Shown piece by piece: positions 1-64,000 of a DNA stretch of 64,000 bases (within the stretch, counting starts at the first letter, position 1; each line of letters starts with the position of its first letter). The position numbers were made by a program, and so were the translations under genes. Under the pieces are notes generated by a model. The model ran no database searches and was not told where the DNA came from. It saw only the letters and a list, made by a program, of their open reading frames with translations. The stretch covers positions 1,805-65,804 of the forward strand of contig CAIPMU010000003.1 in NCBI GenBank assembly GCA_903866275.1. The letters run 5' to 3'. This DNA is from Vampirovibrio chlorellavorus. GTDB lineage: Bacteria; Cyanobacteriota; Vampirovibrionia; Vampirovibrionales; Vampirovibrionaceae.

Positions 1-1074
1 CAATTTTTGATGTGGATACTTTAACTCCAACGCAATCCGGAGGCCCAGGTATGGAAAATACAGGGTGGAGGTGTGGGATTCCCGTTGATAAATGTAGTGT
101 TTGTAATCGTCAATGAAATACCCCTCCGCATCGGTCTGTTGGGGGGCTTCTGGATTCTGATCCCGATAAGTGCCGTCGGATTGTTTTTTGACGGGCAGAA
201 ACGTGCTTTTTTGAAACAGGTTGCCTCCAGCGTCTACCAGATTATTGTTGGCGTCCCGCCAGTTTTTACCACTGAGGTGAAGTGGCCAGGCTTGTGTTTT
301 TATAAAGCCGTAGTACTTAAACCGGAAGAATAGCGGGTTGCCCCGGCTGACGCCATCAATATCCGAGCCGTGGTTGATGATTCCAATGTTACTCTTTTTC
401 TCCAGCAAGCCAGGCAGGATGCTGCGATAAAAGTTAAAATTCATGTGGCTGTTATTGAAAAAAACTTCGCCATCCTCATCTCGAATCAGATTCAGTGGCG
501 TATTGGCCGGGGCCTGATTCAGCTCCGATTCGACCTTGATAGAGAGTGGCTGGAGGCGTTCGATATCCTGCGGCGTCAGGTCTTTGCCAAGTTGCTGGCT
601 TTCGCTCAAGTCGTTGGTCAGGTTCATGCTGAGGTAGACGTTCGGGTACTGTTTGAACGCATTGACCAGCTGGGCATCTCCAGCCTCGTTTCCCTTGCGG
701 GGAGATACGAACATGATGTCATAGAGTAGGCTTCTGGCCCCAATCTGGTTCAGGAACTTAATCATCCGGGCATGCACATCCCTGGGCCAGGGCCAGACCC
801 CGAAATCATCGCTCAGGGTATTTAGGCTGGCATCGTCAAATTGCAGTATGACAACATCCTGGCTGGGGCGGTTCTTGTTTTTATCCCACTGGATTTGGGC
901 CCGAAGGTCATAGGTTTTTAGCTCGAGCTGTTCCACGATCTGGTCTATTTTCAGCGCGTTCAGGCTGATAAATATCAGAATAAGCACCAACAGAGAAATC
1001 AAGGCGGCCAGAATACGTCTGAACGTCAGTTCTACTTTGGATATTTTTTCGGGTGCTTCCTGGTTTTTGCTCAC
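1..1074 (-). CDS. CHASE2 domain-containing sensor protein (N-terminal part; gene continues beyond window start)
   Basis: Minus-strand frame (GTG start near 1074) translates to VSKNQEAPEKISKVELTFRRILAALISLLVLILIFISLN...FGVWPWPRDVHARMIKFLNQ.... The single N-terminal TM followed by the VWPWPRDVHA motif is typical of CHASE2. Absent from the ORF track because it is truncated by the window edge; the listed + ORF 370..729 is its antisense shadow. Confidence 0.65.
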   Translation of the reverse strand, partial: MSKNQEAPEKISKVELTFRRILAALISLLVLILIFISLNALKIDQIVEQLELKTYDLRAQIQWDKNKNRPSQDVVILQFDDASLNTLSDDFGVWPWPRDVHARMIKFLNQIGARSLLYDIMFVSPRKGNEAGDAQLVNAFKQYPNVYLSMNLTNDLSESQQLGKDLTPQDIERLQPLSIKVESELNQAPANTPLNLIRDEDGEVFFNNSHMNFNFYRSILPGLLEKKSNIGIINHGSDIDGVSRGNPLFFRFKYYGFIKTQAWPLHLSGKNWRDANNNLVDAGGNLFQKSTFLPVKKQSDGTYRDQNPEAPQQTDAEGYFIDDYKHYIYQRESHTSTLYFPYLGLRIALELKYPHQKL

Positions 1075-1289
1075 AAACAGGGCTCCTGTGTAAAGTTTGC
1101 ACTGAAACAGGTTATAGGGAGTGTATCGACCAAAATGTGTTGAAATTGAATTTTTTTTTGTGAGGCATGGTTCGGTCTCGATTTGTAACTGTTTTTTGAA
1201 ATTTTGCCTTCACAGGTCATGCGTCGCCATTTGCAGGGTTTTATTTGTATATAAGATTTATATGGAAGTTATGGTAAAGGAGCTTGTCT

Positions 1290-3125
1290 ATGAGTTCAAA
1301 TACGCAGTCTGAAGCGCAGGATTACGGGTTTCCTGAGGATGCCCAAGTTGCCTTTCATCCGTTTCTCTCCCAGCCATCCACTGCTTCTCAGGGGTTGCTG
1401 GCGCATTTGCAAGTGGGACTGCCAAATCCATTGGACTTGCTCCTGAATGCGGACACTAGTGCTGCTCAATCCTTGCTGGAAGAGCGCTCGTCGATTAGCC
1501 CCCTGAAACCCGCTGCGGTAGGGTTATCGGCAGGGCAAGCCGTGGCGACTGTTTCGCCCCTCAATCCCACACATATGCTGCTGGATCAGGGTGTGCGCTT
1601 GTCCTGGTCCAAGATTTGGGATATTCAGGCCCATTACTATGCCAATCAGGGGGTTAATGCCTGGGAAAATGCCGTTCCCAATTTCGTAACCAGCAGCGTC
1701 TATATGGCAGAAAGCTACGCTGAAAGCATTCTGGCTTTTTTAACCGATTACTATGACCAACTGGATTTGAACGAGCCGCTGTATGTGGTGGAAATGGCCA
1801 CCGGGGCTGGGCGCTTCAGTTTTCATCTGTTGCGGGAACTTACCCGTAAGATGGCCGCGTTTTCCCGTTTTCGGGCGGTGAAGCTGCGCTATGTGATGAC
1901 GGACTTTACGGTCAATAATGTCGAATTCTGGCAGTCTCACGAGCGTTTTGCACCCTTTGTGGCGCAAGGCGTACTGGACTTTGCGGTGTTTAATCCACTG
2001 GAAGATGATTCTTTCACCCTGACCTTGAGCGGTCAACGGCTTGCAGCGGGTCAAGTGGTCAATCCCATGATTGCCATTGCCAACTACTTTTTCGATTCCA
2101 TTCCGATGGATGTCTTCCGGGTGGAAAACAAAACGCTGAAAGAGGGACTAGTTTATTTGGAACGCAGTCTGGAAGGCATTGATCCGGATTCATTTCCGCA
2201 TATTGGTCAGGTCACGCCGCATTTTCAGTATCGTGAGTTGCTGAACAGGCACTATTATCCGGATGCCGGTATGAACGCAGTGCTAAATACATATCGGCAC
2301 CAGATTAAGGCCGGAACGGTGCTGTTTCCGGTGGGCGCGTTCGATGTGGTACGTCGTTTGCAAGCCATTTCCAGTCAGCGTCTGGTGTTACTCTCCTCGG
2401 ATAAGGCCTACACCTGTGCTGAGGACATGATTCAGTTTGAGACGCATGAGTATGCCATTCATGACGGGGCATTTTCTTATATGGTGAACTATCACGCTTT
2501 GGCTGAGTACTTTCAGCAACAGGGCGGGCAGTTTTTTTGCACTACAGCTAAAAACCTGAGTGTCCAAACGGTGTGCCTGATCTCGATGCCCGCACAGGAA
2601 CAGCCTTTGGAGCATCTGCGTTATGTTTTTGAGGAAAAGATAGACCGCGCCAATCCAGCTGCGGCCCTGTGTGCCACCATGCCCGGTAAAGAGTCCAAAT
2701 CGACCCCGGTGGAGCGTCTGAACTATTTACTGGCCCAGTTGCGGATGCAATTGGCAGACCCCTTTGTGTTTCCGATGGTGACTGCTGAGTTGGTCGATCT
2801 GATTGGCCATGGCTGGCGCAATCATCATCTTGACCTGCTCAACCTGATGGATGCCGCGCTGGACAACTATTACTGGTGTCCAGGCGAGAGCAAGCTACCG
2901 TTCTGGCTCAGCGAGATTTACTATGCGATGGGTCATCATGAGCAAAGTTTGAACTGCCTGCAGATGACCAGCCGTCTGTTTGGTGATGATGAAGTCCTGC
3001 TTTTTCTGATGGGTCAAAACTATGAGCAAATGCAGCAGCTGGCGCAGGCACGAGCCTGTTATGAGTCAGCGTTGGCGATTAACCCTGAGTATTCGCACGC
3101 CATCGAGGCCCTGAACGCTTTATAG
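1290..3125 (+). CDS. Putative SAM-dependent methyltransferase-like (MidA/DUF185-like) protein with C-terminal TPR-like region
   Basis: ATG at 1290 preceded by AAGGAG at 1277-1282; the track start at 1284 is TTG. Motif I-like VVEMATGAGRFS, then RYVMTDF, then IAIANYFFDSIP, resembling COG1565/MidA methyltransferases; C-terminal helical/TPR-like repeats. Confidence 0.45.
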   Translation: MSSNTQSEAQDYGFPEDAQVAFHPFLSQPSTASQGLLAHLQVGLPNPLDLLLNADTSAAQSLLEERSSISPLKPAAVGLSAGQAVATVSPLNPTHMLLDQGVRLSWSKIWDIQAHYYANQGVNAWENAVPNFVTSSVYMAESYAESILAFLTDYYDQLDLNEPLYVVEMATGAGRFSFHLLRELTRKMAAFSRFRAVKLRYVMTDFTVNNVEFWQSHERFAPFVAQGVLDFAVFNPLEDDSFTLTLSGQRLAAGQVVNPMIAIANYFFDSIPMDVFRVENKTLKEGLVYLERSLEGIDPDSFPHIGQVTPHFQYRELLNRHYYPDAGMNAVLNTYRHQIKAGTVLFPVGAFDVVRRLQAISSQRLVLLSSDKAYTCAEDMIQFETHEYAIHDGAFSYMVNYHALAEYFQQQGGQFFCTTAKNLSVQTVCLISMPAQEQPLEHLRYVFEEKIDRANPAAALCATMPGKESKSTPVERLNYLLAQLRMQLADPFVFPMVTAELVDLIGHGWRNHHLDLLNLMDAALDNYYWCPGESKLPFWLSEIYYAMGHHEQSLNCLQMTSRLFGDDEVLLFLMGQNYEQMQQLAQARACYESALAINPEYSHAIEALNAL

Positions 3126-3199
3126 GTGCGTGGCATAAGCCGGGAAACCCTTGGCCTTTTTGAGATTTGTGCTTTTGTTGTGCCAGTAAAGCCACCGAT

Positions 3200-4270
3200 T
3201 TAAAGCAGCAGGGCCAGCGCCAGTCCGCCAATCAGGATGAGTAGTCCTAACCCGGCCAGTACAAACGTCAAGTCCACGTCACGTTCTTCGTAATGAATGG
3301 TGCGCTCGTGAATCTGTTGGTATACCCGGCTGAAGTCGGCCTGCTGATACACCCGAAAGTAGCTCCCGTTGGCAATCTCGGCAATGCGCCGCAGGGTGCT
3401 TTCATCAAAGTTCACCGGTAATTCCAGTCCCCGATAGTGAATCATGCCGCCCTGACGACTGCCAATGCCAATGGTGTTGACAATCACATTCTCCTGCAAG
3501 GCGTCTCGGGCTGCCTGATCCCACGGGTAGCCCTCGTGGCTGTCTCCATCGCTGAGGAGAACAATCACGCGACCGGGCTTTTTGGTTTGGGACTTGGGTT
3601 TGGCCGGTGAGGAAGCGTCGTTTGTCTCTTCAGACTGGTTGTCTTGCCCGTTTTGCGAGGGCTTTGGCTCGCTCTGGGTCTGGGCTTGCGCCTCGGACTG
3701 GTTGAGCACTTTCAGCGCCCCTGCCAGCGCGCTGCCGATTTGCGTATGCTGTTTGAGATCCTCCTTGCGGAGGGCGCGCAAGTAGCCCTCTACTTCGTTG
3801 TGGCGGCTGGTGGGCGGGGTGAGCACATACGTATCCCCGGCAAACACCTCCAGCCCGATGCGGGAGTCTCTGGGCAGGCTTTGTACAAACTGGATGGCGG
3901 CTTCCTTGGCCGCCTCCAGTCGGTTGGGCGATATGTCATCGGCCATCATACTCAATGAAATATCCAGCACCAGCATCATATCCACGGCATTCATGGGTAC
4001 TTTGCCCACAATGGTGGGGCGAGCCAGCCCAACGATCAGAAAAAACGCCAGCAGGCTGGTGCAAATCGGGGCCAGTAGCCGTTTCCAAAGCGACGGTTGA
4101 CGCTGAATCTTTGCTAAAACGGCGGCATGGCTGAAGTTCAGGGCGGTTTGACGGATTTTGAAGCGCAGATGTCTTAAATAGAGCGCCCATCCTGCCGGAA
4201 TGAGCAGCAAGAGCAATAGAATCCAGGGCCATACAAAGTAAAAGGCGCTGATGTCTCTTAAATCTGGCAT
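3200..4270 (-). CDS. VWA domain protein, BatA-like (aerotolerance-type operon member)
   Basis: Two N-terminal TM helices followed by a VWA fold with MIDAS DxSxS (VLDISLSM); low-complexity Q/S/E linker; terminal gene of the MoxR-DUF58-VWA operon. Confidence 0.8.
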   Translation of the reverse strand: MPDLRDISAFYFVWPWILLLLLLIPAGWALYLRHLRFKIRQTALNFSHAAVLAKIQRQPSLWKRLLAPICTSLLAFFLIVGLARPTIVGKVPMNAVDMMLVLDISLSMMADDISPNRLEAAKEAAIQFVQSLPRDSRIGLEVFAGDTYVLTPPTSRHNEVEGYLRALRKEDLKQHTQIGSALAGALKVLNQSEAQAQTQSEPKPSQNGQDNQSEETNDASSPAKPKSQTKKPGRVIVLLSDGDSHEGYPWDQAARDALQENVIVNTIGIGSRQGGMIHYRGLELPVNFDESTLRRIAEIANGSYFRVYQQADFSRVYQQIHERTIHYEERDVDLTFVLAGLGLLILIGGLALALLL

Positions 4271-5274
4271 CGGGTAGCCTCCGGGCCATTGAGCAGCGCA
4301 AATAGACTTTGCATTGGGTCTGTACCAGTGAGGGCCACTGTGGCCACCCCCATACCACGCAGGGTCTTGAGCTGTTCGGTTTGTTGAAGCGAGATGGCGT
4401 GCCGGTAGGTCTCTCGCAGTAGGCTATCGTTGCTGTCGATTTGCACCAGGGCACCGCTTTCCGGGTCTTGCAGGGCCATCAGGCCCAAGCCTTCGGGCAG
4501 GGTGTTTTCCACGGCATCGACCAACATCAGGCAGAGCAACTGGGCCCGTCGGGCCAACTCCCCCAAGGGTGCTTGCCATGAGCTGCTTTGGGCCAGGAAG
4601 TCACTGAGGAAAATGACAGTGTGCTGCTTTTTAACCAGATGGCTCAGCTGTTGGCAAGCCCGGGGTAAAGGATCATGGGCTGATTGGGTGCCCGTCCTCG
4701 GAGCCTCTTGGGTTTGGGTGTGCTGCAAAGTGTGGAGCAAGGTTTGCATGAGCGCCTGACTTTGCGCTTGCCCGGTTTTGGGCGGCAGGATATGGTTTTC
4801 GTTACCGGTGATCATCAGAGCGCCCAGTTTGTGGTGTGCATTTTGGGCCAGCAGGCTAACCAGTCCTGCCAGTTCAATGGCTTGCTCTGCCTTGGTTTGC
4901 CACTGCCCAAAGTGCATAGAGGGCGTTAAATCAACCACGACCCACAGGGTGAGCTGTTTTTCTTCCTGATACTCTCGCACGTAAGGGGTTAAGGTGCGGG
5001 CAAACACACTCCAGTCCATCTTGCGAATGTCATCACCGGGGGTGTATTCCCGCAGACCACTAAAATCCAGCCCTTGACCCTTCATACGGCTTTTGCGCTC
5101 ACCCGTCAAGGCAAAACGGACCTGTTTTTTCAGCAGTAAATCCAGTCGTTTCAGCATGGCTTCCGCTGTTTCCGGCGTGGGGGATGGTTCTGGCCCCTGC
5201 GGCAAACAGGCCACCGGATTGAGCAGTGGCGCAAACCACTCCTGCCAGTCGAGACAGCGCCGAACGGCCTGCAT
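4258..5274 (-). CDS. DUF58 domain protein (MoxR-associated)
   Basis: Sits between the MoxR ATPase and the VWA protein, with 13-nt overlap to the downstream VWA gene; DUF58-type sequence (REYTPGDDIRKMDW motif). Confidence 0.75.
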   Translation of the reverse strand: MQAVRRCLDWQEWFAPLLNPVACLPQGPEPSPTPETAEAMLKRLDLLLKKQVRFALTGERKSRMKGQGLDFSGLREYTPGDDIRKMDWSVFARTLTPYVREYQEEKQLTLWVVVDLTPSMHFGQWQTKAEQAIELAGLVSLLAQNAHHKLGALMITGNENHILPPKTGQAQSQALMQTLLHTLQHTQTQEAPRTGTQSAHDPLPRACQQLSHLVKKQHTVIFLSDFLAQSSSWQAPLGELARRAQLLCLMLVDAVENTLPEGLGLMALQDPESGALVQIDSNDSLLRETYRHAISLQQTEQLKTLRGMGVATVALTGTDPMQSLFALLNGPEATRCQI

Positions 5275-5277
5275 GTC

Positions 5278-6252
5278 TTACACTCCCGTCAAAACAGGCA
5301 CGGGCACCGCTTGGCAGATTTCGTCCAGCAGTTTGTCCGGGGTTAATCCGTTGGCCATGCCCTCGTAGGAGAGAATCATGCGGTGGCGGAGACAGTCATG
5401 GGTGAGCTTTTGCAGGTCCGCCGGGGTGACATAGGTGCGTCCGTTCATCAGGGCCAGTGCTTTGCTGGCATTGGCAAGCGCCAGCGAACCGCGAGGCGAG
5501 GCGCCATACAGAATGCCGGGCCGGTTGGGCTGGCGGGTGGCGTCAATCAAATCCACGATGTACTGCATGAGCTTGGGGTCCAGATAGACGGCCTGCACCT
5601 GTTTGCTGATGCGTAAAATGGCCGCTGCATCCATCACGGCTTCCAGTGCGGGCAGGCTCTCCCCGCTCATGCGCTGGATGATGATCATTTCCTCTTCCGC
5701 GCTGGGGTAAGGCACCACCAGCTTGAACAAAAAGCGATCCAGTTGCGCTTCCGGCAGGTTAAACGTGCCTTCCGACTCAATCGGGTTCTGGGTGGCCATC
5801 ACCAAAAAAGGCGCGCTCAGCGGGAAGGTTTCCCGGCCAATGGTGACTTGTCGCTCTTGCATGGCTTCCAGTAGCGCGCTTTGCACTTTGGCCGGTGCCC
5901 GGTTGATTTCATCGGCCAGCACAAAATTGGCGAAAATGGGTCCTTGTTCGGTGCTGAACTGCCCGTTGGCGGGATTATAAATGCGGGTGCCAATGAGATC
6001 CGAGGGTAGTAAGTCCGGGGTGAACTGAATGCGCTTGAATTCCAGCGCCATGACCTGACTCAGGCATTTCAGCGTGAGCGTTTTGGCCAGCCCCGGCGCG
6101 CCTTCCACCAGCACATGCCCGCCACATATCGCGGCCAGAACCAGGCGCTCCAGCAGGTGCTCCTGTCCGACGATCACTTTTTTTAGCTCATACAGCGTTC
6201 GCTCCAACAGGGCTTGCGCTTCCTGAGCCTGACTTTCCACTAACTGACTCAT
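5278..6252 (-). CDS. MoxR-family AAA+ ATPase
   Basis: Walker A GAPGLAKT, Walker B LLADEINRA, ~320 aa, typical MoxR length and motifs. Confidence 0.9.
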   Translation of the reverse strand: MSQLVESQAQEAQALLERTLYELKKVIVGQEHLLERLVLAAICGGHVLVEGAPGLAKTLTLKCLSQVMALEFKRIQFTPDLLPSDLIGTRIYNPANGQFSTEQGPIFANFVLADEINRAPAKVQSALLEAMQERQVTIGRETFPLSAPFLVMATQNPIESEGTFNLPEAQLDRFLFKLVVPYPSAEEEMIIIQRMSGESLPALEAVMDAAAILRISKQVQAVYLDPKLMQYIVDLIDATRQPNRPGILYGASPRGSLALANASKALALMNGRTYVTPADLQKLTHDCLRHRMILSYEGMANGLTPDKLLDEICQAVPVPVLTGV

Positions 6253-6328
6253 AAGCCTATTTTACACCTGCTTTTCTAAAATGGTGCATCCCCCAGCGAT
6301 TTGGTTTTGCGTTGATGTCCGAATATGT

Positions 6329-7441
6329 CTAGTGGGACGCGGAGGGTTGAGCCAGGGCTTGATGCACGGCACTCAGCATCGTCTCGACCGGCAAGTTCAG
6401 GCAGACCGGCTGATCACAGCAGGTGTTCCGGACATCCCAGAGGCAGGGGCGGCAACTTAAATCCGGGACGGTGACGGCCTGAAAGCGGGCATCGTTGGGG
6501 GGCAGCAGTTTTTTCTCATCGGTAGGCCCAAACAGGGCAACCAGCGGTTTTTGATACCCCACCGCGAGATGCATGGGCGATGAATCCACGCAGAGCAGGA
6601 GATCGCTGGCCACAATGAGCGCACCCAGCTGGCGCAGGTTTTTGGTCTGGCCGTAGAGGTTGGTAAAGCCCGGCCAGTTCTGAGGCAGTGTGCGCTCAAT
6701 TTCCTCGACCGAAGCCTGGTCATCGGGCCCGCCCACCAGAAAAACCCGGTGCCCTTCGGTCGTGAGTTTCTGGATCAGTTCTGCCCAATGGGTGGGCACC
6801 CAGCTTTTCAAAATGTTTTTTTGCACGCTAATCGTGCTCACACCGGGATGAATCAGGATTTTGTTCCCAGGTTCATCGGGGCGTAGGATGCCTTTGGCCC
6901 AGTGCAAATCTTCCAGCGTGGGGCGCTTGAGATGGGGCAACACAGTCTGGGTGGGGCTGTATTGATCTTTCAGCAGCCACTGCAGAAAGCTTTGGGCCAG
7001 CGCAAAGTACATTTGTCCCGCATAGCCCTTGCGATCATGCTTGGGGGCCAGTGGCGCTTCCACGCTGAGGAGCGCTTTGCTGACCGCGCCGGTCTGAAAA
7101 CCCACGCGCACCGGAATGCCGCTCAGCCAGAGCAGTACGGGAATGAAAGGACTGCTGCCGCTGGAAATCACGGCGTCATAATATTGCCCCTTCAGCATAC
7201 GCCACAGCTGAAAGAAGGTCTGCATGCGAGACTGTCCCTGCACGTTCAGCTCTTTGACGCTGTCGACCTGGGAAAGCAGTTCTTTCACCGAGCGACTGCG
7301 GTCTTCCAGAAAGAGGGTGGTGTGCGCATGGGGCAATGCGTTGCGGACTTCCTCAATCACCGGGGCAAAGAGAATTTCATCTCCAATGCCCCCAAAGTTG
7401 ATGAAGGCAATTTTTTTGAACGTTTCAGGTGTGGGGGCCAT
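6329..7441 (-). CDS. Glycosyltransferase family 9 (LPS heptosyltransferase-like)
   Basis: IAFINFGGIGDEILFAPV N-terminus and C-terminal HPGVS...W.......L....G..VFLVGGP pattern typical of RfaF/WaaC heptosyltransferases. Confidence 0.75.
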   Translation of the reverse strand: MAPTPETFKKIAFINFGGIGDEILFAPVIEEVRNALPHAHTTLFLEDRSRSVKELLSQVDSVKELNVQGQSRMQTFFQLWRMLKGQYYDAVISSGSSPFIPVLLWLSGIPVRVGFQTGAVSKALLSVEAPLAPKHDRKGYAGQMYFALAQSFLQWLLKDQYSPTQTVLPHLKRPTLEDLHWAKGILRPDEPGNKILIHPGVSTISVQKNILKSWVPTHWAELIQKLTTEGHRVFLVGGPDDQASVEEIERTLPQNWPGFTNLYGQTKNLRQLGALIVASDLLLCVDSSPMHLAVGYQKPLVALFGPTDEKKLLPPNDARFQAVTVPDLSCRPCLWDVRNTCCDQPVCLNLPVETMLSAVHQALAQPSASH

Positions 7442-8907
7442 CAGTGTTGCCCTTTCCCATCTGGAAGGGCCTTGGGTTCGCTCAATTTAGCCAGCGAAGC
7501 AACCATGAACCAGAAGGGCAGGTTCACGGAGGGGCGATACCAGATGGTGTCAAAGATGCCATACATAAACGAGCCGATAATCCCGGTGAGCAAGGCTCCT
7601 GCCAGCAACTTCTGCTGCAGGCTCAGTTGCGGAGAGTCCAGTGCGAGGGCGGTACGCAGGATCAGCACCAGCAACAGCGACAGGAAGATGCTCAAGCCAA
7701 TGAATCCCTGCTCCACCGTGATTTCCAGCGGCACGCTGTAAGAGCCCAGTGCGTTATAGCCGGGCACCATGTAGAGTCCATAGACCAGCTTGAAGGTACT
7801 ATTGCCCGGCCCAATCCCCACGATGGGGTTGTCTCGCACCATGTGCATGGCGCTGTTGTAGACGTTAAAACGATAGGAAATGCTGCTGTCCTCGCGCATG
7901 GCGAAAATAGAGGCTACCCGAGTACGAATCTTTTCGGAACTCATCACGCCGCCGCCAATGGCCAGCACGCTGACCAGCAGGACAATCAGCCAGGCTGGCT
8001 TCATCCACCGAGCAGTCTGCAGTTCCCGCTCGTACCAGATGAGATGACCGAGGTAGCCAAACATGATCACCAGCATGCTGCCAATGGCCAGAAAGCCACC
8101 CCGAGAGCCTGTAAAGACAATGGCCACCAGAATAATTGCGGATATGGCGACCAGCGCGAGCGCCAGAGGCAGGGTTTTTTTGCGGAAAAACAACAGCGAA
8201 GAGCCCGCCGCTGCTGCCAGACAGGGAATGAGAAAACCTGCCAACAGGTTGGGGTTCGATGGCTTCAGGGTGCCAAAAATGCGATCCATCTGCAGTTCAG
8301 GGTTAATGCTTTGATCCGACCAGGTGGCCAGCGGTTGAATGTGGTTGATGTGCTGATAAAAGCCAATCAGGGATTCCCCCAGTCCCAGCAGGGCCAACAG
8401 GCCGAATAGCCCGCCCACCGTGCGGTGTCCTTGTTCACTCAGTACCCGAAACACCACATAGCCCGCCACAAAGGTCAGCATCTTGGCCAGACCGATTAGG
8501 CTGGTATGCCAAAACGATGAAAATGCTGTGGAAAGCAGGGCTGACCCCAGGAAGCAGGCCACGATCAGGTCAATGATGGTCAGTTTGTGAAGGACGTTGG
8601 GCCTCAGTACCAGCCAGGCAAGCACGCTCAGGGCAAACAGAAGCCATGTTAAGCCGCCAATCAGGCCCGTGCCCGCAAAGGTGAACAACACGAACAGGCC
8701 CGTCGCGCCCAGCGTGAGTATCCACTGAAAGGCGTTGTTCAGCTTGCCAGGGGTGGATGCGCCAGTCCCGCTAAGGCAGGCCGACACTGGCCTTAAAAGC
8801 ACGGCATTGCTCAACCAGACCGTGACCCGTTCGCTACTTGATTCTGCCAGAGCGACCCAGGGGCGCAGAAGCCATGAGTTTTCCAGTGTGGTCTTCAGGT
8901 TTGACAT
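7441..8907 (-). CDS. O-antigen ligase / Wzy_C-family polytopic membrane protein
   Basis: About 12 TM helices with a large periplasmic loop (TGSRGGFLAIGSMLVIM); 1-nt overlap with the upstream GT9 gene. Confidence 0.65.
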   Translation of the reverse strand: MSNLKTTLENSWLLRPWVALAESSSERVTVWLSNAVLLRPVSACLSGTGASTPGKLNNAFQWILTLGATGLFVLFTFAGTGLIGGLTWLLFALSVLAWLVLRPNVLHKLTIIDLIVACFLGSALLSTAFSSFWHTSLIGLAKMLTFVAGYVVFRVLSEQGHRTVGGLFGLLALLGLGESLIGFYQHINHIQPLATWSDQSINPELQMDRIFGTLKPSNPNLLAGFLIPCLAAAAGSSLLFFRKKTLPLALALVAISAIILVAIVFTGSRGGFLAIGSMLVIMFGYLGHLIWYERELQTARWMKPAWLIVLLVSVLAIGGGVMSSEKIRTRVASIFAMREDSSISYRFNVYNSAMHMVRDNPIVGIGPGNSTFKLVYGLYMVPGYNALGSYSVPLEITVEQGFIGLSIFLSLLLVLILRTALALDSPQLSLQQKLLAGALLTGIIGSFMYGIFDTIWYRPSVNLPFWFMVASLAKLSEPKALPDGKGQH

Positions 8908-8910
8908 CGT

Positions 8911-9465
8911 TTATTGGGGTTTAACGGGGTTGGCAGGTGTTGCGGTGCTGTCACTGGCGACTTCTTTCACGCCAATGATCATGCCGGGCACGCGGTAGTC
9001 CTTGCCTTCCACTTCAATGTTCAGGCCGATTTTAACCTTGATGCCCTCGGTCACATACCCGTCATTGGTGAACTGCGCGTGATCCTTCAGGGTGACCCGA
9101 TAATCGTTGCCCAGTGGGTCAGCCGGGTCACTGACGGTTTTGAGTTGTCCGTTGGGCAGCATGAACGAGGATTGCTTAGGCGTCTGTTGCACGGCCACAA
9201 TACTGACTTCACCCCGCGGCTGGTTGCGAATGGTGATAGAGAGCTTTTTGCCCGGCACAAACAGGTTGGGCTGCAGCGTTTTCAGGTTGCGAATGTAGAC
9301 GGTGTACTCAATATCGCCTTCGCCCTTGATAACCTGCCCCGAAGTTCTGTACATACCCGACTGCACGGCCATAATGCCCAGGGTTACCAGCAAGCCCAGC
9401 GCCATCCCGCCAAAATCTATGACATTCATCTTGCCAAACAGCCTGCCTGAAGAATCAATCATCAT
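8911..9465 (-). CDS. DUF4330-like protein (N-terminal TM anchor)
   Basis: MMIDSSGRLFGKMNVIDFGGMALGLLVTLGIMAV N-terminus resembles the DUF4330 family; embedded in the LPS/purine gene string. Confidence 0.5.
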   Translation of the reverse strand: MMIDSSGRLFGKMNVIDFGGMALGLLVTLGIMAVQSGMYRTSGQVIKGEGDIEYTVYIRNLKTLQPNLFVPGKKLSITIRNQPRGEVSIVAVQQTPKQSSFMLPNGQLKTVSDPADPLGNDYRVTLKDHAQFTNDGYVTEGIKVKIGLNIEVEGKDYRVPGMIIGVKEVASDSTATPANPVKPQ

Positions 9466-9506
9466 GGGTGCGTCTCTCTCTCAAGTTAGGGGATGCCTTA
9501 AGGGGG

Positions 9507-10577
9507 TTAAACTTCCAGCGCGGTGCTGGTTTCAATTCGTTTCAGTAAATTGTCATCCAGTTTGTCCAGCGAGGCTTGAAGTTCGGTTGGGTTGGTGGTG
9601 GCTGCGCCAAAGCGGGTGACCACGATGCTGGCGGCCAGATTACCCAAAATGGCCGCTTCCAGTAGGGAGGCTCCTGCGGTGAGGGCCAGCGTGAGCGTGC
9701 CTACCACGGTGTCGCCCGCACCGGTGACATCAAAGACCTGACTGCGGTTGAATACGGGAATATGGGTGACCTTGGGGCCAGTGCTATCCGGCTGACGCTC
9801 AAACAGGCTCATACCGGATTCGCCTCGGGTGATGAGCACGCTTTGCCCCTGCGTTTTGTCCAGTAGAATCTGCCCGGCCCGCAGGACGTCTTCCGGGGTG
9901 GTCAGGTCAAAGCCCACGTTGCGCTCGGCTTCCGGCTGGTTGGGCGTTAAAACGGTGGCGCTCTGAAAGGCGCTCAGGTCTTGCTGGCTATCCACGGCGA
10001 CAATCAGTCCATGCTTTTGGGCCAGGGCCTGACAATGGTCAATAATGGCCGGAGACAGAACGCCCAGTCCGTAATCGGACAGCAGCAGGGCGTCAAAGTT
10101 GGGGGCCAGTTGGCTCAGCGTCTCCAGCAGACGGGTTTCAATCTCTGGGGAAATGGGCGCATTGGACTCCCGGTCGATACGCACAATCTGTTGCGTGACT
10201 GAATGGTTGGCAATGCCTGAAATGCGGGTTTTGGTGCTGGTGGGGCGGCTATCATCCTGTACCAGACCACAGGCGTCAATGCCGTCCCGCTGCAAGGCGT
10301 CCATCAGCAGGGAGCAGTAGTAGTCTTTGCCTGCCACGCCAACAACGGCGGTGCGTTGGGCGTTGAGTTTGGAGACGTTATGCGCTGCGTTGCCCGCCGC
10401 ACCCAGAATAATATCGGCCCGCTGGTGCTGCAGAATCAGCACGGGGGCTTCACGGGAGAGGCGGTGCGTGTTGCCGTAGATCATTTCATCAATGACCAGA
10501 TCGCCCACCACAAGCACCCGGCCTTGGCCGAGTCTGGAGATAATCTTGCTCAACGTCTCTTTCATTGCATCCATCAT
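9507..10577 (-). CDS. PfkB-family sugar kinase, D-glycero-beta-D-manno-heptose-7-phosphate kinase-like (RfaE domain I / HldA-type)
   Basis: VLVVGDLVIDEMIYG N-terminus; ribokinase-family anion hole DVTGAGDT; 356 aa, kinase domain only; heptosyltransferase nearby. Confidence 0.7.
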   Translation of the reverse strand: MMDAMKETLSKIISRLGQGRVLVVGDLVIDEMIYGNTHRLSREAPVLILQHQRADIILGAAGNAAHNVSKLNAQRTAVVGVAGKDYYCSLLMDALQRDGIDACGLVQDDSRPTSTKTRISGIANHSVTQQIVRIDRESNAPISPEIETRLLETLSQLAPNFDALLLSDYGLGVLSPAIIDHCQALAQKHGLIVAVDSQQDLSAFQSATVLTPNQPEAERNVGFDLTTPEDVLRAGQILLDKTQGQSVLITRGESGMSLFERQPDSTGPKVTHIPVFNRSQVFDVTGAGDTVVGTLTLALTAGASLLEAAILGNLAASIVVTRFGAATTNPTELQASLDKLDDNLLKRIETSTALEV

Positions 10578-10610
10578 ACCCTCAAGCGGCGCAGGGGTAA
10601 AGCAGGAGGG

Positions 10611-11246
10611 CTAAACGCCCGAGTCCGCTTTTTTTAACTTGCTTTCGATGGACTGAATCTGCGTGCTGATGGCCTGCACGTCTTTGACGCCGGTCAGCGC
10701 CTTCTGGTAGTGCATCAGGGCCTCTTGCAAGGCCACAGTTGAATCATGGTGGAGCTGATGCGCCTTGGCTTTATCCCCTTTGGGGGTGTCTTCCATGCTT
10801 TTAGCACTGGCTTCCAGCTGATCCGCTTCGGCCTCGTAGGTGATGCCCATGGCCTTGTGGATTTGCGGGGCGCTCATGGGGGAATTGTCCGGGCCGGGCT
10901 TTTCGATGAGCTGGTTGAAAATGGCGATGGCTCTGGGGTAATCGCCTTTGACCTGATAGGCCACGGCCAGATTATAGGTGGTGTTGGGCTCAGCGGGATC
11001 CAGATCGTGGGCTGCCTCCAGTCGGGAGACTGCCCCGTCATAGTCCCCGGATTGCATCATGATCTGGGCTTTCTGGTTCAGCTCCGCTACGGAGCGCTGA
11101 TGGACAACATCTGCCTTGCAACCGCTGGTCAGGGTTAAAGTGAGGCTCAACGCCAGTAACGTCATCAGGGTGCTGATTTGATGGTGAACAGTTGCTGGCT
11201 TGTATGTTGGGAAGGTCTTTGGGTGTGTGCTGCTGATTCTGCTCAT
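10611..11246 (-). CDS. TPR-repeat lipoprotein
   Basis: Signal peptide with lipobox LTSGC; TPR repeats (AIAIFNQLIEK...). Confidence 0.7.
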   Translation of the reverse strand: MSRISSTHPKTFPTYKPATVHHQISTLMTLLALSLTLTLTSGCKADVVHQRSVAELNQKAQIMMQSGDYDGAVSRLEAAHDLDPAEPNTTYNLAVAYQVKGDYPRAIAIFNQLIEKPGPDNSPMSAPQIHKAMGITYEAEADQLEASAKSMEDTPKGDKAKAHQLHHDSTVALQEALMHYQKALTGVKDVQAISTQIQSIESKLKKADSGV

Positions 11247-11878
11247 GGGGAAATCGCTGTGGCCTCTTGCTGCGTGAAATGCGTCTGGATGAAAGATTGA
11301 ATGGTGCGGGGGTAAAGCTGGTGCTCCTGCGCTAACACTCTTGCTGCCAGCGCCTCAGGGGTATCATCGGCTAATACGGGAACGCGGCTTTGGCCGAGAA
11401 TCGCGCCGCCATCAACCACTTCCGTCACCAGATGCACGGTGCATCCCGATTCTGCTTCGCCATTGGCCAAGACGGCCTGATGCACCTTGTGTCCCACCAT
11501 ACCCTTGCCCCCGTATGCTGGCAGTAAGCTGGGGTGAATGTTCAGGATGCGTCCGGGATAGGCGGCGAGCAAAGCGTTCCCTAAAATGCGGTCATAGCCA
11601 GCCAGAATAACCAGATCAACCTGATCCGCTTGGAGGGCGGCGGCGATGGCTTCATCAAAGGCCTGCCGGCTCTCGAACTCGGACTTGTCCCAGGCCCGCG
11701 TTTGAAGCCCGTGACTTTGGGCCAGTTTTAGCCCTTCGGCTTCAGGGTGGTTGGAGATCACCACCGCGATCTCGGCGTTCGGTAAATCTCCATCGGAAAT
11801 GGCGCGCTGAATGGCGCCAAAGTTACTCCCTCGCCCGGAGAGCAGGACGCCCAGACGGCACTTGGGGGCTGCGTTCAT
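11243..11878 (-). CDS. purN: Phosphoribosylglycinamide formyltransferase
   Basis: GVLLSGRGSNF and NIHPSLLPAYGG motifs; 4-nt overlap with purM. Confidence 0.9.
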   Translation of the reverse strand: MNAAPKCRLGVLLSGRGSNFGAIQRAISDGDLPNAEIAVVISNHPEAEGLKLAQSHGLQTRAWDKSEFESRQAFDEAIAAALQADQVDLVILAGYDRILGNALLAAYPGRILNIHPSLLPAYGGKGMVGHKVHQAVLANGEAESGCTVHLVTEVVDGGAILGQSRVPVLADDTPEALAARVLAQEHQLYPRTIQSFIQTHFTQQEATAISP

Positions 11879-12957
11879 CGAATAACAACCTCGGATTGAC
11901 CGGGGGTGTGGATGAGTTGCCCAATAATGGTGGCAGTTTCGTCGGTTTCAGTGGCGAAGGTGGCCAGTATGGCATCCGCATGCTCCGGTGCGACGGCTAG
12001 AATATAGCCAATCCCGCAGTTGAACGTGTGCCACATGGCCTCGTTGCTCAGGTTACCCAACTGCTGCAGATACGGGAAGATTGCCGGAGGCTGCCAGCTG
12101 CCCGCTTCAATCTGGGCAGACAGGCCGGGGGTGAGGACTCGGGGAATGTTGTCGTAGAAGCCACCGCCCGTGACATGCACCATCGCATGAACGGCCTCGG
12201 GGTGTTTATTCAGAACGTGTAGGATCGATTTGACATAGATACGGGTCGGCGTGAGCAGCGCATCGGCCAGGGTTTCACCCAGCGCCGGGATGTCTGCACT
12301 CAGGCTTAAATCGTTATCCGTAAATAAAATTTTACGCACCAGGCTGAAGCCGTTGCTGTGCAAGCCGGACGAGGAAAGCCCAATCAGCACATCCCCGGCG
12401 GCAATGTCGCTTTTACGAGGATGCAGTTTGGCCTTTTCGGCCACACCCACGCAGAAGCCGGCCAAGTCGTATTCCTTGGGGGCATAGAAACCAGGCATTT
12501 CGGCGGTTTCACCGCCAATGAGGGCGCAGTCGGATTGGCGGCAACCTTCAGCCACGCCTTTTAAAATCTGTGCCAGCTGTGGGGCCTGAATTTTTTGGGT
12601 GGCGAGGTAGTCCAGAAAGACCAGCGGCTTGCCACCGTTCACCAGAATATCATTCACGCTCATGGCCACCAGATCGATGCCCACGGTGTCGTGGCGATCG
12701 GCTTCAAACGCAAGTTTGAGCTTGGTGCCCACGCCGTCACAGGCGCACAGCATCACGGGTTGGCGGTAACCTTCCGGGATTTCAAACGCGCCGCTGAATC
12801 CGCCAATACCGCCCAGTAACCAGGGTTGAGCCGTTTGTTTAGCTGCATCGCGGGCAATGTCCACAACCGCTTCGGCGCTTTTCAAGTCCACACCGGCCTG
12901 GCGGTAGGCTTCATCGGAAGATATTGTGCTCATGGGAAAAACCTCTTTGGCTAGCAC
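11875..12957 (-). CDS. purM: Phosphoribosylformylglycinamidine cyclo-ligase (AIR synthase)
   Basis: AYRQAGVD...GGIGGFSG...DGVGTK motifs; true start may be the internal ATG at residue 9. Confidence 0.9.
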   Translation of the reverse strand: MLAKEVFPMSTISSDEAYRQAGVDLKSAEAVVDIARDAAKQTAQPWLLGGIGGFSGAFEIPEGYRQPVMLCACDGVGTKLKLAFEADRHDTVGIDLVAMSVNDILVNGGKPLVFLDYLATQKIQAPQLAQILKGVAEGCRQSDCALIGGETAEMPGFYAPKEYDLAGFCVGVAEKAKLHPRKSDIAAGDVLIGLSSSGLHSNGFSLVRKILFTDNDLSLSADIPALGETLADALLTPTRIYVKSILHVLNKHPEAVHAMVHVTGGGFYDNIPRVLTPGLSAQIEAGSWQPPAIFPYLQQLGNLSNEAMWHTFNCGIGYILAVAPEHADAILATFATETDETATIIGQLIHTPGQSEVVIR

Positions 12958-13140
12958 CCTTTGGTTAGTATCCTTGGGCTAGTATCTATGCACCGGCTAG
13001 ATTAGCTCAAAAGCAGCCACCTGTCATTCAATAGCTAGCCTGAATAGCGAACGTCAGCCACTGTTTCATAACCCTTCCCAAGCGTTCAGTTGAAAGTAAA
13101 AACGCGGGGTTACTTAAAGTGCGTGGGTTTTGCTCAACCT

Positions 13141-13404
13141 TTAATAAGGCACATGAATATGCGCGTGCAGAATGTGCTGGCTCTGGAACTGGGCAACAGC
13201 GACTTGTTGGTTTTTGGGTGCTTCAGGGAACGTTAAACGCTCGGCGGCGGGTACTTCGGCCGCATGAGCCGTCAATTCTGCAGGGGGCGTTTGGCCTTGG
13301 TTGCGTCCCAGCCAGCCCGTCATCAGGCAGCATAACAGAAGAACAACCACCAAAGGTAGGGCACTCAGGCCAACCCTCACAACCAATCCTCGTAAAAAGG
13401 GCAT
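13141..13404 (-). CDS. Small hypothetical membrane-anchored protein
   Basis: Hydrophobic N-terminus LSALPLVVVLLLCCLMTGWL; weak SD; sits between purM and tRNA-His. May be spurious. Confidence 0.3.
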   Translation of the reverse strand: MPFLRGLVVRVGLSALPLVVVLLLCCLMTGWLGRNQGQTPPAELTAHAAEVPAAERLTFPEAPKNQQVAVAQFQSQHILHAHIHVPY

Positions 13405-13485
13405 TTCGATTCTTTCTTACATCTAACGGCGGGGATTTTCCACGACCGGTCTGTGTACCACCCGAGTGAAGCTAAAGAGAGAAAA

Positions 13486-13562
13486 TGGGGCGGATGATGG
13501 GAATCGAACCCACGTATACCGGAACCACAATCCGGGGCCTTGACCGCTTGGCGACACCCGCC
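13486..13562 (-). tRNA. tRNA-His (anticodon GTG) with encoded G-1 and CCA
   Basis: Reverse complement GGCGGGTG...CCGGATTGTGGTTCCGG...GTGGGTTCGATTCCCATCATCCGCCCCA. Anticodon loop TTGTGGT; G-1 pairs with C73 as in bacterial tRNA-His; canonical T-loop GGTTCGATTCC. Confidence 0.9.
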
Positions 13563-13854
13563 ATTGAATCTCTGTACATCATCGAGACGTTTTTGATTCG
13601 ATGATGCGGATCATTCTAACTGAGACAGGCTGGATGCTCAAGTGCTTTTTTAAACTGTCACAACGGGTTTTTATCAGCGCAGGTTCCAATGGTATGATCG
13701 CCTTGCGGTTTGAGCGCACCGTGTGAGCTGAACAATCCCGTCGTTCTTTGGATTGCCGGATTGTTGATTCGAGCTTGCGTGAATGCTGAGTGCGTTTTTT
13801 CCGTGCGATTGTTCCTCTTCGAATGACATGCCCGAATGGCATGAAGGATTGCAG

Positions 13855-14469
13855 ATGTCTGATTTGGGAATGCTCGGCGGCTTGGTTGCTGTTTTTGTGA
13901 TTAGTTTTCTGGGTAGTGGGCCGTTTCCATTGCCCCTGACGCCGGTTATGCTTTGGCTGGGACAGTTTCATCAGCCGGTGTGGGTGGTGGGGGCCGCCAC
14001 TTTAGGGACGTTGGCGGGTTGGTTCTGTCTCTCAGGGGTTTTGCGACGCTGGGTTTTTAGTCAGGCTCAGCTCACCCCGCATATTCCGTTGGCGTATCAA
14101 ACATTTTTCATGCGCCGAACCGGGTTTTGGTTGTTTGTATTCAATGCCTTGCCGTTGCCACTGGATTTTATGCGTTTTTTGGCTTTGTTGAACCAGTACA
14201 GCCCCAACCGCCTGCTTGTCATTCTCACCGTATCCCGTCTGGTTCGAAATGCCTTGCTGGTGATGCTTGGTTCGGCTTTGGCGCCGCATCAACCCCTGCT
14301 GTGGGGTGTGATGGTGGTATTTATGGTGCTTCCCTTCCTGGTGGGTAAGTTGATGCAGGGCTTTCGTGCTGGGAAACTTGCTTCCGGAAGCTCCCAAGGC
14401 ATGGCGTCTCGGGTTGCTGCCTGCGCTGATGAGAAGGACGCTGATGCCGTTTCTGTTGAAAGACTTTAA
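13855..14469 (+). CDS. DedA/YqaA-like small membrane protein (putative)
   Basis: ATG at 13855 (MSDLGMLGG); 4-5 TM helices; F/L-rich; about 205 aa. Confidence 0.45.
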   Translation: MSDLGMLGGLVAVFVISFLGSGPFPLPLTPVMLWLGQFHQPVWVVGAATLGTLAGWFCLSGVLRRWVFSQAQLTPHIPLAYQTFFMRRTGFWLFVFNALPLPLDFMRFLALLNQYSPNRLLVILTVSRLVRNALLVMLGSALAPHQPLLWGVMVVFMVLPFLVGKLMQGFRAGKLASGSSQGMASRVAACADEKDADAVSVERL

Positions 14470-14478
14470 TACCATAGC

Positions 14479-14512
14479 AGAAAGCGTTCTGACAGATTTC
14501 AGAACGCTTTCT
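14479..14512. terminator. Perfect 13-bp-stem hairpin between convergent genes
   Basis: agaaagcgttctg / acagattt / cagaacgctttct. Located between the + membrane-protein stop (14469) and the pfkA stop (14545). No strong U-tract. Confidence 0.45.
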
Positions 14513-14544
14513 CAAAGGGTCTTCGATGACTCGAAGGTGCTTGT

Positions 14545-15642
14545 CTAGTCGCCCAGCGAGATGCCCACGCCGCGAGCGGTATGCACCAGAGCGCTATCCA
14601 GCTTGACGTAGTTGTACTCTTCGATGGCTTCGGCAATGGGTACCGAGACGATGTTGGGGTGACGGTAGGCCACCATGTGTCCAAACTTCTTCTCCAGCAC
14701 CAGTTCCACGGATTTCACGCCGAATTGGGTAGCCAGCACCCGATCATAAGCAATGGGTGAGCCGCCGCGTTGCAGGTGACCCAGAATCATGACCCGCGCT
14801 TCGACATCGACCTTGTCCTTGATCTCGTCCAGCAAGCGGTGGCCCACGCCGCCCAGAATCTTATTCTGGTAGCCGGGCTGATCGCTGTCGCGAGAGGTGA
14901 TACCACCACCGACGGGTTTGGCGCCTTCGGCAATGACGACGATGGCAAAACCACGACCGTTTTCCACCTTGTCGTTGATTTCGGCGGCTACTTTGTCAAT
15001 GTCGTAGGGGATTTCCGGGATCAGGGCCACATGGGCGCCACCGGCAATGGCGGCGCTTAAGCAGATCCAACCGGCATCCCGGCCCATGACTTCCAGAATC
15101 ATCAGGCGGTTGTGGCTGGCTGCGGTGGTGATTAGGCGATCGACCGCTTCTGTGGCGATTTGCACAGCGGTTTGGTAACCAAAGGTTAAATCGGTCGAGG
15201 ACAGATCGTTATCGATGGTCTTGGGCACGCCAATGATGGGCACGCCTTTTTCATACAGCTGCTGGGCAATCCCCATGGAGCCTTCGCCACCAATGCTGAC
15301 CACGGCATCAATGCCCAGTTTATCCAGGCGGGCAATCAGGTCATCGCAGCGATCCACATAAGTCCAGCTGCCATCGGCATGTTTAACCGGCCAGTGGAAG
15401 GGGCCGCCCTTGTTGGTGGTTTTCAGGATGGTGCCGCCCCGAATGTGGATGCCGGAAACGGTTTTGCTATCCAGCAAGACTACTTCCATCGGGTCGCGCA
15501 GTATGCCGTTAAAGGCTTCGATACTGCCAATGACCTCCCAGTCGTCCTCACTTTCGGTGCGTCGCACGATTGCCCGTATTACTGCATTCAGGCCAGGGCA
15601 ATCTCCGCCACCGGTCATTACAAGGATTCTTTTCTTCGCCAT
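14545..15642 (-). CDS. pfkA: ATP-dependent 6-phosphofructokinase
   Basis: MAKKRILVMTGGGDCPGLNAVIRA, GGEGS, TIDND and MGR motifs. Confidence 0.9.
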   Translation of the reverse strand: MAKKRILVMTGGGDCPGLNAVIRAIVRRTESEDDWEVIGSIEAFNGILRDPMEVVLLDSKTVSGIHIRGGTILKTTNKGGPFHWPVKHADGSWTYVDRCDDLIARLDKLGIDAVVSIGGEGSMGIAQQLYEKGVPIIGVPKTIDNDLSSTDLTFGYQTAVQIATEAVDRLITTAASHNRLMILEVMGRDAGWICLSAAIAGGAHVALIPEIPYDIDKVAAEINDKVENGRGFAIVVIAEGAKPVGGGITSRDSDQPGYQNKILGGVGHRLLDEIKDKVDVEARVMILGHLQRGGSPIAYDRVLATQFGVKSVELVLEKKFGHMVAYRHPNIVSVPIAEAIEEYNYVKLDSALVHTARGVGISLGD

Positions 15643-16004
15643 TGTTCAGTAATTCTCCTGCCTTTTCAATCTTTAGAATCTACGGCTAGCGCCTATTTGT
15701 CAAACGTCATTTATCGATTTTCGGTTTCCGGGCCACTTGCTCCCCGCTGGGTTGACAAGTTGATGGGCGTAAAACAAAGGCCCTGAAATGCTGGTATTGA
15801 TGGTTTCCTGCCAAACAGTCTAAGGGGGAAGTGTTTTACCGGTCTGGGGAGAGCATCGCCTGCCCACTTCAATCAGTCAGAGGAATGGCTGTTGTGTGGG
15901 TAGTGTTAAGATCATTTTAACCGACCGGGTAAAAACAGTTACACTAAAAACAGCTACAAAGGTTTATAGCGTAAAAAGGGTCAGAGAAAAAGGGTTACAG
16001 ATCG

Positions 16005-16286
16005 ATGCCCCCTGATATACAAGCCTGTGTGCATAAATTTTTGCCCAACAACCCGGCCATCTCCACGGTGGTCATCAAGGTGCTGAAGAATGCCTATCAG
16101 GTGCCCACACTGCCTATGGCACTGGTGAAGCAGGTGGTGGAGCGAGCCCTGGAACAGAGCCGCATGCAGGATATGAAGGTGGAGAGTGTTCAGTACGAAG
16201 AAAAGTTGTTGGGGTACGCCAACCAGTTGAGGGCTCGGTACAAGGCGCAACTCATTGAAATTCGGACGCGCGGTAAAAAGTGGTAG
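16005..16286 (+). CDS. Hypothetical small protein (93 aa)
   Basis: No overlap with other genes; followed by a small hairpin plus T-run at 16297-16320. Confidence 0.45.
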   Translation: MPPDIQACVHKFLPNNPAISTVVIKVLKNAYQVPTLPMALVKQVVERALEQSRMQDMKVESVQYEEKLLGYANQLRARYKAQLIEIRTRGKKW

Positions 16287-16391
16287 CGTAGCCCTTGGTC
16301 TGACTGGGTCAGTATTTTTGTGGGGAAATTTTGGGTTTAGCGCGGGCAGGAGACTTCTCCACTTTGTGCGGGCATTTGTTATGCTAGGGAG

Positions 16392-16796
16392 ATGTTGAAC
16401 AAGATGCTGTTATTACTGCTTGGTGGTGGGCTTGGCACAGTGGGCCGTTTTTATCTGGCGGCCTGGGGGCAGGCCCGCTGGGGGACACACATGCCGTATG
16501 GCACCTTGCTGGTGAATCTGGTGGGATGTTCTATTTTGGGTGTGCTGCTGGCTGTTTTCGAATCCCGTTTTGGCAGCCTGGATGCCGCGCCTTATTCGCT
16601 GCGGGTGTTATTGATCAGTGGTTTTCTGGGTGGGCTGACCACATTTTCTAGTTATGAGCTGGAAACCTTGTTGCTGTTGCGGCATGGGGCGTGGGAGCGA
16701 GCCCTGCTCTATGCGGTGGGCAGTGTGGTGTTGGGACTGTTGTTGATGCTGGGTAGTTTTCGTCTGGGTCGGTTGTTGATGGCTGGTCGATTTTAG
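16392..16796 (+). CDS. crcB: Fluoride ion channel CrcB/Fluc
   Basis: GGGLGTVGRFY...GTLLVNLVG...GFLGGLTTFSS motifs; 4 TM; 134 aa. Confidence 0.85.
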   Translation: MLNKMLLLLLGGGLGTVGRFYLAAWGQARWGTHMPYGTLLVNLVGCSILGVLLAVFESRFGSLDAAPYSLRVLLISGFLGGLTTFSSYELETLLLLRHGAWERALLYAVGSVVLGLLLMLGSFRLGRLLMAGRF

Positions 16797-16979
16797 AGGC
16801 TTGCGGAACTGTTGAACCTGGCCGCTTTTTGGTAGTCTGCAGGAGGAATTCCTGTAAATTCGCTTTATCTTTATAGGCTTTTGGCCTGCTTTGGGTAAAA
16901 TAGCACTTATCTTTTCTAGTATCAGGCGAACCTCACCGCCTGTGCTCTAACCCCAACCATAGGACATTCGCTTTGTATC

Positions 16980-19199
16980 ATGCGTAACTTTCTCGCGTTG
17001 CTCGTGACTGGCATTCTGGCCTTGTGCGGCTATGTTTTTGCGGTCACCCAGGATTTACCTCCGGTGGAAAAGGTGCTCAAGGACGGTGTGAATCCGACCC
17101 AGTGGACACAGGTATTCGCCTCGGATGGCACGCCGATTATGTCCTTTGGGAAATTTCATCACCAAAATGTTCGCCTGAAAGAAGTGTCGCCCTTCTTTAC
17201 TGAGGCGTTGATCGCCACGGAAGATCGCCGCTTTTATCAGCATCATGGGGTGGACCCGGTGGCGGTGTTGCGGGCGATTCTGAGTGACCTGAGCCACAAG
17301 AAAATTCGCGAGGGTGGCAGTACCATTACCCAGCAGCTGGCCCGGAACGTGTTTTTGAATAATGAACGTTCCTTTTCCCGTAAAATCCGCGAAGCGGCTC
17401 TGGCCTGGCAGTTGGAAGACAAGCTGGATAAAAACCAGATTATGGAACTGTATGTGAACAATACCTACTTTGGCGAGGGTGCATACGGGATTAAAGCCGC
17501 CAGTGAAGTTTATTTTGGGAAGCCGCCGGGCCGTTTGACTATACCGGAAGCGGCCATGCTGGCCGGGATGCCTCAGGCACCGTCTGGGTATAGTCCTTTT
17601 CATAATCTGAAAGGGGCGACAGAGCGTCGCAACGAGGTGCTGCAAAATCTGGTGGAAGTCGGCCAGATTACGGAAGAAGAGTGCCATCGTTTTCAGAAAC
17701 AGCCGATTCGCCTTAGCTTGAGCGGGCGCAATATGGCTTCATCCGATAAGGCCCCTTTTTTTAACCGTCAGGTGATGGAAAAGGTCATGCGCGATTTCAG
17801 TCTGGACGAGCAGTCCTTCTGGCAGAGCGGTCTGAAAATTTATACCACCCTCGACCTGAATGCTCAGCGGCTGGCTGAAAACGCTCTGGTGAGCCAATCA
17901 GCAGTGTACGGTCGAACTCGGCTTTCCCAGCAGGCCGCGTTGGTGTCCATAAACCCCAGGACGGGTGCTGTGCTGGCGTATGTGGGTGGGAAGAATTATC
18001 AGCAAAGCCAATATGACCGGGTAAAGGATGCCATTCGGTCTCCCGGTTCACTGTTCAAGATTTTTACATACACCACCGCCATTGATCGTGGCTATGAGCC
18101 CACGCGGGTGTATCTTGATGAACCGGTCAACATTGGCGGCTGGCAGCCTCAGAACTATGACAAGTCTCATCATGGGTACATGACCATTGCCCGTGCCCTG
18201 ATTACCTCCAATAATATTGTGGCGGTGAAGGTCATTAGCGAGATTGGTGCCGATGCGGTGGTGCAGATGGCTCAGCAAATGGGGATTCATACCCCGATGG
18301 AGTCGTATCTGGGCTTAACTTTGGGAGGCTCCGGAGTGCGTTTGCTGGATATTACGTCAGCTTTTGGCGTGCTTGCCAATCAAGGGGTGCGTGTGGAGCC
18401 CTATTCCATTCGCAAGATTGTGGATGACGCCGGACATGAGATTTACCGGGAATTACCGGTGCGGACCAATGTGTTAAACCGCACGACGGTTGATACCATG
18501 GTGAAGATGATGGAGGGCGTCATTGCGCGTGGTACCGGGCGCCCGGCCAGTATTGGCCGCCCGATGGCCGGTAAGACCGGTACCAGCGATGATTATCACG
18601 ATGCCTGGTTTGTCGGGTTTACCCCGGATGTGGTGACGGGCGTTTGGGTGGGTAACGACAATAACACCACCATGCCTAAAATGACCGGAGGCACTCTGCC
18701 TGCAGCCATCTGGCGAAATTATATGGGCCCATACGAGGCCAGTAAGCCGATTCAGGATTTTGATCTGGCTTATAGCAAACCCTTGATTGACGAGGACTTT
18801 GTGAACTTCAATATCAAAAACCTGAGCGACAAGGAAACGGCCAGTGGCGCGCCCGTGGCGCAACAAGATCCCGTTGTAGATCCGCTTCAACCCACCCTGG
18901 ATATGGGGCCGGGTAATGGGAATATGGGTTCCGCTCCGGTTGATGACGCGCAGGCCAATGGCAGCCCGGGCAATACTGACGGCACGGTTTCGCCGGATGC
19001 TGTAGGCCGGCCTTTGGTGACACCGATTCAGATGGACACCCAGGAGTCGGCTCCTGCACCGCAACAGCAGCCCATGCCGGGCTATGGGGTCATTCCCATC
19101 GAGCGGTCCCGTCGTGCTCGTGTGAGTCCGCCCGAAACACAATCACTGGATGCGCCGCCGCTACCCGGTGGTGATTCGACCCGGAGTCGCAGCTACTAA
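16980..19199 (+). CDS. Class A penicillin-binding protein (transglycosylase/transpeptidase, PBP1A family)
   Basis: GT51 motifs EDRRFYQHHGVD and RKIREA; transpeptidase SxxK (SLFK) and KTGT; Pro/Gly-rich disordered C-terminal tail. Confidence 0.9.
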   Translation: MRNFLALLVTGILALCGYVFAVTQDLPPVEKVLKDGVNPTQWTQVFASDGTPIMSFGKFHHQNVRLKEVSPFFTEALIATEDRRFYQHHGVDPVAVLRAILSDLSHKKIREGGSTITQQLARNVFLNNERSFSRKIREAALAWQLEDKLDKNQIMELYVNNTYFGEGAYGIKAASEVYFGKPPGRLTIPEAAMLAGMPQAPSGYSPFHNLKGATERRNEVLQNLVEVGQITEEECHRFQKQPIRLSLSGRNMASSDKAPFFNRQVMEKVMRDFSLDEQSFWQSGLKIYTTLDLNAQRLAENALVSQSAVYGRTRLSQQAALVSINPRTGAVLAYVGGKNYQQSQYDRVKDAIRSPGSLFKIFTYTTAIDRGYEPTRVYLDEPVNIGGWQPQNYDKSHHGYMTIARALITSNNIVAVKVISEIGADAVVQMAQQMGIHTPMESYLGLTLGGSGVRLLDITSAFGVLANQGVRVEPYSIRKIVDDAGHEIYRELPVRTNVLNRTTVDTMVKMMEGVIARGTGRPASIGRPMAGKTGTSDDYHDAWFVGFTPDVVTGVWVGNDNNTTMPKMTGGTLPAAIWRNYMGPYEASKPIQDFDLAYSKPLIDEDFVNFNIKNLSDKETASGAPVAQQDPVVDPLQPTLDMGPGNGNMGSAPVDDAQANGSPGNTDGTVSPDAVGRPLVTPIQMDTQESAPAPQQQPMPGYGVIPIERSRRARVSPPETQSLDAPPLPGGDSTRSRSY

Positions 19200-19258
19200 T
19201 CCAGTGATATGTCGTAATTTACCCTGAAACGCGTCTGGTTGACCCGGGCTTTGTCTCG

Positions 19259-27809: not shown

Positions 27810-29858
27810 ATGAGATTTAAAAGAATACTGGTGATCCTCATCGGGATTGCTTTGTTTGACCCTGTGCTGGGCTTGAATGGCTGGGCGGCGCGCAAGTATT
27901 ACCCGCCCGGTTTTAAGCCACCGGCGGATCAAAGCTTGATCCCCTTGCCACCTGCTGTTGAAACGTCCCCTAAAACCCCGGTGATGCCTCCCTCTGCGGT
28001 AGGTGGCAAGCAAATCATTATTAAAACCGTTCCCGTGACCGTGGAAAAAACGGTTACGGTGCAGGCCAAGCCCAAGGATCCGCTCTTGGTGCTGATGGAG
28101 CAGCACAGACACTTCGATGCCTTGCGGCTGTTGGATGAGCGCCTGAAAAAATCACCCAATAATGTCATTCTTCAGTTGTACCGTGGGGAAACACTGCGGG
28201 ATCAGGGTGCTTTTGATAAGGCTTTGGAGCAGTATTCGGTGTTGCTGGATAAAAATCACAGCAAGGCGGTCCGTGCGGATGCACAGAACGGTATCGGCTG
28301 GACTTACTATGAGAAGGCTTTGCACGAACGCCAAATGGGGAACTTGATGGCGGGAAATGCCAGTTTGCATTCCGCCGAGATGGCCTTTCGACAATCGACC
28401 AGCCTGGCCCCGCAAAAACCCTATGCGTGGTCGGGGCTGGGCGAAGTGGCGCTGGTCAATAATCAGCTTCCGGCTGCCGAGTTTTATATCAAGAAAGCCA
28501 ATAAACTGGGCCCTAACGTTCTGGTGGTTCAGTTGGCGACTGCGGATTTGCTGCTCGCCCAAAAACGGCCGGAAGAAGCGTTACAGGTGTTATACGGCAT
28601 TAAAAAAATGACCACCCGCGAGCCGGATGTGTATGTCCTCTTGGCGCGTGCCTCGTTGGATGTGGGCAAAGTGGATGATGCCATTATTAATCTGAAGCAA
28701 CTGCTGGAGCTGGAGCCGGATCATACCGAAGCCCTGAAATTGTTGAGTTTGTCCTACGAGCGCAAAATGAAGCCCGAGGATGCGGAAGTTGCCCTGGAAA
28801 AGGCGATTTCCCTGAACCCGATGGACGTGAAGTCGGTGACGGCCTTGCTGCGTATTTATGAGCAACGGGGCGAGTCGGATCGCATGATTCTGGTGTTAAA
28901 AACCCTGTTGAAAGACCATCCGGGGCATGGTGTTTATGGCCTAGCCTTGTTGGAGCTGCTGGCCAAACAGGGGCGCTGGGATGAGGTGGTGTCGGAAGGG
29001 TCTGCAATAATTGAGGCCAGTCCGGCCATAAGCAATCCGGAACAGGCTTTGCCCGGTAATCTGGCGTTCTCTCCCTCCGAGCAAGCGCTGGCCCTTCAGG
29101 ATTGGTCGCAGGACCGTGCGATCGTCTCTGTTTTCTCGCGCGCCGTATATCAAAAAAACCGGGGTGTTCTGGATCGACGGCTGATTGATCGGGACCCAGC
29201 CGTGGCAAAGGCGCAGCGCTTTGCTCAGGTGGATTTGCGTCAGGCGGAAAAATCCACGGATGATTTTAGCGGCCTGACCAGTCGTTTGGCGTTGTTGTTC
29301 ATAGATTCCACCGCAACGGTGCCTCCCTTGCCGGCGAATTGGCAGCCACCTGCTCAGGCTTTGCCTTTGGCCATTCAGGTGCCTTTTTTGCAAGGCGATC
29401 AGCAGCATCATGAGCAGTGGTTGACGCAACAGGCTCATGATTTATCGACTGTTTTGCCCGTGGCCAGGCAGCTCTATGATTTGGGTGATTATACCGGGGC
29501 ATTGCGCTTGCTGGAATTTTATCAGGGCAAGGTGCCCACGGATTTGGGCGCTCGCCAGCTGAAGACCAAAATTACCGATGATCAGCAGGCCTTGAGTCAA
29601 CAGTTGGCCATTCTAGGGATGTTGCCCCGCCGGATGCCTGATGCATATTGGCAAAAAACGGCTAGTGAGATCTTAAGGCTGGGTCCTGCCAGCGGTGAGG
29701 CTTATGCGGTTGTTGGCACCGCCCTGGAAAAGCGACATCATCCTGAACTGGCCTTGATTCAGATGCGACGGGCGGTTCAGTATGCACCTACACCCCAAGA
29801 TCGGGAACGCTGGACGCGGCAGATGAAAAAAATTGCCCGAAACGTGGGACACCGTTAG
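27810..29858 (+). CDS. Large TPR-repeat protein with N-terminal signal/TM
   Basis: Multiple TPR-like repeats along 682 aa; hydrophobic N-terminus. Confidence 0.65.
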   Translation: MRFKRILVILIGIALFDPVLGLNGWAARKYYPPGFKPPADQSLIPLPPAVETSPKTPVMPPSAVGGKQIIIKTVPVTVEKTVTVQAKPKDPLLVLMEQHRHFDALRLLDERLKKSPNNVILQLYRGETLRDQGAFDKALEQYSVLLDKNHSKAVRADAQNGIGWTYYEKALHERQMGNLMAGNASLHSAEMAFRQSTSLAPQKPYAWSGLGEVALVNNQLPAAEFYIKKANKLGPNVLVVQLATADLLLAQKRPEEALQVLYGIKKMTTREPDVYVLLARASLDVGKVDDAIINLKQLLELEPDHTEALKLLSLSYERKMKPEDAEVALEKAISLNPMDVKSVTALLRIYEQRGESDRMILVLKTLLKDHPGHGVYGLALLELLAKQGRWDEVVSEGSAIIEASPAISNPEQALPGNLAFSPSEQALALQDWSQDRAIVSVFSRAVYQKNRGVLDRRLIDRDPAVAKAQRFAQVDLRQAEKSTDDFSGLTSRLALLFIDSTATVPPLPANWQPPAQALPLAIQVPFLQGDQQHHEQWLTQQAHDLSTVLPVARQLYDLGDYTGALRLLEFYQGKVPTDLGARQLKTKITDDQQALSQQLAILGMLPRRMPDAYWQKTASEILRLGPASGEAYAVVGTALEKRHHPELALIQMRRAVQYAPTPQDRERWTRQMKKIARNVGHR

Positions 29859-29892
29859 GGGAAGTAATCGGCTGCGGGTGGCCTTGCTGGCC

Positions 29893-31953
29893 TTAGGGTG
29901 TGAATAGGGTTTCTTCCTGGGGCGCTCTGGGCTGGGATGCTTCGGGAGGGGTGGGTGCGGTGTGGGAGGACTTTTTGCTGGTGGGTTTGTCCAGTTGTTG
30001 CACCAGCGGCAGGGTGAGGATAAAACGAGTTTCCACATCCGGCTGGCTCTCGGCCCAGAGCTTGCCGCCGTGGAGTTCTACAATGCGTTTGGAAATATAG
30101 AGCCCCAGCCCGGTGCCAATTTGCTTGAATTTGCGGGAAATGGAATAGTATTTATCAAAGATTTTGGGCAGATCTTCAGCGGAGATGCCCTTGCCCTGAT
30201 TGGTGATTTCTACCAGTAGCCGACTGCCTTCATGCGCGCCATCTTTCATGTTCAGCACATCACTATAAATACTGACCCGAATGGGGGTGAGTTTGCGACT
30301 GTAGCTGATCGCGTTAGAGAGAATATTATGAAACACGCGTTTCATCTGGATGGCGTCAATCCAGACGTCAGGCAAGTCCAGGGCTGCATCCAGCTCTAAG
30401 GTGACCTCTCGTTTTTCGGCCAGTGGCTGCAAGGTGGTCATGACATCCTTGGCCAGTTGGGCGAGCTGCACGCGCTGGCGATGGAGTGTGACATGTGCCG
30501 ATTCCAGCTTGTAGAACAGGAGGGTGCTGTTCACCATATCCAGCAGGTCCTGTACGCTTTCCTTGGCGCCCAGCAGTAATTTTTTCTGATCCTCGTTGAT
30601 GACGCCGACTTTGCCGGTTTCCAGTGTGTCCAGCACCATTTGCTGTGCCAGCAGCGGGGTTTTTAAGTCGTGGGTTAGCGTGGCCACATAGGTCTCTTTC
30701 ACCCGGTCCAGTTCTTTGCTGGTGGAGACATCGCCCAGTACGCAGATAAAACCTTCTTCTTTCTTGCCGTTAATGTCCTGCGTAATTTTAGAGGCATTCA
30801 GGCGCAAGGTTTTGGGCGTTTCCTCGTTGGCGGGATGCAGGATGCGGGTTTCCAGCACATCGGGTAAATCTGCCCCAAAGTTGGAGCCGGTGCAAAGGAG
30901 ATGGGATAACTCGCCGCATTTTTTCAGGTTGGGGCATTGGCATTCAAACAGTTCAAAGAATGTTTGTTGCGATAATTCTTCTTCGCTTTGGCCGAGCCAT
31001 TGGCGCACCAGCGGGTTGGTAATTTTGAGCCGCAGTTGATGATCCAGCAATAAAATGCCATCGGGCGAGGCTTCAAAAATGGTTTCAAACTGTTTCTGGG
31101 CCTCTTCCAGATCGCTTTTGTGTTTTTTTGAACTCAGCACAATCATGGTCATCAGAATCAGGATGAGCAGGCCGCCGAGCCACAGGCTGCCACGCTGCAA
31201 TAGCAGCGTTTCGCTGGGTGGATTAACGGGATTGAGCAAAATGCGCCACGGCTGGCCGAGCAGATCGATGCGAAATTGGGACACGTCCGGGTCTTTGGTA
31301 TCAATATTTAGATTGCCAAACAGCCGCATGCCGTCCGGGTCAATCATTTGAATTTGATACTGGGAGAAAGATTGCCCCAGCGGCTGCCAAATTTGATCCA
31401 GTGAAATTTCCCCGGCGGCATAGCCCAGAAAATCCCGATTATGATTGCGGTAAATAGGAATAAAGGCCCAAAAGCTGCGAGAGTGATTTAAAAAAGGAAT
31501 GAGCCTTGAAGTAGAAGGGCTTTGTGCCAGCTTGGCGTCTTTAAGGGCCGCCACCATCGCCGTTTGCTTGCTGAGGGAATAACCATACAGGCCCGTGTTT
31601 TCCGGGGACAAGGGATAAACCTGCTGAATGGTCAGGCTGGGATCAATATATAGGAGCCGCTGAAAGCCGTGCAGCGTGGAGGTAATGGATTGCCCGTACT
31701 GCTGGAAATCGTAATGGGTAATATCGGTAAAATTCTGGTAAATGACTTTTAATGCAATCAGGGCGGTTACATGCTCTTCTAGCGAGGATTGTACCTGGGC
31801 CTGTAAACGTTCTGCGGTTAATTTTTCCCGGTAATGCTGGTCTTTTTTAAACCCTTGTACCAATATGGCATCCACAAACATGATCAAGGATAATCCTGCC
31901 AGAATCAGCAGTATTAGTTCCTTATAGCGCACCAGTCGTTTCAAAAAGCCCAT
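29893..31953 (-). CDS. Sensor histidine kinase (periplasmic sensor domain, PAS, HisKA, HATPase_c)
   Basis: Two TM helices flanking an ~230-aa extracytoplasmic domain; PAS-like region carrying CQCPNLKKCGELSHLLC; H-box LTHDLKTP; G-boxes GTGLGL. Confidence 0.85.
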   Translation of the reverse strand: MGFLKRLVRYKELILLILAGLSLIMFVDAILVQGFKKDQHYREKLTAERLQAQVQSSLEEHVTALIALKVIYQNFTDITHYDFQQYGQSITSTLHGFQRLLYIDPSLTIQQVYPLSPENTGLYGYSLSKQTAMVAALKDAKLAQSPSTSRLIPFLNHSRSFWAFIPIYRNHNRDFLGYAAGEISLDQIWQPLGQSFSQYQIQMIDPDGMRLFGNLNIDTKDPDVSQFRIDLLGQPWRILLNPVNPPSETLLLQRGSLWLGGLLILILMTMIVLSSKKHKSDLEEAQKQFETIFEASPDGILLLDHQLRLKITNPLVRQWLGQSEEELSQQTFFELFECQCPNLKKCGELSHLLCTGSNFGADLPDVLETRILHPANEETPKTLRLNASKITQDINGKKEEGFICVLGDVSTSKELDRVKETYVATLTHDLKTPLLAQQMVLDTLETGKVGVINEDQKKLLLGAKESVQDLLDMVNSTLLFYKLESAHVTLHRQRVQLAQLAKDVMTTLQPLAEKREVTLELDAALDLPDVWIDAIQMKRVFHNILSNAISYSRKLTPIRVSIYSDVLNMKDGAHEGSRLLVEITNQGKGISAEDLPKIFDKYYSISRKFKQIGTGLGLYISKRIVELHGGKLWAESQPDVETRFILTLPLVQQLDKPTSKKSSHTAPTPPEASQPRAPQEETLFTP

Positions 31954-32094
31954 GAATGATTCCGTTCTGGGTTGTGATCACTTGAAGCGTTGATTATAGC
32001 TTACAAGGCATCCCGCTTAAAGCCTATTGCTCTAAAGTCTAGCTTTGCTCAGGCATGTAAGCTTTGCTGGCGTTCCGAATCTGGAAATATCGGG

Positions 32095-33417
32095 CTAGTC
32101 CAGAGATTCCGGGCCGGTAATCAGGCGTGCCCCCTGGCGACGGGTGAGTAAGGTCCAGCCCCATTGGAACATGACCAGTAAGCGGTTATCGAATTCCACC
32201 AGATTCATCACATGCACAAAGGCCCAAATCAGCCAGGCCAGAAAGCCGCTCAGCTTAAAGGCGTGCAGGTCGGCGACCGCTTCTTTCATGCCAATCACGG
32301 CCAGACTGCCTTTATCCACATACTGGAAGGTCGGGGTTTGTGTGCCCTTAATTTGACTTAAAATAAATTTGGCCAGAAATTCGCCTTGTTGAATGGCCAC
32401 AGACGCGACACCGGGCAGCGGTCGGCCATCCGGTGTATGGGTGTAACAGGATAAATCACCCAGTACAAAAATATCCGGGTGCTGGGGTAAGGATAAATTG
32501 GATTCAACCAGAACGCGACCGCTTCGGTCCAGGGCGCAACCTGTTGCCTGCGAGAGGATTTCGCCCAGTTTGGATGCCTGTACGCCAGCGGCCCATAATA
32601 CGGTGCCGCACCCAATTTGCTCGCTCGTTTCTCCACACGATAAAGTGATGCTGTGGGGTTGAATATCGGTCACTGCCGTTTGGGTATGAATGGAAACCCC
32701 CAGCCGGGTCAGTGATTCGGTGGCTTTTTGAGACAGGGATTCGGGATATGTGGAGAGAATGCGAGGCCCCATTTCCACCAGTAAAATTTTGGCCTCTCGG
32801 CAATTCACTTGCCGAAAATCGGGCGAGAGAATCAGATGCGAAAGCTCTGCCAGTGCGCCTGCCAGCTCGACGCCAGTAGGCCCCCCGCCCACAATGGCAA
32901 ATGTAATTAAGGCCTGCTGCTGAACGGGATCGGTTTCTTTTTCGGCCGCTTCAAAATTCAGAAAAATTTGACGGCGGATATTCAGCGCGTCTTCCACGGT
33001 TTTCAGGCTGTAACTGTGTTCAGCCCATTCGGGGTGTCCAAAATAGGTGGTGGTGCCGCCGGTGGCCAGAACGAGCAGGTCGTAGGAGAAAGGGGTGGCT
33101 TCGTCTCTCAGGGTCAGGGTACGGGACTGTGGGTCAATGTTGATGACTTCATCCATACGCACGGTGATATTGTTAAACCCGCGCAGTACAGACCGCAAGG
33201 GCGAGGCAATCTCGCCGGGAGAGAGGCTGCCTGTGGCGATTTGATACAACAAGGGCTGAAACAGGTGAAAGTTTCGGCGGTCGATCAAGGTGACCCGGAC
33301 CGCCTGGTTGCCCAGCGTCTTGGCGGCGTATAGCCCGCCAAAGCCTCCGCCCACGATGACGATATGGGGGCGAGAGTCAGTATGGAGAGAGGGCGTGGGT
33401 GACAGTGTTGGTGACAT
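32095..33417 (-). CDS. ndh: Type II NADH dehydrogenase (NDH-2) / FAD-dependent pyridine nucleotide-disulfide oxidoreductase
   Basis: Two Rossmann GxGxxG motifs (IVIVGGGFGGLY, FAIVGGGPTGVE) and a C-terminal membrane-anchor helix. Confidence 0.8.
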   Translation of the reverse strand: MSPTLSPTPSLHTDSRPHIVIVGGGFGGLYAAKTLGNQAVRVTLIDRRNFHLFQPLLYQIATGSLSPGEIASPLRSVLRGFNNITVRMDEVINIDPQSRTLTLRDEATPFSYDLLVLATGGTTTYFGHPEWAEHSYSLKTVEDALNIRRQIFLNFEAAEKETDPVQQQALITFAIVGGGPTGVELAGALAELSHLILSPDFRQVNCREAKILLVEMGPRILSTYPESLSQKATESLTRLGVSIHTQTAVTDIQPHSITLSCGETSEQIGCGTVLWAAGVQASKLGEILSQATGCALDRSGRVLVESNLSLPQHPDIFVLGDLSCYTHTPDGRPLPGVASVAIQQGEFLAKFILSQIKGTQTPTFQYVDKGSLAVIGMKEAVADLHAFKLSGFLAWLIWAFVHVMNLVEFDNRLLVMFQWGWTLLTRRQGARLITGPESLD

Positions 33418-33710
33418 CGTTTTGCTCCTGAGGGCGTTCAGGGTCGTATGATGGGTTGTTCCAGTTCCGCTTTAGAACGATATACTCTCATCATACGACT
33501 GGAAAAGCCATTGCATAGTAGTCAGTTGACCATGAGTCGGAGGCTATCCACTAGAACGATCATGAGAGTGACATGGCATGCCACAAAAAAGATCGGGGGG
33601 ATTACTTTTGGGATGATTTCTGTAAAAATAGGGCTGCAGACTGGCGCGGGCAAACGTCCCGAACGGTAGCTTGCATTGGCGATGGCAAATGATTCGGGAG
33701 GCGTTTTACA

Positions 33711-34460
33711 ATGATCAGCTTGCGGCAACGAAACGAACGGGGACAGACCCAGATTGACTGGCTGAAAAGTTACCATACGTTTTCCTTTGGCGATTATTTT
33801 GATCCCCGGCACATGGGCTTTAGTGATTTGCGGGTGATTAACGATGACTATGTGGCGCCCGGTCAGGGTTTTGCCACGCATGGCCATCAGAATATGGAAA
33901 TTGTGACCTATGTGCTGGAAGGCACGCTGGCCCACAAGGACAGTCTGGGCAATGGCTCCCTGATTTTGCCGGGCGAAGTGCAACGCATGTCGGCGGGTAC
34001 GGGCATTCGCCACAGTGAATTTAACCCCTCGGAAACTGATCCGGTGCATTTACTCCAAATCTGGATTTTGCCGGAACGGCAGGGGATTACGCCCTCCTAC
34101 GAGCAAAAAAGTTTCCCGCTGGCAGAGCGGCAAGGGCGCTGGCGTCTAGTAGTCTCGCCGGATGGTCGTGATGGCTCGCTGACCATTCATCAATCCGTGG
34201 AAATTTCGGTGGCCACCATCAGCACGGGCGAAACGCTGACGTATCAGCCTCAGCAGCCGGATCGTGCTTGCTGGCTGCATGTGGCCACCGGCGTGGTGCA
34301 GGTGAACGGTCGCCTGTTGGAAGCCGGGGACGCTTTGGCAATTGCTGCTGAAACACCAGAAGCCTCTGAATCTGTTGAGCCTTTGCAACTGGAAGGCATG
34401 AGTCGCGATGCGGAAGTGTTGCTATTCGACTTACGAAAGCCCGGTGCATCGCAGCAATAG
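33711..34460 (+). CDS. Pirin-family protein
   Basis: Cupin metal ligands HGHQNMEIVTYVLEG...H...E; length typical of bacterial pirin. Confidence 0.85.
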   Translation: MISLRQRNERGQTQIDWLKSYHTFSFGDYFDPRHMGFSDLRVINDDYVAPGQGFATHGHQNMEIVTYVLEGTLAHKDSLGNGSLILPGEVQRMSAGTGIRHSEFNPSETDPVHLLQIWILPERQGITPSYEQKSFPLAERQGRWRLVVSPDGRDGSLTIHQSVEISVATISTGETLTYQPQQPDRACWLHVATGVVQVNGRLLEAGDALAIAAETPEASESVEPLQLEGMSRDAEVLLFDLRKPGASQQ

Positions 34461-34518
34461 CAGCTCGCAGTTCAACGCACAAAACCGGAAGCCGTTTTGA
34501 CTGGGCTGAATCCGGTGA

Positions 34519-35817
34519 CTATTGCCTCGCGACTGCAGTGCGATTGATGGGCAGCGTTTGATTATTTTGGTGCAGCCGTTGCGCCAGTTTGCGCGAGAAA
34601 TATTCAGCCCCGGTGGGGGTTAGGTGTCGGGGATCCGCGAAGAATCCGTCCGTGCTGAGGGCTTGACTGGCTGGCGTCTCCGCATTGAGATCAATGAAGG
34701 GTGTCGGGTGTTTGCGCAATAACTGGCGCAATCCGGCCTGATAATTGGCGTGCAGCGGGGAGTGATTAAACTCCTGTAAAAAGGCGGGGTGATTGGGCCA
34801 GCTCACCAGCACCACGGGAATACCTTGTTGCTGGCAGTACGTTAATAAGGTGTCCAGTTTGTCAAAATAGACGGCGGGTTGTTGATCGATATAATATTTG
34901 CGCGCTTCGTTCACGCTGCGGCGAATACCTGCCGGGGTCGTCATATGCGGGCTTTGGGGCTTGGGATACCAGCCTTGCGCCATCCATGCGGGGGGGGGTG
35001 AACTTTCCGGGGATTCGTCACTTTCGGCGGCCGGGCTGTTTTCCCCGGCATCCGCAACGTCGCTGGTTTCGAGGGATGTATTGGGATTGGCCTCGGCCGG
35101 GGCAATGAATCGCTGAAAAATCCCTACGCGATCCAGACTGATTTTTTCGCTGATTTTTTTGATCACGTTCACGGGAGAAAACGTATAGCGATACTGCCGC
35201 AAGCTGCTCAAACCGGACAGCAGAAGCTCCTGTTTCACGTTATCGGCCAACAAGGGATGGCTCAAATAGGTCGGCGTGAGCTTGGGGCTTTGCTCAATCA
35301 GGGTGCGGTAATACAGCGCCGGGAGAAAATACAGGGCCGCGTTTTTCTCCTGAATGGAAGGGCTGAGCTCCACCAGCACCAGTTGGGGCTTGCCGTAGCG
35401 GTGCTGGTGATATTGCAGATACGCCTGCATAATATCGTAGCGATTATTGGGCAAGCCTAAGTTAAAACTGCGAAGTGTGTCTGGGTGTGGGATGAAGGCG
35501 GCCTGCTCTAATGCTTTGTCAAACACAGCGGGGATAAATCCGTTGTTGGTTTGCGAGGTGCCTAAAAATAAAATATTCGGGGGCTGATTTTGCTGCGGCT
35601 TGAGCAAGGCCAGTTTGGCCGGTAAAAAATTGCCGTAGCTAAAGTTAAATTTAGCGTTCAAAGGGGAATAGGTCACGCCCAATGAGAAACAGATATTAAA
35701 CAGCGCAAACCCTAAAACACCCAACGTAATAGGGCGAAACGCCTTATTAAGCAGGGTTTGCGAGAGAAGTTTCTGTATTTTTAGTAGAGGGCTCAATAAG
35801 GCGCGTAATGCAGGCAT
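34519..35817 (-). CDS. SGNH/AlgJ-DltD-like partner protein of the MBOAT acyltransferase (putative polysaccharide O-acylation accessory protein)
   Basis: N-terminal TM; ILFLGTSQTNNGF (GDS-like block I) and C-terminal FADPRHLTPTGAEYF (DxxH-like block V). Immediately downstream of the MBOAT gene. Contains a C9 homopolymer that encodes PPP. Confidence 0.5.
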   Translation of the reverse strand: MPALRALLSPLLKIQKLLSQTLLNKAFRPITLGVLGFALFNICFSLGVTYSPLNAKFNFSYGNFLPAKLALLKPQQNQPPNILFLGTSQTNNGFIPAVFDKALEQAAFIPHPDTLRSFNLGLPNNRYDIMQAYLQYHQHRYGKPQLVLVELSPSIQEKNAALYFLPALYYRTLIEQSPKLTPTYLSHPLLADNVKQELLLSGLSSLRQYRYTFSPVNVIKKISEKISLDRVGIFQRFIAPAEANPNTSLETSDVADAGENSPAAESDESPESSPPPAWMAQGWYPKPQSPHMTTPAGIRRSVNEARKYYIDQQPAVYFDKLDTLLTYCQQQGIPVVLVSWPNHPAFLQEFNHSPLHANYQAGLRQLLRKHPTPFIDLNAETPASQALSTDGFFADPRHLTPTGAEYFSRKLAQRLHQNNQTLPINRTAVARQ

Positions 35818-35828
35818 GTGAAAGACTC

Positions 35829-37265
35829 TTAAAACTGGAAGTAAATAAATTGCTGAGAGGACTGCCCGCCGAGGGTAATCAGGCAGTATAAAAAGACGCC
35901 GTAGGCGGTGGCAATGCCCGCTTCTCGCCAGAGGGGATGGTGCAGTCGTGGTTGAAAATAGCGGATCAGGGCATGCAGGCCCAGAAACGTGATGACGATC
36001 AACAGGGCGCTCTCCGGGGATAGAAAGTTGTGCCCGGCTTCGACGGTTCCAATGGGTTCACTGAGGCGCTGCCAGTGAAAGGGGTTGAGCATTGCGTTTA
36101 ACATGTGCAGGGCATCGTCAAAGGTTTTGGCCCGGAAAAAGACGCGGGTGAAACACACGGCATGAAAGGTGATGAGCATGGCCATTAATTCCGGGAGGAA
36201 GCGGGTGATTTTGAAATGGCGGGCCGCTTTAAAGAGGCAGAGGAACAAACCGTTCAGGAGGCCCCAAATCACAAAGTTCCAGCTGGCCCCGTGCCACAGG
36301 CCCCCCAGGCCCATGGTGATAAACAGATTGCGGTAGGTGTTAAATCGCCCGTTGCGGTTGCCCCCCAGCGGGATATACAAATAATCCCGCAGCCAGCGAG
36401 AGAGTGAAATGTGCCAGCGCTGCCAGAATTCCGACATGTTGCGGGCAAAGTAGGGCGCGTTAAAGTTTTCGGGGAGGGTGTAGCCCAGCAACAACGCAGA
36501 GCCTTGGGCCATCAGGGTGTATCCGAAAAAATCGCAGAAGAGCTGGATACTGAAGCTGTAAACTGCAATCCAGGAGGTGTTAAAGGCTTGCAGGTGGGGC
36601 TGGCCAAAGATCAGATCTACATAGACGGCCAACAGGTCAGCCACGAAGACCTTCAGGAAAAAGCCGGTGCAAAAACGGTGAATCCCCTGTGCGAGGCGGT
36701 TGATGTCGAAGCGGGGGGCATGATCAAACTGATGCAGCAATTCGCTGGCCCGCACAATGGGCCCGGCGATCAGGTGTGGGAAAAACGCCACATAGGCCGC
36801 AAAGCGGACAAAGCTGGGGTCGGGCTGCTCCTTGCCCCGGTAGACATCGATGAGGTAGCTAATCAGGACGAAATTGGTAAAGGAGATGGCCAGCGGCAGG
36901 AAAATATCAAATTGCACTGCATGCCCCGGCCAATGGAAAAATCGGAGAATAGCCTCGCTGGTTTGAGCCAAAAAGTTGGCGTACTTGAAATAACCCAGCA
37001 GGCAGAGTTCCGTGGTGATGCCAAAGATCAGGATGCGCTGTTTGAACTGCGGCCAGCGAATCATGGCACGGCTCAGCCAGTAGAAGTAGAAGGAATCCAG
37101 CAGGATCAATGGGCCGTAGAGCAAACCATGCGGAGGGCTCCAGCACATGTAGAATACATAACTGGCCACCAGCAGGCAAGCCACCCGGAAGCGGGTAGGC
37201 AGATTCCAGTAGAGGAGCACCACTACGGCCAGAAAGATGAGATACAGGGGGCTGGTAAAAAGCAT
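35829..37265 (-). CDS. MBOAT-family membrane-bound O-acyltransferase (AlgI/DltB-like)
   Basis: Polytopic protein; conserved His region WQRWHISLSRWLRDYLYIPLGGNR, typical of AlgI/DltB. Confidence 0.85.
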   Translation of the reverse strand: MLFTSPLYLIFLAVVVLLYWNLPTRFRVACLLVASYVFYMCWSPPHGLLYGPLILLDSFYFYWLSRAMIRWPQFKQRILIFGITTELCLLGYFKYANFLAQTSEAILRFFHWPGHAVQFDIFLPLAISFTNFVLISYLIDVYRGKEQPDPSFVRFAAYVAFFPHLIAGPIVRASELLHQFDHAPRFDINRLAQGIHRFCTGFFLKVFVADLLAVYVDLIFGQPHLQAFNTSWIAVYSFSIQLFCDFFGYTLMAQGSALLLGYTLPENFNAPYFARNMSEFWQRWHISLSRWLRDYLYIPLGGNRNGRFNTYRNLFITMGLGGLWHGASWNFVIWGLLNGLFLCLFKAARHFKITRFLPELMAMLITFHAVCFTRVFFRAKTFDDALHMLNAMLNPFHWQRLSEPIGTVEAGHNFLSPESALLIVITFLGLHALIRYFQPRLHHPLWREAGIATAYGVFLYCLITLGGQSSQQFIYFQF

Positions 37266-37704
37266 GAGGTGTCGCGGTTAGGGGGAGGGCTATCGATATG
37301 GGGGGGTAATGCTTTAAACACAAAGGCGTTTCAGAATTGCGGCAAACGGTCAGGTGCTGCCAGTCATACGCCACGGATGTTGCTGGAATAAGTCTGGAAT
37401 TCGGGATGCCTTTGGGATTGTGTCAAAAACAGGGCTTAGCAGACATTACCTGCCTGACTAAGGCCTTGGAATGAGAACGCTGGGAACACGATACAGCCAT
37501 GTTGAATAGAGTGAGGAAAAAAGCCGCTCCATGACAACAGTGCGCCCCCAATCGGAAGCGCACTGTCGCCAGGTGGTTTGATGTTATTGTCAGGAGTTGA
37601 AGTTAAAATGAATCGTTTTGAGTTGAATGGTTAGTTTGACGTTCGCTGGCGCAATGGAGAGCGCCTCCCCCTTTGAGTTTGTCGGGTAGTGAGTGTGCTT
37701 TGGT

Positions 37705-37806
37705 TTAATCGATTCGCTGCGGGATCTTGCAGGTTTCATAGACCATCAGTGAGCCGCCGAGAATGGAGCCGCAGGTCACCAGAAGCGCAGCCAGATAAAA
37801 TTCCAT
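37705..37806 (-). CDS. Small hydrophobic peptide (33 aa), unannotated sORF
   Basis: ATG preceded by AGGAGGG at 6-nt spacing; peptide MEFYLAALLVTCGSILGGSLMVYETCKIPQRID has a single TM; lies in a ~900-bp region otherwise free of ORFs. Confidence 0.35.
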   Translation of the reverse strand: MEFYLAALLVTCGSILGGSLMVYETCKIPQRID

Positions 37807-38198
37807 CGGAACCCTCCTCATTTCCCATCTTTCTTTGGTAACATCCCCGATTGATTGAAGATACTCATAGTATAACTTTTTTTAACAAACTCAACTAGTC
37901 CCATTCAGGCTGATCTTTTCAATTGTTTTTTCTTTAATGCTTTCAGGTGACGCTTTGCTTGGGGTGTGTTTCACAGGTTGTCTGAAATGCCAATCAATTG
38001 GCTGAATGAAACTCTGAGAAATCTCAGGAAGCACTTCGTATCCTGAAGGACTTAAAAGGCGTTGGAAGTCATTTTTGGTCTGGTCGATTGCTTGTTCTCG
38101 GCTCTGGTATGCCTCTAGAGATTACACGGTTGGTCGATTGAGTGAGGGCTCGCTTTTGGGTACGATGGGGCCCATAGTTACACAGACGAGGTTTGCAC

Positions 38199-38822
38199 AT
38201 GTTTCGGAAATCATTGGGTATCGCTCTGGGGTTGGCGCTGGGTGTGTGTTTTTATCTGGGTGTTCAGAACAAATCGCAGGCCAAAACCAAGCCCGCCGCC
38301 GCTGGGCAAGCCCCGGTTCAAACCGTGCCGCAGGTGGATTTGAACCGGTATATGGGTCAATGGTACGAGCTGGCGACCATTCCCATGTTTTTTGAGCGTC
38401 GCTGCACGGGAAATGTGACGGCCAACTATAAGTTGCTGCCCAACGGTCAGGTGGAAGTGCTGAACAGTTGTGAAGTGAAAGGCGGCCATCGTATTGTGAG
38501 CACCGGGCGCGCCAAAGTGGTGGATGCTCAAACGCATGCCAAGTTGAAAGTGACTTTTTTAAACCTGTTTGGCTGGCGTTTTCTGGCGGGTGGTGATTAC
38601 TGGATCATCGCGCTGGATCCGGATTACGGCTATGCCATAGTGGGGCATCCCACCCGGCGTTATGGATGGATTTTATCTCGCACGCCTGAGTTGCCCAAGG
38701 CAACACTGCAGGCATTGAGTACCCGGTTGACACAACAGGGCTACGATCCCTGCCTGTTTTTAACCACTCCCCAGCAGAATGGGTTAAGTGAACGACGTCC
38801 TTTGTGCGAAGTGGTGAAGTAA
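38199..38822 (+). CDS. blc: Bacterial lipocalin (Blc-like outer-membrane lipoprotein)
   Basis: Signal peptide, then DLNRYMGQWYELATIP (lipocalin SCR1 with GxW) and TDY/W motifs. Confidence 0.8.
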   Translation: MFRKSLGIALGLALGVCFYLGVQNKSQAKTKPAAAGQAPVQTVPQVDLNRYMGQWYELATIPMFFERRCTGNVTANYKLLPNGQVEVLNSCEVKGGHRIVSTGRAKVVDAQTHAKLKVTFLNLFGWRFLAGGDYWIIALDPDYGYAIVGHPTRRYGWILSRTPELPKATLQALSTRLTQQGYDPCLFLTTPQQNGLSERRPLCEVVK

Positions 38823-39097
38823 CACAAAAGAGATTCGGTCATCCTGCATACCATTCAGATAGACTCAAAAACCGCCAAATGCCTTATGGGGCTTGGCGGT
38901 TTTTGTTTCAGGCTGGCCATTGGGTCTAGTTCGCCATGTGTATGTCGCCTACGCCCGATTAACCTGTGTTTAATCCCCATGCTGGCGGGCAGCTCCACCG
39001 GATGGTTGATGAACGCACGGTAAAAACACGTTAATTTGAGGATATGTTCATCACCGGGTGCGGTTCAGCTCGGTTTATTTTTGGGTCCAAGCAATGA

Positions 39098-40840
39098 GTG
39101 TGGAAAGTGGTGGTTATGCGAGTGAAACATCAATTTTTGCCTCCCTGTCGGCTTCCTGTCCAACGGCAAGCGCCCAGGGTCTGGTTGTTGGCTTTGGGCC
39201 TGGTCTTGATGCCCGCCTTTGCCGCGCCCGTCTGGGCCGAAAATTTTAATCTCGAAAGCGTGGATTTTGCGAACACCGATGACGGCATGCGTATTATTTT
39301 GCATACGGGTAGCATTGTGCCGGTGCAGAAAGTCTTGATCTCCGATAAAAAGGTCATTCTGGACATCGATCAGGTGAATGCCGGTGAAACGGTGCGGACC
39401 AATTTTGCCGGGGCCAGCAACGTGAGCCACGTGATTATGCAACCCCTGAACGATCATAAGATTCGGATGGTGATTCGCGGGGAAGATTTGAGCTCACCGA
39501 GCGTGGCCTTTTATGGGGCCGGTACAGCCGAGGGCAATGGCTTGAGCCCTGAGGCCTCCTCCCGGTTGGCGCTGGAAACCAGTGCCGCATTGCATCGCCA
39601 GCAGGAGGCGGGTATGCAATCCGCCGTGAATGCGGGCAAGCTGTCTAGCGGTGATAGCCCCGCCGTCGATAATCCGTCGCTTCAGGATGAGCCCATCGCC
39701 CTGGGTGGTTTCGTGGAAACCCCTTCCGGGCATGGCGCTCACGGATCGGATAATCTGGAGTTGAAGCCCGCTGAAACCGGTCCGCTGGCCTTGCAAAAAG
39801 GGTATTCAGCCAATGCGGGCAATGAGTTTTTGACTCAAATGACCACGGGCAAGTGGGACAAGTATATTCCCTTCGGGTTATTGGGCTTGTTCGTTCTGGG
39901 GGCAGGCGCGTTCGTGCGTCACAAACTGGTTCAGTTGCGTCCGGTGGATAGTGCATTTGAAGAATTAATGGAACAGGAGCAGCAGGCACCCACGTCCGGC
40001 AAGCGTTCCAGCTTCCGGGAGATGGCTGACGCTTACCGCAACAAGCATGAGGATAAACGGGCCGATAATGGCCAGCGCAAGGCCAACGCCGATAGCATGA
40101 TTGGCCTGAGTGGGCTCAATCAGGCCGAGATGGCCGAGCCAGCGTTCGATGAGATCAATGAATTAGTAACGCCTGCGCCACGTCCCCAGCCCAATCGGGC
40201 TGACTTCGGGGATGAACTGCCTCCGGCTAACACCCTGGAACAGATTCTGGCAGCCATGCAAGCGGCCAATCAGCCTAAAAAGCCTATGGGTGTGCCAGCC
40301 CCCAAAAAGCAGGCCGTGAGCCAGTATATGCAGGCTCAGGCGCCCACGGTCAAGGGCAAGCCAAAAAACCGTCAGGCCGCCGATGAGGTGATGTTGCAAG
40401 AGATGAAACGCGCGCAGGCGGCTCAGCAGCAACTGCAACAGCAGGTTCGCCAGCAGGCTCAAAATCAGAACGTGGACAAGCCGGGCTATACGCCAGTGAA
40501 CCGGGCCGCTGCCGCGAAAAAAGCGGTGAAAGCGCCTAATTTTCAGACGATACCACCGGGCAATGCGGTGAACGCCAAAAATCCCATTACCCCTGCCCGG
40601 ACGGCCAATGCCAATCCGGCCCCGGCGCAGCGCGGCTATACGACCGCGCCCCCCCGAGCCAATCTGTCTAATGCCTCGCCCAATCCGATGCCCAAGGGTC
40701 AGGCCAATCTGCCCGGTAATCCGGAGGTTCTGAACTTTCTGCGTAACGTGGCCGAGCTGATGGAAAAGGACGGCAAGGGCGACATCGCCAAAAGCATTCA
40801 CAAGAACCTGGGAACGCGCAATCTGGGACTCACCCAATAG
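39098..40840 (+). CDS. AMIN-domain protein with central TM and low-complexity Q/A/P-rich C-terminal half
   Basis: Signal peptide (LLALGLVLMPAFAAPVWA); AMIN-like beta domain NLESVDFANTDDGMRIILHTGSIVPVQKVLISDKKVILDIDQVN; TM at ~260; start may be the ATG at 39116. Confidence 0.5.
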   Translation: MWKVVVMRVKHQFLPPCRLPVQRQAPRVWLLALGLVLMPAFAAPVWAENFNLESVDFANTDDGMRIILHTGSIVPVQKVLISDKKVILDIDQVNAGETVRTNFAGASNVSHVIMQPLNDHKIRMVIRGEDLSSPSVAFYGAGTAEGNGLSPEASSRLALETSAALHRQQEAGMQSAVNAGKLSSGDSPAVDNPSLQDEPIALGGFVETPSGHGAHGSDNLELKPAETGPLALQKGYSANAGNEFLTQMTTGKWDKYIPFGLLGLFVLGAGAFVRHKLVQLRPVDSAFEELMEQEQQAPTSGKRSSFREMADAYRNKHEDKRADNGQRKANADSMIGLSGLNQAEMAEPAFDEINELVTPAPRPQPNRADFGDELPPANTLEQILAAMQAANQPKKPMGVPAPKKQAVSQYMQAQAPTVKGKPKNRQAADEVMLQEMKRAQAAQQQLQQQVRQQAQNQNVDKPGYTPVNRAAAAKKAVKAPNFQTIPPGNAVNAKNPITPARTANANPAPAQRGYTTAPPRANLSNASPNPMPKGQANLPGNPEVLNFLRNVAELMEKDGKGDIAKSIHKNLGTRNLGLTQ

Positions 40841-40942
40841 GAGTGGGTTCAGACGCTCGATGCTCAATCCCCTATCCTCGGAGTTCTGATTGGAGAATTT
40901 CCCGGAGAGAGTTGAACGATACGGATGCCCGTTCAAGAGCCT

Positions 40943-41674
40943 TCACAAAGGGCTTTTAGCGGGTATTCCGATTGGGCGGGGATACTGGCTGGGGGTGGCT
41001 TTCACTTTCTCAAACACCAGCAGGCGAGCGCCAGAGAGCGCGGGATGTTCATAGGTTTTCACCTGTTGCAGCTTCCCACCGAGTACTTTTAGGGCGTTCT
41101 GGGCGGCGTCCAGTTCGGCTTCGTAGCTCAGGCCCTTCATGGCCAGAAAGAGGCCGCCGGTTTTCAGGAGCGGCAGGCAGAGTTCCAGCAGCACGGGCAA
41201 GGCAGAAACCGCACGAGCGGTGACGACATCGAAACGGGCGCGGGTTTGCGGGTCTTGTCCCAATGTTTCGCTGCGCTGGTTGCGCACGGTAAACCCGGAA
41301 AGCTGGAGCTGCTGGGCGGCTTCCTCCATGAAGGCGCATTTTTTGCCCACGGATTCCACGGCAGTGACTTGCAGATCGGGTCGGGCAATGGCCAACGGTA
41401 TCGCTGGAAAGCCAGCGCCACTGCCAATATCGGCCAGCCGGGCGTTGGCAGGAAGCAAGGGGGCCACGGTCAGCGAATCCAGCAGGTGCCGGTAGAGAAA
41501 GTCTTCCAGCGCAGTGATGCGGGTCAGGTTCGTGGTGCGATTGACCTCGATGAGGTGCGTGTAAAACCGCTGAAACTGATCCGTTTGCGCATCGGTGAGG
41601 GTGACGTCGAGACTCTGGCAATCATTGCGCCACTGGTCCCAGAGGGTTAGGTTGTGAAGGTTCCCTTGATTCAT
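40943..41674 (-). CDS. rsmG: 16S rRNA (guanine527-N7)-methyltransferase
   Basis: LADIGSGAGFPAIPLAIARP SAM motif; GidB-like length and order. Confidence 0.85.
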   Translation of the reverse strand: MNQGNLHNLTLWDQWRNDCQSLDVTLTDAQTDQFQRFYTHLIEVNRTTNLTRITALEDFLYRHLLDSLTVAPLLPANARLADIGSGAGFPAIPLAIARPDLQVTAVESVGKKCAFMEEAAQQLQLSGFTVRNQRSETLGQDPQTRARFDVVTARAVSALPVLLELCLPLLKTGGLFLAMKGLSYEAELDAAQNALKVLGGKLQQVKTYEHPALSGARLLVFEKVKATPSQYPRPIGIPAKSPL

Positions 41675-41733
41675 GCGCTAAGTGTACAATAAAAGAGGCG
41701 GCCCAGCCGGTTTGGGTTGTCGCCAGGGGAAAG

Positions 41734-44643
41734 TTGATGGCTGAAAAGATTACTTTTATTAGCGCTGCGATTCTGGAGCGGATTGAGCAAGGCTCGTTTG
41801 TACCTGCCCGGCAGTCCAAACCTGCGGGTAGCATGTTCGACCAAGCCGGAGGCGATCGTCGGAACGCGCTGTCGCCGTTGGCTGTCACCAAACGTTGTAT
41901 CCGCTATGAACCCAATGTGTTTTTTCACCGGCAACCCCTGATCCTGTCGCTGGCCCGAGCTTTGAATGAGCCTGCGCGCAAGATTGTACTGGTGGGTGGG
42001 CCTCAGGGCAGTGGCAAAACCAGTCTGGTGCGTGGGGTGATTGAACTGATGGGCAGCCGCAACGAGCAGTTGCTCTGGTTTGATGTCACCCGACACACCG
42101 ATTTTGAGGAAATCATTCAATTCCTGATTCAATACATTACCTATGTATGCGCGCAAGGGGGCGAGGGCCAACCTTTGAGGGAGAGCGCCACCAGTGCTGG
42201 CGAAGAGGCTGAACCCCTGCGAAGACTGGAAAAACTAATCAATCAGGTGGCTGAGATGCCGTTGTTGCTGGTGCTGGATAACGTGGAATACATCGTGGAT
42301 GAGGCCCTGCGCTTTAATTCGTATCCGTTTAAGGAGATGTTGAACTTTTTGCTGGCGTTTCCCAACATTAAAATGGTGCTGATAGGCGAGCGCCTGCCTT
42401 ACGCCGACATGAGCCCCAATCAGGAGGGTGTGGCGGATCTGCACTTGAAGGGGCTGGAGGAAGACGATGCCTGCACCTGGCTGCATTCCAGAAAGAAGGC
42501 CGGTGAAGCGGCAGATCCGGCTGTATTGGAGCAACTGGTAGCCCCAGAGGCTGAACTGGCGGCACTGCGACAACTTTATTTTAAGACGCAGGGGCAGCCG
42601 TGGCTGCTTAAGATTCTCTTTTACCTGAATCATCAGGCCAAACTGGACTTCATTACCCTGAATCGCCTTTTGGACAGTGAAAGTCGGGATCAGAAGACCC
42701 CACCGGTGGCGGAGCTGGTGCGTTACCTGTATCAACGATTACCGGATCAGCATCGTCGGGTGTTTCAGGTGCTGGCTTTCCTGCGGCATCCGATCAATTC
42801 GGCCTCGCTGCTTACACTGGTCAATTTGTGTTATCCCGTGTTGGGGCCGTCCGGCCTGGATTTGGCGGCACTGGAAGACTTTCTGGAGCATTCCCTGCTG
42901 AAAGTGGTGCTGAAGATTATTTACCCCCCTCAAGAGGTGATGGGACATATTCGGAATCGACGCAAGCGGGAACGGGTTCTTGGCGACAGCAAGTTTAAGC
43001 CCTGGTACGAGCTCTATCACACGGTCAAGCGCATCCTGTATACCAGTTTGGGGCAACCGGAGCGGGAGCGGATTCACGGGGTGCTGCAAAATGTTTACCT
43101 GCGTGAAAAAGGTCTGGAGCCTGCCAGCCGGATTTTGAAGTTGAAAACCCGTGCTTTAATTGGTGAGGCCAAGTATCACGCCAGTGCTGCCCGGGAGCGT
43201 AAGCCGGGCATTGTGCCGGATTTGTCGGGGGAGGTTGGCTTGATCGCGCCAACCAGTATGTCTCGTTCCAGAATGCCGGGTGTGCCTCAGGCATTGACGC
43301 TGGATGAGTATCAGGCGGTTCAGTTGCCCATGCCTTCTGCGTTTCATGCCGACGAGGCGGAAACCAGCCTGGAGGGCCCGACCTTTCGGGAGCTGCTGGC
43401 GGGTTCTGCGGAAAAAATGACACGGGAGGAGTACATTGCAGGGCTGGTTCTGACTGAGGCTGAGCAGGCCATGCTGTTTCCTGAGACAGCCCAGCATGCG
43501 GTCCAGTTGGGCAAGCAGGAGCCTATAAAACCTGCCAGCAACTCTGATACAGAGGATGCGGCTAATACGGCTGAAGATGCCCCTCTGCTGGATTTCCAAG
43601 CGCAGCAGGAAAGAGCCTTTCAGCACTTTACGCAAACACTGTTGGCCGAGCCTGAGGGTGATGAGCGGGAACAGCAGATTCGTCAGCGATTGGCGGCGGC
43701 AGTGGCGCAACAAAACAAGTCGGTGGTGGCGCGCGAACTGGTGGCGCTGGGGCGGTATCGGGCTGGGCATGGCCGTTATGAAAGCGCCTGTCAGTGCCTG
43801 GAAAAGGCGTTGAGCCTGAAGGGCGAATCCAGCAAGTCTGTGGTGGCCGAGATTCACCAGTTGTTGGGGTCCTTGCACAAGGAAACCTATCATCACAACG
43901 CGGCGGTGGGTATGCTGACCAAGGCTGCCAAGGAGATTCGGCGCTTGATGTATGAAGATGATACGGTGAGCACCGAGTGGCTGGCTCGACTGGGCAAGGT
44001 CTATCAGGATCTGGGGGAGATTTACGCCTACCGCAAGCAGGCCCAACCGGCCATTGAGGCGTTTACACAAGCCTTGCGCTGGTATCAGTCATCCGATGAT
44101 AATAACCGGTTGGCGCAGGTGTATTTTGATTTGGCTGGTGTCTATGATCAGGCCAATGAACCGGAGCAGGCGATTCTGTTTTACCAGAAAGCCTTGCAAA
44201 AAGATGAGCTGAACGGCAACAAGCTCTCAGCGGCTTCCTGTCTGGCGAATCTGGGGGCTTTGTACCGTGATGCGGCTCAGTGGAAAGAGGCCTCCGCCAG
44301 CTTTAAGCGGTCTTTGACGCTGGATCAGGAGATGGGCAATACCGAAGGGCAACTCAATACCCTGGATGCCTTAACGGGCATGTATCTGCAACGCGAAGCC
44401 TTGGAGCGGGCGGATAGCACCGCCAAACAAGGGCTGGCCTTGTCTCTGCATGAGAACATTGCCTATTGGCAGTCCAATTTTTATATGAAGCTGGGTCAGT
44501 GCCTTGAGCTCCAACAAGACTGGCGTAATGCCCTGCAACAGTTCTATCTGGCCAGAGACAGCGGCGAGCAAGCCCTCTCTCAAGAGAGTCTAGGCTGGAT
44601 CGCCCAAAAGATCGAAGAAACCGCGGCCAAAATTGTGTATTGA
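41734..44643 (+). CDS. STAND-class P-loop NTPase (NB-ARC-like) with long helical arm and C-terminal TPR repeats
   Basis: Walker A VLVGGPQGSGKTSL; Walker B LLLVLDNVE; about 350 aa of TPR repeats at the C-terminus (AQVYFDLAGVYDQ..., ANLGALYRDAAQW...); no N-terminal effector or HTH domain visible. Confidence 0.6.
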   Translation: MMAEKITFISAAILERIEQGSFVPARQSKPAGSMFDQAGGDRRNALSPLAVTKRCIRYEPNVFFHRQPLILSLARALNEPARKIVLVGGPQGSGKTSLVRGVIELMGSRNEQLLWFDVTRHTDFEEIIQFLIQYITYVCAQGGEGQPLRESATSAGEEAEPLRRLEKLINQVAEMPLLLVLDNVEYIVDEALRFNSYPFKEMLNFLLAFPNIKMVLIGERLPYADMSPNQEGVADLHLKGLEEDDACTWLHSRKKAGEAADPAVLEQLVAPEAELAALRQLYFKTQGQPWLLKILFYLNHQAKLDFITLNRLLDSESRDQKTPPVAELVRYLYQRLPDQHRRVFQVLAFLRHPINSASLLTLVNLCYPVLGPSGLDLAALEDFLEHSLLKVVLKIIYPPQEVMGHIRNRRKRERVLGDSKFKPWYELYHTVKRILYTSLGQPERERIHGVLQNVYLREKGLEPASRILKLKTRALIGEAKYHASAARERKPGIVPDLSGEVGLIAPTSMSRSRMPGVPQALTLDEYQAVQLPMPSAFHADEAETSLEGPTFRELLAGSAEKMTREEYIAGLVLTEAEQAMLFPETAQHAVQLGKQEPIKPASNSDTEDAANTAEDAPLLDFQAQQERAFQHFTQTLLAEPEGDEREQQIRQRLAAAVAQQNKSVVARELVALGRYRAGHGRYESACQCLEKALSLKGESSKSVVAEIHQLLGSLHKETYHHNAAVGMLTKAAKEIRRLMYEDDTVSTEWLARLGKVYQDLGEIYAYRKQAQPAIEAFTQALRWYQSSDDNNRLAQVYFDLAGVYDQANEPEQAILFYQKALQKDELNGNKLSAASCLANLGALYRDAAQWKEASASFKRSLTLDQEMGNTEGQLNTLDALTGMYLQREALERADSTAKQGLALSLHENIAYWQSNFYMKLGQCLELQQDWRNALQQFYLARDSGEQALSQESLGWIAQKIEETAAKIVY

Positions 44644-44815
44644 GTTTGCGGCACGTCAATCGGACTGCTAGGTTTGAGTGTTCTCTGGTGTGGCAGGAAT
44701 CGATAGGGCTTGACCCTCCATGACTGTTTCATCGCTTCCAGTTTGGGATGTCACCGCGTTTTGCACTCGCGATCCCTCCGGGTACAATGGGAGGCAGTAT
44801 GAAGGAGTTTACCGC

Positions 44816-45430
44816 ATGTCCCCCACTGCCCCCACTAAAACGTTGATTCAATCCCTCAAGCCTGCCTTGTCCCCAGCCAGCCAGGGCATGAAAGACGAAC
44901 TGTTTCAGATCGTCAAACGGCTGTCCTTTAAAACTGGTGATTTCGTGTTGGCTTCCGGCAAGCGATCCAACTATTACATCGATTGCCGCATGTCCACGCT
45001 GGATGGGCGCGGGGCGTTTCTGATCGGCCATTTGTTCCACGAACTGCTGGAAAACTTAAACGTCGACGCCGTGGGCGGCATGACGCTGGGCGCAGACCCG
45101 ATGATCAGCAGCGTGATTTATCGCAGCGCAGCAGTGGGGCATCCCCTCTCCGGCTTTATCGTGCGCAAGGAGGCCAAAGGTCACGGCGCAGCACGTCAGA
45201 TTGAAGGCCATATTGCCCCGTGGATGCGCGTGGCGCTGGTGGAAGACGTGGTAACGACGGGCGGCTCCACGCTGAAAGCCATTGAAGCCATTCGTACAGC
45301 CTACCCCACGGTGGAGATTGTGCAGATTCTGTCCATTATCGACCGCAACGCCGGCGGGGCAGAAGCCTTTAGTCGTCTTCAGATTCCGTTTCAGGCGCTG
45401 TTTGACGTTCAAGCATTTCTGGCGGAATAA
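44816..45430 (+). CDS. pyrE: Orotate phosphoribosyltransferase (type I PRTase)
   Basis: PRPP-binding motif VALVEDVVTTGGS; FKTGDFVLASGKRSNYYID N-terminal region. Start chosen at ATG 44816; the track start 44720 is a non-ATG extension. Confidence 0.75.
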   Translation: MSPTAPTKTLIQSLKPALSPASQGMKDELFQIVKRLSFKTGDFVLASGKRSNYYIDCRMSTLDGRGAFLIGHLFHELLENLNVDAVGGMTLGADPMISSVIYRSAAVGHPLSGFIVRKEAKGHGAARQIEGHIAPWMRVALVEDVVTTGGSTLKAIEAIRTAYPTVEIVQILSIIDRNAGGAEAFSRLQIPFQALFDVQAFLAE

Positions 45431-45755
45431 ACCGCATCCAGTTGCCGTCCAGATTGTTGAAAAATGTATGGGCGTCCAGCACGTCATCATCGGTGATGGG
45501 GTTGAATTCGGCCAGCCGAATCAGCTCTTCGTCGGTCAGTTCGGGGTCCGGGAACGCATTAGGCATCCCTTCGGGGGCTTCCACGCCGACCATGGCCACG
45601 CCATTCTGGGTGCTGCAATGGTTGCAGTACACGTTCACGATGTACACGCCTTCGTCCTTCCGCAGCAGTTGAATATCTTCCGGTTCAAACGAGTGCGAGC
45701 AGAAGTTGCAACGCATGCGGCTAAAAAAGTTTTGGATCAGGGCAAAGGCGTCCAT
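45369..45755 (-). CDS. Hypothetical small acidic protein with putative C4 zinc ribbon (CNFCSH...CNHCST)
   Basis: Start placed at the internal ATG (MDAFALIQNFFSRMRCNFCSHSF); 62-nt tail-to-tail overlap with pyrE makes it uncertain. Confidence 0.3.
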   Translation of the reverse strand: MDAFALIQNFFSRMRCNFCSHSFEPEDIQLLRKDEGVYIVNVYCNHCSTQNGVAMVGVEAPEGMPNAFPDPELTDEELIRLAEFNPITDDDVLDAHTFFNNLDGNWMRFIPPEMLERQTAPETESEDD

Positions 45756-45853
45756 AAGCACCTCACATTTCACGGATAGGACGAGTGGCAACTGTCTCTT
45801 GATTATAGCCCTTATTATGGGAATATAAAGATGGTTCATAAAAAAATAAGAAT

Positions 45854-46300
45854 TTGAGCGCCATGACCCCACCGACCTCTGCCCAAACCCTGCAACTCCT
45901 GCACACCCTCGATCTCGACGTGAACGTGTTCGATACCGATTGCTTCGGCGTGATGTGGCATGGTGCTTACACCAAATGGATGGAAATGGGCCGGGTAAAG
46001 CTCTTTGAATCCCAGGGGCTTTTTCTCTCTAAGCCCAACGACCCGGATGGTTATATTTACCCCGTGGTCGAGCAGAACCTGAAGTACAAGACCGCCGCCC
46101 CCTATGGCGACAAGCTGACCATGACTACTCGTTTGGCGATTGATGGCTACAAGCTGCTCTTTTATCAGCATTTCCGCAGCCACAACACCGATAAAATCAC
46201 GCTGGAAGCCGTAACCACCGTGGTGGTGCTGGATACCCAGTGGAAACTCCAGCGCCGCCTGCCCGAAGGCATTGTGCAGACTTTGGGTTTAACCCAATAG
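45854..46300 (+). CDS. Acyl-CoA thioesterase, 4HBT/YbgC-like hotdog fold
   Basis: VFDTDCFGVMWHGAYTKWMEMGR (catalytic D/H region typical of YbgC/FadM). Confidence 0.75.
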   Translation: MSAMTPPTSAQTLQLLHTLDLDVNVFDTDCFGVMWHGAYTKWMEMGRVKLFESQGLFLSKPNDPDGYIYPVVEQNLKYKTAAPYGDKLTMTTRLAIDGYKLLFYQHFRSHNTDKITLEAVTTVVVLDTQWKLQRRLPEGIVQTLGLTQ

Positions 46301-46382
46301 CGTTGATACCCATGAACGTAAGTCATTACTGAATGAGACAAACTGGGATATTAAGCACCATGAATGACTTATTCGTGAGGAC

Positions 46383-46992
46383 TTACCAATGAAACCAAGG
46401 GGGATCAATCGATGATGGGTTCCAAGTCCCGCCACTACATACCGTATTGGGTGCAAGCGAGTTAAAGGTTTTAAGGGACCCATTGTAATAAAGTGCAAAC
46501 CACACGGCCTTGCCAGGGCCATTGGTGGTGCCGTCTGTCACTTTGCCATCCGGATCAAGGGCAAACCAAATATTATTGGTTGTGTTTGTACCCGAAAAAG
46601 AATACCGTCTAAAGAAAAGTAAGGCTCCATTATGGAATCTGACACAGGGTTCTAGACTAGTGCAAGTCAGAGTTCCCACCGTGAAGGTATCATCCAAAGT
46701 CGAACTGGTGTCATATTTAACGTAGTTAAGATAGGGGATTAAGTCAGGGGACTTGGTCGCTGTCGTCACCAAGCCCGAATTCTGATGTTGTTGATAGGCT
46801 GTCGTGATAATGCCCCCAACCTCTTTAGCAATCGCGTTATATTTCTCGTCTTGTGAGGTATAGATGATTTTGGGGAGGGTAAATGTGGCAATCACACCCA
46901 GAATGGCTAAAGCGATGAGCACTTCAGCCAGCGTGAAGCCTTTGTATCCCTTGAACGCGGGTATGATCGGCAGGCGTAAAATTCTAGCCAAC
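46383..46992 (-). CDS. Prepilin-type N-terminal cleavage/methylation domain protein (type IV pilin or pseudopilin-like)
   Basis: ...AFKGYKG|FTLAEVLIALAILGVIATF (G-F-T-L-x-E class III signal). ORF extends upstream to 47033 through a C13 tract (MRQAMSPPPPEIS-); the conservative start MLARIL at 46992 is used here. Confidence 0.65.
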
Positions 46993-47112
46993 ATGGAGAT
47001 CTCGGGGGGGGGGGGGCTCATCGCTTGCCTCATCTGATTGGGTATTTCTTATTTATTGTATCGGAAGAGGGGCTGAAAAACTTGAGTGATTCATGACCGC
47101 TGTGAAGTTGTA

Positions 47113-48471
47113 TTAAGCCGCCCCTGGGCTGTGATTTTTGTAGGCTGCGCCGGTGTGTTCGGTTTTATCCCAGCGGGTGCGGCGTTTTTTCTGGAAGAGC
47201 ACCTTCACCATTATGGCGAACACCAGCGGGAACCACAGCACGGTCATGTACAACCCGGTAATAATTCCCCACAGGACGGCTTCCCAGACGGGCGGGCGGT
47301 TAAAACGAATAATGGCCACAATTAGCGCGATGCAGGTGCCGATGCAAAACACGGGCACAATCAGCAACGAGGACAAAAAGTGCGTGAACGTGGGATCGCT
47401 GACCACGATGTTAATGCCCAACAGTTGAGACCAAAAGTGCGTAAATTGTGCATTGTTAAATACAAAGCCAATGGCCAGCTGAATAAAATCCAGTACCAGC
47501 CACAGCGGCAGCAGGAACTCCAGAAAGTAGGCCACCATATCTAAAGTGGTGCGCAACGATGCCTTGCGGGAGCGCACCAGCGCCCCGGCGTATTCCAGAT
47601 AACGGAACAATGTCCCTTCCGTCCAGCGGCGGCGCTGCTTGAGCAGGGCATCAAAGGTGAGAATCCCTTCCTCGTAAACCGGGACTTTATAGGCAAAGCG
47701 AATGTCCCAACCCTCAATGTGTAGGCGGGTGGAAAGATCGAGATCATCCGTGAGGGTGTGGTTGTTCCAGCCGTTCACTTCTTCCAGGGCTTCCCGTTTG
47801 ACCAGTTGTCCGTTGCCGCGCAATTCAACCGCCCCGCGCACGCTGTCCCGGCCATACTGAAAGTTGGAATCCAGCGAGTACTCATAGTTCTGGCAGCGGG
47901 TTAGCCAGTTTTCCCGCCAGTTGGCAATGACTTTACGGGCCTGCACCGCGCCCACGTTCTCATCTTCCAGATACGGCACGATGCGCGTTAAAAAATCCGG
48001 CTCCACATAAGCATCCGCGTCAAACACGCAGATCACTTCCCCGTCGGTCAGGGTCAAGGCTTCGTTCAACACCGCAGGCTTGCCCGGGGTGGCGTCGGCG
48101 GGGCGCAACACATAGCGGTACGGGCTGCCCAGCTCCTGCCCCAGGCGAGTGAGGATCTCCGGCGTGCCGTCCGTGCTGCGATCGTCCAGGATCAGCAGCT
48201 CGTAGTTGGGGTAATTCAGGTTCATCAGGTGCCGAATGGTGTTTTCAATCACCACCGCCTCGTTGTGCGCCGAGATCACCACCGAAATGCGCGGCGTGTA
48301 GTTGGGGTTGATGGGTTTGGGTCGCTTAATTTCCATCCGCTTCTGGTGCACCATGGCCAGCGTAATCAGCCAGGTGTACAGGCCGATAATCACCATGAGC
48401 AAGACCAGCGAGGAATAGGCGGGCATCACCTTGCCGGTCAGGTAGACGATCAGCGAAATGGCGGCAATCAT
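47113..48471 (-). CDS. Family-2 glycosyltransferase, processive (cellulose/chitin synthase-like; DxD, QxxRW)
   Basis: ISVVISAHNE, DDRSTDGT, FDADAY and QRRRW motifs with flanking TM helices. Start uncertain: the track ORF runs to 48600 but overlaps the upstream GT gene with an implausible N-terminus. Confidence 0.8.
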   Translation of the reverse strand: MIAAISLIVYLTGKVMPAYSSLVLLMVIIGLYTWLITLAMVHQKRMEIKRPKPINPNYTPRISVVISAHNEAVVIENTIRHLMNLNYPNYELLILDDRSTDGTPEILTRLGQELGSPYRYVLRPADATPGKPAVLNEALTLTDGEVICVFDADAYVEPDFLTRIVPYLEDENVGAVQARKVIANWRENWLTRCQNYEYSLDSNFQYGRDSVRGAVELRGNGQLVKREALEEVNGWNNHTLTDDLDLSTRLHIEGWDIRFAYKVPVYEEGILTFDALLKQRRRWTEGTLFRYLEYAGALVRSRKASLRTTLDMVAYFLEFLLPLWLVLDFIQLAIGFVFNNAQFTHFWSQLLGINIVVSDPTFTHFLSSLLIVPVFCIGTCIALIVAIIRFNRPPVWEAVLWGIITGLYMTVLWFPLVFAIMVKVLFQKKRRTRWDKTEHTGAAYKNHSPGAA

Positions 48472-48514
48472 GCTGGCGAGTAGTATTTTTTCGGGCACGG
48501 GCTTGGGATCCTGA

Positions 48515-49711
48515 TTAATAGGCTGACAACCGGTGGGCAAATTCGCGCAGGTGCTGGGCCGCTGTGACAGCGCCCTGACTTTGGGCGGCCATGGCGGCAA
48601 ACTCCTGCGCGCGGACCAAAAATTGCGGAGAATCCAGTAAAAGCTGAATGTTGCGACGCAACGCCGTCTGGTTGCGGTCTTCCAGCTCGTTATACGACAT
48701 GGTCAGGGATACGCCGAGTTCCGCCATGCGGCTGGCGTTGTTCTCCTGCTCAATCTGCTGGCTGTCTGGCACAATCAGCGAGGGACGGCCCAGCGTGAGC
48801 AGTTCCATCGCCGTGCTGTGCCCCGCTTGCGTGATTACCAGATCGGCGGCCTTGAAGTAGGGCGCGGCCTCTTTCACAAACGGATGGATCTGCACGTTGT
48901 GCGGGGCATTCTGCGTGGTAAAGCTGGAAATAATGATAAAGTTCACATCGCCCATGTGGCGGGCGGCTTCCACAATGGCGTCGAATAGCGGGCGGCGGTA
49001 CTCATGCCCGCCCAAGGACGCCACAATCAGTGGGTTGATGCCCTGCTTGGCGATGGGCTGGATTTCATCCGCGCTCCAGGCGACTAAGGGGCCGACAAAG
49101 CGGGTGCGCTTTTTGACCGGGTAGTTGTCCGAGAGATTGGGTAGGCAAATGCTATACGGCGGCGAGAAATCCGGGATCAGAATTTCTTCCGCGCTGGACA
49201 GCCAGAGCTTCATGACCCATTCAAACGAGCGGCCGAACAGTTTAACCAGCGCCGAATCGCGCTCAAAAAACGGATAAAACGCGCTCTGGTTGGTGACTAC
49301 AATGCAAGGCAAGTCCAGTCGCTCAGCGGCCAGTACGGGGGCAATGCGTCCATCGGCGACCACCAGCGTCACCCCGTGGCGGCGAATGATGTCCATCTCT
49401 TCCTGCACAATCTGGTTCAGGCCCAAAGCTCGCGCCGGGTTGCTCAGGATGGTCTTGCCCACATCAAAATGGCCCTCGGAGCCGACGAATTTGACTTCCT
49501 GACTGACTTCCACGCTGGGGTAATCGTAAGAGCGGATGCGCTCCAGCGCGTAACTATAGGAGGCTAGCAGAATCTCTCCGGCCTTGAACTGGCGGGCCAG
49601 CGCCAGCGCCCGGCTGGAATGCCCATAGCCTTCGCTGCTGACGGAAAAGTAAATCTTGTCCCGCAGTTGGGGTACGTTTTTTTTGCGTTTACCAATTTGC
49701 AGCAGAGACAT
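48515..49711 (-). CDS. UDP-glycosyltransferase, GT-B fold (GT1/GT28, MGT/MurG-like)
   Basis: N-terminal SSEGYGHSSRALALA (glycine-rich acceptor loop); C-terminal HSTAMELLTLGRPSLIVP...QEQNA donor-binding motif. Confidence 0.7.
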   Translation of the reverse strand: MSLLQIGKRKKNVPQLRDKIYFSVSSEGYGHSSRALALARQFKAGEILLASYSYALERIRSYDYPSVEVSQEVKFVGSEGHFDVGKTILSNPARALGLNQIVQEEMDIIRRHGVTLVVADGRIAPVLAAERLDLPCIVVTNQSAFYPFFERDSALVKLFGRSFEWVMKLWLSSAEEILIPDFSPPYSICLPNLSDNYPVKKRTRFVGPLVAWSADEIQPIAKQGINPLIVASLGGHEYRRPLFDAIVEAARHMGDVNFIIISSFTTQNAPHNVQIHPFVKEAAPYFKAADLVITQAGHSTAMELLTLGRPSLIVPDSQQIEQENNASRMAELGVSLTMSYNELEDRNQTALRRNIQLLLDSPQFLVRAQEFAAMAAQSQGAVTAAQHLREFAHRLSAY

Positions 49712-51110
49712 CAGTGTTACCGGCTTTCAGTCGGTTATACAGGCCCAGAACGCCAAAGATTAGAATGGGTGCCCCAATCAGCAGAAACATGGTTTGTACC
49801 CCGACTTGTTCCACCGCTAACCCGGCAATCAGCACGGGCAGTGTGGAGGATGTACTGAGGATGGTAAATTGGACGCCAAACACCTTGCCCCGCTTGTCTT
49901 CCGGGATGAGCTCCTGCAACAGGGCCTGCAAGGGAATAGCGATAAACGACGCCGCCACACCCATAATCACCGAGAGGGTGTAGGTGTAGAGCATTCTCAT
50001 CGTAAAGCGCACTTCATCCAGATTCAACACGCCCGTGGACAGTTTGGGCAAGTGATACACATAGTCTTTTTGCGGAATGAGTCCCACTAACGTGAGCAGT
50101 ACCAGACACAGCCCCACGAAGGTAAAACCGCTAAACACCATTATGCCTCGGCGGGCGTGATGAAAGGAATGCCCGACCCAGAAAGCGCCTGCTGCCATAC
50201 CTACTCCGCTAAAGGCGATAATATAGGCGAACTTGCGAGCGGCCACTTGGGGATCGCTGAACAGGTAGGTCTTGGCAAAGCTGATAAAGAGAATGCACAG
50301 CGCCACCATCGCGGAAAATAGCAAGGCCAGCTTGAACATGGCGTTGCGTACCAATGGATTCGCCTTGATAAAGCTCAAGCCGTCCCGGATCTCCTCGAAA
50401 AAACGGCTGAAGGATTCCTGCATGTTGGCAGGCGGGCGCACCCCGTCGGCCATCTGGCAGAGGGGCGGGGTTTTCACAAAGCCCAGCGAGAGGCTGGCCA
50501 GCAGGAACAGCCCGGAAATGGCCCAATGCACATTATTCAGCGAAAACAGGTTAATCAGCGGATCGCCCAAGGCAAAGCCGAAAATGACCGCAGCCATCAT
50601 GGTGGTGGTAAACAGGGAATTGGCGGTCAGCAGGCAGCGCCGACTCACAATCATGGGAATGGTGGCGGCTTCGGCGGGCACAAAGAATTGCGTGGCTGCG
50701 GAAATCAGGAAGGCCACCAGATAAATGGCCCAGCCTCCCGTAGCCTCGGCGGCCCAGGGGATGAGGGCGACCAGGGTGGCCCGTAGCAGGTTGGTGCTCA
50801 CCAGCACCGCGCGACGGGGCCAGCGATCCACAAACACTCCCGCAATGGCCGTCAGGAGGACCGCAGGAATGGTAAAGGCAATGTAGAGAAAGCTGCTATA
50901 ACGATCGCTGGGCCCAAAGTGCCGCACAATCAGGCTGATAAAGACCACAAAGATAATACGATCCGCAATTTGGGAGAAGATTTGCCCCACCCAAAGCGCC
51001 ATGAAGTTGCGGTTTTTCAGTATGGCCTGATAGCCCTGACCGGGATGGGCCAAGGCGTCAATCAGTTCTTCCGGTGAATTATCGGTTAGTGGCGTCTGAA
51101 GCGACATCAA
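49689..51110 (-). CDS. MFS transporter
   Basis: 12-14 TM helices; motif A VDRWPRR; 23-nt overlap with the downstream GT gene, so likely co-operonic. Confidence 0.8.
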   Translation of the reverse strand: MMSLQTPLTDNSPEELIDALAHPGQGYQAILKNRNFMALWVGQIFSQIADRIIFVVFISLIVRHFGPSDRYSSFLYIAFTIPAVLLTAIAGVFVDRWPRRAVLVSTNLLRATLVALIPWAAEATGGWAIYLVAFLISAATQFFVPAEAATIPMIVSRRCLLTANSLFTTTMMAAVIFGFALGDPLINLFSLNNVHWAISGLFLLASLSLGFVKTPPLCQMADGVRPPANMQESFSRFFEEIRDGLSFIKANPLVRNAMFKLALLFSAMVALCILFISFAKTYLFSDPQVAARKFAYIIAFSGVGMAAGAFWVGHSFHHARRGIMVFSGFTFVGLCLVLLTLVGLIPQKDYVYHLPKLSTGVLNLDEVRFTMRMLYTYTLSVIMGVAASFIAIPLQALLQELIPEDKRGKVFGVQFTILSTSSTLPVLIAGLAVEQVGVQTMFLLIGAPILIFGVLGLYNRLKAGNTDVSAANW

Positions 51111-51237
51111 CTGTTTCCTGTGGTTTATAAAGGCCCTTCAGGCGGTCCGAGCTTGAGTCTTAATATTGTACTGCAAGCGGCTGAAGTGGCAAATGAAAAC
51201 CGTTTCAGCCGCTTAGGGCCATAAGGTGACAATGCGC

Positions 51238-52062
51238 CTAGGCACCCACCGAGGTGGTAGCGTCCCGCTGAGCGGACAGCATTTCGGGTTGAGCCATTTC
51301 CATGAGCTGAAACACCAGATCATAAGCGCGTAGGGGCTTTTCCAGCACCTGCTTCAGGTAATACTGCAAAAACTTTTGAGCCTTATAAAGCGCTGAAAGC
51401 TCCCAGCCGGGCTGATGCGGGTTGTTCAGTACCCGCAAGCTGGTGGTGGAAACATTCACCCATTGCTCGCCGAAGCCTCCGGTTGTAATGAGGTGCTTGC
51501 GCTTCTCGGCGGGGGTGGTCACTCCACCCAGCTGTGAGCAGAAGCAGTAATAGACTGTGGTTGGATCCAACGGCGCATGGGTCAACACGCAGGCGTTGAG
51601 GACGGGATGAATCCCGGCCCCTTGAAGCATGGCCAGCTGAAACTCAATGGCAATGGGGGTAATCTCGCTTTCTTCTGCCTGATCCAGCAAAGAAAGCGTC
51701 TGTTTGAGATCCTGAAACACCTGCTCGCTGTCGGTATCCACCGAGATGCGGTTGACCAGTTCCGCAAAAAGCTGCCCATAGGCCAGCTTGAACAAGTCAG
51801 AACGCACGCCGGTGAAGGTTTCCCGCGGCTGGTACTGGCACAGGCGATCCAGGCTTTTGCCCTTGCTCAGTTCCACCTCACTGATGTTGAGGGGCTGGCA
51901 AGCCCCTGCTAGCTTGCTTTTAGGCTTTTTTGCGCCCTTTACAATCGCCGAAATCTTCCCATGCTCGGGCGAGTACAGGTGCAGAATCTGATCCGCCTCG
52001 CCAAAATCGTAGGCGCGCAGGCAGATGACTTCGGTGGTGTATGTTTTGGCGGTAATCGCCAC
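51238..52062 (-). CDS. recO: DNA repair protein RecO
   Basis: N-terminal OB fold (EVICLRAYDFGEADQILHLYSPEHGKISAIVKGAKK); Cys-rich CxxC...C region (CFCSQLGG); 274 aa. Confidence 0.8.
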   Translation of the reverse strand: MAITAKTYTTEVICLRAYDFGEADQILHLYSPEHGKISAIVKGAKKPKSKLAGACQPLNISEVELSKGKSLDRLCQYQPRETFTGVRSDLFKLAYGQLFAELVNRISVDTDSEQVFQDLKQTLSLLDQAEESEITPIAIEFQLAMLQGAGIHPVLNACVLTHAPLDPTTVYYCFCSQLGGVTTPAEKRKHLITTGGFGEQWVNVSTTSLRVLNNPHQPGWELSALYKAQKFLQYYLKQVLEKPLRAYDLVFQLMEMAQPEMLSAQRDATTSVGA

Positions 52063-52271
52063 AGTGAAAGGCTCCGTGGGTTGCTGTAAGAGGACAGGCG
52101 TGGATTCAGAGTAACAGCTTGTCCTTATTGTAGTGCAGATTTTTCATGAGTATCGTTTTTGATCAGCCTGCAAACGGGGACGTTCTAACCCCCTTCAAAG
52201 TTCACGACGGATGGGGTGGCTGAAAAAGTGCTTGGCAACTTTGGCGGGTTTATGGTTTCTTAATAAACATC

Positions 52272-52376
52272 ATGAATCAACTCTCTCGCCAACATCATAA
52301 CCACCATCATCACCATCCGCTTGTGATGGCTTATGGCGCTGTGACTGGCCTCGAGAAAGAATCTTCCCTGTTCTAA
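52272..52376 (+). CDS. His-rich leader-type peptide (34 aa; 7 His in 9 consecutive codons)
   Basis: MNQLSRQHHNHHHHHPLVMAYGAVTGLEKESSLF. Weak SD. Followed 29 nt later by an intrinsic terminator and then by the 52486 gene. Confidence 0.35.
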   Translation: MNQLSRQHHNHHHHHPLVMAYGAVTGLEKESSLF

Positions 52377-52404
52377 ACCAAGATTTTAACTCTTTCACCA
52401 ATCG

Positions 52405-52445
52405 AAACGAACCGTAAGCCGCATCGCTGACGGTTCGTTTTTGTT
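52405..52445 (+). terminator. Rho-independent terminator / attenuator hairpin
   Basis: aaacgaaccgt / aagccgcatcgctg / acggttcgttt followed by ttgtt; sits between the His-rich sORF and the downstream gene start. Confidence 0.5.
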
Positions 52446-52485
52446 ATTGGCATCAAAATTTTATCTTGAGGTTTAATCCGGTACG

Positions 52486-54381
52486 ATGAGCATTGCCCCC
52501 AACAACCCAGCCCCACAGAAGTCTCTCCGTTTTGGGAGCGGTGTTGGGCATGAGCCGAAGCTTAGTAAAGCGGCTCAGGGTGCGGAAAAGGTGATGGGCG
52601 TTCTGGGCAAGTCCCGTGGTCAGCAGATGATCATGGAAGATTTTGTGGGCTTTGGCGGTCTGCGGAGTTTGTTTGATCTGTCTCGGGGGCACATTTTCGG
52701 TACGGGGATTTTGAACTGGCCTGCGGCTTCTGAGCGCTTGATCCGGGAAGGGGCCTCTATATTCACCGATAACATGTTGAGTGGCATTGTGGCTCAATGG
52801 ATCGGGAAGGCCTTTGACGGGGGTGGCAAGTCGTTTAGTAATGGATTTACCGATTACCCAACGCTCGAAGCGTTTCAAAAAGCGGTGGGGACTGAGCATG
52901 AAGGGTTTATTGACCGCTTAAGCGCTCACCTGCTGAAGGATTCACCCAAGCGGGCCGACTTTCAAAACGCGTTATTACCGATTTGGAAAGCATTGCCCAC
53001 CAGGACTGAAAAACCCGAGGCTGCCAAGGTTTGGGCCAATACGACGAAAACCGGGCAGGCCAAGCAACTGGCCAAGGCGCTCGACCAGACCCACTTTGAC
53101 CTGAAGGTTGGGGAGCACACCTTCAAGCTGGATAACCTGCTGGATGATCTGCGAATTTTTAAAGACCACATGGCCACTCGCCTGCCCAACGGGACGGGCA
53201 ACGCCTGGGCCGAAGCCGCTCAGGATTCTATTAAAAACACGCTGACTGCCAAAAACTGGAAGCTGAGTGCCATTGCCCTGGGCATGGGCGCCACGTTTGC
53301 CGTGCCCTTCGCAAATTCGATGCTGACCCGTTGGCGTTACGGCATCAACTATTATCCCGGTGAAATGGGTCTGGGCCAGAACCGCGCCAAGCCCGGTACT
53401 CGTGGCTCGCGGGTGCCGTCTCGGGCTGGCCTGCAACAACCTTCCATCAACCCTTCTTTTAAAGAACGGCTGGAAGCCTTTGGGGAAAAACGCATGCCCT
53501 ATGTCACCCGTAAGCTGAAGGACGGGAATCCGCTGCCCTTGTTGGCGGCTCTGGCGCCACTGCCTTTCGTGGTGGGGCTGTTTGATGTGTCCGCCCGAGA
53601 GTTTGTGGGACCCAGCATCTTGAAATTATGGAATCAGACCTCTCGGCACAAGTTGCGCAATATGTTTGATTTCACGAAAGGCTGGCCGTTTACCGCCCCG
53701 CAGCAAATGGGCTCCATGTTTGCCCTGCTGATTACATCTCGGTTGATGTGCGCCCGCAGTGATAATGAATACAAGGAGCTGATGCTGGATTCCGCTTTTG
53801 GTTGGGGCTGGTGGATGGTGGGAACGCCAGTACTGCAGAAGTTTGCGGGTAAAGCCCTGGACAAAGGCTGGTTTCCGTTCGTTGATAAGACCCAGTTGAT
53901 GAACGGGAAGTCGGTACGGACTAAGGCCGAAATTGAACTTTTGGGCGAGTTGGCCGAAAAGAAATTAACCGGTGAAGCGCTGAAGGCCGAAATGGCCATG
54001 ATTCAGCGCACGATGAACGCCAGTGTCTGGATGCGGGCGATGTCAATGATTACAACGTTTGGCATACTGGGCATTGGCATACCTTACGCGGCCATTAAAA
54101 TGACCCAGCGCAACGAAGCCCGCAAGCAGAAGCGTGCGGATGCACGAGCGCCTCAACCGCTGGCGACTTTGAGTGTGCCTCTTGCCCCAGGGGTTCGTCC
54201 GGTTGCGGTTGCCCTGAATCCGTTTGGGGCATCTTCACCGGTTAATCAAACGGCGGCGATGAACGCTCCGTTTGCGATGACCCGCCCCGGTTTTGGTGCG
54301 GGTACCGTATCGCTGAACAATCCCTTGATGCCCTTGCCGTTGGTGGCGCCGGTTATGAACCGGCCGCAATGGCAGGGATAG
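52486..54381 (+). CDS. Hypothetical large membrane-associated protein (631 aa, no recognisable domain)
   Basis: About 5 predicted TM segments in the central and C-terminal part; N-terminal ~240 aa soluble; Pro/Ala-rich C-terminal tail; no recognisable catalytic motif. Confidence 0.6.
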   Translation: MSIAPNNPAPQKSLRFGSGVGHEPKLSKAAQGAEKVMGVLGKSRGQQMIMEDFVGFGGLRSLFDLSRGHIFGTGILNWPAASERLIREGASIFTDNMLSGIVAQWIGKAFDGGGKSFSNGFTDYPTLEAFQKAVGTEHEGFIDRLSAHLLKDSPKRADFQNALLPIWKALPTRTEKPEAAKVWANTTKTGQAKQLAKALDQTHFDLKVGEHTFKLDNLLDDLRIFKDHMATRLPNGTGNAWAEAAQDSIKNTLTAKNWKLSAIALGMGATFAVPFANSMLTRWRYGINYYPGEMGLGQNRAKPGTRGSRVPSRAGLQQPSINPSFKERLEAFGEKRMPYVTRKLKDGNPLPLLAALAPLPFVVGLFDVSAREFVGPSILKLWNQTSRHKLRNMFDFTKGWPFTAPQQMGSMFALLITSRLMCARSDNEYKELMLDSAFGWGWWMVGTPVLQKFAGKALDKGWFPFVDKTQLMNGKSVRTKAEIELLGELAEKKLTGEALKAEMAMIQRTMNASVWMRAMSMITTFGILGIGIPYAAIKMTQRNEARKQKRADARAPQPLATLSVPLAPGVRPVAVALNPFGASSPVNQTAAMNAPFAMTRPGFGAGTVSLNNPLMPLPLVAPVMNRPQWQG

Positions 54382-54492
54382 AAAATCCTTGAGTGCTCGG
54401 GTGTGGGATTCGGTCAGGATGAGTGCAGGCGAGGCGAAATTGGTATGTTTGTAGACCTGCTTTCGTTTGGCGTACAGAGCTCAAGCCATTAA

Positions 54493-54519
54493 AAAAGCCC
54501 TCCACGGGGGAGGGCTTTT
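54493..54519. terminator. Bidirectional rho-independent terminator (shared by the 52486 gene and rplT)
   Basis: aaaaaa-gccctcc-acggg-ggagggc-tttt. Confidence 0.6.
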
Positions 54520-54555
54520 AGTGCTTTCAAGAAGCCAAGTGAATCAGACTAACGC

Positions 54556-54906
54556 CTAGAGGGCGGCTTTCACTTGCTCGGCAATCTTGGCGAACGCTTT
54601 GGCATCGGTGGAAGCCAGTTCGGACAAGAATTTGCGGTTGAGGCTGATGCCTGCTTTTTGTACGCCGTTGATAAAGCGGCTGTAGGACAAGCCATGCTGA
54701 CGGGCAGCGGCGTTGATCCGGGCGATCCACAAGCGACGGAGATCCCGTTTCTTGTTACGACGATCGCGGTAAGCGTATTTCAGGGATTTCATGACCGCTT
54801 GGTTAGCGACCTTGAACAGTTTGCTCCGGGTACCCCGGAAACCTTTGGCCAGCTTCAGAATTTTCTTATGGCGCTGGCGGGAAGCACTTCCTCTTTTGAC
54901 GCGCAT
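54556..54906 (-). CDS. rplT: 50S ribosomal protein L20
   Basis: [25 protein letters not shown]...; 116 aa. Confidence 0.95.
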
Positions 54907-55015
54907 GGCGGATTTTCCTTAATGATTGGGACGGTTGAGTGTGTTGAAACGATTTCCCTGCAGGCAGGCGGGGCCGCTTCTCCCCTTGCTGAGTCGCCCG
55001 TGAAGGCGATTCACG

Positions 55016-55225
55016 CTATCTGGAATACTTGGGGTATGGCAGCTCCAAACGAATTTTCTTCTCGTTGGCGGTGCTGATCACCACATCCGGGTTCAAGCGG
55101 CGTTTGCGGCGGGAAGACTTGGTCACGTTCAAGTGACCACGGAACGCCTGAGCGCGCATCACTTTGCCGGTGGCGGTTACGCGGTAGCGTTTTGCACCCG
55201 ATTTGTGGGTTTTCATCTTGGGCAT
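55016..55225 (-). CDS. rpmI: 50S ribosomal protein L35
   Basis: MPKMKTHKSGAKRYRVTATGKVMR...; operon position between infC and rplT. Confidence 0.9.
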   Translation of the reverse strand: MPKMKTHKSGAKRYRVTATGKVMRAQAFRGHLNVTKSSRRKRRLNPDVVISTANEKKIRLELPYPKYSR

Positions 55226-55303
55226 AACTGAGAATCTCCTAGTGATAAGCCTAATTGAATACTGGACACGAACACAGGCCGAGATCGGTAACGGGTGGTT
55301 CGT

Positions 55304-55843
55304 TTACTTCTTTTTGAGAGGGCCGATATGGAGGGTGATGGTACGCCCTTCCATCCGAATGTCCCCTTCGAGGGAGCCAACGTCCTGCAAGTCTACAACA
55401 AACCGTCTGGCGAGATCAAATGCGAGGTTGGCGTGCTGGGTTTCGCGACCCTTCAAGCGGATGGAGCATTTGACCTTGTTGCCGTCATCCAGAAATTTTT
55501 TGGAGTGTTGGACTTTGGTGCCATAGTCATGGTCATCAATACGCACACCCATCTTAATTTCCTTGACTTCAACCACGTGCTGTTTTTTCTTGGCTTCACG
55601 GTTTTTTTTGTCCGCTTCGAATTTGAACTTGCCGTAATCAACCAGACGAACAACCAGCGGGGAGGAGTCAAAACTCATAATCACCAAGTCCAGACCGCGT
55701 TCTCTGGCCATATTTTCCGCGTCTCTGCGGGAGATGATTTCATTAATTTCGCCATCAATCAGGCGAACCTCGGTGGCACGGATGTCTGGGGTCAGTATTT
55801 GCGGCCCTTTGTTGACTTGCCGTTGTGGTGGAAACTTGGAAAT
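55304..55843 (-). CDS. infC: Translation initiation factor IF-3 (ATT start codon)
   Basis: Track ORF 55304..55711 lacks the N-domain. Extending upstream in frame gives ISKFPPQRQVNKGPQILTPDIRATEVRLIDGEINEIISRRDAENMARERGLDLVIMS..., beginning at ATT (55843-55841) with GGAGGG 9 nt upstream. Confidence 0.85.
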   Translation of the reverse strand: MSKFPPQRQVNKGPQILTPDIRATEVRLIDGEINEIISRRDAENMARERGLDLVIMSFDSSPLVVRLVDYGKFKFEADKKNREAKKKQHVVEVKEIKMGVRIDDHDYGTKVQHSKKFLDDGNKVKCSIRLKGRETQHANLAFDLARRFVVDLQDVGSLEGDIRMEGRTITLHIGPLKKK

Positions 55844-55948
55844 AAGAAAAGCCCTCCAGCTTGTTGCATTTAAAACTGAAAAATCAAATCCCAGGCGGAT
55901 TTGATTTCCATTATATCGCTATATTGCCCGGCGACAAGTTTGTTTAAA

Positions 55949-56029
55949 TGCGGAAGGGGGGACTTGAACCCCCACAGCTTGCGCCACATGCTCCTGAAAC
56001 ATGCGTGTCTACCATTCCACCACTTCCGC
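55949..56029 (-). tRNA. tRNA-Leu (anticodon CAG), long variable arm, CCA not encoded
   Basis: Reverse complement GCGGAAGTGGTGGAATGGTAGACACGCATGTTTCAGGAGCATGTGGCGCAAGCTGTGGGGGTTCAAGTCCCCCCTTCCGCA. 7-bp acceptor stem; anticodon loop TTCAGGA; T-loop GGTTCAAGTCC; discriminator A. Confidence 0.85.
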
Positions 56030-56410
56030 AAGGATGGGTAACCAAGAATCGGTAACAAGGTTTAGGAGTAGTAATGTAGCCCAACATCAGTGACAAATCA
56101 AGAGGCTTTTCCGCAAAAAAAGAACCGTTGCCTGGGTTGTTAAATTTTGTTTACAGAAAAACTGCAGTAGGCCAGGAAATTCACGCCTGAATGACCTGCC
56201 TGCCAGAGCGCACGGAACTGACGGGGAAAGGGTGGTGGCCTTGCGTGGGGCGTAATATGCCGCAATATTGATCCATTGGTCTATGCGGGCTGGACGATTC
56301 GCAAGGGCAGGAATTGTAGGATAACTGTACAGGTCGAGAATGATCCTCATTTTGTCTCTGTGAGACAGGGGTTGCAAGTGCCTGCCAATGCCTTGAATCA
56401 GGCAAGAATC

Positions 56411-56447
56411 GCCTCTTGTTTGTTTTCATGTGTATAGAGGCTTTTTT
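56411..56447 (+). terminator. Terminator-like hairpin plus T6 upstream of the GGDEF gene (possible sRNA 3' end or leader attenuator)
   Basis: gcctct-(20 nt)-agaggc-tttttt, preceded by a second hairpin tgcctg...caggca (56380-56405). Confidence 0.3.
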
Positions 56448-56514
56448 GTTGAAGACCTCGCCAACGGTTCAATTTGCTTGAAGAGCAGAAATGGGAAAGA
56501 TCTGAGTCAGCCTA

Positions 56515-64000: not shown

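Follow-up and report, generated by a model that had tools for sequence, protein, structure and literature searches.

A conserved MBOAT–SGNH-kind acyltransferase pair of Vampirovibrio chlorellavorus with most likely incidental G/C runs

PatA of the PatA/PatB system features an FxYxxF motif, the tyrosine of which was experimentally shown to be auto-acetylated and then to serve as donor for PatB (PMC12148441). DUF1574 belongs to the SGNH clan and is a family without a characterized member or a solved structure (PMC9487903). Homopolymeric tracts, in turn, are known as contingency loci in a number of bacteria—examples are the fim promoters and tcfA/bapC of Bordetella, capsule and LOS genes of Campylobacter, and inlA of Listeria—and these tracts are longer than chance, polymorphic between strains or species, and often 5′-proximal (PMC1891110, PMC2831843). 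The locus described here lies in a window of 64,000 nucleotides, i.e., the whole stretch of DNA that was analyzed. It is a conserved acyltransferase pair of the MBOAT–SGNH kind and an ordinary new member of it, the G/C runs of which are, most likely, incidental. A literature search for "Vampirovibrio" plus "O-acetylation" found no papers.

The two genes and their products

The MBOAT acyltransferase gene is located on the minus strand at 35829..37265 and is an ORF of 478 amino acids with a Pfam MBOAT match of 2.9e-34 and of the PatA/AlgI type. The gene of its membrane-anchored, SGNH-like partner (34519..35817, minus strand; 432 amino acids) is separated from it by an intergenic gap of 11 nt. 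Both genes are adjacent in 17 of the 17 orthologous loci with enough sequence, and the O-acylation pair of an MBOAT and an SGNH-like protein that a sequence-only reading had proposed is borne out by the domains and by a neighborhood kept in these 17 loci. Cultured Vampirovibrio chlorellavorus also possesses an orthologous pair. Sequence comparison establishes the domains and motifs of the module, its invariant residues, the adjacency of its genes, and its conservation. In the DNA fetched around the locus (approximately 11–21 kb), no polysaccharide synthase genes adjoin the pair, and DltA and DltC genes were not found among the genes called there. An Rfam search at the gathering threshold yields two tRNAs only in the whole window and no match in the 930-nt region 5′ of the MBOAT gene.

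The MBOAT carries the catalytic-type histidine that is invariant in MBOATs, His285, in the segment WHISLSRWLRDY. The nearest solved MBOAT is DltB, with structures 6bug/8jem matching residues 125–347 at an E-value of 3e-26; the NCBIfam DltB model (TIGR04091) scores 158 bits, far under its cut-off of 375. Orthologous MBOATs are 64–96% identical. The C terminus is formed by the hexapeptide FIYFQF (residues 473–478; 35832..35849, minus strand), which reads as an FxYxxF acyl-shuttle motif and also ends the MBOAT in 17 of 17 orthologs. By analogy with PatA, Tyr475 of this hexapeptide is predicted to be the acyl carrier. The protein had been described as AlgI/DltB-like; the AlgI type (PatA/AlgI) is retained, and the likeness to DltB is given up in view of the fused C-terminal FIYFQF.

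The partner and 68 homologs carry DUF1574/LB_356 domains. LB_356 (PF27429) is precomputed for exactly the 432-amino acid partner, and DUF1574 (PF07611) is matched by 24 of 27 family members with a best value of 3.1e-09; in the local copy of Pfam, the window's own partner gives no match at E ≤ 0.01. The local Pfam search of the partner places both Lipase_GDSL_2 and ALGX below threshold, the latter at 21.1 bits (cut-off, 26.5) and over residues 330–426 only. Among the 27 homologs, ALGX is weakly matched in six and the DltD Pfam family in four; DUF459 is matched neither by the partner nor by any of the 27 at E ≤ 0.01. A search of the PDB by sequence with the partner-family profile gives marginal matches only, to the SGNH esterase Iah1 (E 0.074) and to CgnD (E 0.34), and no match to PatB at E ≤ 1, with PatB 7TJB among the structures searched. 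Literature on "LB_356" comprises unrelated papers only.

Ser88 (in GTSQT) as well as Asp395 and His398 (in DPRH) are invariant in 27 homologs of the partner, and the triad predicted from them is assigned from the alignment. The AF2 model has a mean pLDDT of 79.6 and features helices at the N terminus and an α/β core. Residues 227–270 fall below a pLDDT of 50 and constitute a disordered linker—with columns that are unalignable across the homologs and a length and sequence that are hypervariable. Foldseek against the PDB yields weak matches for this model, many of which are SGNH esterases; the best E-value is 2.7e-3, and no match is found at E ≤ 0.001. DltD (3bma) is the best full-length structural match at rank 4, with an E-value of 5e-3 and a TM-score of 0.37–0.40, whole-chain TM-scores being low because the model includes the membrane helices and the disordered linker. 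Of the earlier description as AlgJ-DltD-like, the SGNH-like character of the partner stands, whereas membership in AlgJ, AlgX, DltD, or PatB does not: the family is DUF1574/LB_356.

The G/C runs

The partner gene contains a run of nine cytosines on the coding strand, C9 (34990..34998, minus strand; G9 on the plus strand), at the very position that had been given for it. The run encodes Pro274–276 as CCC CCC CCC, in frame within ...SPESSPPPAWMAQGW, and is located at the C-terminal edge of the disordered hypervariable linker, 63% along the gene. A slip of +1 or −1 would truncate the partner at 291 or 318 amino acids, ahead of Asp395 and His398. Since C9 is slip-prone and such a slip would remove the Asp/His half of the predicted active site, the anatomy of an on/off switch is present.

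The frequency of such runs was judged against dinucleotide-preserving shuffles of the window. G/C 7-mers are observed 14 times, with 20.5 ± 4.9 expected and 95 of 100 shuffles reaching 14. G/C 9-mers are observed six times, with 1.58 ± 1.45 expected; five of the six stem from an unrelated G13 at 47004, and G9 contributes a single match, which is about expectation. Runs as long as C9 and C7 do not exceed the frequency predicted by shuffling. In addition, CCC is favored over the other Pro codons, with a share of 43%, and codon choice alone would give a C9 at approximately 8% of PPP sites. An excess of all-CCC PPP sites was rejected: of the window's three PPP sites, two are all-CCC, but one of these coincides with C13, where the sequence may be non-coding, which leaves too small a sample.

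C9 is private to its lineage. The sister lineage, at 88% amino acid and approximately 90% nucleotide identity, reads CTG CCT CCG at the site in two samples. In orthologs that have PPP(A/P)W, the codons are mixed; C6 is the longest run at the site among 19 orthologs, and a G/C run longer than 7 is absent from all 19 orthologous partner genes. The PPP/LPP segment is encoded by non-repetitive codons in the orthologs. The difference to the sister lineage amounts to four substitutions in 9 nt and ranks in the top 5% of the three-codon windows by divergence. Selection as the source of this local excess was rejected, as 4.6% of the three-codon windows of the gene are equally diverged, all of them in variable segments.

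The exact 432-amino acid partner is found on 8–10 contigs from NCBI, ENA, and Logan. It forms a one-member cluster with eight contigs, a count equal to that of the MBOAT, and there are 14 index blocks each for the partner, the MBOAT, and the Pirin gene. This equality with two neighbor genes indicates that no assembly carries a frameshift. Among the homologs of the partner, neither frameshifted nor in-frame length variants of it occur. An independent scaffold—the one independent assembly with DNA—is identical base for base over 11.3 kb, including both tracts. JGI metagenome contigs scanned with the tract flanks GAAAGTTCA-N5-14-GCATGGATGGCGCAAGGCTGGTA gave 0 matches; the species is present in NCBI, ENA, and Logan assemblies only, and in none of the JGI contigs. 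The tract length does not differ between any of the recorded assemblies, a comparison at the level of consensus sequences, in which minority tract variants are invisible, and of assemblies that may not be independent populations.

A longer, unrelated tract is C13 at a pilin-like gene (47004–47016; G13 on the plus strand), which likely differs by 1 nt in two of eight contigs; on two contigs, the pilin-like gene is called with 203 amino acids. As this difference appears in the same set of contigs, variation of C9 or C7, if common, could have been revealed as well. C13 is longer and may vary, so such tracts may be in use in this organism. Synteny with the sister lineage is lost at C13, where the latter has no pilin-like gene.

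The second run, C7 (37300..37306, minus strand; G7 on the plus strand), is located 35–41 nt 5′ of the ATG of the MBOAT gene, in agreement with the approximately 35 nt noted before. It resides in an unconserved leader, which is the only non-coding stretch ahead of the operon. In the sister lineage, it is replaced by TCTCCTCCCCC, and none of 17 orthologs has a G/C run of at least 6 within the 110 nt that precede its MBOAT gene. The only conserved upstream element is GCAATT-N17-TTAAAG (37312..37340, minus strand), a candidate promoter or regulator site judging from its conservation; 14 of the 17 orthologous loci have it once within the 450 nt 5′ of the MBOAT gene, 66–184 nt from the ATG. C7 begins 5 nt downstream of this element and not between its halves, so a change in its length would leave the length of the spacer unaltered. 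In a scan for promoters and terminators, no sigma-70-like site extends across G7, and the counts equal the shuffle expectation. The designation of G7 as a promoter tract is not borne out, with no sigma-70-like site spanning it and with its position outside the conserved element.

Also upstream of the MBOAT gene, a conserved microprotein of 38 amino acids (33 from the second Met), a single helix, is encoded at 37705..37821 on the minus strand; its link to the module is putative. It is called as a 33-amino acid gene in two lineages, and tblastn matches to it lie upstream of the MBOAT in the loci L003, L004, L009, L011, and L012/13. Its identification as DltX was rejected, for it has neither an FxYxxF motif nor a conserved Tyr.

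The sequence-only reading had linked these poly-G/C tracts to phase-variable O-acetylation. This is not corroborated: the tracts are most likely incidental because they occur at chance-level frequency, were seen in none of the relatives examined, and do not differ between the available assemblies. With good confidence, the locus is a conserved and constitutively intact envelope acylation module of a Vampirovibrio-like bacterium (Melainabacteria) that works by the mechanism proposed below, with C9 and C7 as incidental features and not as evolved switches. Both runs would be by-products of C-rich codon preference and of fast, unconstrained evolution.

It is unlikely that C9 is a recently evolved contingency locus, at which slipped-strand mispairing toggles the partner between a full-length form (C9) and truncated ones (C8/C10) and, with it, acylation between on and off in subpopulations of one lineage. 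The in-frame position of the run, the loss of Asp395/His398 from its products of 291 or 318 amino acids, the four substitutions within 9 nt, the apparent 1-nt difference of C13 in two of eight contigs, and the well-documented phase variation by homopolymeric tracts in other bacteria (PMC1891110, PMC2831843) speak for such a locus. However, the run is not longer than chance allows and is made of the preferred Pro codon, is missing in the sister lineage and in 19 orthologs, and is monomorphic in all recorded contigs with counts equal to those of the flanking genes; moreover, at 63% of the gene it is not near the 5′ end and falls into a neutral-looking disordered linker.

Still less probable is the recent gain, in this lineage, of a few contingency loci based on G/C tracts, comprising C9, C13, and perhaps C7. 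If it were true, a predatory or epibiotic melainabacterium would vary surface acylation and pili within its population, and the locus would be the first phase-variable MBOAT–SGNH module and part of the first such locus set described in Melainabacteria—adding an uncultured predatory lineage to those with contingency loci.

That the length of C7 tunes transcription or translation of the operon, as a promoter spacer or as an element of the 5′ leader, is very doubtful. The run does lie in the sole non-coding stretch before the operon and directly after a conserved element that may be a promoter, but 7 bases make a short tract for slippage at high frequency, and 7-mers do not exceed chance. Besides its position downstream of both halves of the element and the lack of a sigma-70-like site across it, the run gives way to TCTCCTCCCCC in the sister lineage, is missing from 17 of 17 orthologs, and is unchanged in the single independent assembly that provides DNA. 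Sequencing or assembly artifacts, i.e., homopolymer miscalls behind which the true sequence would be different, can practically be dismissed: homopolymers are error-prone in short-read assemblies and the window is a metagenome-assembled contig, but C9 keeps the 432-amino acid frame, the 156 residues beyond it align with all homologs, and the exact protein on 8–10 contigs of three resources and the identical independent scaffold agree with it.

C9 and C7 as incidental runs carry a simple message: in a genome of 54% G+C that prefers CCC for proline, short G/C runs should be called switches only if they are shown to be enriched, conserved, or polymorphic. The chief benefit of this result is that a false lead on such runs is cleared.

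Proposed mechanism and relation to known systems

In the proposed mechanism, the MBOAT would accept an acyl group (acetyl, most likely, with cytoplasmic acetyl-CoA as its source), and His285 would load it onto Tyr475 of the protein's own FIYFQF at the outer face of the membrane. The co-transcribed, membrane-anchored partner, whose triad Asp395 and His398 would complete, would then receive the acyl group at Ser88 and pass it to a polymer of the envelope; peptidoglycan or some other glycan of the cell envelope is suggested here as a guess. We infer this chemistry, in which the acyl group of acyl-CoA reaches the envelope polymer through Tyr and Ser, by analogy with PatA/PatB and DltB/DltX/DltD, and the acyl group and the acceptor of the module are to be read in the same conditional sense.

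Homopolymeric-tract contingency loci resemble the locus in having a G/C run in a surface-modification gene, where a slip of ±1 would truncate the product. They differ in that C9 is within chance, monomorphic, lineage-private, and located at 63% of its gene.

The systems of exopolysaccharide O-acetylation, AlgI/AlgJ/AlgX for alginate and the WssH/WssI type for cellulose, share with the pair the same general type of MBOAT and an SGNH-like periplasmic partner, with a weak ALGX similarity at residues 330–426. Unlike in these systems, neither alginate or cellulose synthase genes nor AlgF are present in the neighborhood, and ALGX stays under its cut-off. A further difference is that the nucleophilic Ser of the partner precedes Asp and His, as in classical SGNH enzymes.

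The DltB/DltX/DltD system is related through DltB as the nearest solved MBOAT, DltD (3bma) as the best full-length match of the partner, and a conserved microprotein gene upstream. Dlt D-alanylation, which modifies teichoic acids, differs by DltA and DltC, which are not among the genes called around the locus, by the DltB score of 158 versus 375, and by the microprotein being devoid of FxYxxF. The organism is of the Gram-negative type, and teichoic acids are therefore not expected. In addition, the shuttle motif is here part of the MBOAT itself, whereas DltB is devoid of it (PMC12148441).

DUF1574 (PF07611)/LB_356 (PF27429), the SGNH-clan family of the partner and its 68 homologs, is best known from Leptospira. 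As it has no characterized member or solved structure, the family gives a name and not a function, and the pair is, for the same reason, a clean candidate for giving it one—possibly O-acetylation of peptidoglycan or of another envelope glycan.

The PatA/PatB system, a peptidoglycan O-acetyltransferase pair of Gram-negative bacteria such as Neisseria and Campylobacter, differs from the locus by its partner, the one found here being outside the PatB/DUF459 family, and by an ape-type esterase gene, which is not found near the pair. Otherwise, both are stand-alone two-gene pairs without adjoining polysaccharide synthase genes and with an MBOAT that carries the invariant His. Both MBOATs end in an FxYxxF hexapeptide—FIYANF in NgPatA and FIYFQF here—and both partners are N-terminally anchored, extracytoplasmic SGNH proteins with the order Ser...Asp-x-x-His. 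In Vampirovibrionales, the MBOAT is strongly conserved, bears the FxYxxF shuttle motif of this system, and is partnered by a DUF1574/LB_356 protein.

The MBOAT gene and its SGNH-like partner

The MBOAT gene (35829..37265, minus strand; 478 aa) and the gene of its SGNH-like partner (34519..35817, minus strand; 432 aa) are arranged head to tail with a gap of 11 nt. The MBOAT matches its Pfam family at 2.9e-34, and among solved structures those of DltB are closest to it (E 3e-26); the DltB equivalog model reaches 158 bits, below its cut-off of 375. The MBOAT histidine is present as His285 in WHISLSRWLRDY. The protein ends in FIYFQF—a hexapeptide that closes 17 of the 17 orthologous MBOATs examined and, as judged by its sequence, is the FxYxxF acyl-shuttle motif. 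PatA acetylates itself on the Tyr of this motif with acetyl-CoA, and the SGNH protein PatB takes the acetyl-peptide as its donor; DltB carries no such motif and the microprotein DltX is used instead (PMC12148441). A single-helix microprotein (MEFYLAALLVTCGSILGGSLMVYETCKIPQRID; 37705-37821, minus strand; 38 aa, or 33 aa from the second Met) also occurs upstream of MBOAT, encoded by the same strand; six lineages or more have it, with 41-95% identity. A DltX-like identity of this microprotein was rejected because it has no FxYxxF motif.

In local Pfam, the partner yields sub-threshold matches only, namely to Lipase_GDSL_2 and ALGX; its precomputed domain is PF27429 LB_356, and 24 of the 27 aligned members of its family match DUF1574. 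The latter is an SGNH-clan family with no characterized member and no structure (PMC9487903). Ser88 (in GTSQT) as well as Asp395 and His398 (in DPRH) are invariant across 27 homologues. The AlphaFold model (mean pLDDT 79.6) features N-terminal helices and an α/β core. Foldseek against the PDB returns weak matches to this model, SGNH esterases among them, and nothing at E≤0.001; the best full-length match is DltD (3bma) with a TM of 0.37-0.40, and no solved relative was found by sequence profile. Residues of about 227-276 form a disordered acidic, Ser/Pro-rich insertion in the catalytic domain, separating its N-terminal half from its C-terminal half, with a pLDDT below 50 for segment 227-270. 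This linker is the most variable stretch of the family in length and sequence, members ranging from 374 to 468 aa. The MBOAT is much better conserved among relatives than the partner (64-96% versus 43-88% identity).

Homologues of the partner gene occur in Vampirovibrio, Vampirovibrionales, and Melainabacteria assemblies, and the source is hence a Vampirovibrio-like bacterium known from metagenomes only. The gene order common to relatives is lipocalin(s), microprotein, MBOAT, partner, (Pirin), and NDH-2; no polysaccharide synthase or Dlt genes adjoin the locus. Sequence comparison shows the module's domains and motifs, its invariant residues, and the adjacency and conservation of its genes. 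The acylation pair proposed by the sequence-only reading is supported and can be refined by the FxYxxF tail and the assignment of the partner to DUF1574/LB_356.

Position, frequency, and conservation of the tracts

The first tract is a G9 on the plus strand (34990-34998), which reads CCC CCC CCC on the coding strand and encodes Pro274-276 within ...SPESSPPPAWMAQGWYPK, at the C-terminal border of the disordered linker. The second is a G7 on the plus strand (37300-37306), that is C7 on the coding strand, 35-41 nt upstream of the MBOAT ATG in the poorly conserved leader. Both runs and both ORFs were re-located in the window, confirming the coordinates and tract anatomy of the sequence-only reading. 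A slip of ±1 in C9 leads to products of 291 or 318 aa lacking Asp395/His398; an on/off switch at C9 is anatomically possible because of this truncation.

The window has 53.9% G+C, with G making up 29% of the plus strand. Compared with dinucleotide-preserving shuffles of the window, G/C 7-mers number 14 (20.5 ± 4.9 in shuffles; at least 14 in 95 of 100 shuffles) and G/C 9-mers 6 (1.58 ± 1.45). Five of these six stem from a single G13 at 47004-47016, and G9 adds one, roughly as expected. CCC is the favored proline codon (43% across 47 long ORFs from the window), and codon choice alone would place a C9 at about 8% of Pro-Pro-Pro sites. The C9 and C7 tracts are no more than chance predicts. Further runs occur in the window. 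A C7 at 40649-40655 lies in the gene of an AMIN-domain protein (39098..40840, plus strand), where it reads ACC GCG CCC CCC CGA; it is coding and as long as the "promoter" tract, an example of how commonplace these runs are in the window. A T7 directly followed by G8 occupies 24426-24440, just behind an intergenic GAACCTC...GAGGTTC hairpin; the arrangement resembles an intrinsic terminator, save for the odd tail of G8.

The sister lineage shares 88% protein and about 90% DNA identity, with synteny kept. At the C9 site it reads TCA CTG CCT CCG (Leu-Pro-Pro) in contigs from two samples, and at the C7 site TCTCCTCCCCC. The C9 tract is likewise absent from more distant orthologues with PPP(A/P)W, which use mixed codons (CCC CCA CCC, CCG CCG CCT CCT, or CCC CCA CCG) with C6 as the longest run at the site. 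None of 19 orthologous partner genes holds a G/C run longer than 7 anywhere, and no run of 6 or more occurs within 110 nt upstream of MBOAT in 17 orthologues. Over the 20.5 kb common to window and sister lineage, short G/C runs are similarly numerous in both genomes: 24, 6, 2, and 1 of length 5, 6, 7, and 9 in the window and 36 and 5 of length 5 and 6 in the sister. The C9 tract differs from the sister by four substitutions in 9 nt—a divergence that is notable but not exceptional, 4.6% of three-codon windows in the partner gene being at least as diverged, all within variable segments.

Tract length across assemblies and the C13 run

The exact 432-aa partner is found on 8 contigs as a single-member cluster, and the MBOAT likewise on 8 contigs. 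In a larger index, 14 blocks hold the partner gene, and exactly these also hold the MBOAT and Pirin genes; 13 of them fall into the 50-200 kb class and 1 into the 20-50 kb class. Near-identical N- or C-terminal fragments of the partner are absent among homologues, and the independent scaffold BUCK21-1 is identical with the window along 11,299 bp, a stretch that contains G9, G7, and the C7 at 40649. Since these observations agree, no assembly on record carries a shifted or resized tract, assemblies being consensus sequences, possibly not independent, in which minority variants are invisible.

A separate run, C13 (G13 on the plus strand, 47004-47016), serves as a positive control. The gene concerned is type IV pilin-like (46383..47033, minus strand; N_methyl motif ...KG|FTLAEVLIALA) and has the run at its 5′ end: C13 either encodes SPPPPE in frame, within an N-terminal extension, or precedes the ATG at 46994 by 9 nt. 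Its length is far above chance expectation. A 212-aa product reading through C13 is found on 6 contigs (9 blocks) and a 203-aa product from the downstream ATG on 2 contigs (4 blocks); where the 203-aa form occurs, 118 nt rather than 119 separate the gene from its upstream neighbor. This is consistent with C13 differing by 1 nt between assemblies, although homopolymer miscalls may also account for it. Because the C13 forms differ, the data set is able to reveal tract variation, yet shows none at C9. As a candidate for phase variation, C13 outranks the C9 and C7 tracts, to which it is unrelated. Sister synteny ends exactly beside the 4HBT thioesterase gene (locus L027:1-870 versus window about 46300-47100); at that break the sister has an unrelated 263-aa ORF on the opposite strand in place of the pilin-like gene and C13, and G/C runs of 7 or more are absent from its 21 kb.

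That C9 is a newly evolved on/off switch is unlikely: a ±1 slip would disrupt the partner gene, which is a trivial requirement, but the enrichment, assembly polymorphism, and conservation of contingency loci are all missing. The phase-variable O-acylation via both tracts put forward in the sequence-only reading is not supported for the same reasons.

Upstream region, interpretation, and known systems

The sole conserved feature upstream of MBOAT is a bipartite element, GCAATT-N17/18-A/T-rich hexamer (37312-37340, minus strand). It occurs once per upstream region in 14 of 17 orthologous loci, 66-184 nt before the MBOAT start, and is kept amid diverged sequence. It may be a promoter or the binding site of a regulator, of an unfamiliar type in either case. 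The region upstream of MBOAT matches no Rfam family. A regulatory role of C7 is highly improbable, as no sigma-70-like site spanning C7 was found and C7 starts 5 nt downstream of the GCAATT element, outside its two halves; if the element is a promoter, a change in tract length would leave its spacer unaltered. A sequencing or assembly artefact is in practice excluded by the intact frame and identical independent assemblies.

Most probably, the locus is an ordinary, constitutively intact MBOAT–SGNH envelope acylation module in which both runs arose incidentally, through the codon preference and because linker and leader are under relaxed constraint. By analogy with PatA/PatB, an acyl group, probably acetyl, would pass from cytoplasmic acetyl-CoA to Tyr475 in the FIYFQF tail, from there to Ser88 of the partner, and finally to an envelope polymer. 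The remaining interest lies in the uncharacterized partner family and in C13 at the pilin-like gene.

Set against contingency loci, the C9 tract would at most match in that a slip would disrupt the gene. The module features the hallmarks of the MBOAT–SGNH pair class, namely the His, FxYxxF, and an adjoining anchored SGNH partner with a predicted triad, and may work like PatA/PatB and AlgI/AlgJ-X. By the tests run, it belongs to neither PatB/DUF459 nor AlgX nor Dlt; the partner is a member of DUF1574/LB_356.

Follow-up and report, generated by a model that had tools for sequence, protein, structure and literature searches.

The window, by which we mean the whole 64-kb stretch of DNA that was analysed, contains a compact unit in which a short open reading frame (sORF) rich in His codons is followed by an intrinsic terminator and then by a large gene, called here gene X, that encodes a membrane protein. 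A hairpin common to gene X and to the convergent gene rplT (54556–54906, minus strand) closes the unit. Its features are the following, with the basis of the assignment given in brackets for some of them:

52225–52271, plus strand: 'up' block, AAAAAGTGC-TTGGCAAC-N13-TTTATGGTTTC-TTAATAAACATC, directly 5′ of the ATG of the sORF
52272–52376, plus strand: leader sORF of 34 codons, MNQLSRQHHNHHHHHPLVMAYGAVTGLEKESSLF (ORF list and sequence)
52293–52316, plus strand: region 1, the putative regulatory His codons, codons 8–15 (7 His and 1 Asn)
52328–52336, plus strand: region 2, 5′ strand of the antiterminator, GGCUUAUGG (pairing in 15 loci)
52353–52392, plus strand: irregular inner hairpin between regions 2 and 3 (GAG..AGAAUCUU / AAGAUUUU..CUC)
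52404–52445, plus strand: intrinsic terminator, regions 3:4 (fold, shuffles, and alignment of 15 loci)
52412–52420, plus strand: region 3, CCGUAAGCC, invariant in the 15 loci (alignment)
52446–52485, plus strand: 'down' block, TTGGCATCAAAATTTTATCTTGAGGTTTAATCCGGTACG, 5′ of the ATG of gene X (alignment of 15 loci)
52486–54381, plus strand: gene X, 631 amino acids, the proposed regulated gene (ORF list)
54491–54519, no strand assigned: bidirectional terminator hairpin AAAAAA-GCCCTCC-ACGGG-GGAGGGC-TTTT (read from the sequence)

A preliminary description of this DNA had reported a 34-codon sORF with 7 His at 52272–52376, and it lies precisely there, with its stop codon at 52374–52376. In a six-frame translation of the 64-kb window, a density of 7 His in 9 codons occurs a single time, and 5 His in 9 codons are reached at four other places. 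The sORF, the terminator, and gene X are found together in 14 further, non-identical loci of Vampirovibrionales. This makes 15 in all, V. chlorellavorus among them, in which the X proteins are 33–76% identical and the leader has a mean column identity of 62% interspersed with long invariant blocks. Because the His run is unique in the window and the three elements recur together in 14 other loci, a chance origin of the arrangement is excluded. Conservation of the run upstream of orthologs had been named as a test of the preliminary description, and all 15 leader-bearing loci pass it: each has an ATG-started sORF of 28–36 codons that contains 6–9 His and ends before the terminator. Leaderless relatives also exist (L007, L012, L013, and the distant L022–L025).

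The His codons fall within codons 4–18 in every leader (n = 15). Over the 15 leaders they comprise 71 CAT and 49 CAC, and this free variation between synonyms, with the residues kept as His, indicates that the His codons are selected as codons. The ATG and the pre-terminator stop are always in frame in the 15 leaders, which, together with the synonymous variation, makes it probable that the sORF is translated; no Shine–Dalgarno sequence precedes it. Past the His codons, the peptide sequence is entirely different from lineage to lineage. When we scanned the window and ~190 kb of related loci, we found neither leaders with runs of Arg, Phe, Tyr, or Ser codons (the other predicted auxotrophies) nor any duplicate of the His leader; the scan also covered the sequence 5′ of the distant paralogs L022–L025. 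The leader has no Rfam match at gathering score, either to His_leader (RF00514) and T-box or to any other family, and a search of positions 52050–52600 at E ≤ 10 returned only chance matches (SNORD123, E = 5.9; IsrM, E = 8).

The terminator previously announced 3′ of the sORF is also in place. Its stem pairs 52404–52415 with 52430–52441, an inner stem of 3 bp pairs 52417–52419 with 52426–52428, and the U-tract covers 52438–52445. The structure has a free energy of −22.6 kcal/mol (z = −5.1), and none of 200 shuffled sequences folds equally well. The pairing is kept in 100% of the alignment cells of the 15 loci, with compensatory changes in 2 pairs, although the U-tract is poor in two V. chlorellavorus terminators (L002 and L005). 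The gap between sORF and terminator is real, but it measures 27 nt from stop codon to stem and not 29 nt as first given, a trivial difference. A generic terminator scan did not call the hairpin at 52404–52445 because the loop limit of the scan is 8 nt.

The preliminary description had also proposed looking for an antiterminator that excludes this terminator, and one is found in silico. Region 2, with consensus GGCUUAYGG, lies inside the sORF and is complementary to CCGUAAGCC at 9/9 bp in 15/15 loci. Pairing between regions 2 and 3 holds in 100% of 120 alignment cells; sliding the partner columns lowers this to 14–46%. At the three variable positions of the helix, the only changes are to bases compatible with G-U or C-G pairs. 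RNAalifold recovers the 2:3 helix once regions 1 and 4 are left out. Region 3 is the partner of region 2 in the antiterminator and of region 4 in the terminator. It is invariant, so the core antiterminator shows no fully compensatory changes, that is, changes on both sides of a pair. Three other lines of evidence argue for it. The first is the one-sided wobble changes just mentioned. The second is co-variation of the flanks: those of regions 2 and 3 pair more stably with the partner of the same locus (−23.1 kcal/mol) than when the partner is taken from another locus (−21.1 kcal/mol; p = 0.008 by permutation). The third is the reading frame. The conserved GGCTTAYGG stands in frame 2 in 11 loci, where it is read as M-A-Y-G, and in frame 0 in 4, where it is read as G-L-R or G-L-W. 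These 4 loci belong to two distinct branches of the tree of X, so the constraint acts on the nucleotides of the RNA and not on the peptide.

These observations bear on the other reading offered in the preliminary description, in which the sORF is a separate gene for a His-rich micropeptide that binds Ni, Zn, or Co and has its own terminator, X being transcribed from a promoter in the 'down' block. The His run is the one peptide feature conserved in 15/15 loci, and the conserved block between the terminator and X resembles the 'up' block and could be a promoter. However, the peptide that follows the His run is variable and is read in two frames, yet the underlying nucleotides are invariant. The motif moreover finds an exact complement in the terminator's 5′ arm in 15/15 loci, something a free-standing peptide gene does not need. 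The sORF never occurs apart from X in the ~190 kb of related sequence scanned, and no metal-related genes adjoin it. We regard a separate micropeptide gene as very unlikely.

The leader contains a further helix, an anti-antiterminator between regions 1 and 2. Positions 52304–52310 (CCAUCAU) pair with 52323–52329 (GUGAUGG), such that the His codons are engaged by GAUGAUGG, immediately 5′ of the region 2 motif. This 1:2 helix is predicted by RNAalifold, pairs in 96% of cells, and is part of the unconstrained minimum free energy (MFE) structure of 15/15 leaders. Helices 1:2 and 2:3 both use two G (52328–52329), and region 3 is claimed by 2:3 as well as by 3:4; in each case the two helices are therefore mutually exclusive. 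The unconstrained MFE structure combines 1:2 with the terminator in 15/15 leaders. We then simulated a stall by masking the 5′ part as a ribosome at the third or fourth His codon would, with region 4 not yet made. Under these conditions the MFE structure contains the 2:3 helix in all 15 leaders, with 9/9 bp in 14 of them and 8/9 in the remaining one.

Between regions 2 and 3 lies the irregular inner hairpin, with the stop codon of the sORF in its apical loop and the conserved mid element GATTTT(C)AACTC as its 3′ arm. In 15/15 leaders the prediction includes a nested hairpin whose 5′ arm or loop holds the stop codon. Its shape is thus recurrent, but the z-scores of the individual sequences (+0.7 to −2.4) are not significant and lend it weak support; MAFFT misaligned this hairpin. 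A pairing of the region after region 2 with the start region of X, present in the MFE structure of the window alone, was dropped since it was not found in the other loci.

The sequences that flank the switch are also conserved. The 'up' block is almost free of indels over the 15 loci, conservation beginning ~55 nt before the ATG, and it was not seen before other genes of the 64-kb window. Its role could be that of a promoter, of a short 5′ UTR, or of an element for translation initiation. A promoter scan gave nothing near the sORF. By eye, a sigma-70 promoter does not fit the block, the spacer from TTGGCA to TAATAA/TATAAT being 23 nt, and neither does a sigma-54 promoter, the GG-GC spacing being wrong. 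The 'down' block parallels the 'up' block, with TGGCA 33–34 nt and RGGTTTT 12–13 nt before the ATG, and might serve X as an additional promoter that does not depend on His; the leaderless ortholog L007 retains a partly similar 'down' element. This parallel could be given a different meaning, namely that the blocks are duplicated promoters or operators acting at the DNA level, that the hairpin insulates X, and that the complementarity of regions 2 and 3 is a by-product of the duplication. Region 2 does resemble region 4, as 'up' resembles 'down', and all four share GCTTAYGG-like or GGTTTT-like strings at fixed spacing from an ATG, which suggests duplication. A relic of this kind would nevertheless decay where X proteins have diverged to 33–40% identity, and region 2 remains complementary at 9/9 positions with only wobble-compatible changes. 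In-frame His codons with synonymous variation would also be left unexplained. We give this DNA-level alternative hardly any credence.

We put at roughly 85% the probability that the leader is a ribosome-mediated transcription attenuator that reads the charging of His-tRNA and controls gene X, a reading already put forward in the preliminary description and now strongly supported by the comparative evidence. Most likely, the leader switches X on when histidine is short. Transcription would start shortly upstream of the sORF or at the sORF itself, and would be coupled to translation. When histidine is plentiful, the ribosome would pass the His codons and enter the sORF's 3′ half, whose sequence provides the 5′ strand of the antiterminator rod. 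In the wake of the ribosome, the His codons would pair again with GAUGAUGG (1:2), region 3 would pair with region 4, and the resulting terminator would stop transcription at ~52445. Region 2 lies 20–38 nt upstream of the stop codon, too far for a ribosome there to cover it physically. Termination under histidine-replete conditions would thus rely on the 1:2 helix forming again and on disruption of the rod. When charged His-tRNA is scarce, the ribosome would stall in the run of 6–9 His codons and occupy region 1. The free GGCUUAYGG of region 2 would then capture CCGUAAGCC of region 3 immediately upon its synthesis, the terminator would be blocked, and RNA polymerase would read into gene X. The prediction drawn from the leader is therefore that X is induced by histidine limitation. 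The predicted biosynthetic capacity of V. chlorellavorus is limited to 15 amino acids and does not include His (PMC4451040). If the cultured member of the lineage is indeed a His auxotroph, induction of X would mean that histidine derived from the prey has run short.

The architecture by itself is silent on why ribosomes slow down at His codons. A leader-peptide attenuator could therefore respond to another signal, such as the state of tRNA-His (e.g., queuosine), general translation stress, or a metal acting on nascent poly-His. Both CAU and CAC are used, and attenuators based on upstream ORFs (uORFs) that answer general translation stress have been documented in the case of whiB7 (PMC10274678). 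The same study shows, on the other hand, that the composition of the uORF sets the amino acid that is sensed (PMC10274678). Amino-acid-specific attenuators are typified by a run of codons for a single residue, here 6–9 of them, and the low His content of X, together with the predicted His auxotrophy of V. chlorellavorus, fits histidine supply. A signal other than histidine thus seems unlikely to us.

Most described cases of leader-peptide attenuation, a textbook mechanism, come from Proteobacteria, Actinobacteria, and some Firmicutes. The closest parallel is the his attenuator of Escherichia coli and Salmonella (hisL; RF00514). As in hisL, the leader has a short ORF with a His-codon run; these regulatory codons pair with the segment that follows, which in turn competes with the 3′ arm of the terminator for a shared middle. 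In both, an intrinsic terminator precedes the regulated gene, and read-through is predicted when charged His-tRNA is scarce. The two systems have no similarity in sequence or covariance model (no match to Rfam His_leader at E ≤ 10), and they differ in several other respects. The host belongs to Vampirovibrionia (Cyanobacteriota) instead of Proteobacteria, and the lineage's cultured member is a predicted His auxotroph. The target is a single orphan membrane protein instead of his biosynthesis, and the antiterminator is a long irregular rod; it measures about 90 nt from region 2 to region 3, and the sORF ends within it.

Outside Proteobacteria, His leader peptides precede hisS paralogs or hisZ in Bacillus, and his attenuators occur in Clostridia and Erysipelotrichales (PMC2965389, PMC9413887). 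Like the leader described here, these are independent inventions of a His-codon leader that were found by comparative genomics, but their targets are histidine genes (tRNA synthetase, biosynthesis) and they have 3–5 His codons where ours have 6–9. In His-auxotrophic Lactobacillales and Actinobacteria, a His T-box or HisR controls hisXYZ* and yuiF transporters (PMC9413887). There too, a regulator that senses histidine has been retained in auxotrophs and acts on membrane uptake instead of biosynthesis, which provides a precedent for the guess that X is involved in histidine acquisition. The sensor in those cases is, however, a tRNA-binding riboswitch or a repressor protein, and the targets are recognised transporter families, none of which X matches. 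The whiB7 uORF of mycobacteria (PMC10274678) is Ala-rich, answers translation stress broadly, and controls a transcription factor, whereas here a tight run of a single amino acid precedes a gene for a membrane protein.

The mechanism proposed here is classical, and the novelty is in the lineage and in the target gene. Full-text searches of the literature available to us returned no report of leader-peptide attenuation in Melainabacteria or Vampirovibrionia. The leader would be a compact, generic switch that no longer serves histidine biosynthesis and instead governs an orphan membrane protein specific to the lineage. X had been called a domain-less membrane protein of 631 amino acids and not a his gene, and both descriptions hold: it has no Pfam match at E ≤ 1, none in NCBIfam, and solved structures include no relative. 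This membrane protein is entirely helical, with about 5 transmembrane segments, and has a disordered, Pro-rich C-terminal tail. Neither profiles nor folds match it to known transporter or membrane families (MFS, APC, ABC permease, YuiF, and others). The family is confined to the Vampirovibrio-like lineage, with 327 cluster representatives, and the source names of its distant members are only 'hypothetical protein' and Vampirovibrionales. The leader gives a regulatory handle on this unannotatable family, whose members should, by this prediction, be produced under histidine shortage, and makes X a candidate for functions in histidine acquisition or in predation triggered by starvation. The host is an obligate algal predator, which is relevant to algal cultivation.

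One may go further and speculate that X represents a new family for the acquisition of histidine or amino acids in predatory Vampirovibrionales. The leader would then serve as the 'hunger gauge' of an auxotroph for uptake or other exploitation of the prey, and would be the first leader-peptide attenuator of the cyanobacterial phylum, possibly with a leaderless sORF. We hold this extended scenario only tentatively and think it rather doubtful as a whole. One further point favours the attenuator itself: X is poor in His, as expected of a protein made during His shortage; the family mean is 0.86% and the V. chlorellavorus orthologs have 0.17–0.34%, compared with 2.28% for the ORFs of the window. 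The median is 1.09% in leader-bearing X proteins and 1.79% in leaderless ones, kinship being ignored in this comparison, and L017, at 3.0%, is an exception to the trend.

The leader preceding X, the gene of an uncharacterised 631-aa membrane protein, is in our assessment real and conserved, and its interpretation as a histidine attenuator is well supported in silico (probability of about 85%). Its sORF and terminator, as well as the 631-aa ORF, were located where the preliminary description had put them, save for a difference of 2 nt in the distance from stop codon to stem. The locus has the following elements.

48515-51110 (-) and 56515-58299 (+): flanking parts of the conserved neighbourhood
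51238-52062 (-): recO, divergent, upstream of the unit, with RecO_N and RecO_C domains
52272-52376 (+): sORF of 34 codons, encoding MNQLSRQHHNHHHHHPLVMAYGAVTGLEKESSLF
52404-52445 (+): stem-loop with U-tract
52486-54381 (+): X, 631-aa ORF
Downstream of X, convergent to the unit: rplT-rpmI-infC cluster

The terminator hairpin has a folding energy of -22.6 kcal/mol (z = -5.1 relative to dinucleotide shuffles). Six-frame translation of the whole window gave no second instance of seven His in nine codons. A shorter run, IHHHHHD (21971-22010, +), lies opposite a minus-strand ORF (21149-22108), has no sORF-plus-terminator architecture around it, and probably either arose by chance or belongs to a miscalled gene. 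The window also encodes a tRNA-His(GTG) (13486-13561, -), about 39 kb from the leader and with no evident link to it.

We found 40 relatives of X in an index of 5.8 billion proteins: one identical, one with 76% identity, one with 53%, and the remainder with 33-44%. The few that are named belong to Vampirovibrio chlorellavorus and to MAGs labelled cyanobacteria. We took the X loci (L001, L002, etc.) from genomes, metagenomes and assemblies. The arrangement from which attenuation of X by His codons had been proposed is conserved before the orthologs: in 14 further non-identical loci X is preceded by an sORF 28-36 codons long, 6-9 of them His codons, and the same terminator lies between the two. 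The 15 aligned leaders have a mean column identity of 62%, with long invariant blocks, and most of the corresponding X proteins have no more than 33-40% identity to the window's. No leader is present in a soil clade (L012 and L013, where the divergent neighbour is nadA), in L007, or in L022-L025, which are distant members of the family. A rough NJ tree of X places the loci with a leader in one large clade within which L012/L013 and L007 are nested, suggesting an old origin of the leader followed by losses. The order recO, X, rplT-rpmI-infC, GGDEF is kept in most of the 14 loci; those of V. chlorellavorus have a Dus-family gene in place of recO as upstream neighbour of X. Clade-wide, the conserved surroundings comprise a GT28-like glycosyltransferase, an MFS_3 transporter, recO, X, rplT-rpmI-infC, a tRNA-Leu and a GAF-GGDEF protein, and these neighbours show no evident functional link to X.

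Some loci have peculiarities. Two V. chlorellavorus genomes, L002 (~3825-3870) and L005 (~3928-3972), have an intact terminator stem with a weak, interrupted U-tract (GGTTCTTTGCGTATG) and a spacer between stop codon and terminator ~30 nt longer than in other loci. In L016 (1-158), the strong terminator-like hairpin (AAACCAGAAGACCCGTCAGA...TCTGACGGGTCTTCTGGTTTTTG) is a different one, and the X homolog behind it is distant and has 0% His; the contig is cut at this very point, and a leader of a different kind is possible.

The preliminary description had raised the question of a mutually exclusive antiterminator, and the alignment provides a candidate, built from four regions.

Region 1, inside the sORF: His-codon run
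Region 2, inside the sORF, 52328-52336: GGCUUAYGG
Region 3, upper 5' arm of the terminator, 52412-52420: CCGUAAGCC
Region 4: 3' arm of the terminator

Regions 2 and 3 are complementary at 9/9 positions in all 15 loci. Helix 2:3 pairs in 120/120 alignment cells (100%); sliding the partner columns lowers this to 14-46%. RNAalifold, run with regions 1 and 4 omitted, recovers precisely this helix. Region 3 is invariant; region 2 varies at three positions (C to U, A to G, U/C), and every variant still pairs. The terminator (helix 3:4) pairs in 100% of the cells, and helix 1:2, formed by His codons (52304-52310) with GAUGAUGG (52323-52329), in 96%. Helices 1:2 and 2:3 have two G in common, and helices 2:3 and 3:4 have region 3; the three therefore exclude one another in the manner of the classical 1:2 / 2:3 / 3:4 pattern. 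Between regions 2 and 3 lies an irregular nested hairpin (of the GGAG..CUCC and GAAAUC..GAUUUC types), whose 5' arm or apical loop contains the sORF stop codon in 15/15 leaders. Its stability is unexceptional (z from +0.7 to -2.4), and it aligns too poorly for covariation to be counted formally. In the flanks of regions 2 and 3, pairing is stronger with the cognate partner than with partners taken from other loci (-23.1 vs -21.1 kcal/mol, permutation p = 0.008), which is modest evidence that the antiterminator reaches beyond the 9-bp core.

The same leaders bear on a competing explanation, a micropeptide whose sequence matters beyond its His run; the preliminary description had suggested a metal-binding one with its own terminator. 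As judged from sequence comparison, it is the nucleotides of region 2 that are kept constant and not the encoded peptide, because GGCUUAYGG sits in two frames: it is read as (M)-A-Y-G in 11 loci and as G-L-R or G-L-W in four (L001, L003, L015, L006), which occupy two distinct branches in the tree of X and in which the whole following peptide differs. This argues against the micropeptide. The His codons vary freely between CAT (71) and CAC (49) while the residue remains His, and in every leader the ATG and the stop before the terminator are in frame. Synonymous variation in a kept frame is what an attenuator predicts.

When folded unconstrained from ATG to U-tract, the 15 leaders all form helix 1:2 and the terminator. 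We simulated a stall by forcing the 5' part single-stranded (ribosome A site at the third or fourth His codon) and cutting the RNA before region 4; the MFE structure then contains helix 2:3, with 9/9 bp in 14 leaders and 8/9 in one. With scarce His-tRNA, a ribosome would stall in the His run, region 2 would pair with region 3, and RNA polymerase would read through into X. With ample His-tRNA, translation would proceed into the antiterminator rod, on its 5' strand; behind the ribosome helix 1:2 would re-form, helix 3:4 would follow, and transcription would stop near 52445. A ribosome parked at the stop codon would leave region 2, 20-38 nt upstream, uncovered; the terminating state would therefore need helix 1:2 to form and the rod to be unzipped, a step that we infer.

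The leader would work like the enterobacterial hisL attenuator, and does not match Rfam His_leader. In bacilli, hisS paralogs and hisZ have independent His leader peptides before them, as do his operons in some Firmicutes (PMC2965389, PMC9413887), and whiB7 has a uORF attenuator on a non-biosynthetic gene, with specificity set by uORF amino-acid composition (PMC10274678). For Melainabacteria and Vampirovibrionia, a full-text literature search gave no report of leader-peptide attenuation. The mechanism is classical, and the lineage, sequence family and target gene are new; the finding is of interest more for what the mechanism is attached to than for the mechanism itself.

Neither X nor ten distant relatives match Pfam or NCBIfam. 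Among 1.84 billion cluster representatives, a profile search gave 327 members (98 at E<=1e-30), the named ones being 'hypothetical protein' of Vampirovibrionales. The AlphaFold model is confident (pLDDT 80, pTM 0.76) and predicts about five membrane helices, a Pro-rich tail that is disordered, and an N-terminal part (~250 residues) consisting of helices only; the best-conserved stretch is a helix pair around PFT-QQQM..LITSRL..SRSDNEYRE..DS..GWG.W..GTP. The family is His-poor (mean 0.86%, with 0.17-0.34% in V. chlorellavorus orthologs, as against 2.28% for the window's ORFs), L017 being an exception (3.0%). Median His content is 1.09% in leader-bearing vs 1.79% in leaderless members (one-sided Mann-Whitney p = 0.02, kinship ignored). 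V. chlorellavorus is predicted to make only 15 amino acids, histidine excluded (PMC4451040), and other histidine auxotrophs keep histidine-sensing regulators (T-box, HisR) on histidine transporters (PMC9413887). By this analogy X might act in histidine acquisition, a role we consider less likely than not; it could equally serve another starvation-induced function of the predator.

Two parallel conserved blocks precede the sORF ATG (52225-52271) and the X ATG (52446-52485). They share an almost indel-free layout, TGGCA-N16-17-RGGTTTT-N12-13-ATG, which was not found before other genes of the window and fits no standard promoter spacing. One possibility is a single promoter type present twice, from which near-leaderless mRNAs would start; X would then have a promoter independent of His as well. 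Alternatively, the blocks may be an element for translation initiation, or what is left of the duplication that gave rise to the leader. GRTTTT(C)AAC occurs a third time at ~52382-52394. The string GGTTTATGG of the 'up' block (52247-52255) is similar to regions 2 and 4; provided that it is transcribed, pairing with region 3 would be possible.

Downstream, X and the convergent rplT have in common a bidirectional terminator hairpin (54491-54519, A6-GCCCTCC...GGAGGGC-T4), missing from the list of the generic terminator scan. The infC (IF3) ORF (55304-55711, -) has 135 aa from its first ATG, and in related loci (L009, L010, L019, L020) its called length is 136-228 aa, which suggests an unusual or miscalled start codon; unusual start codons are typical of infC.
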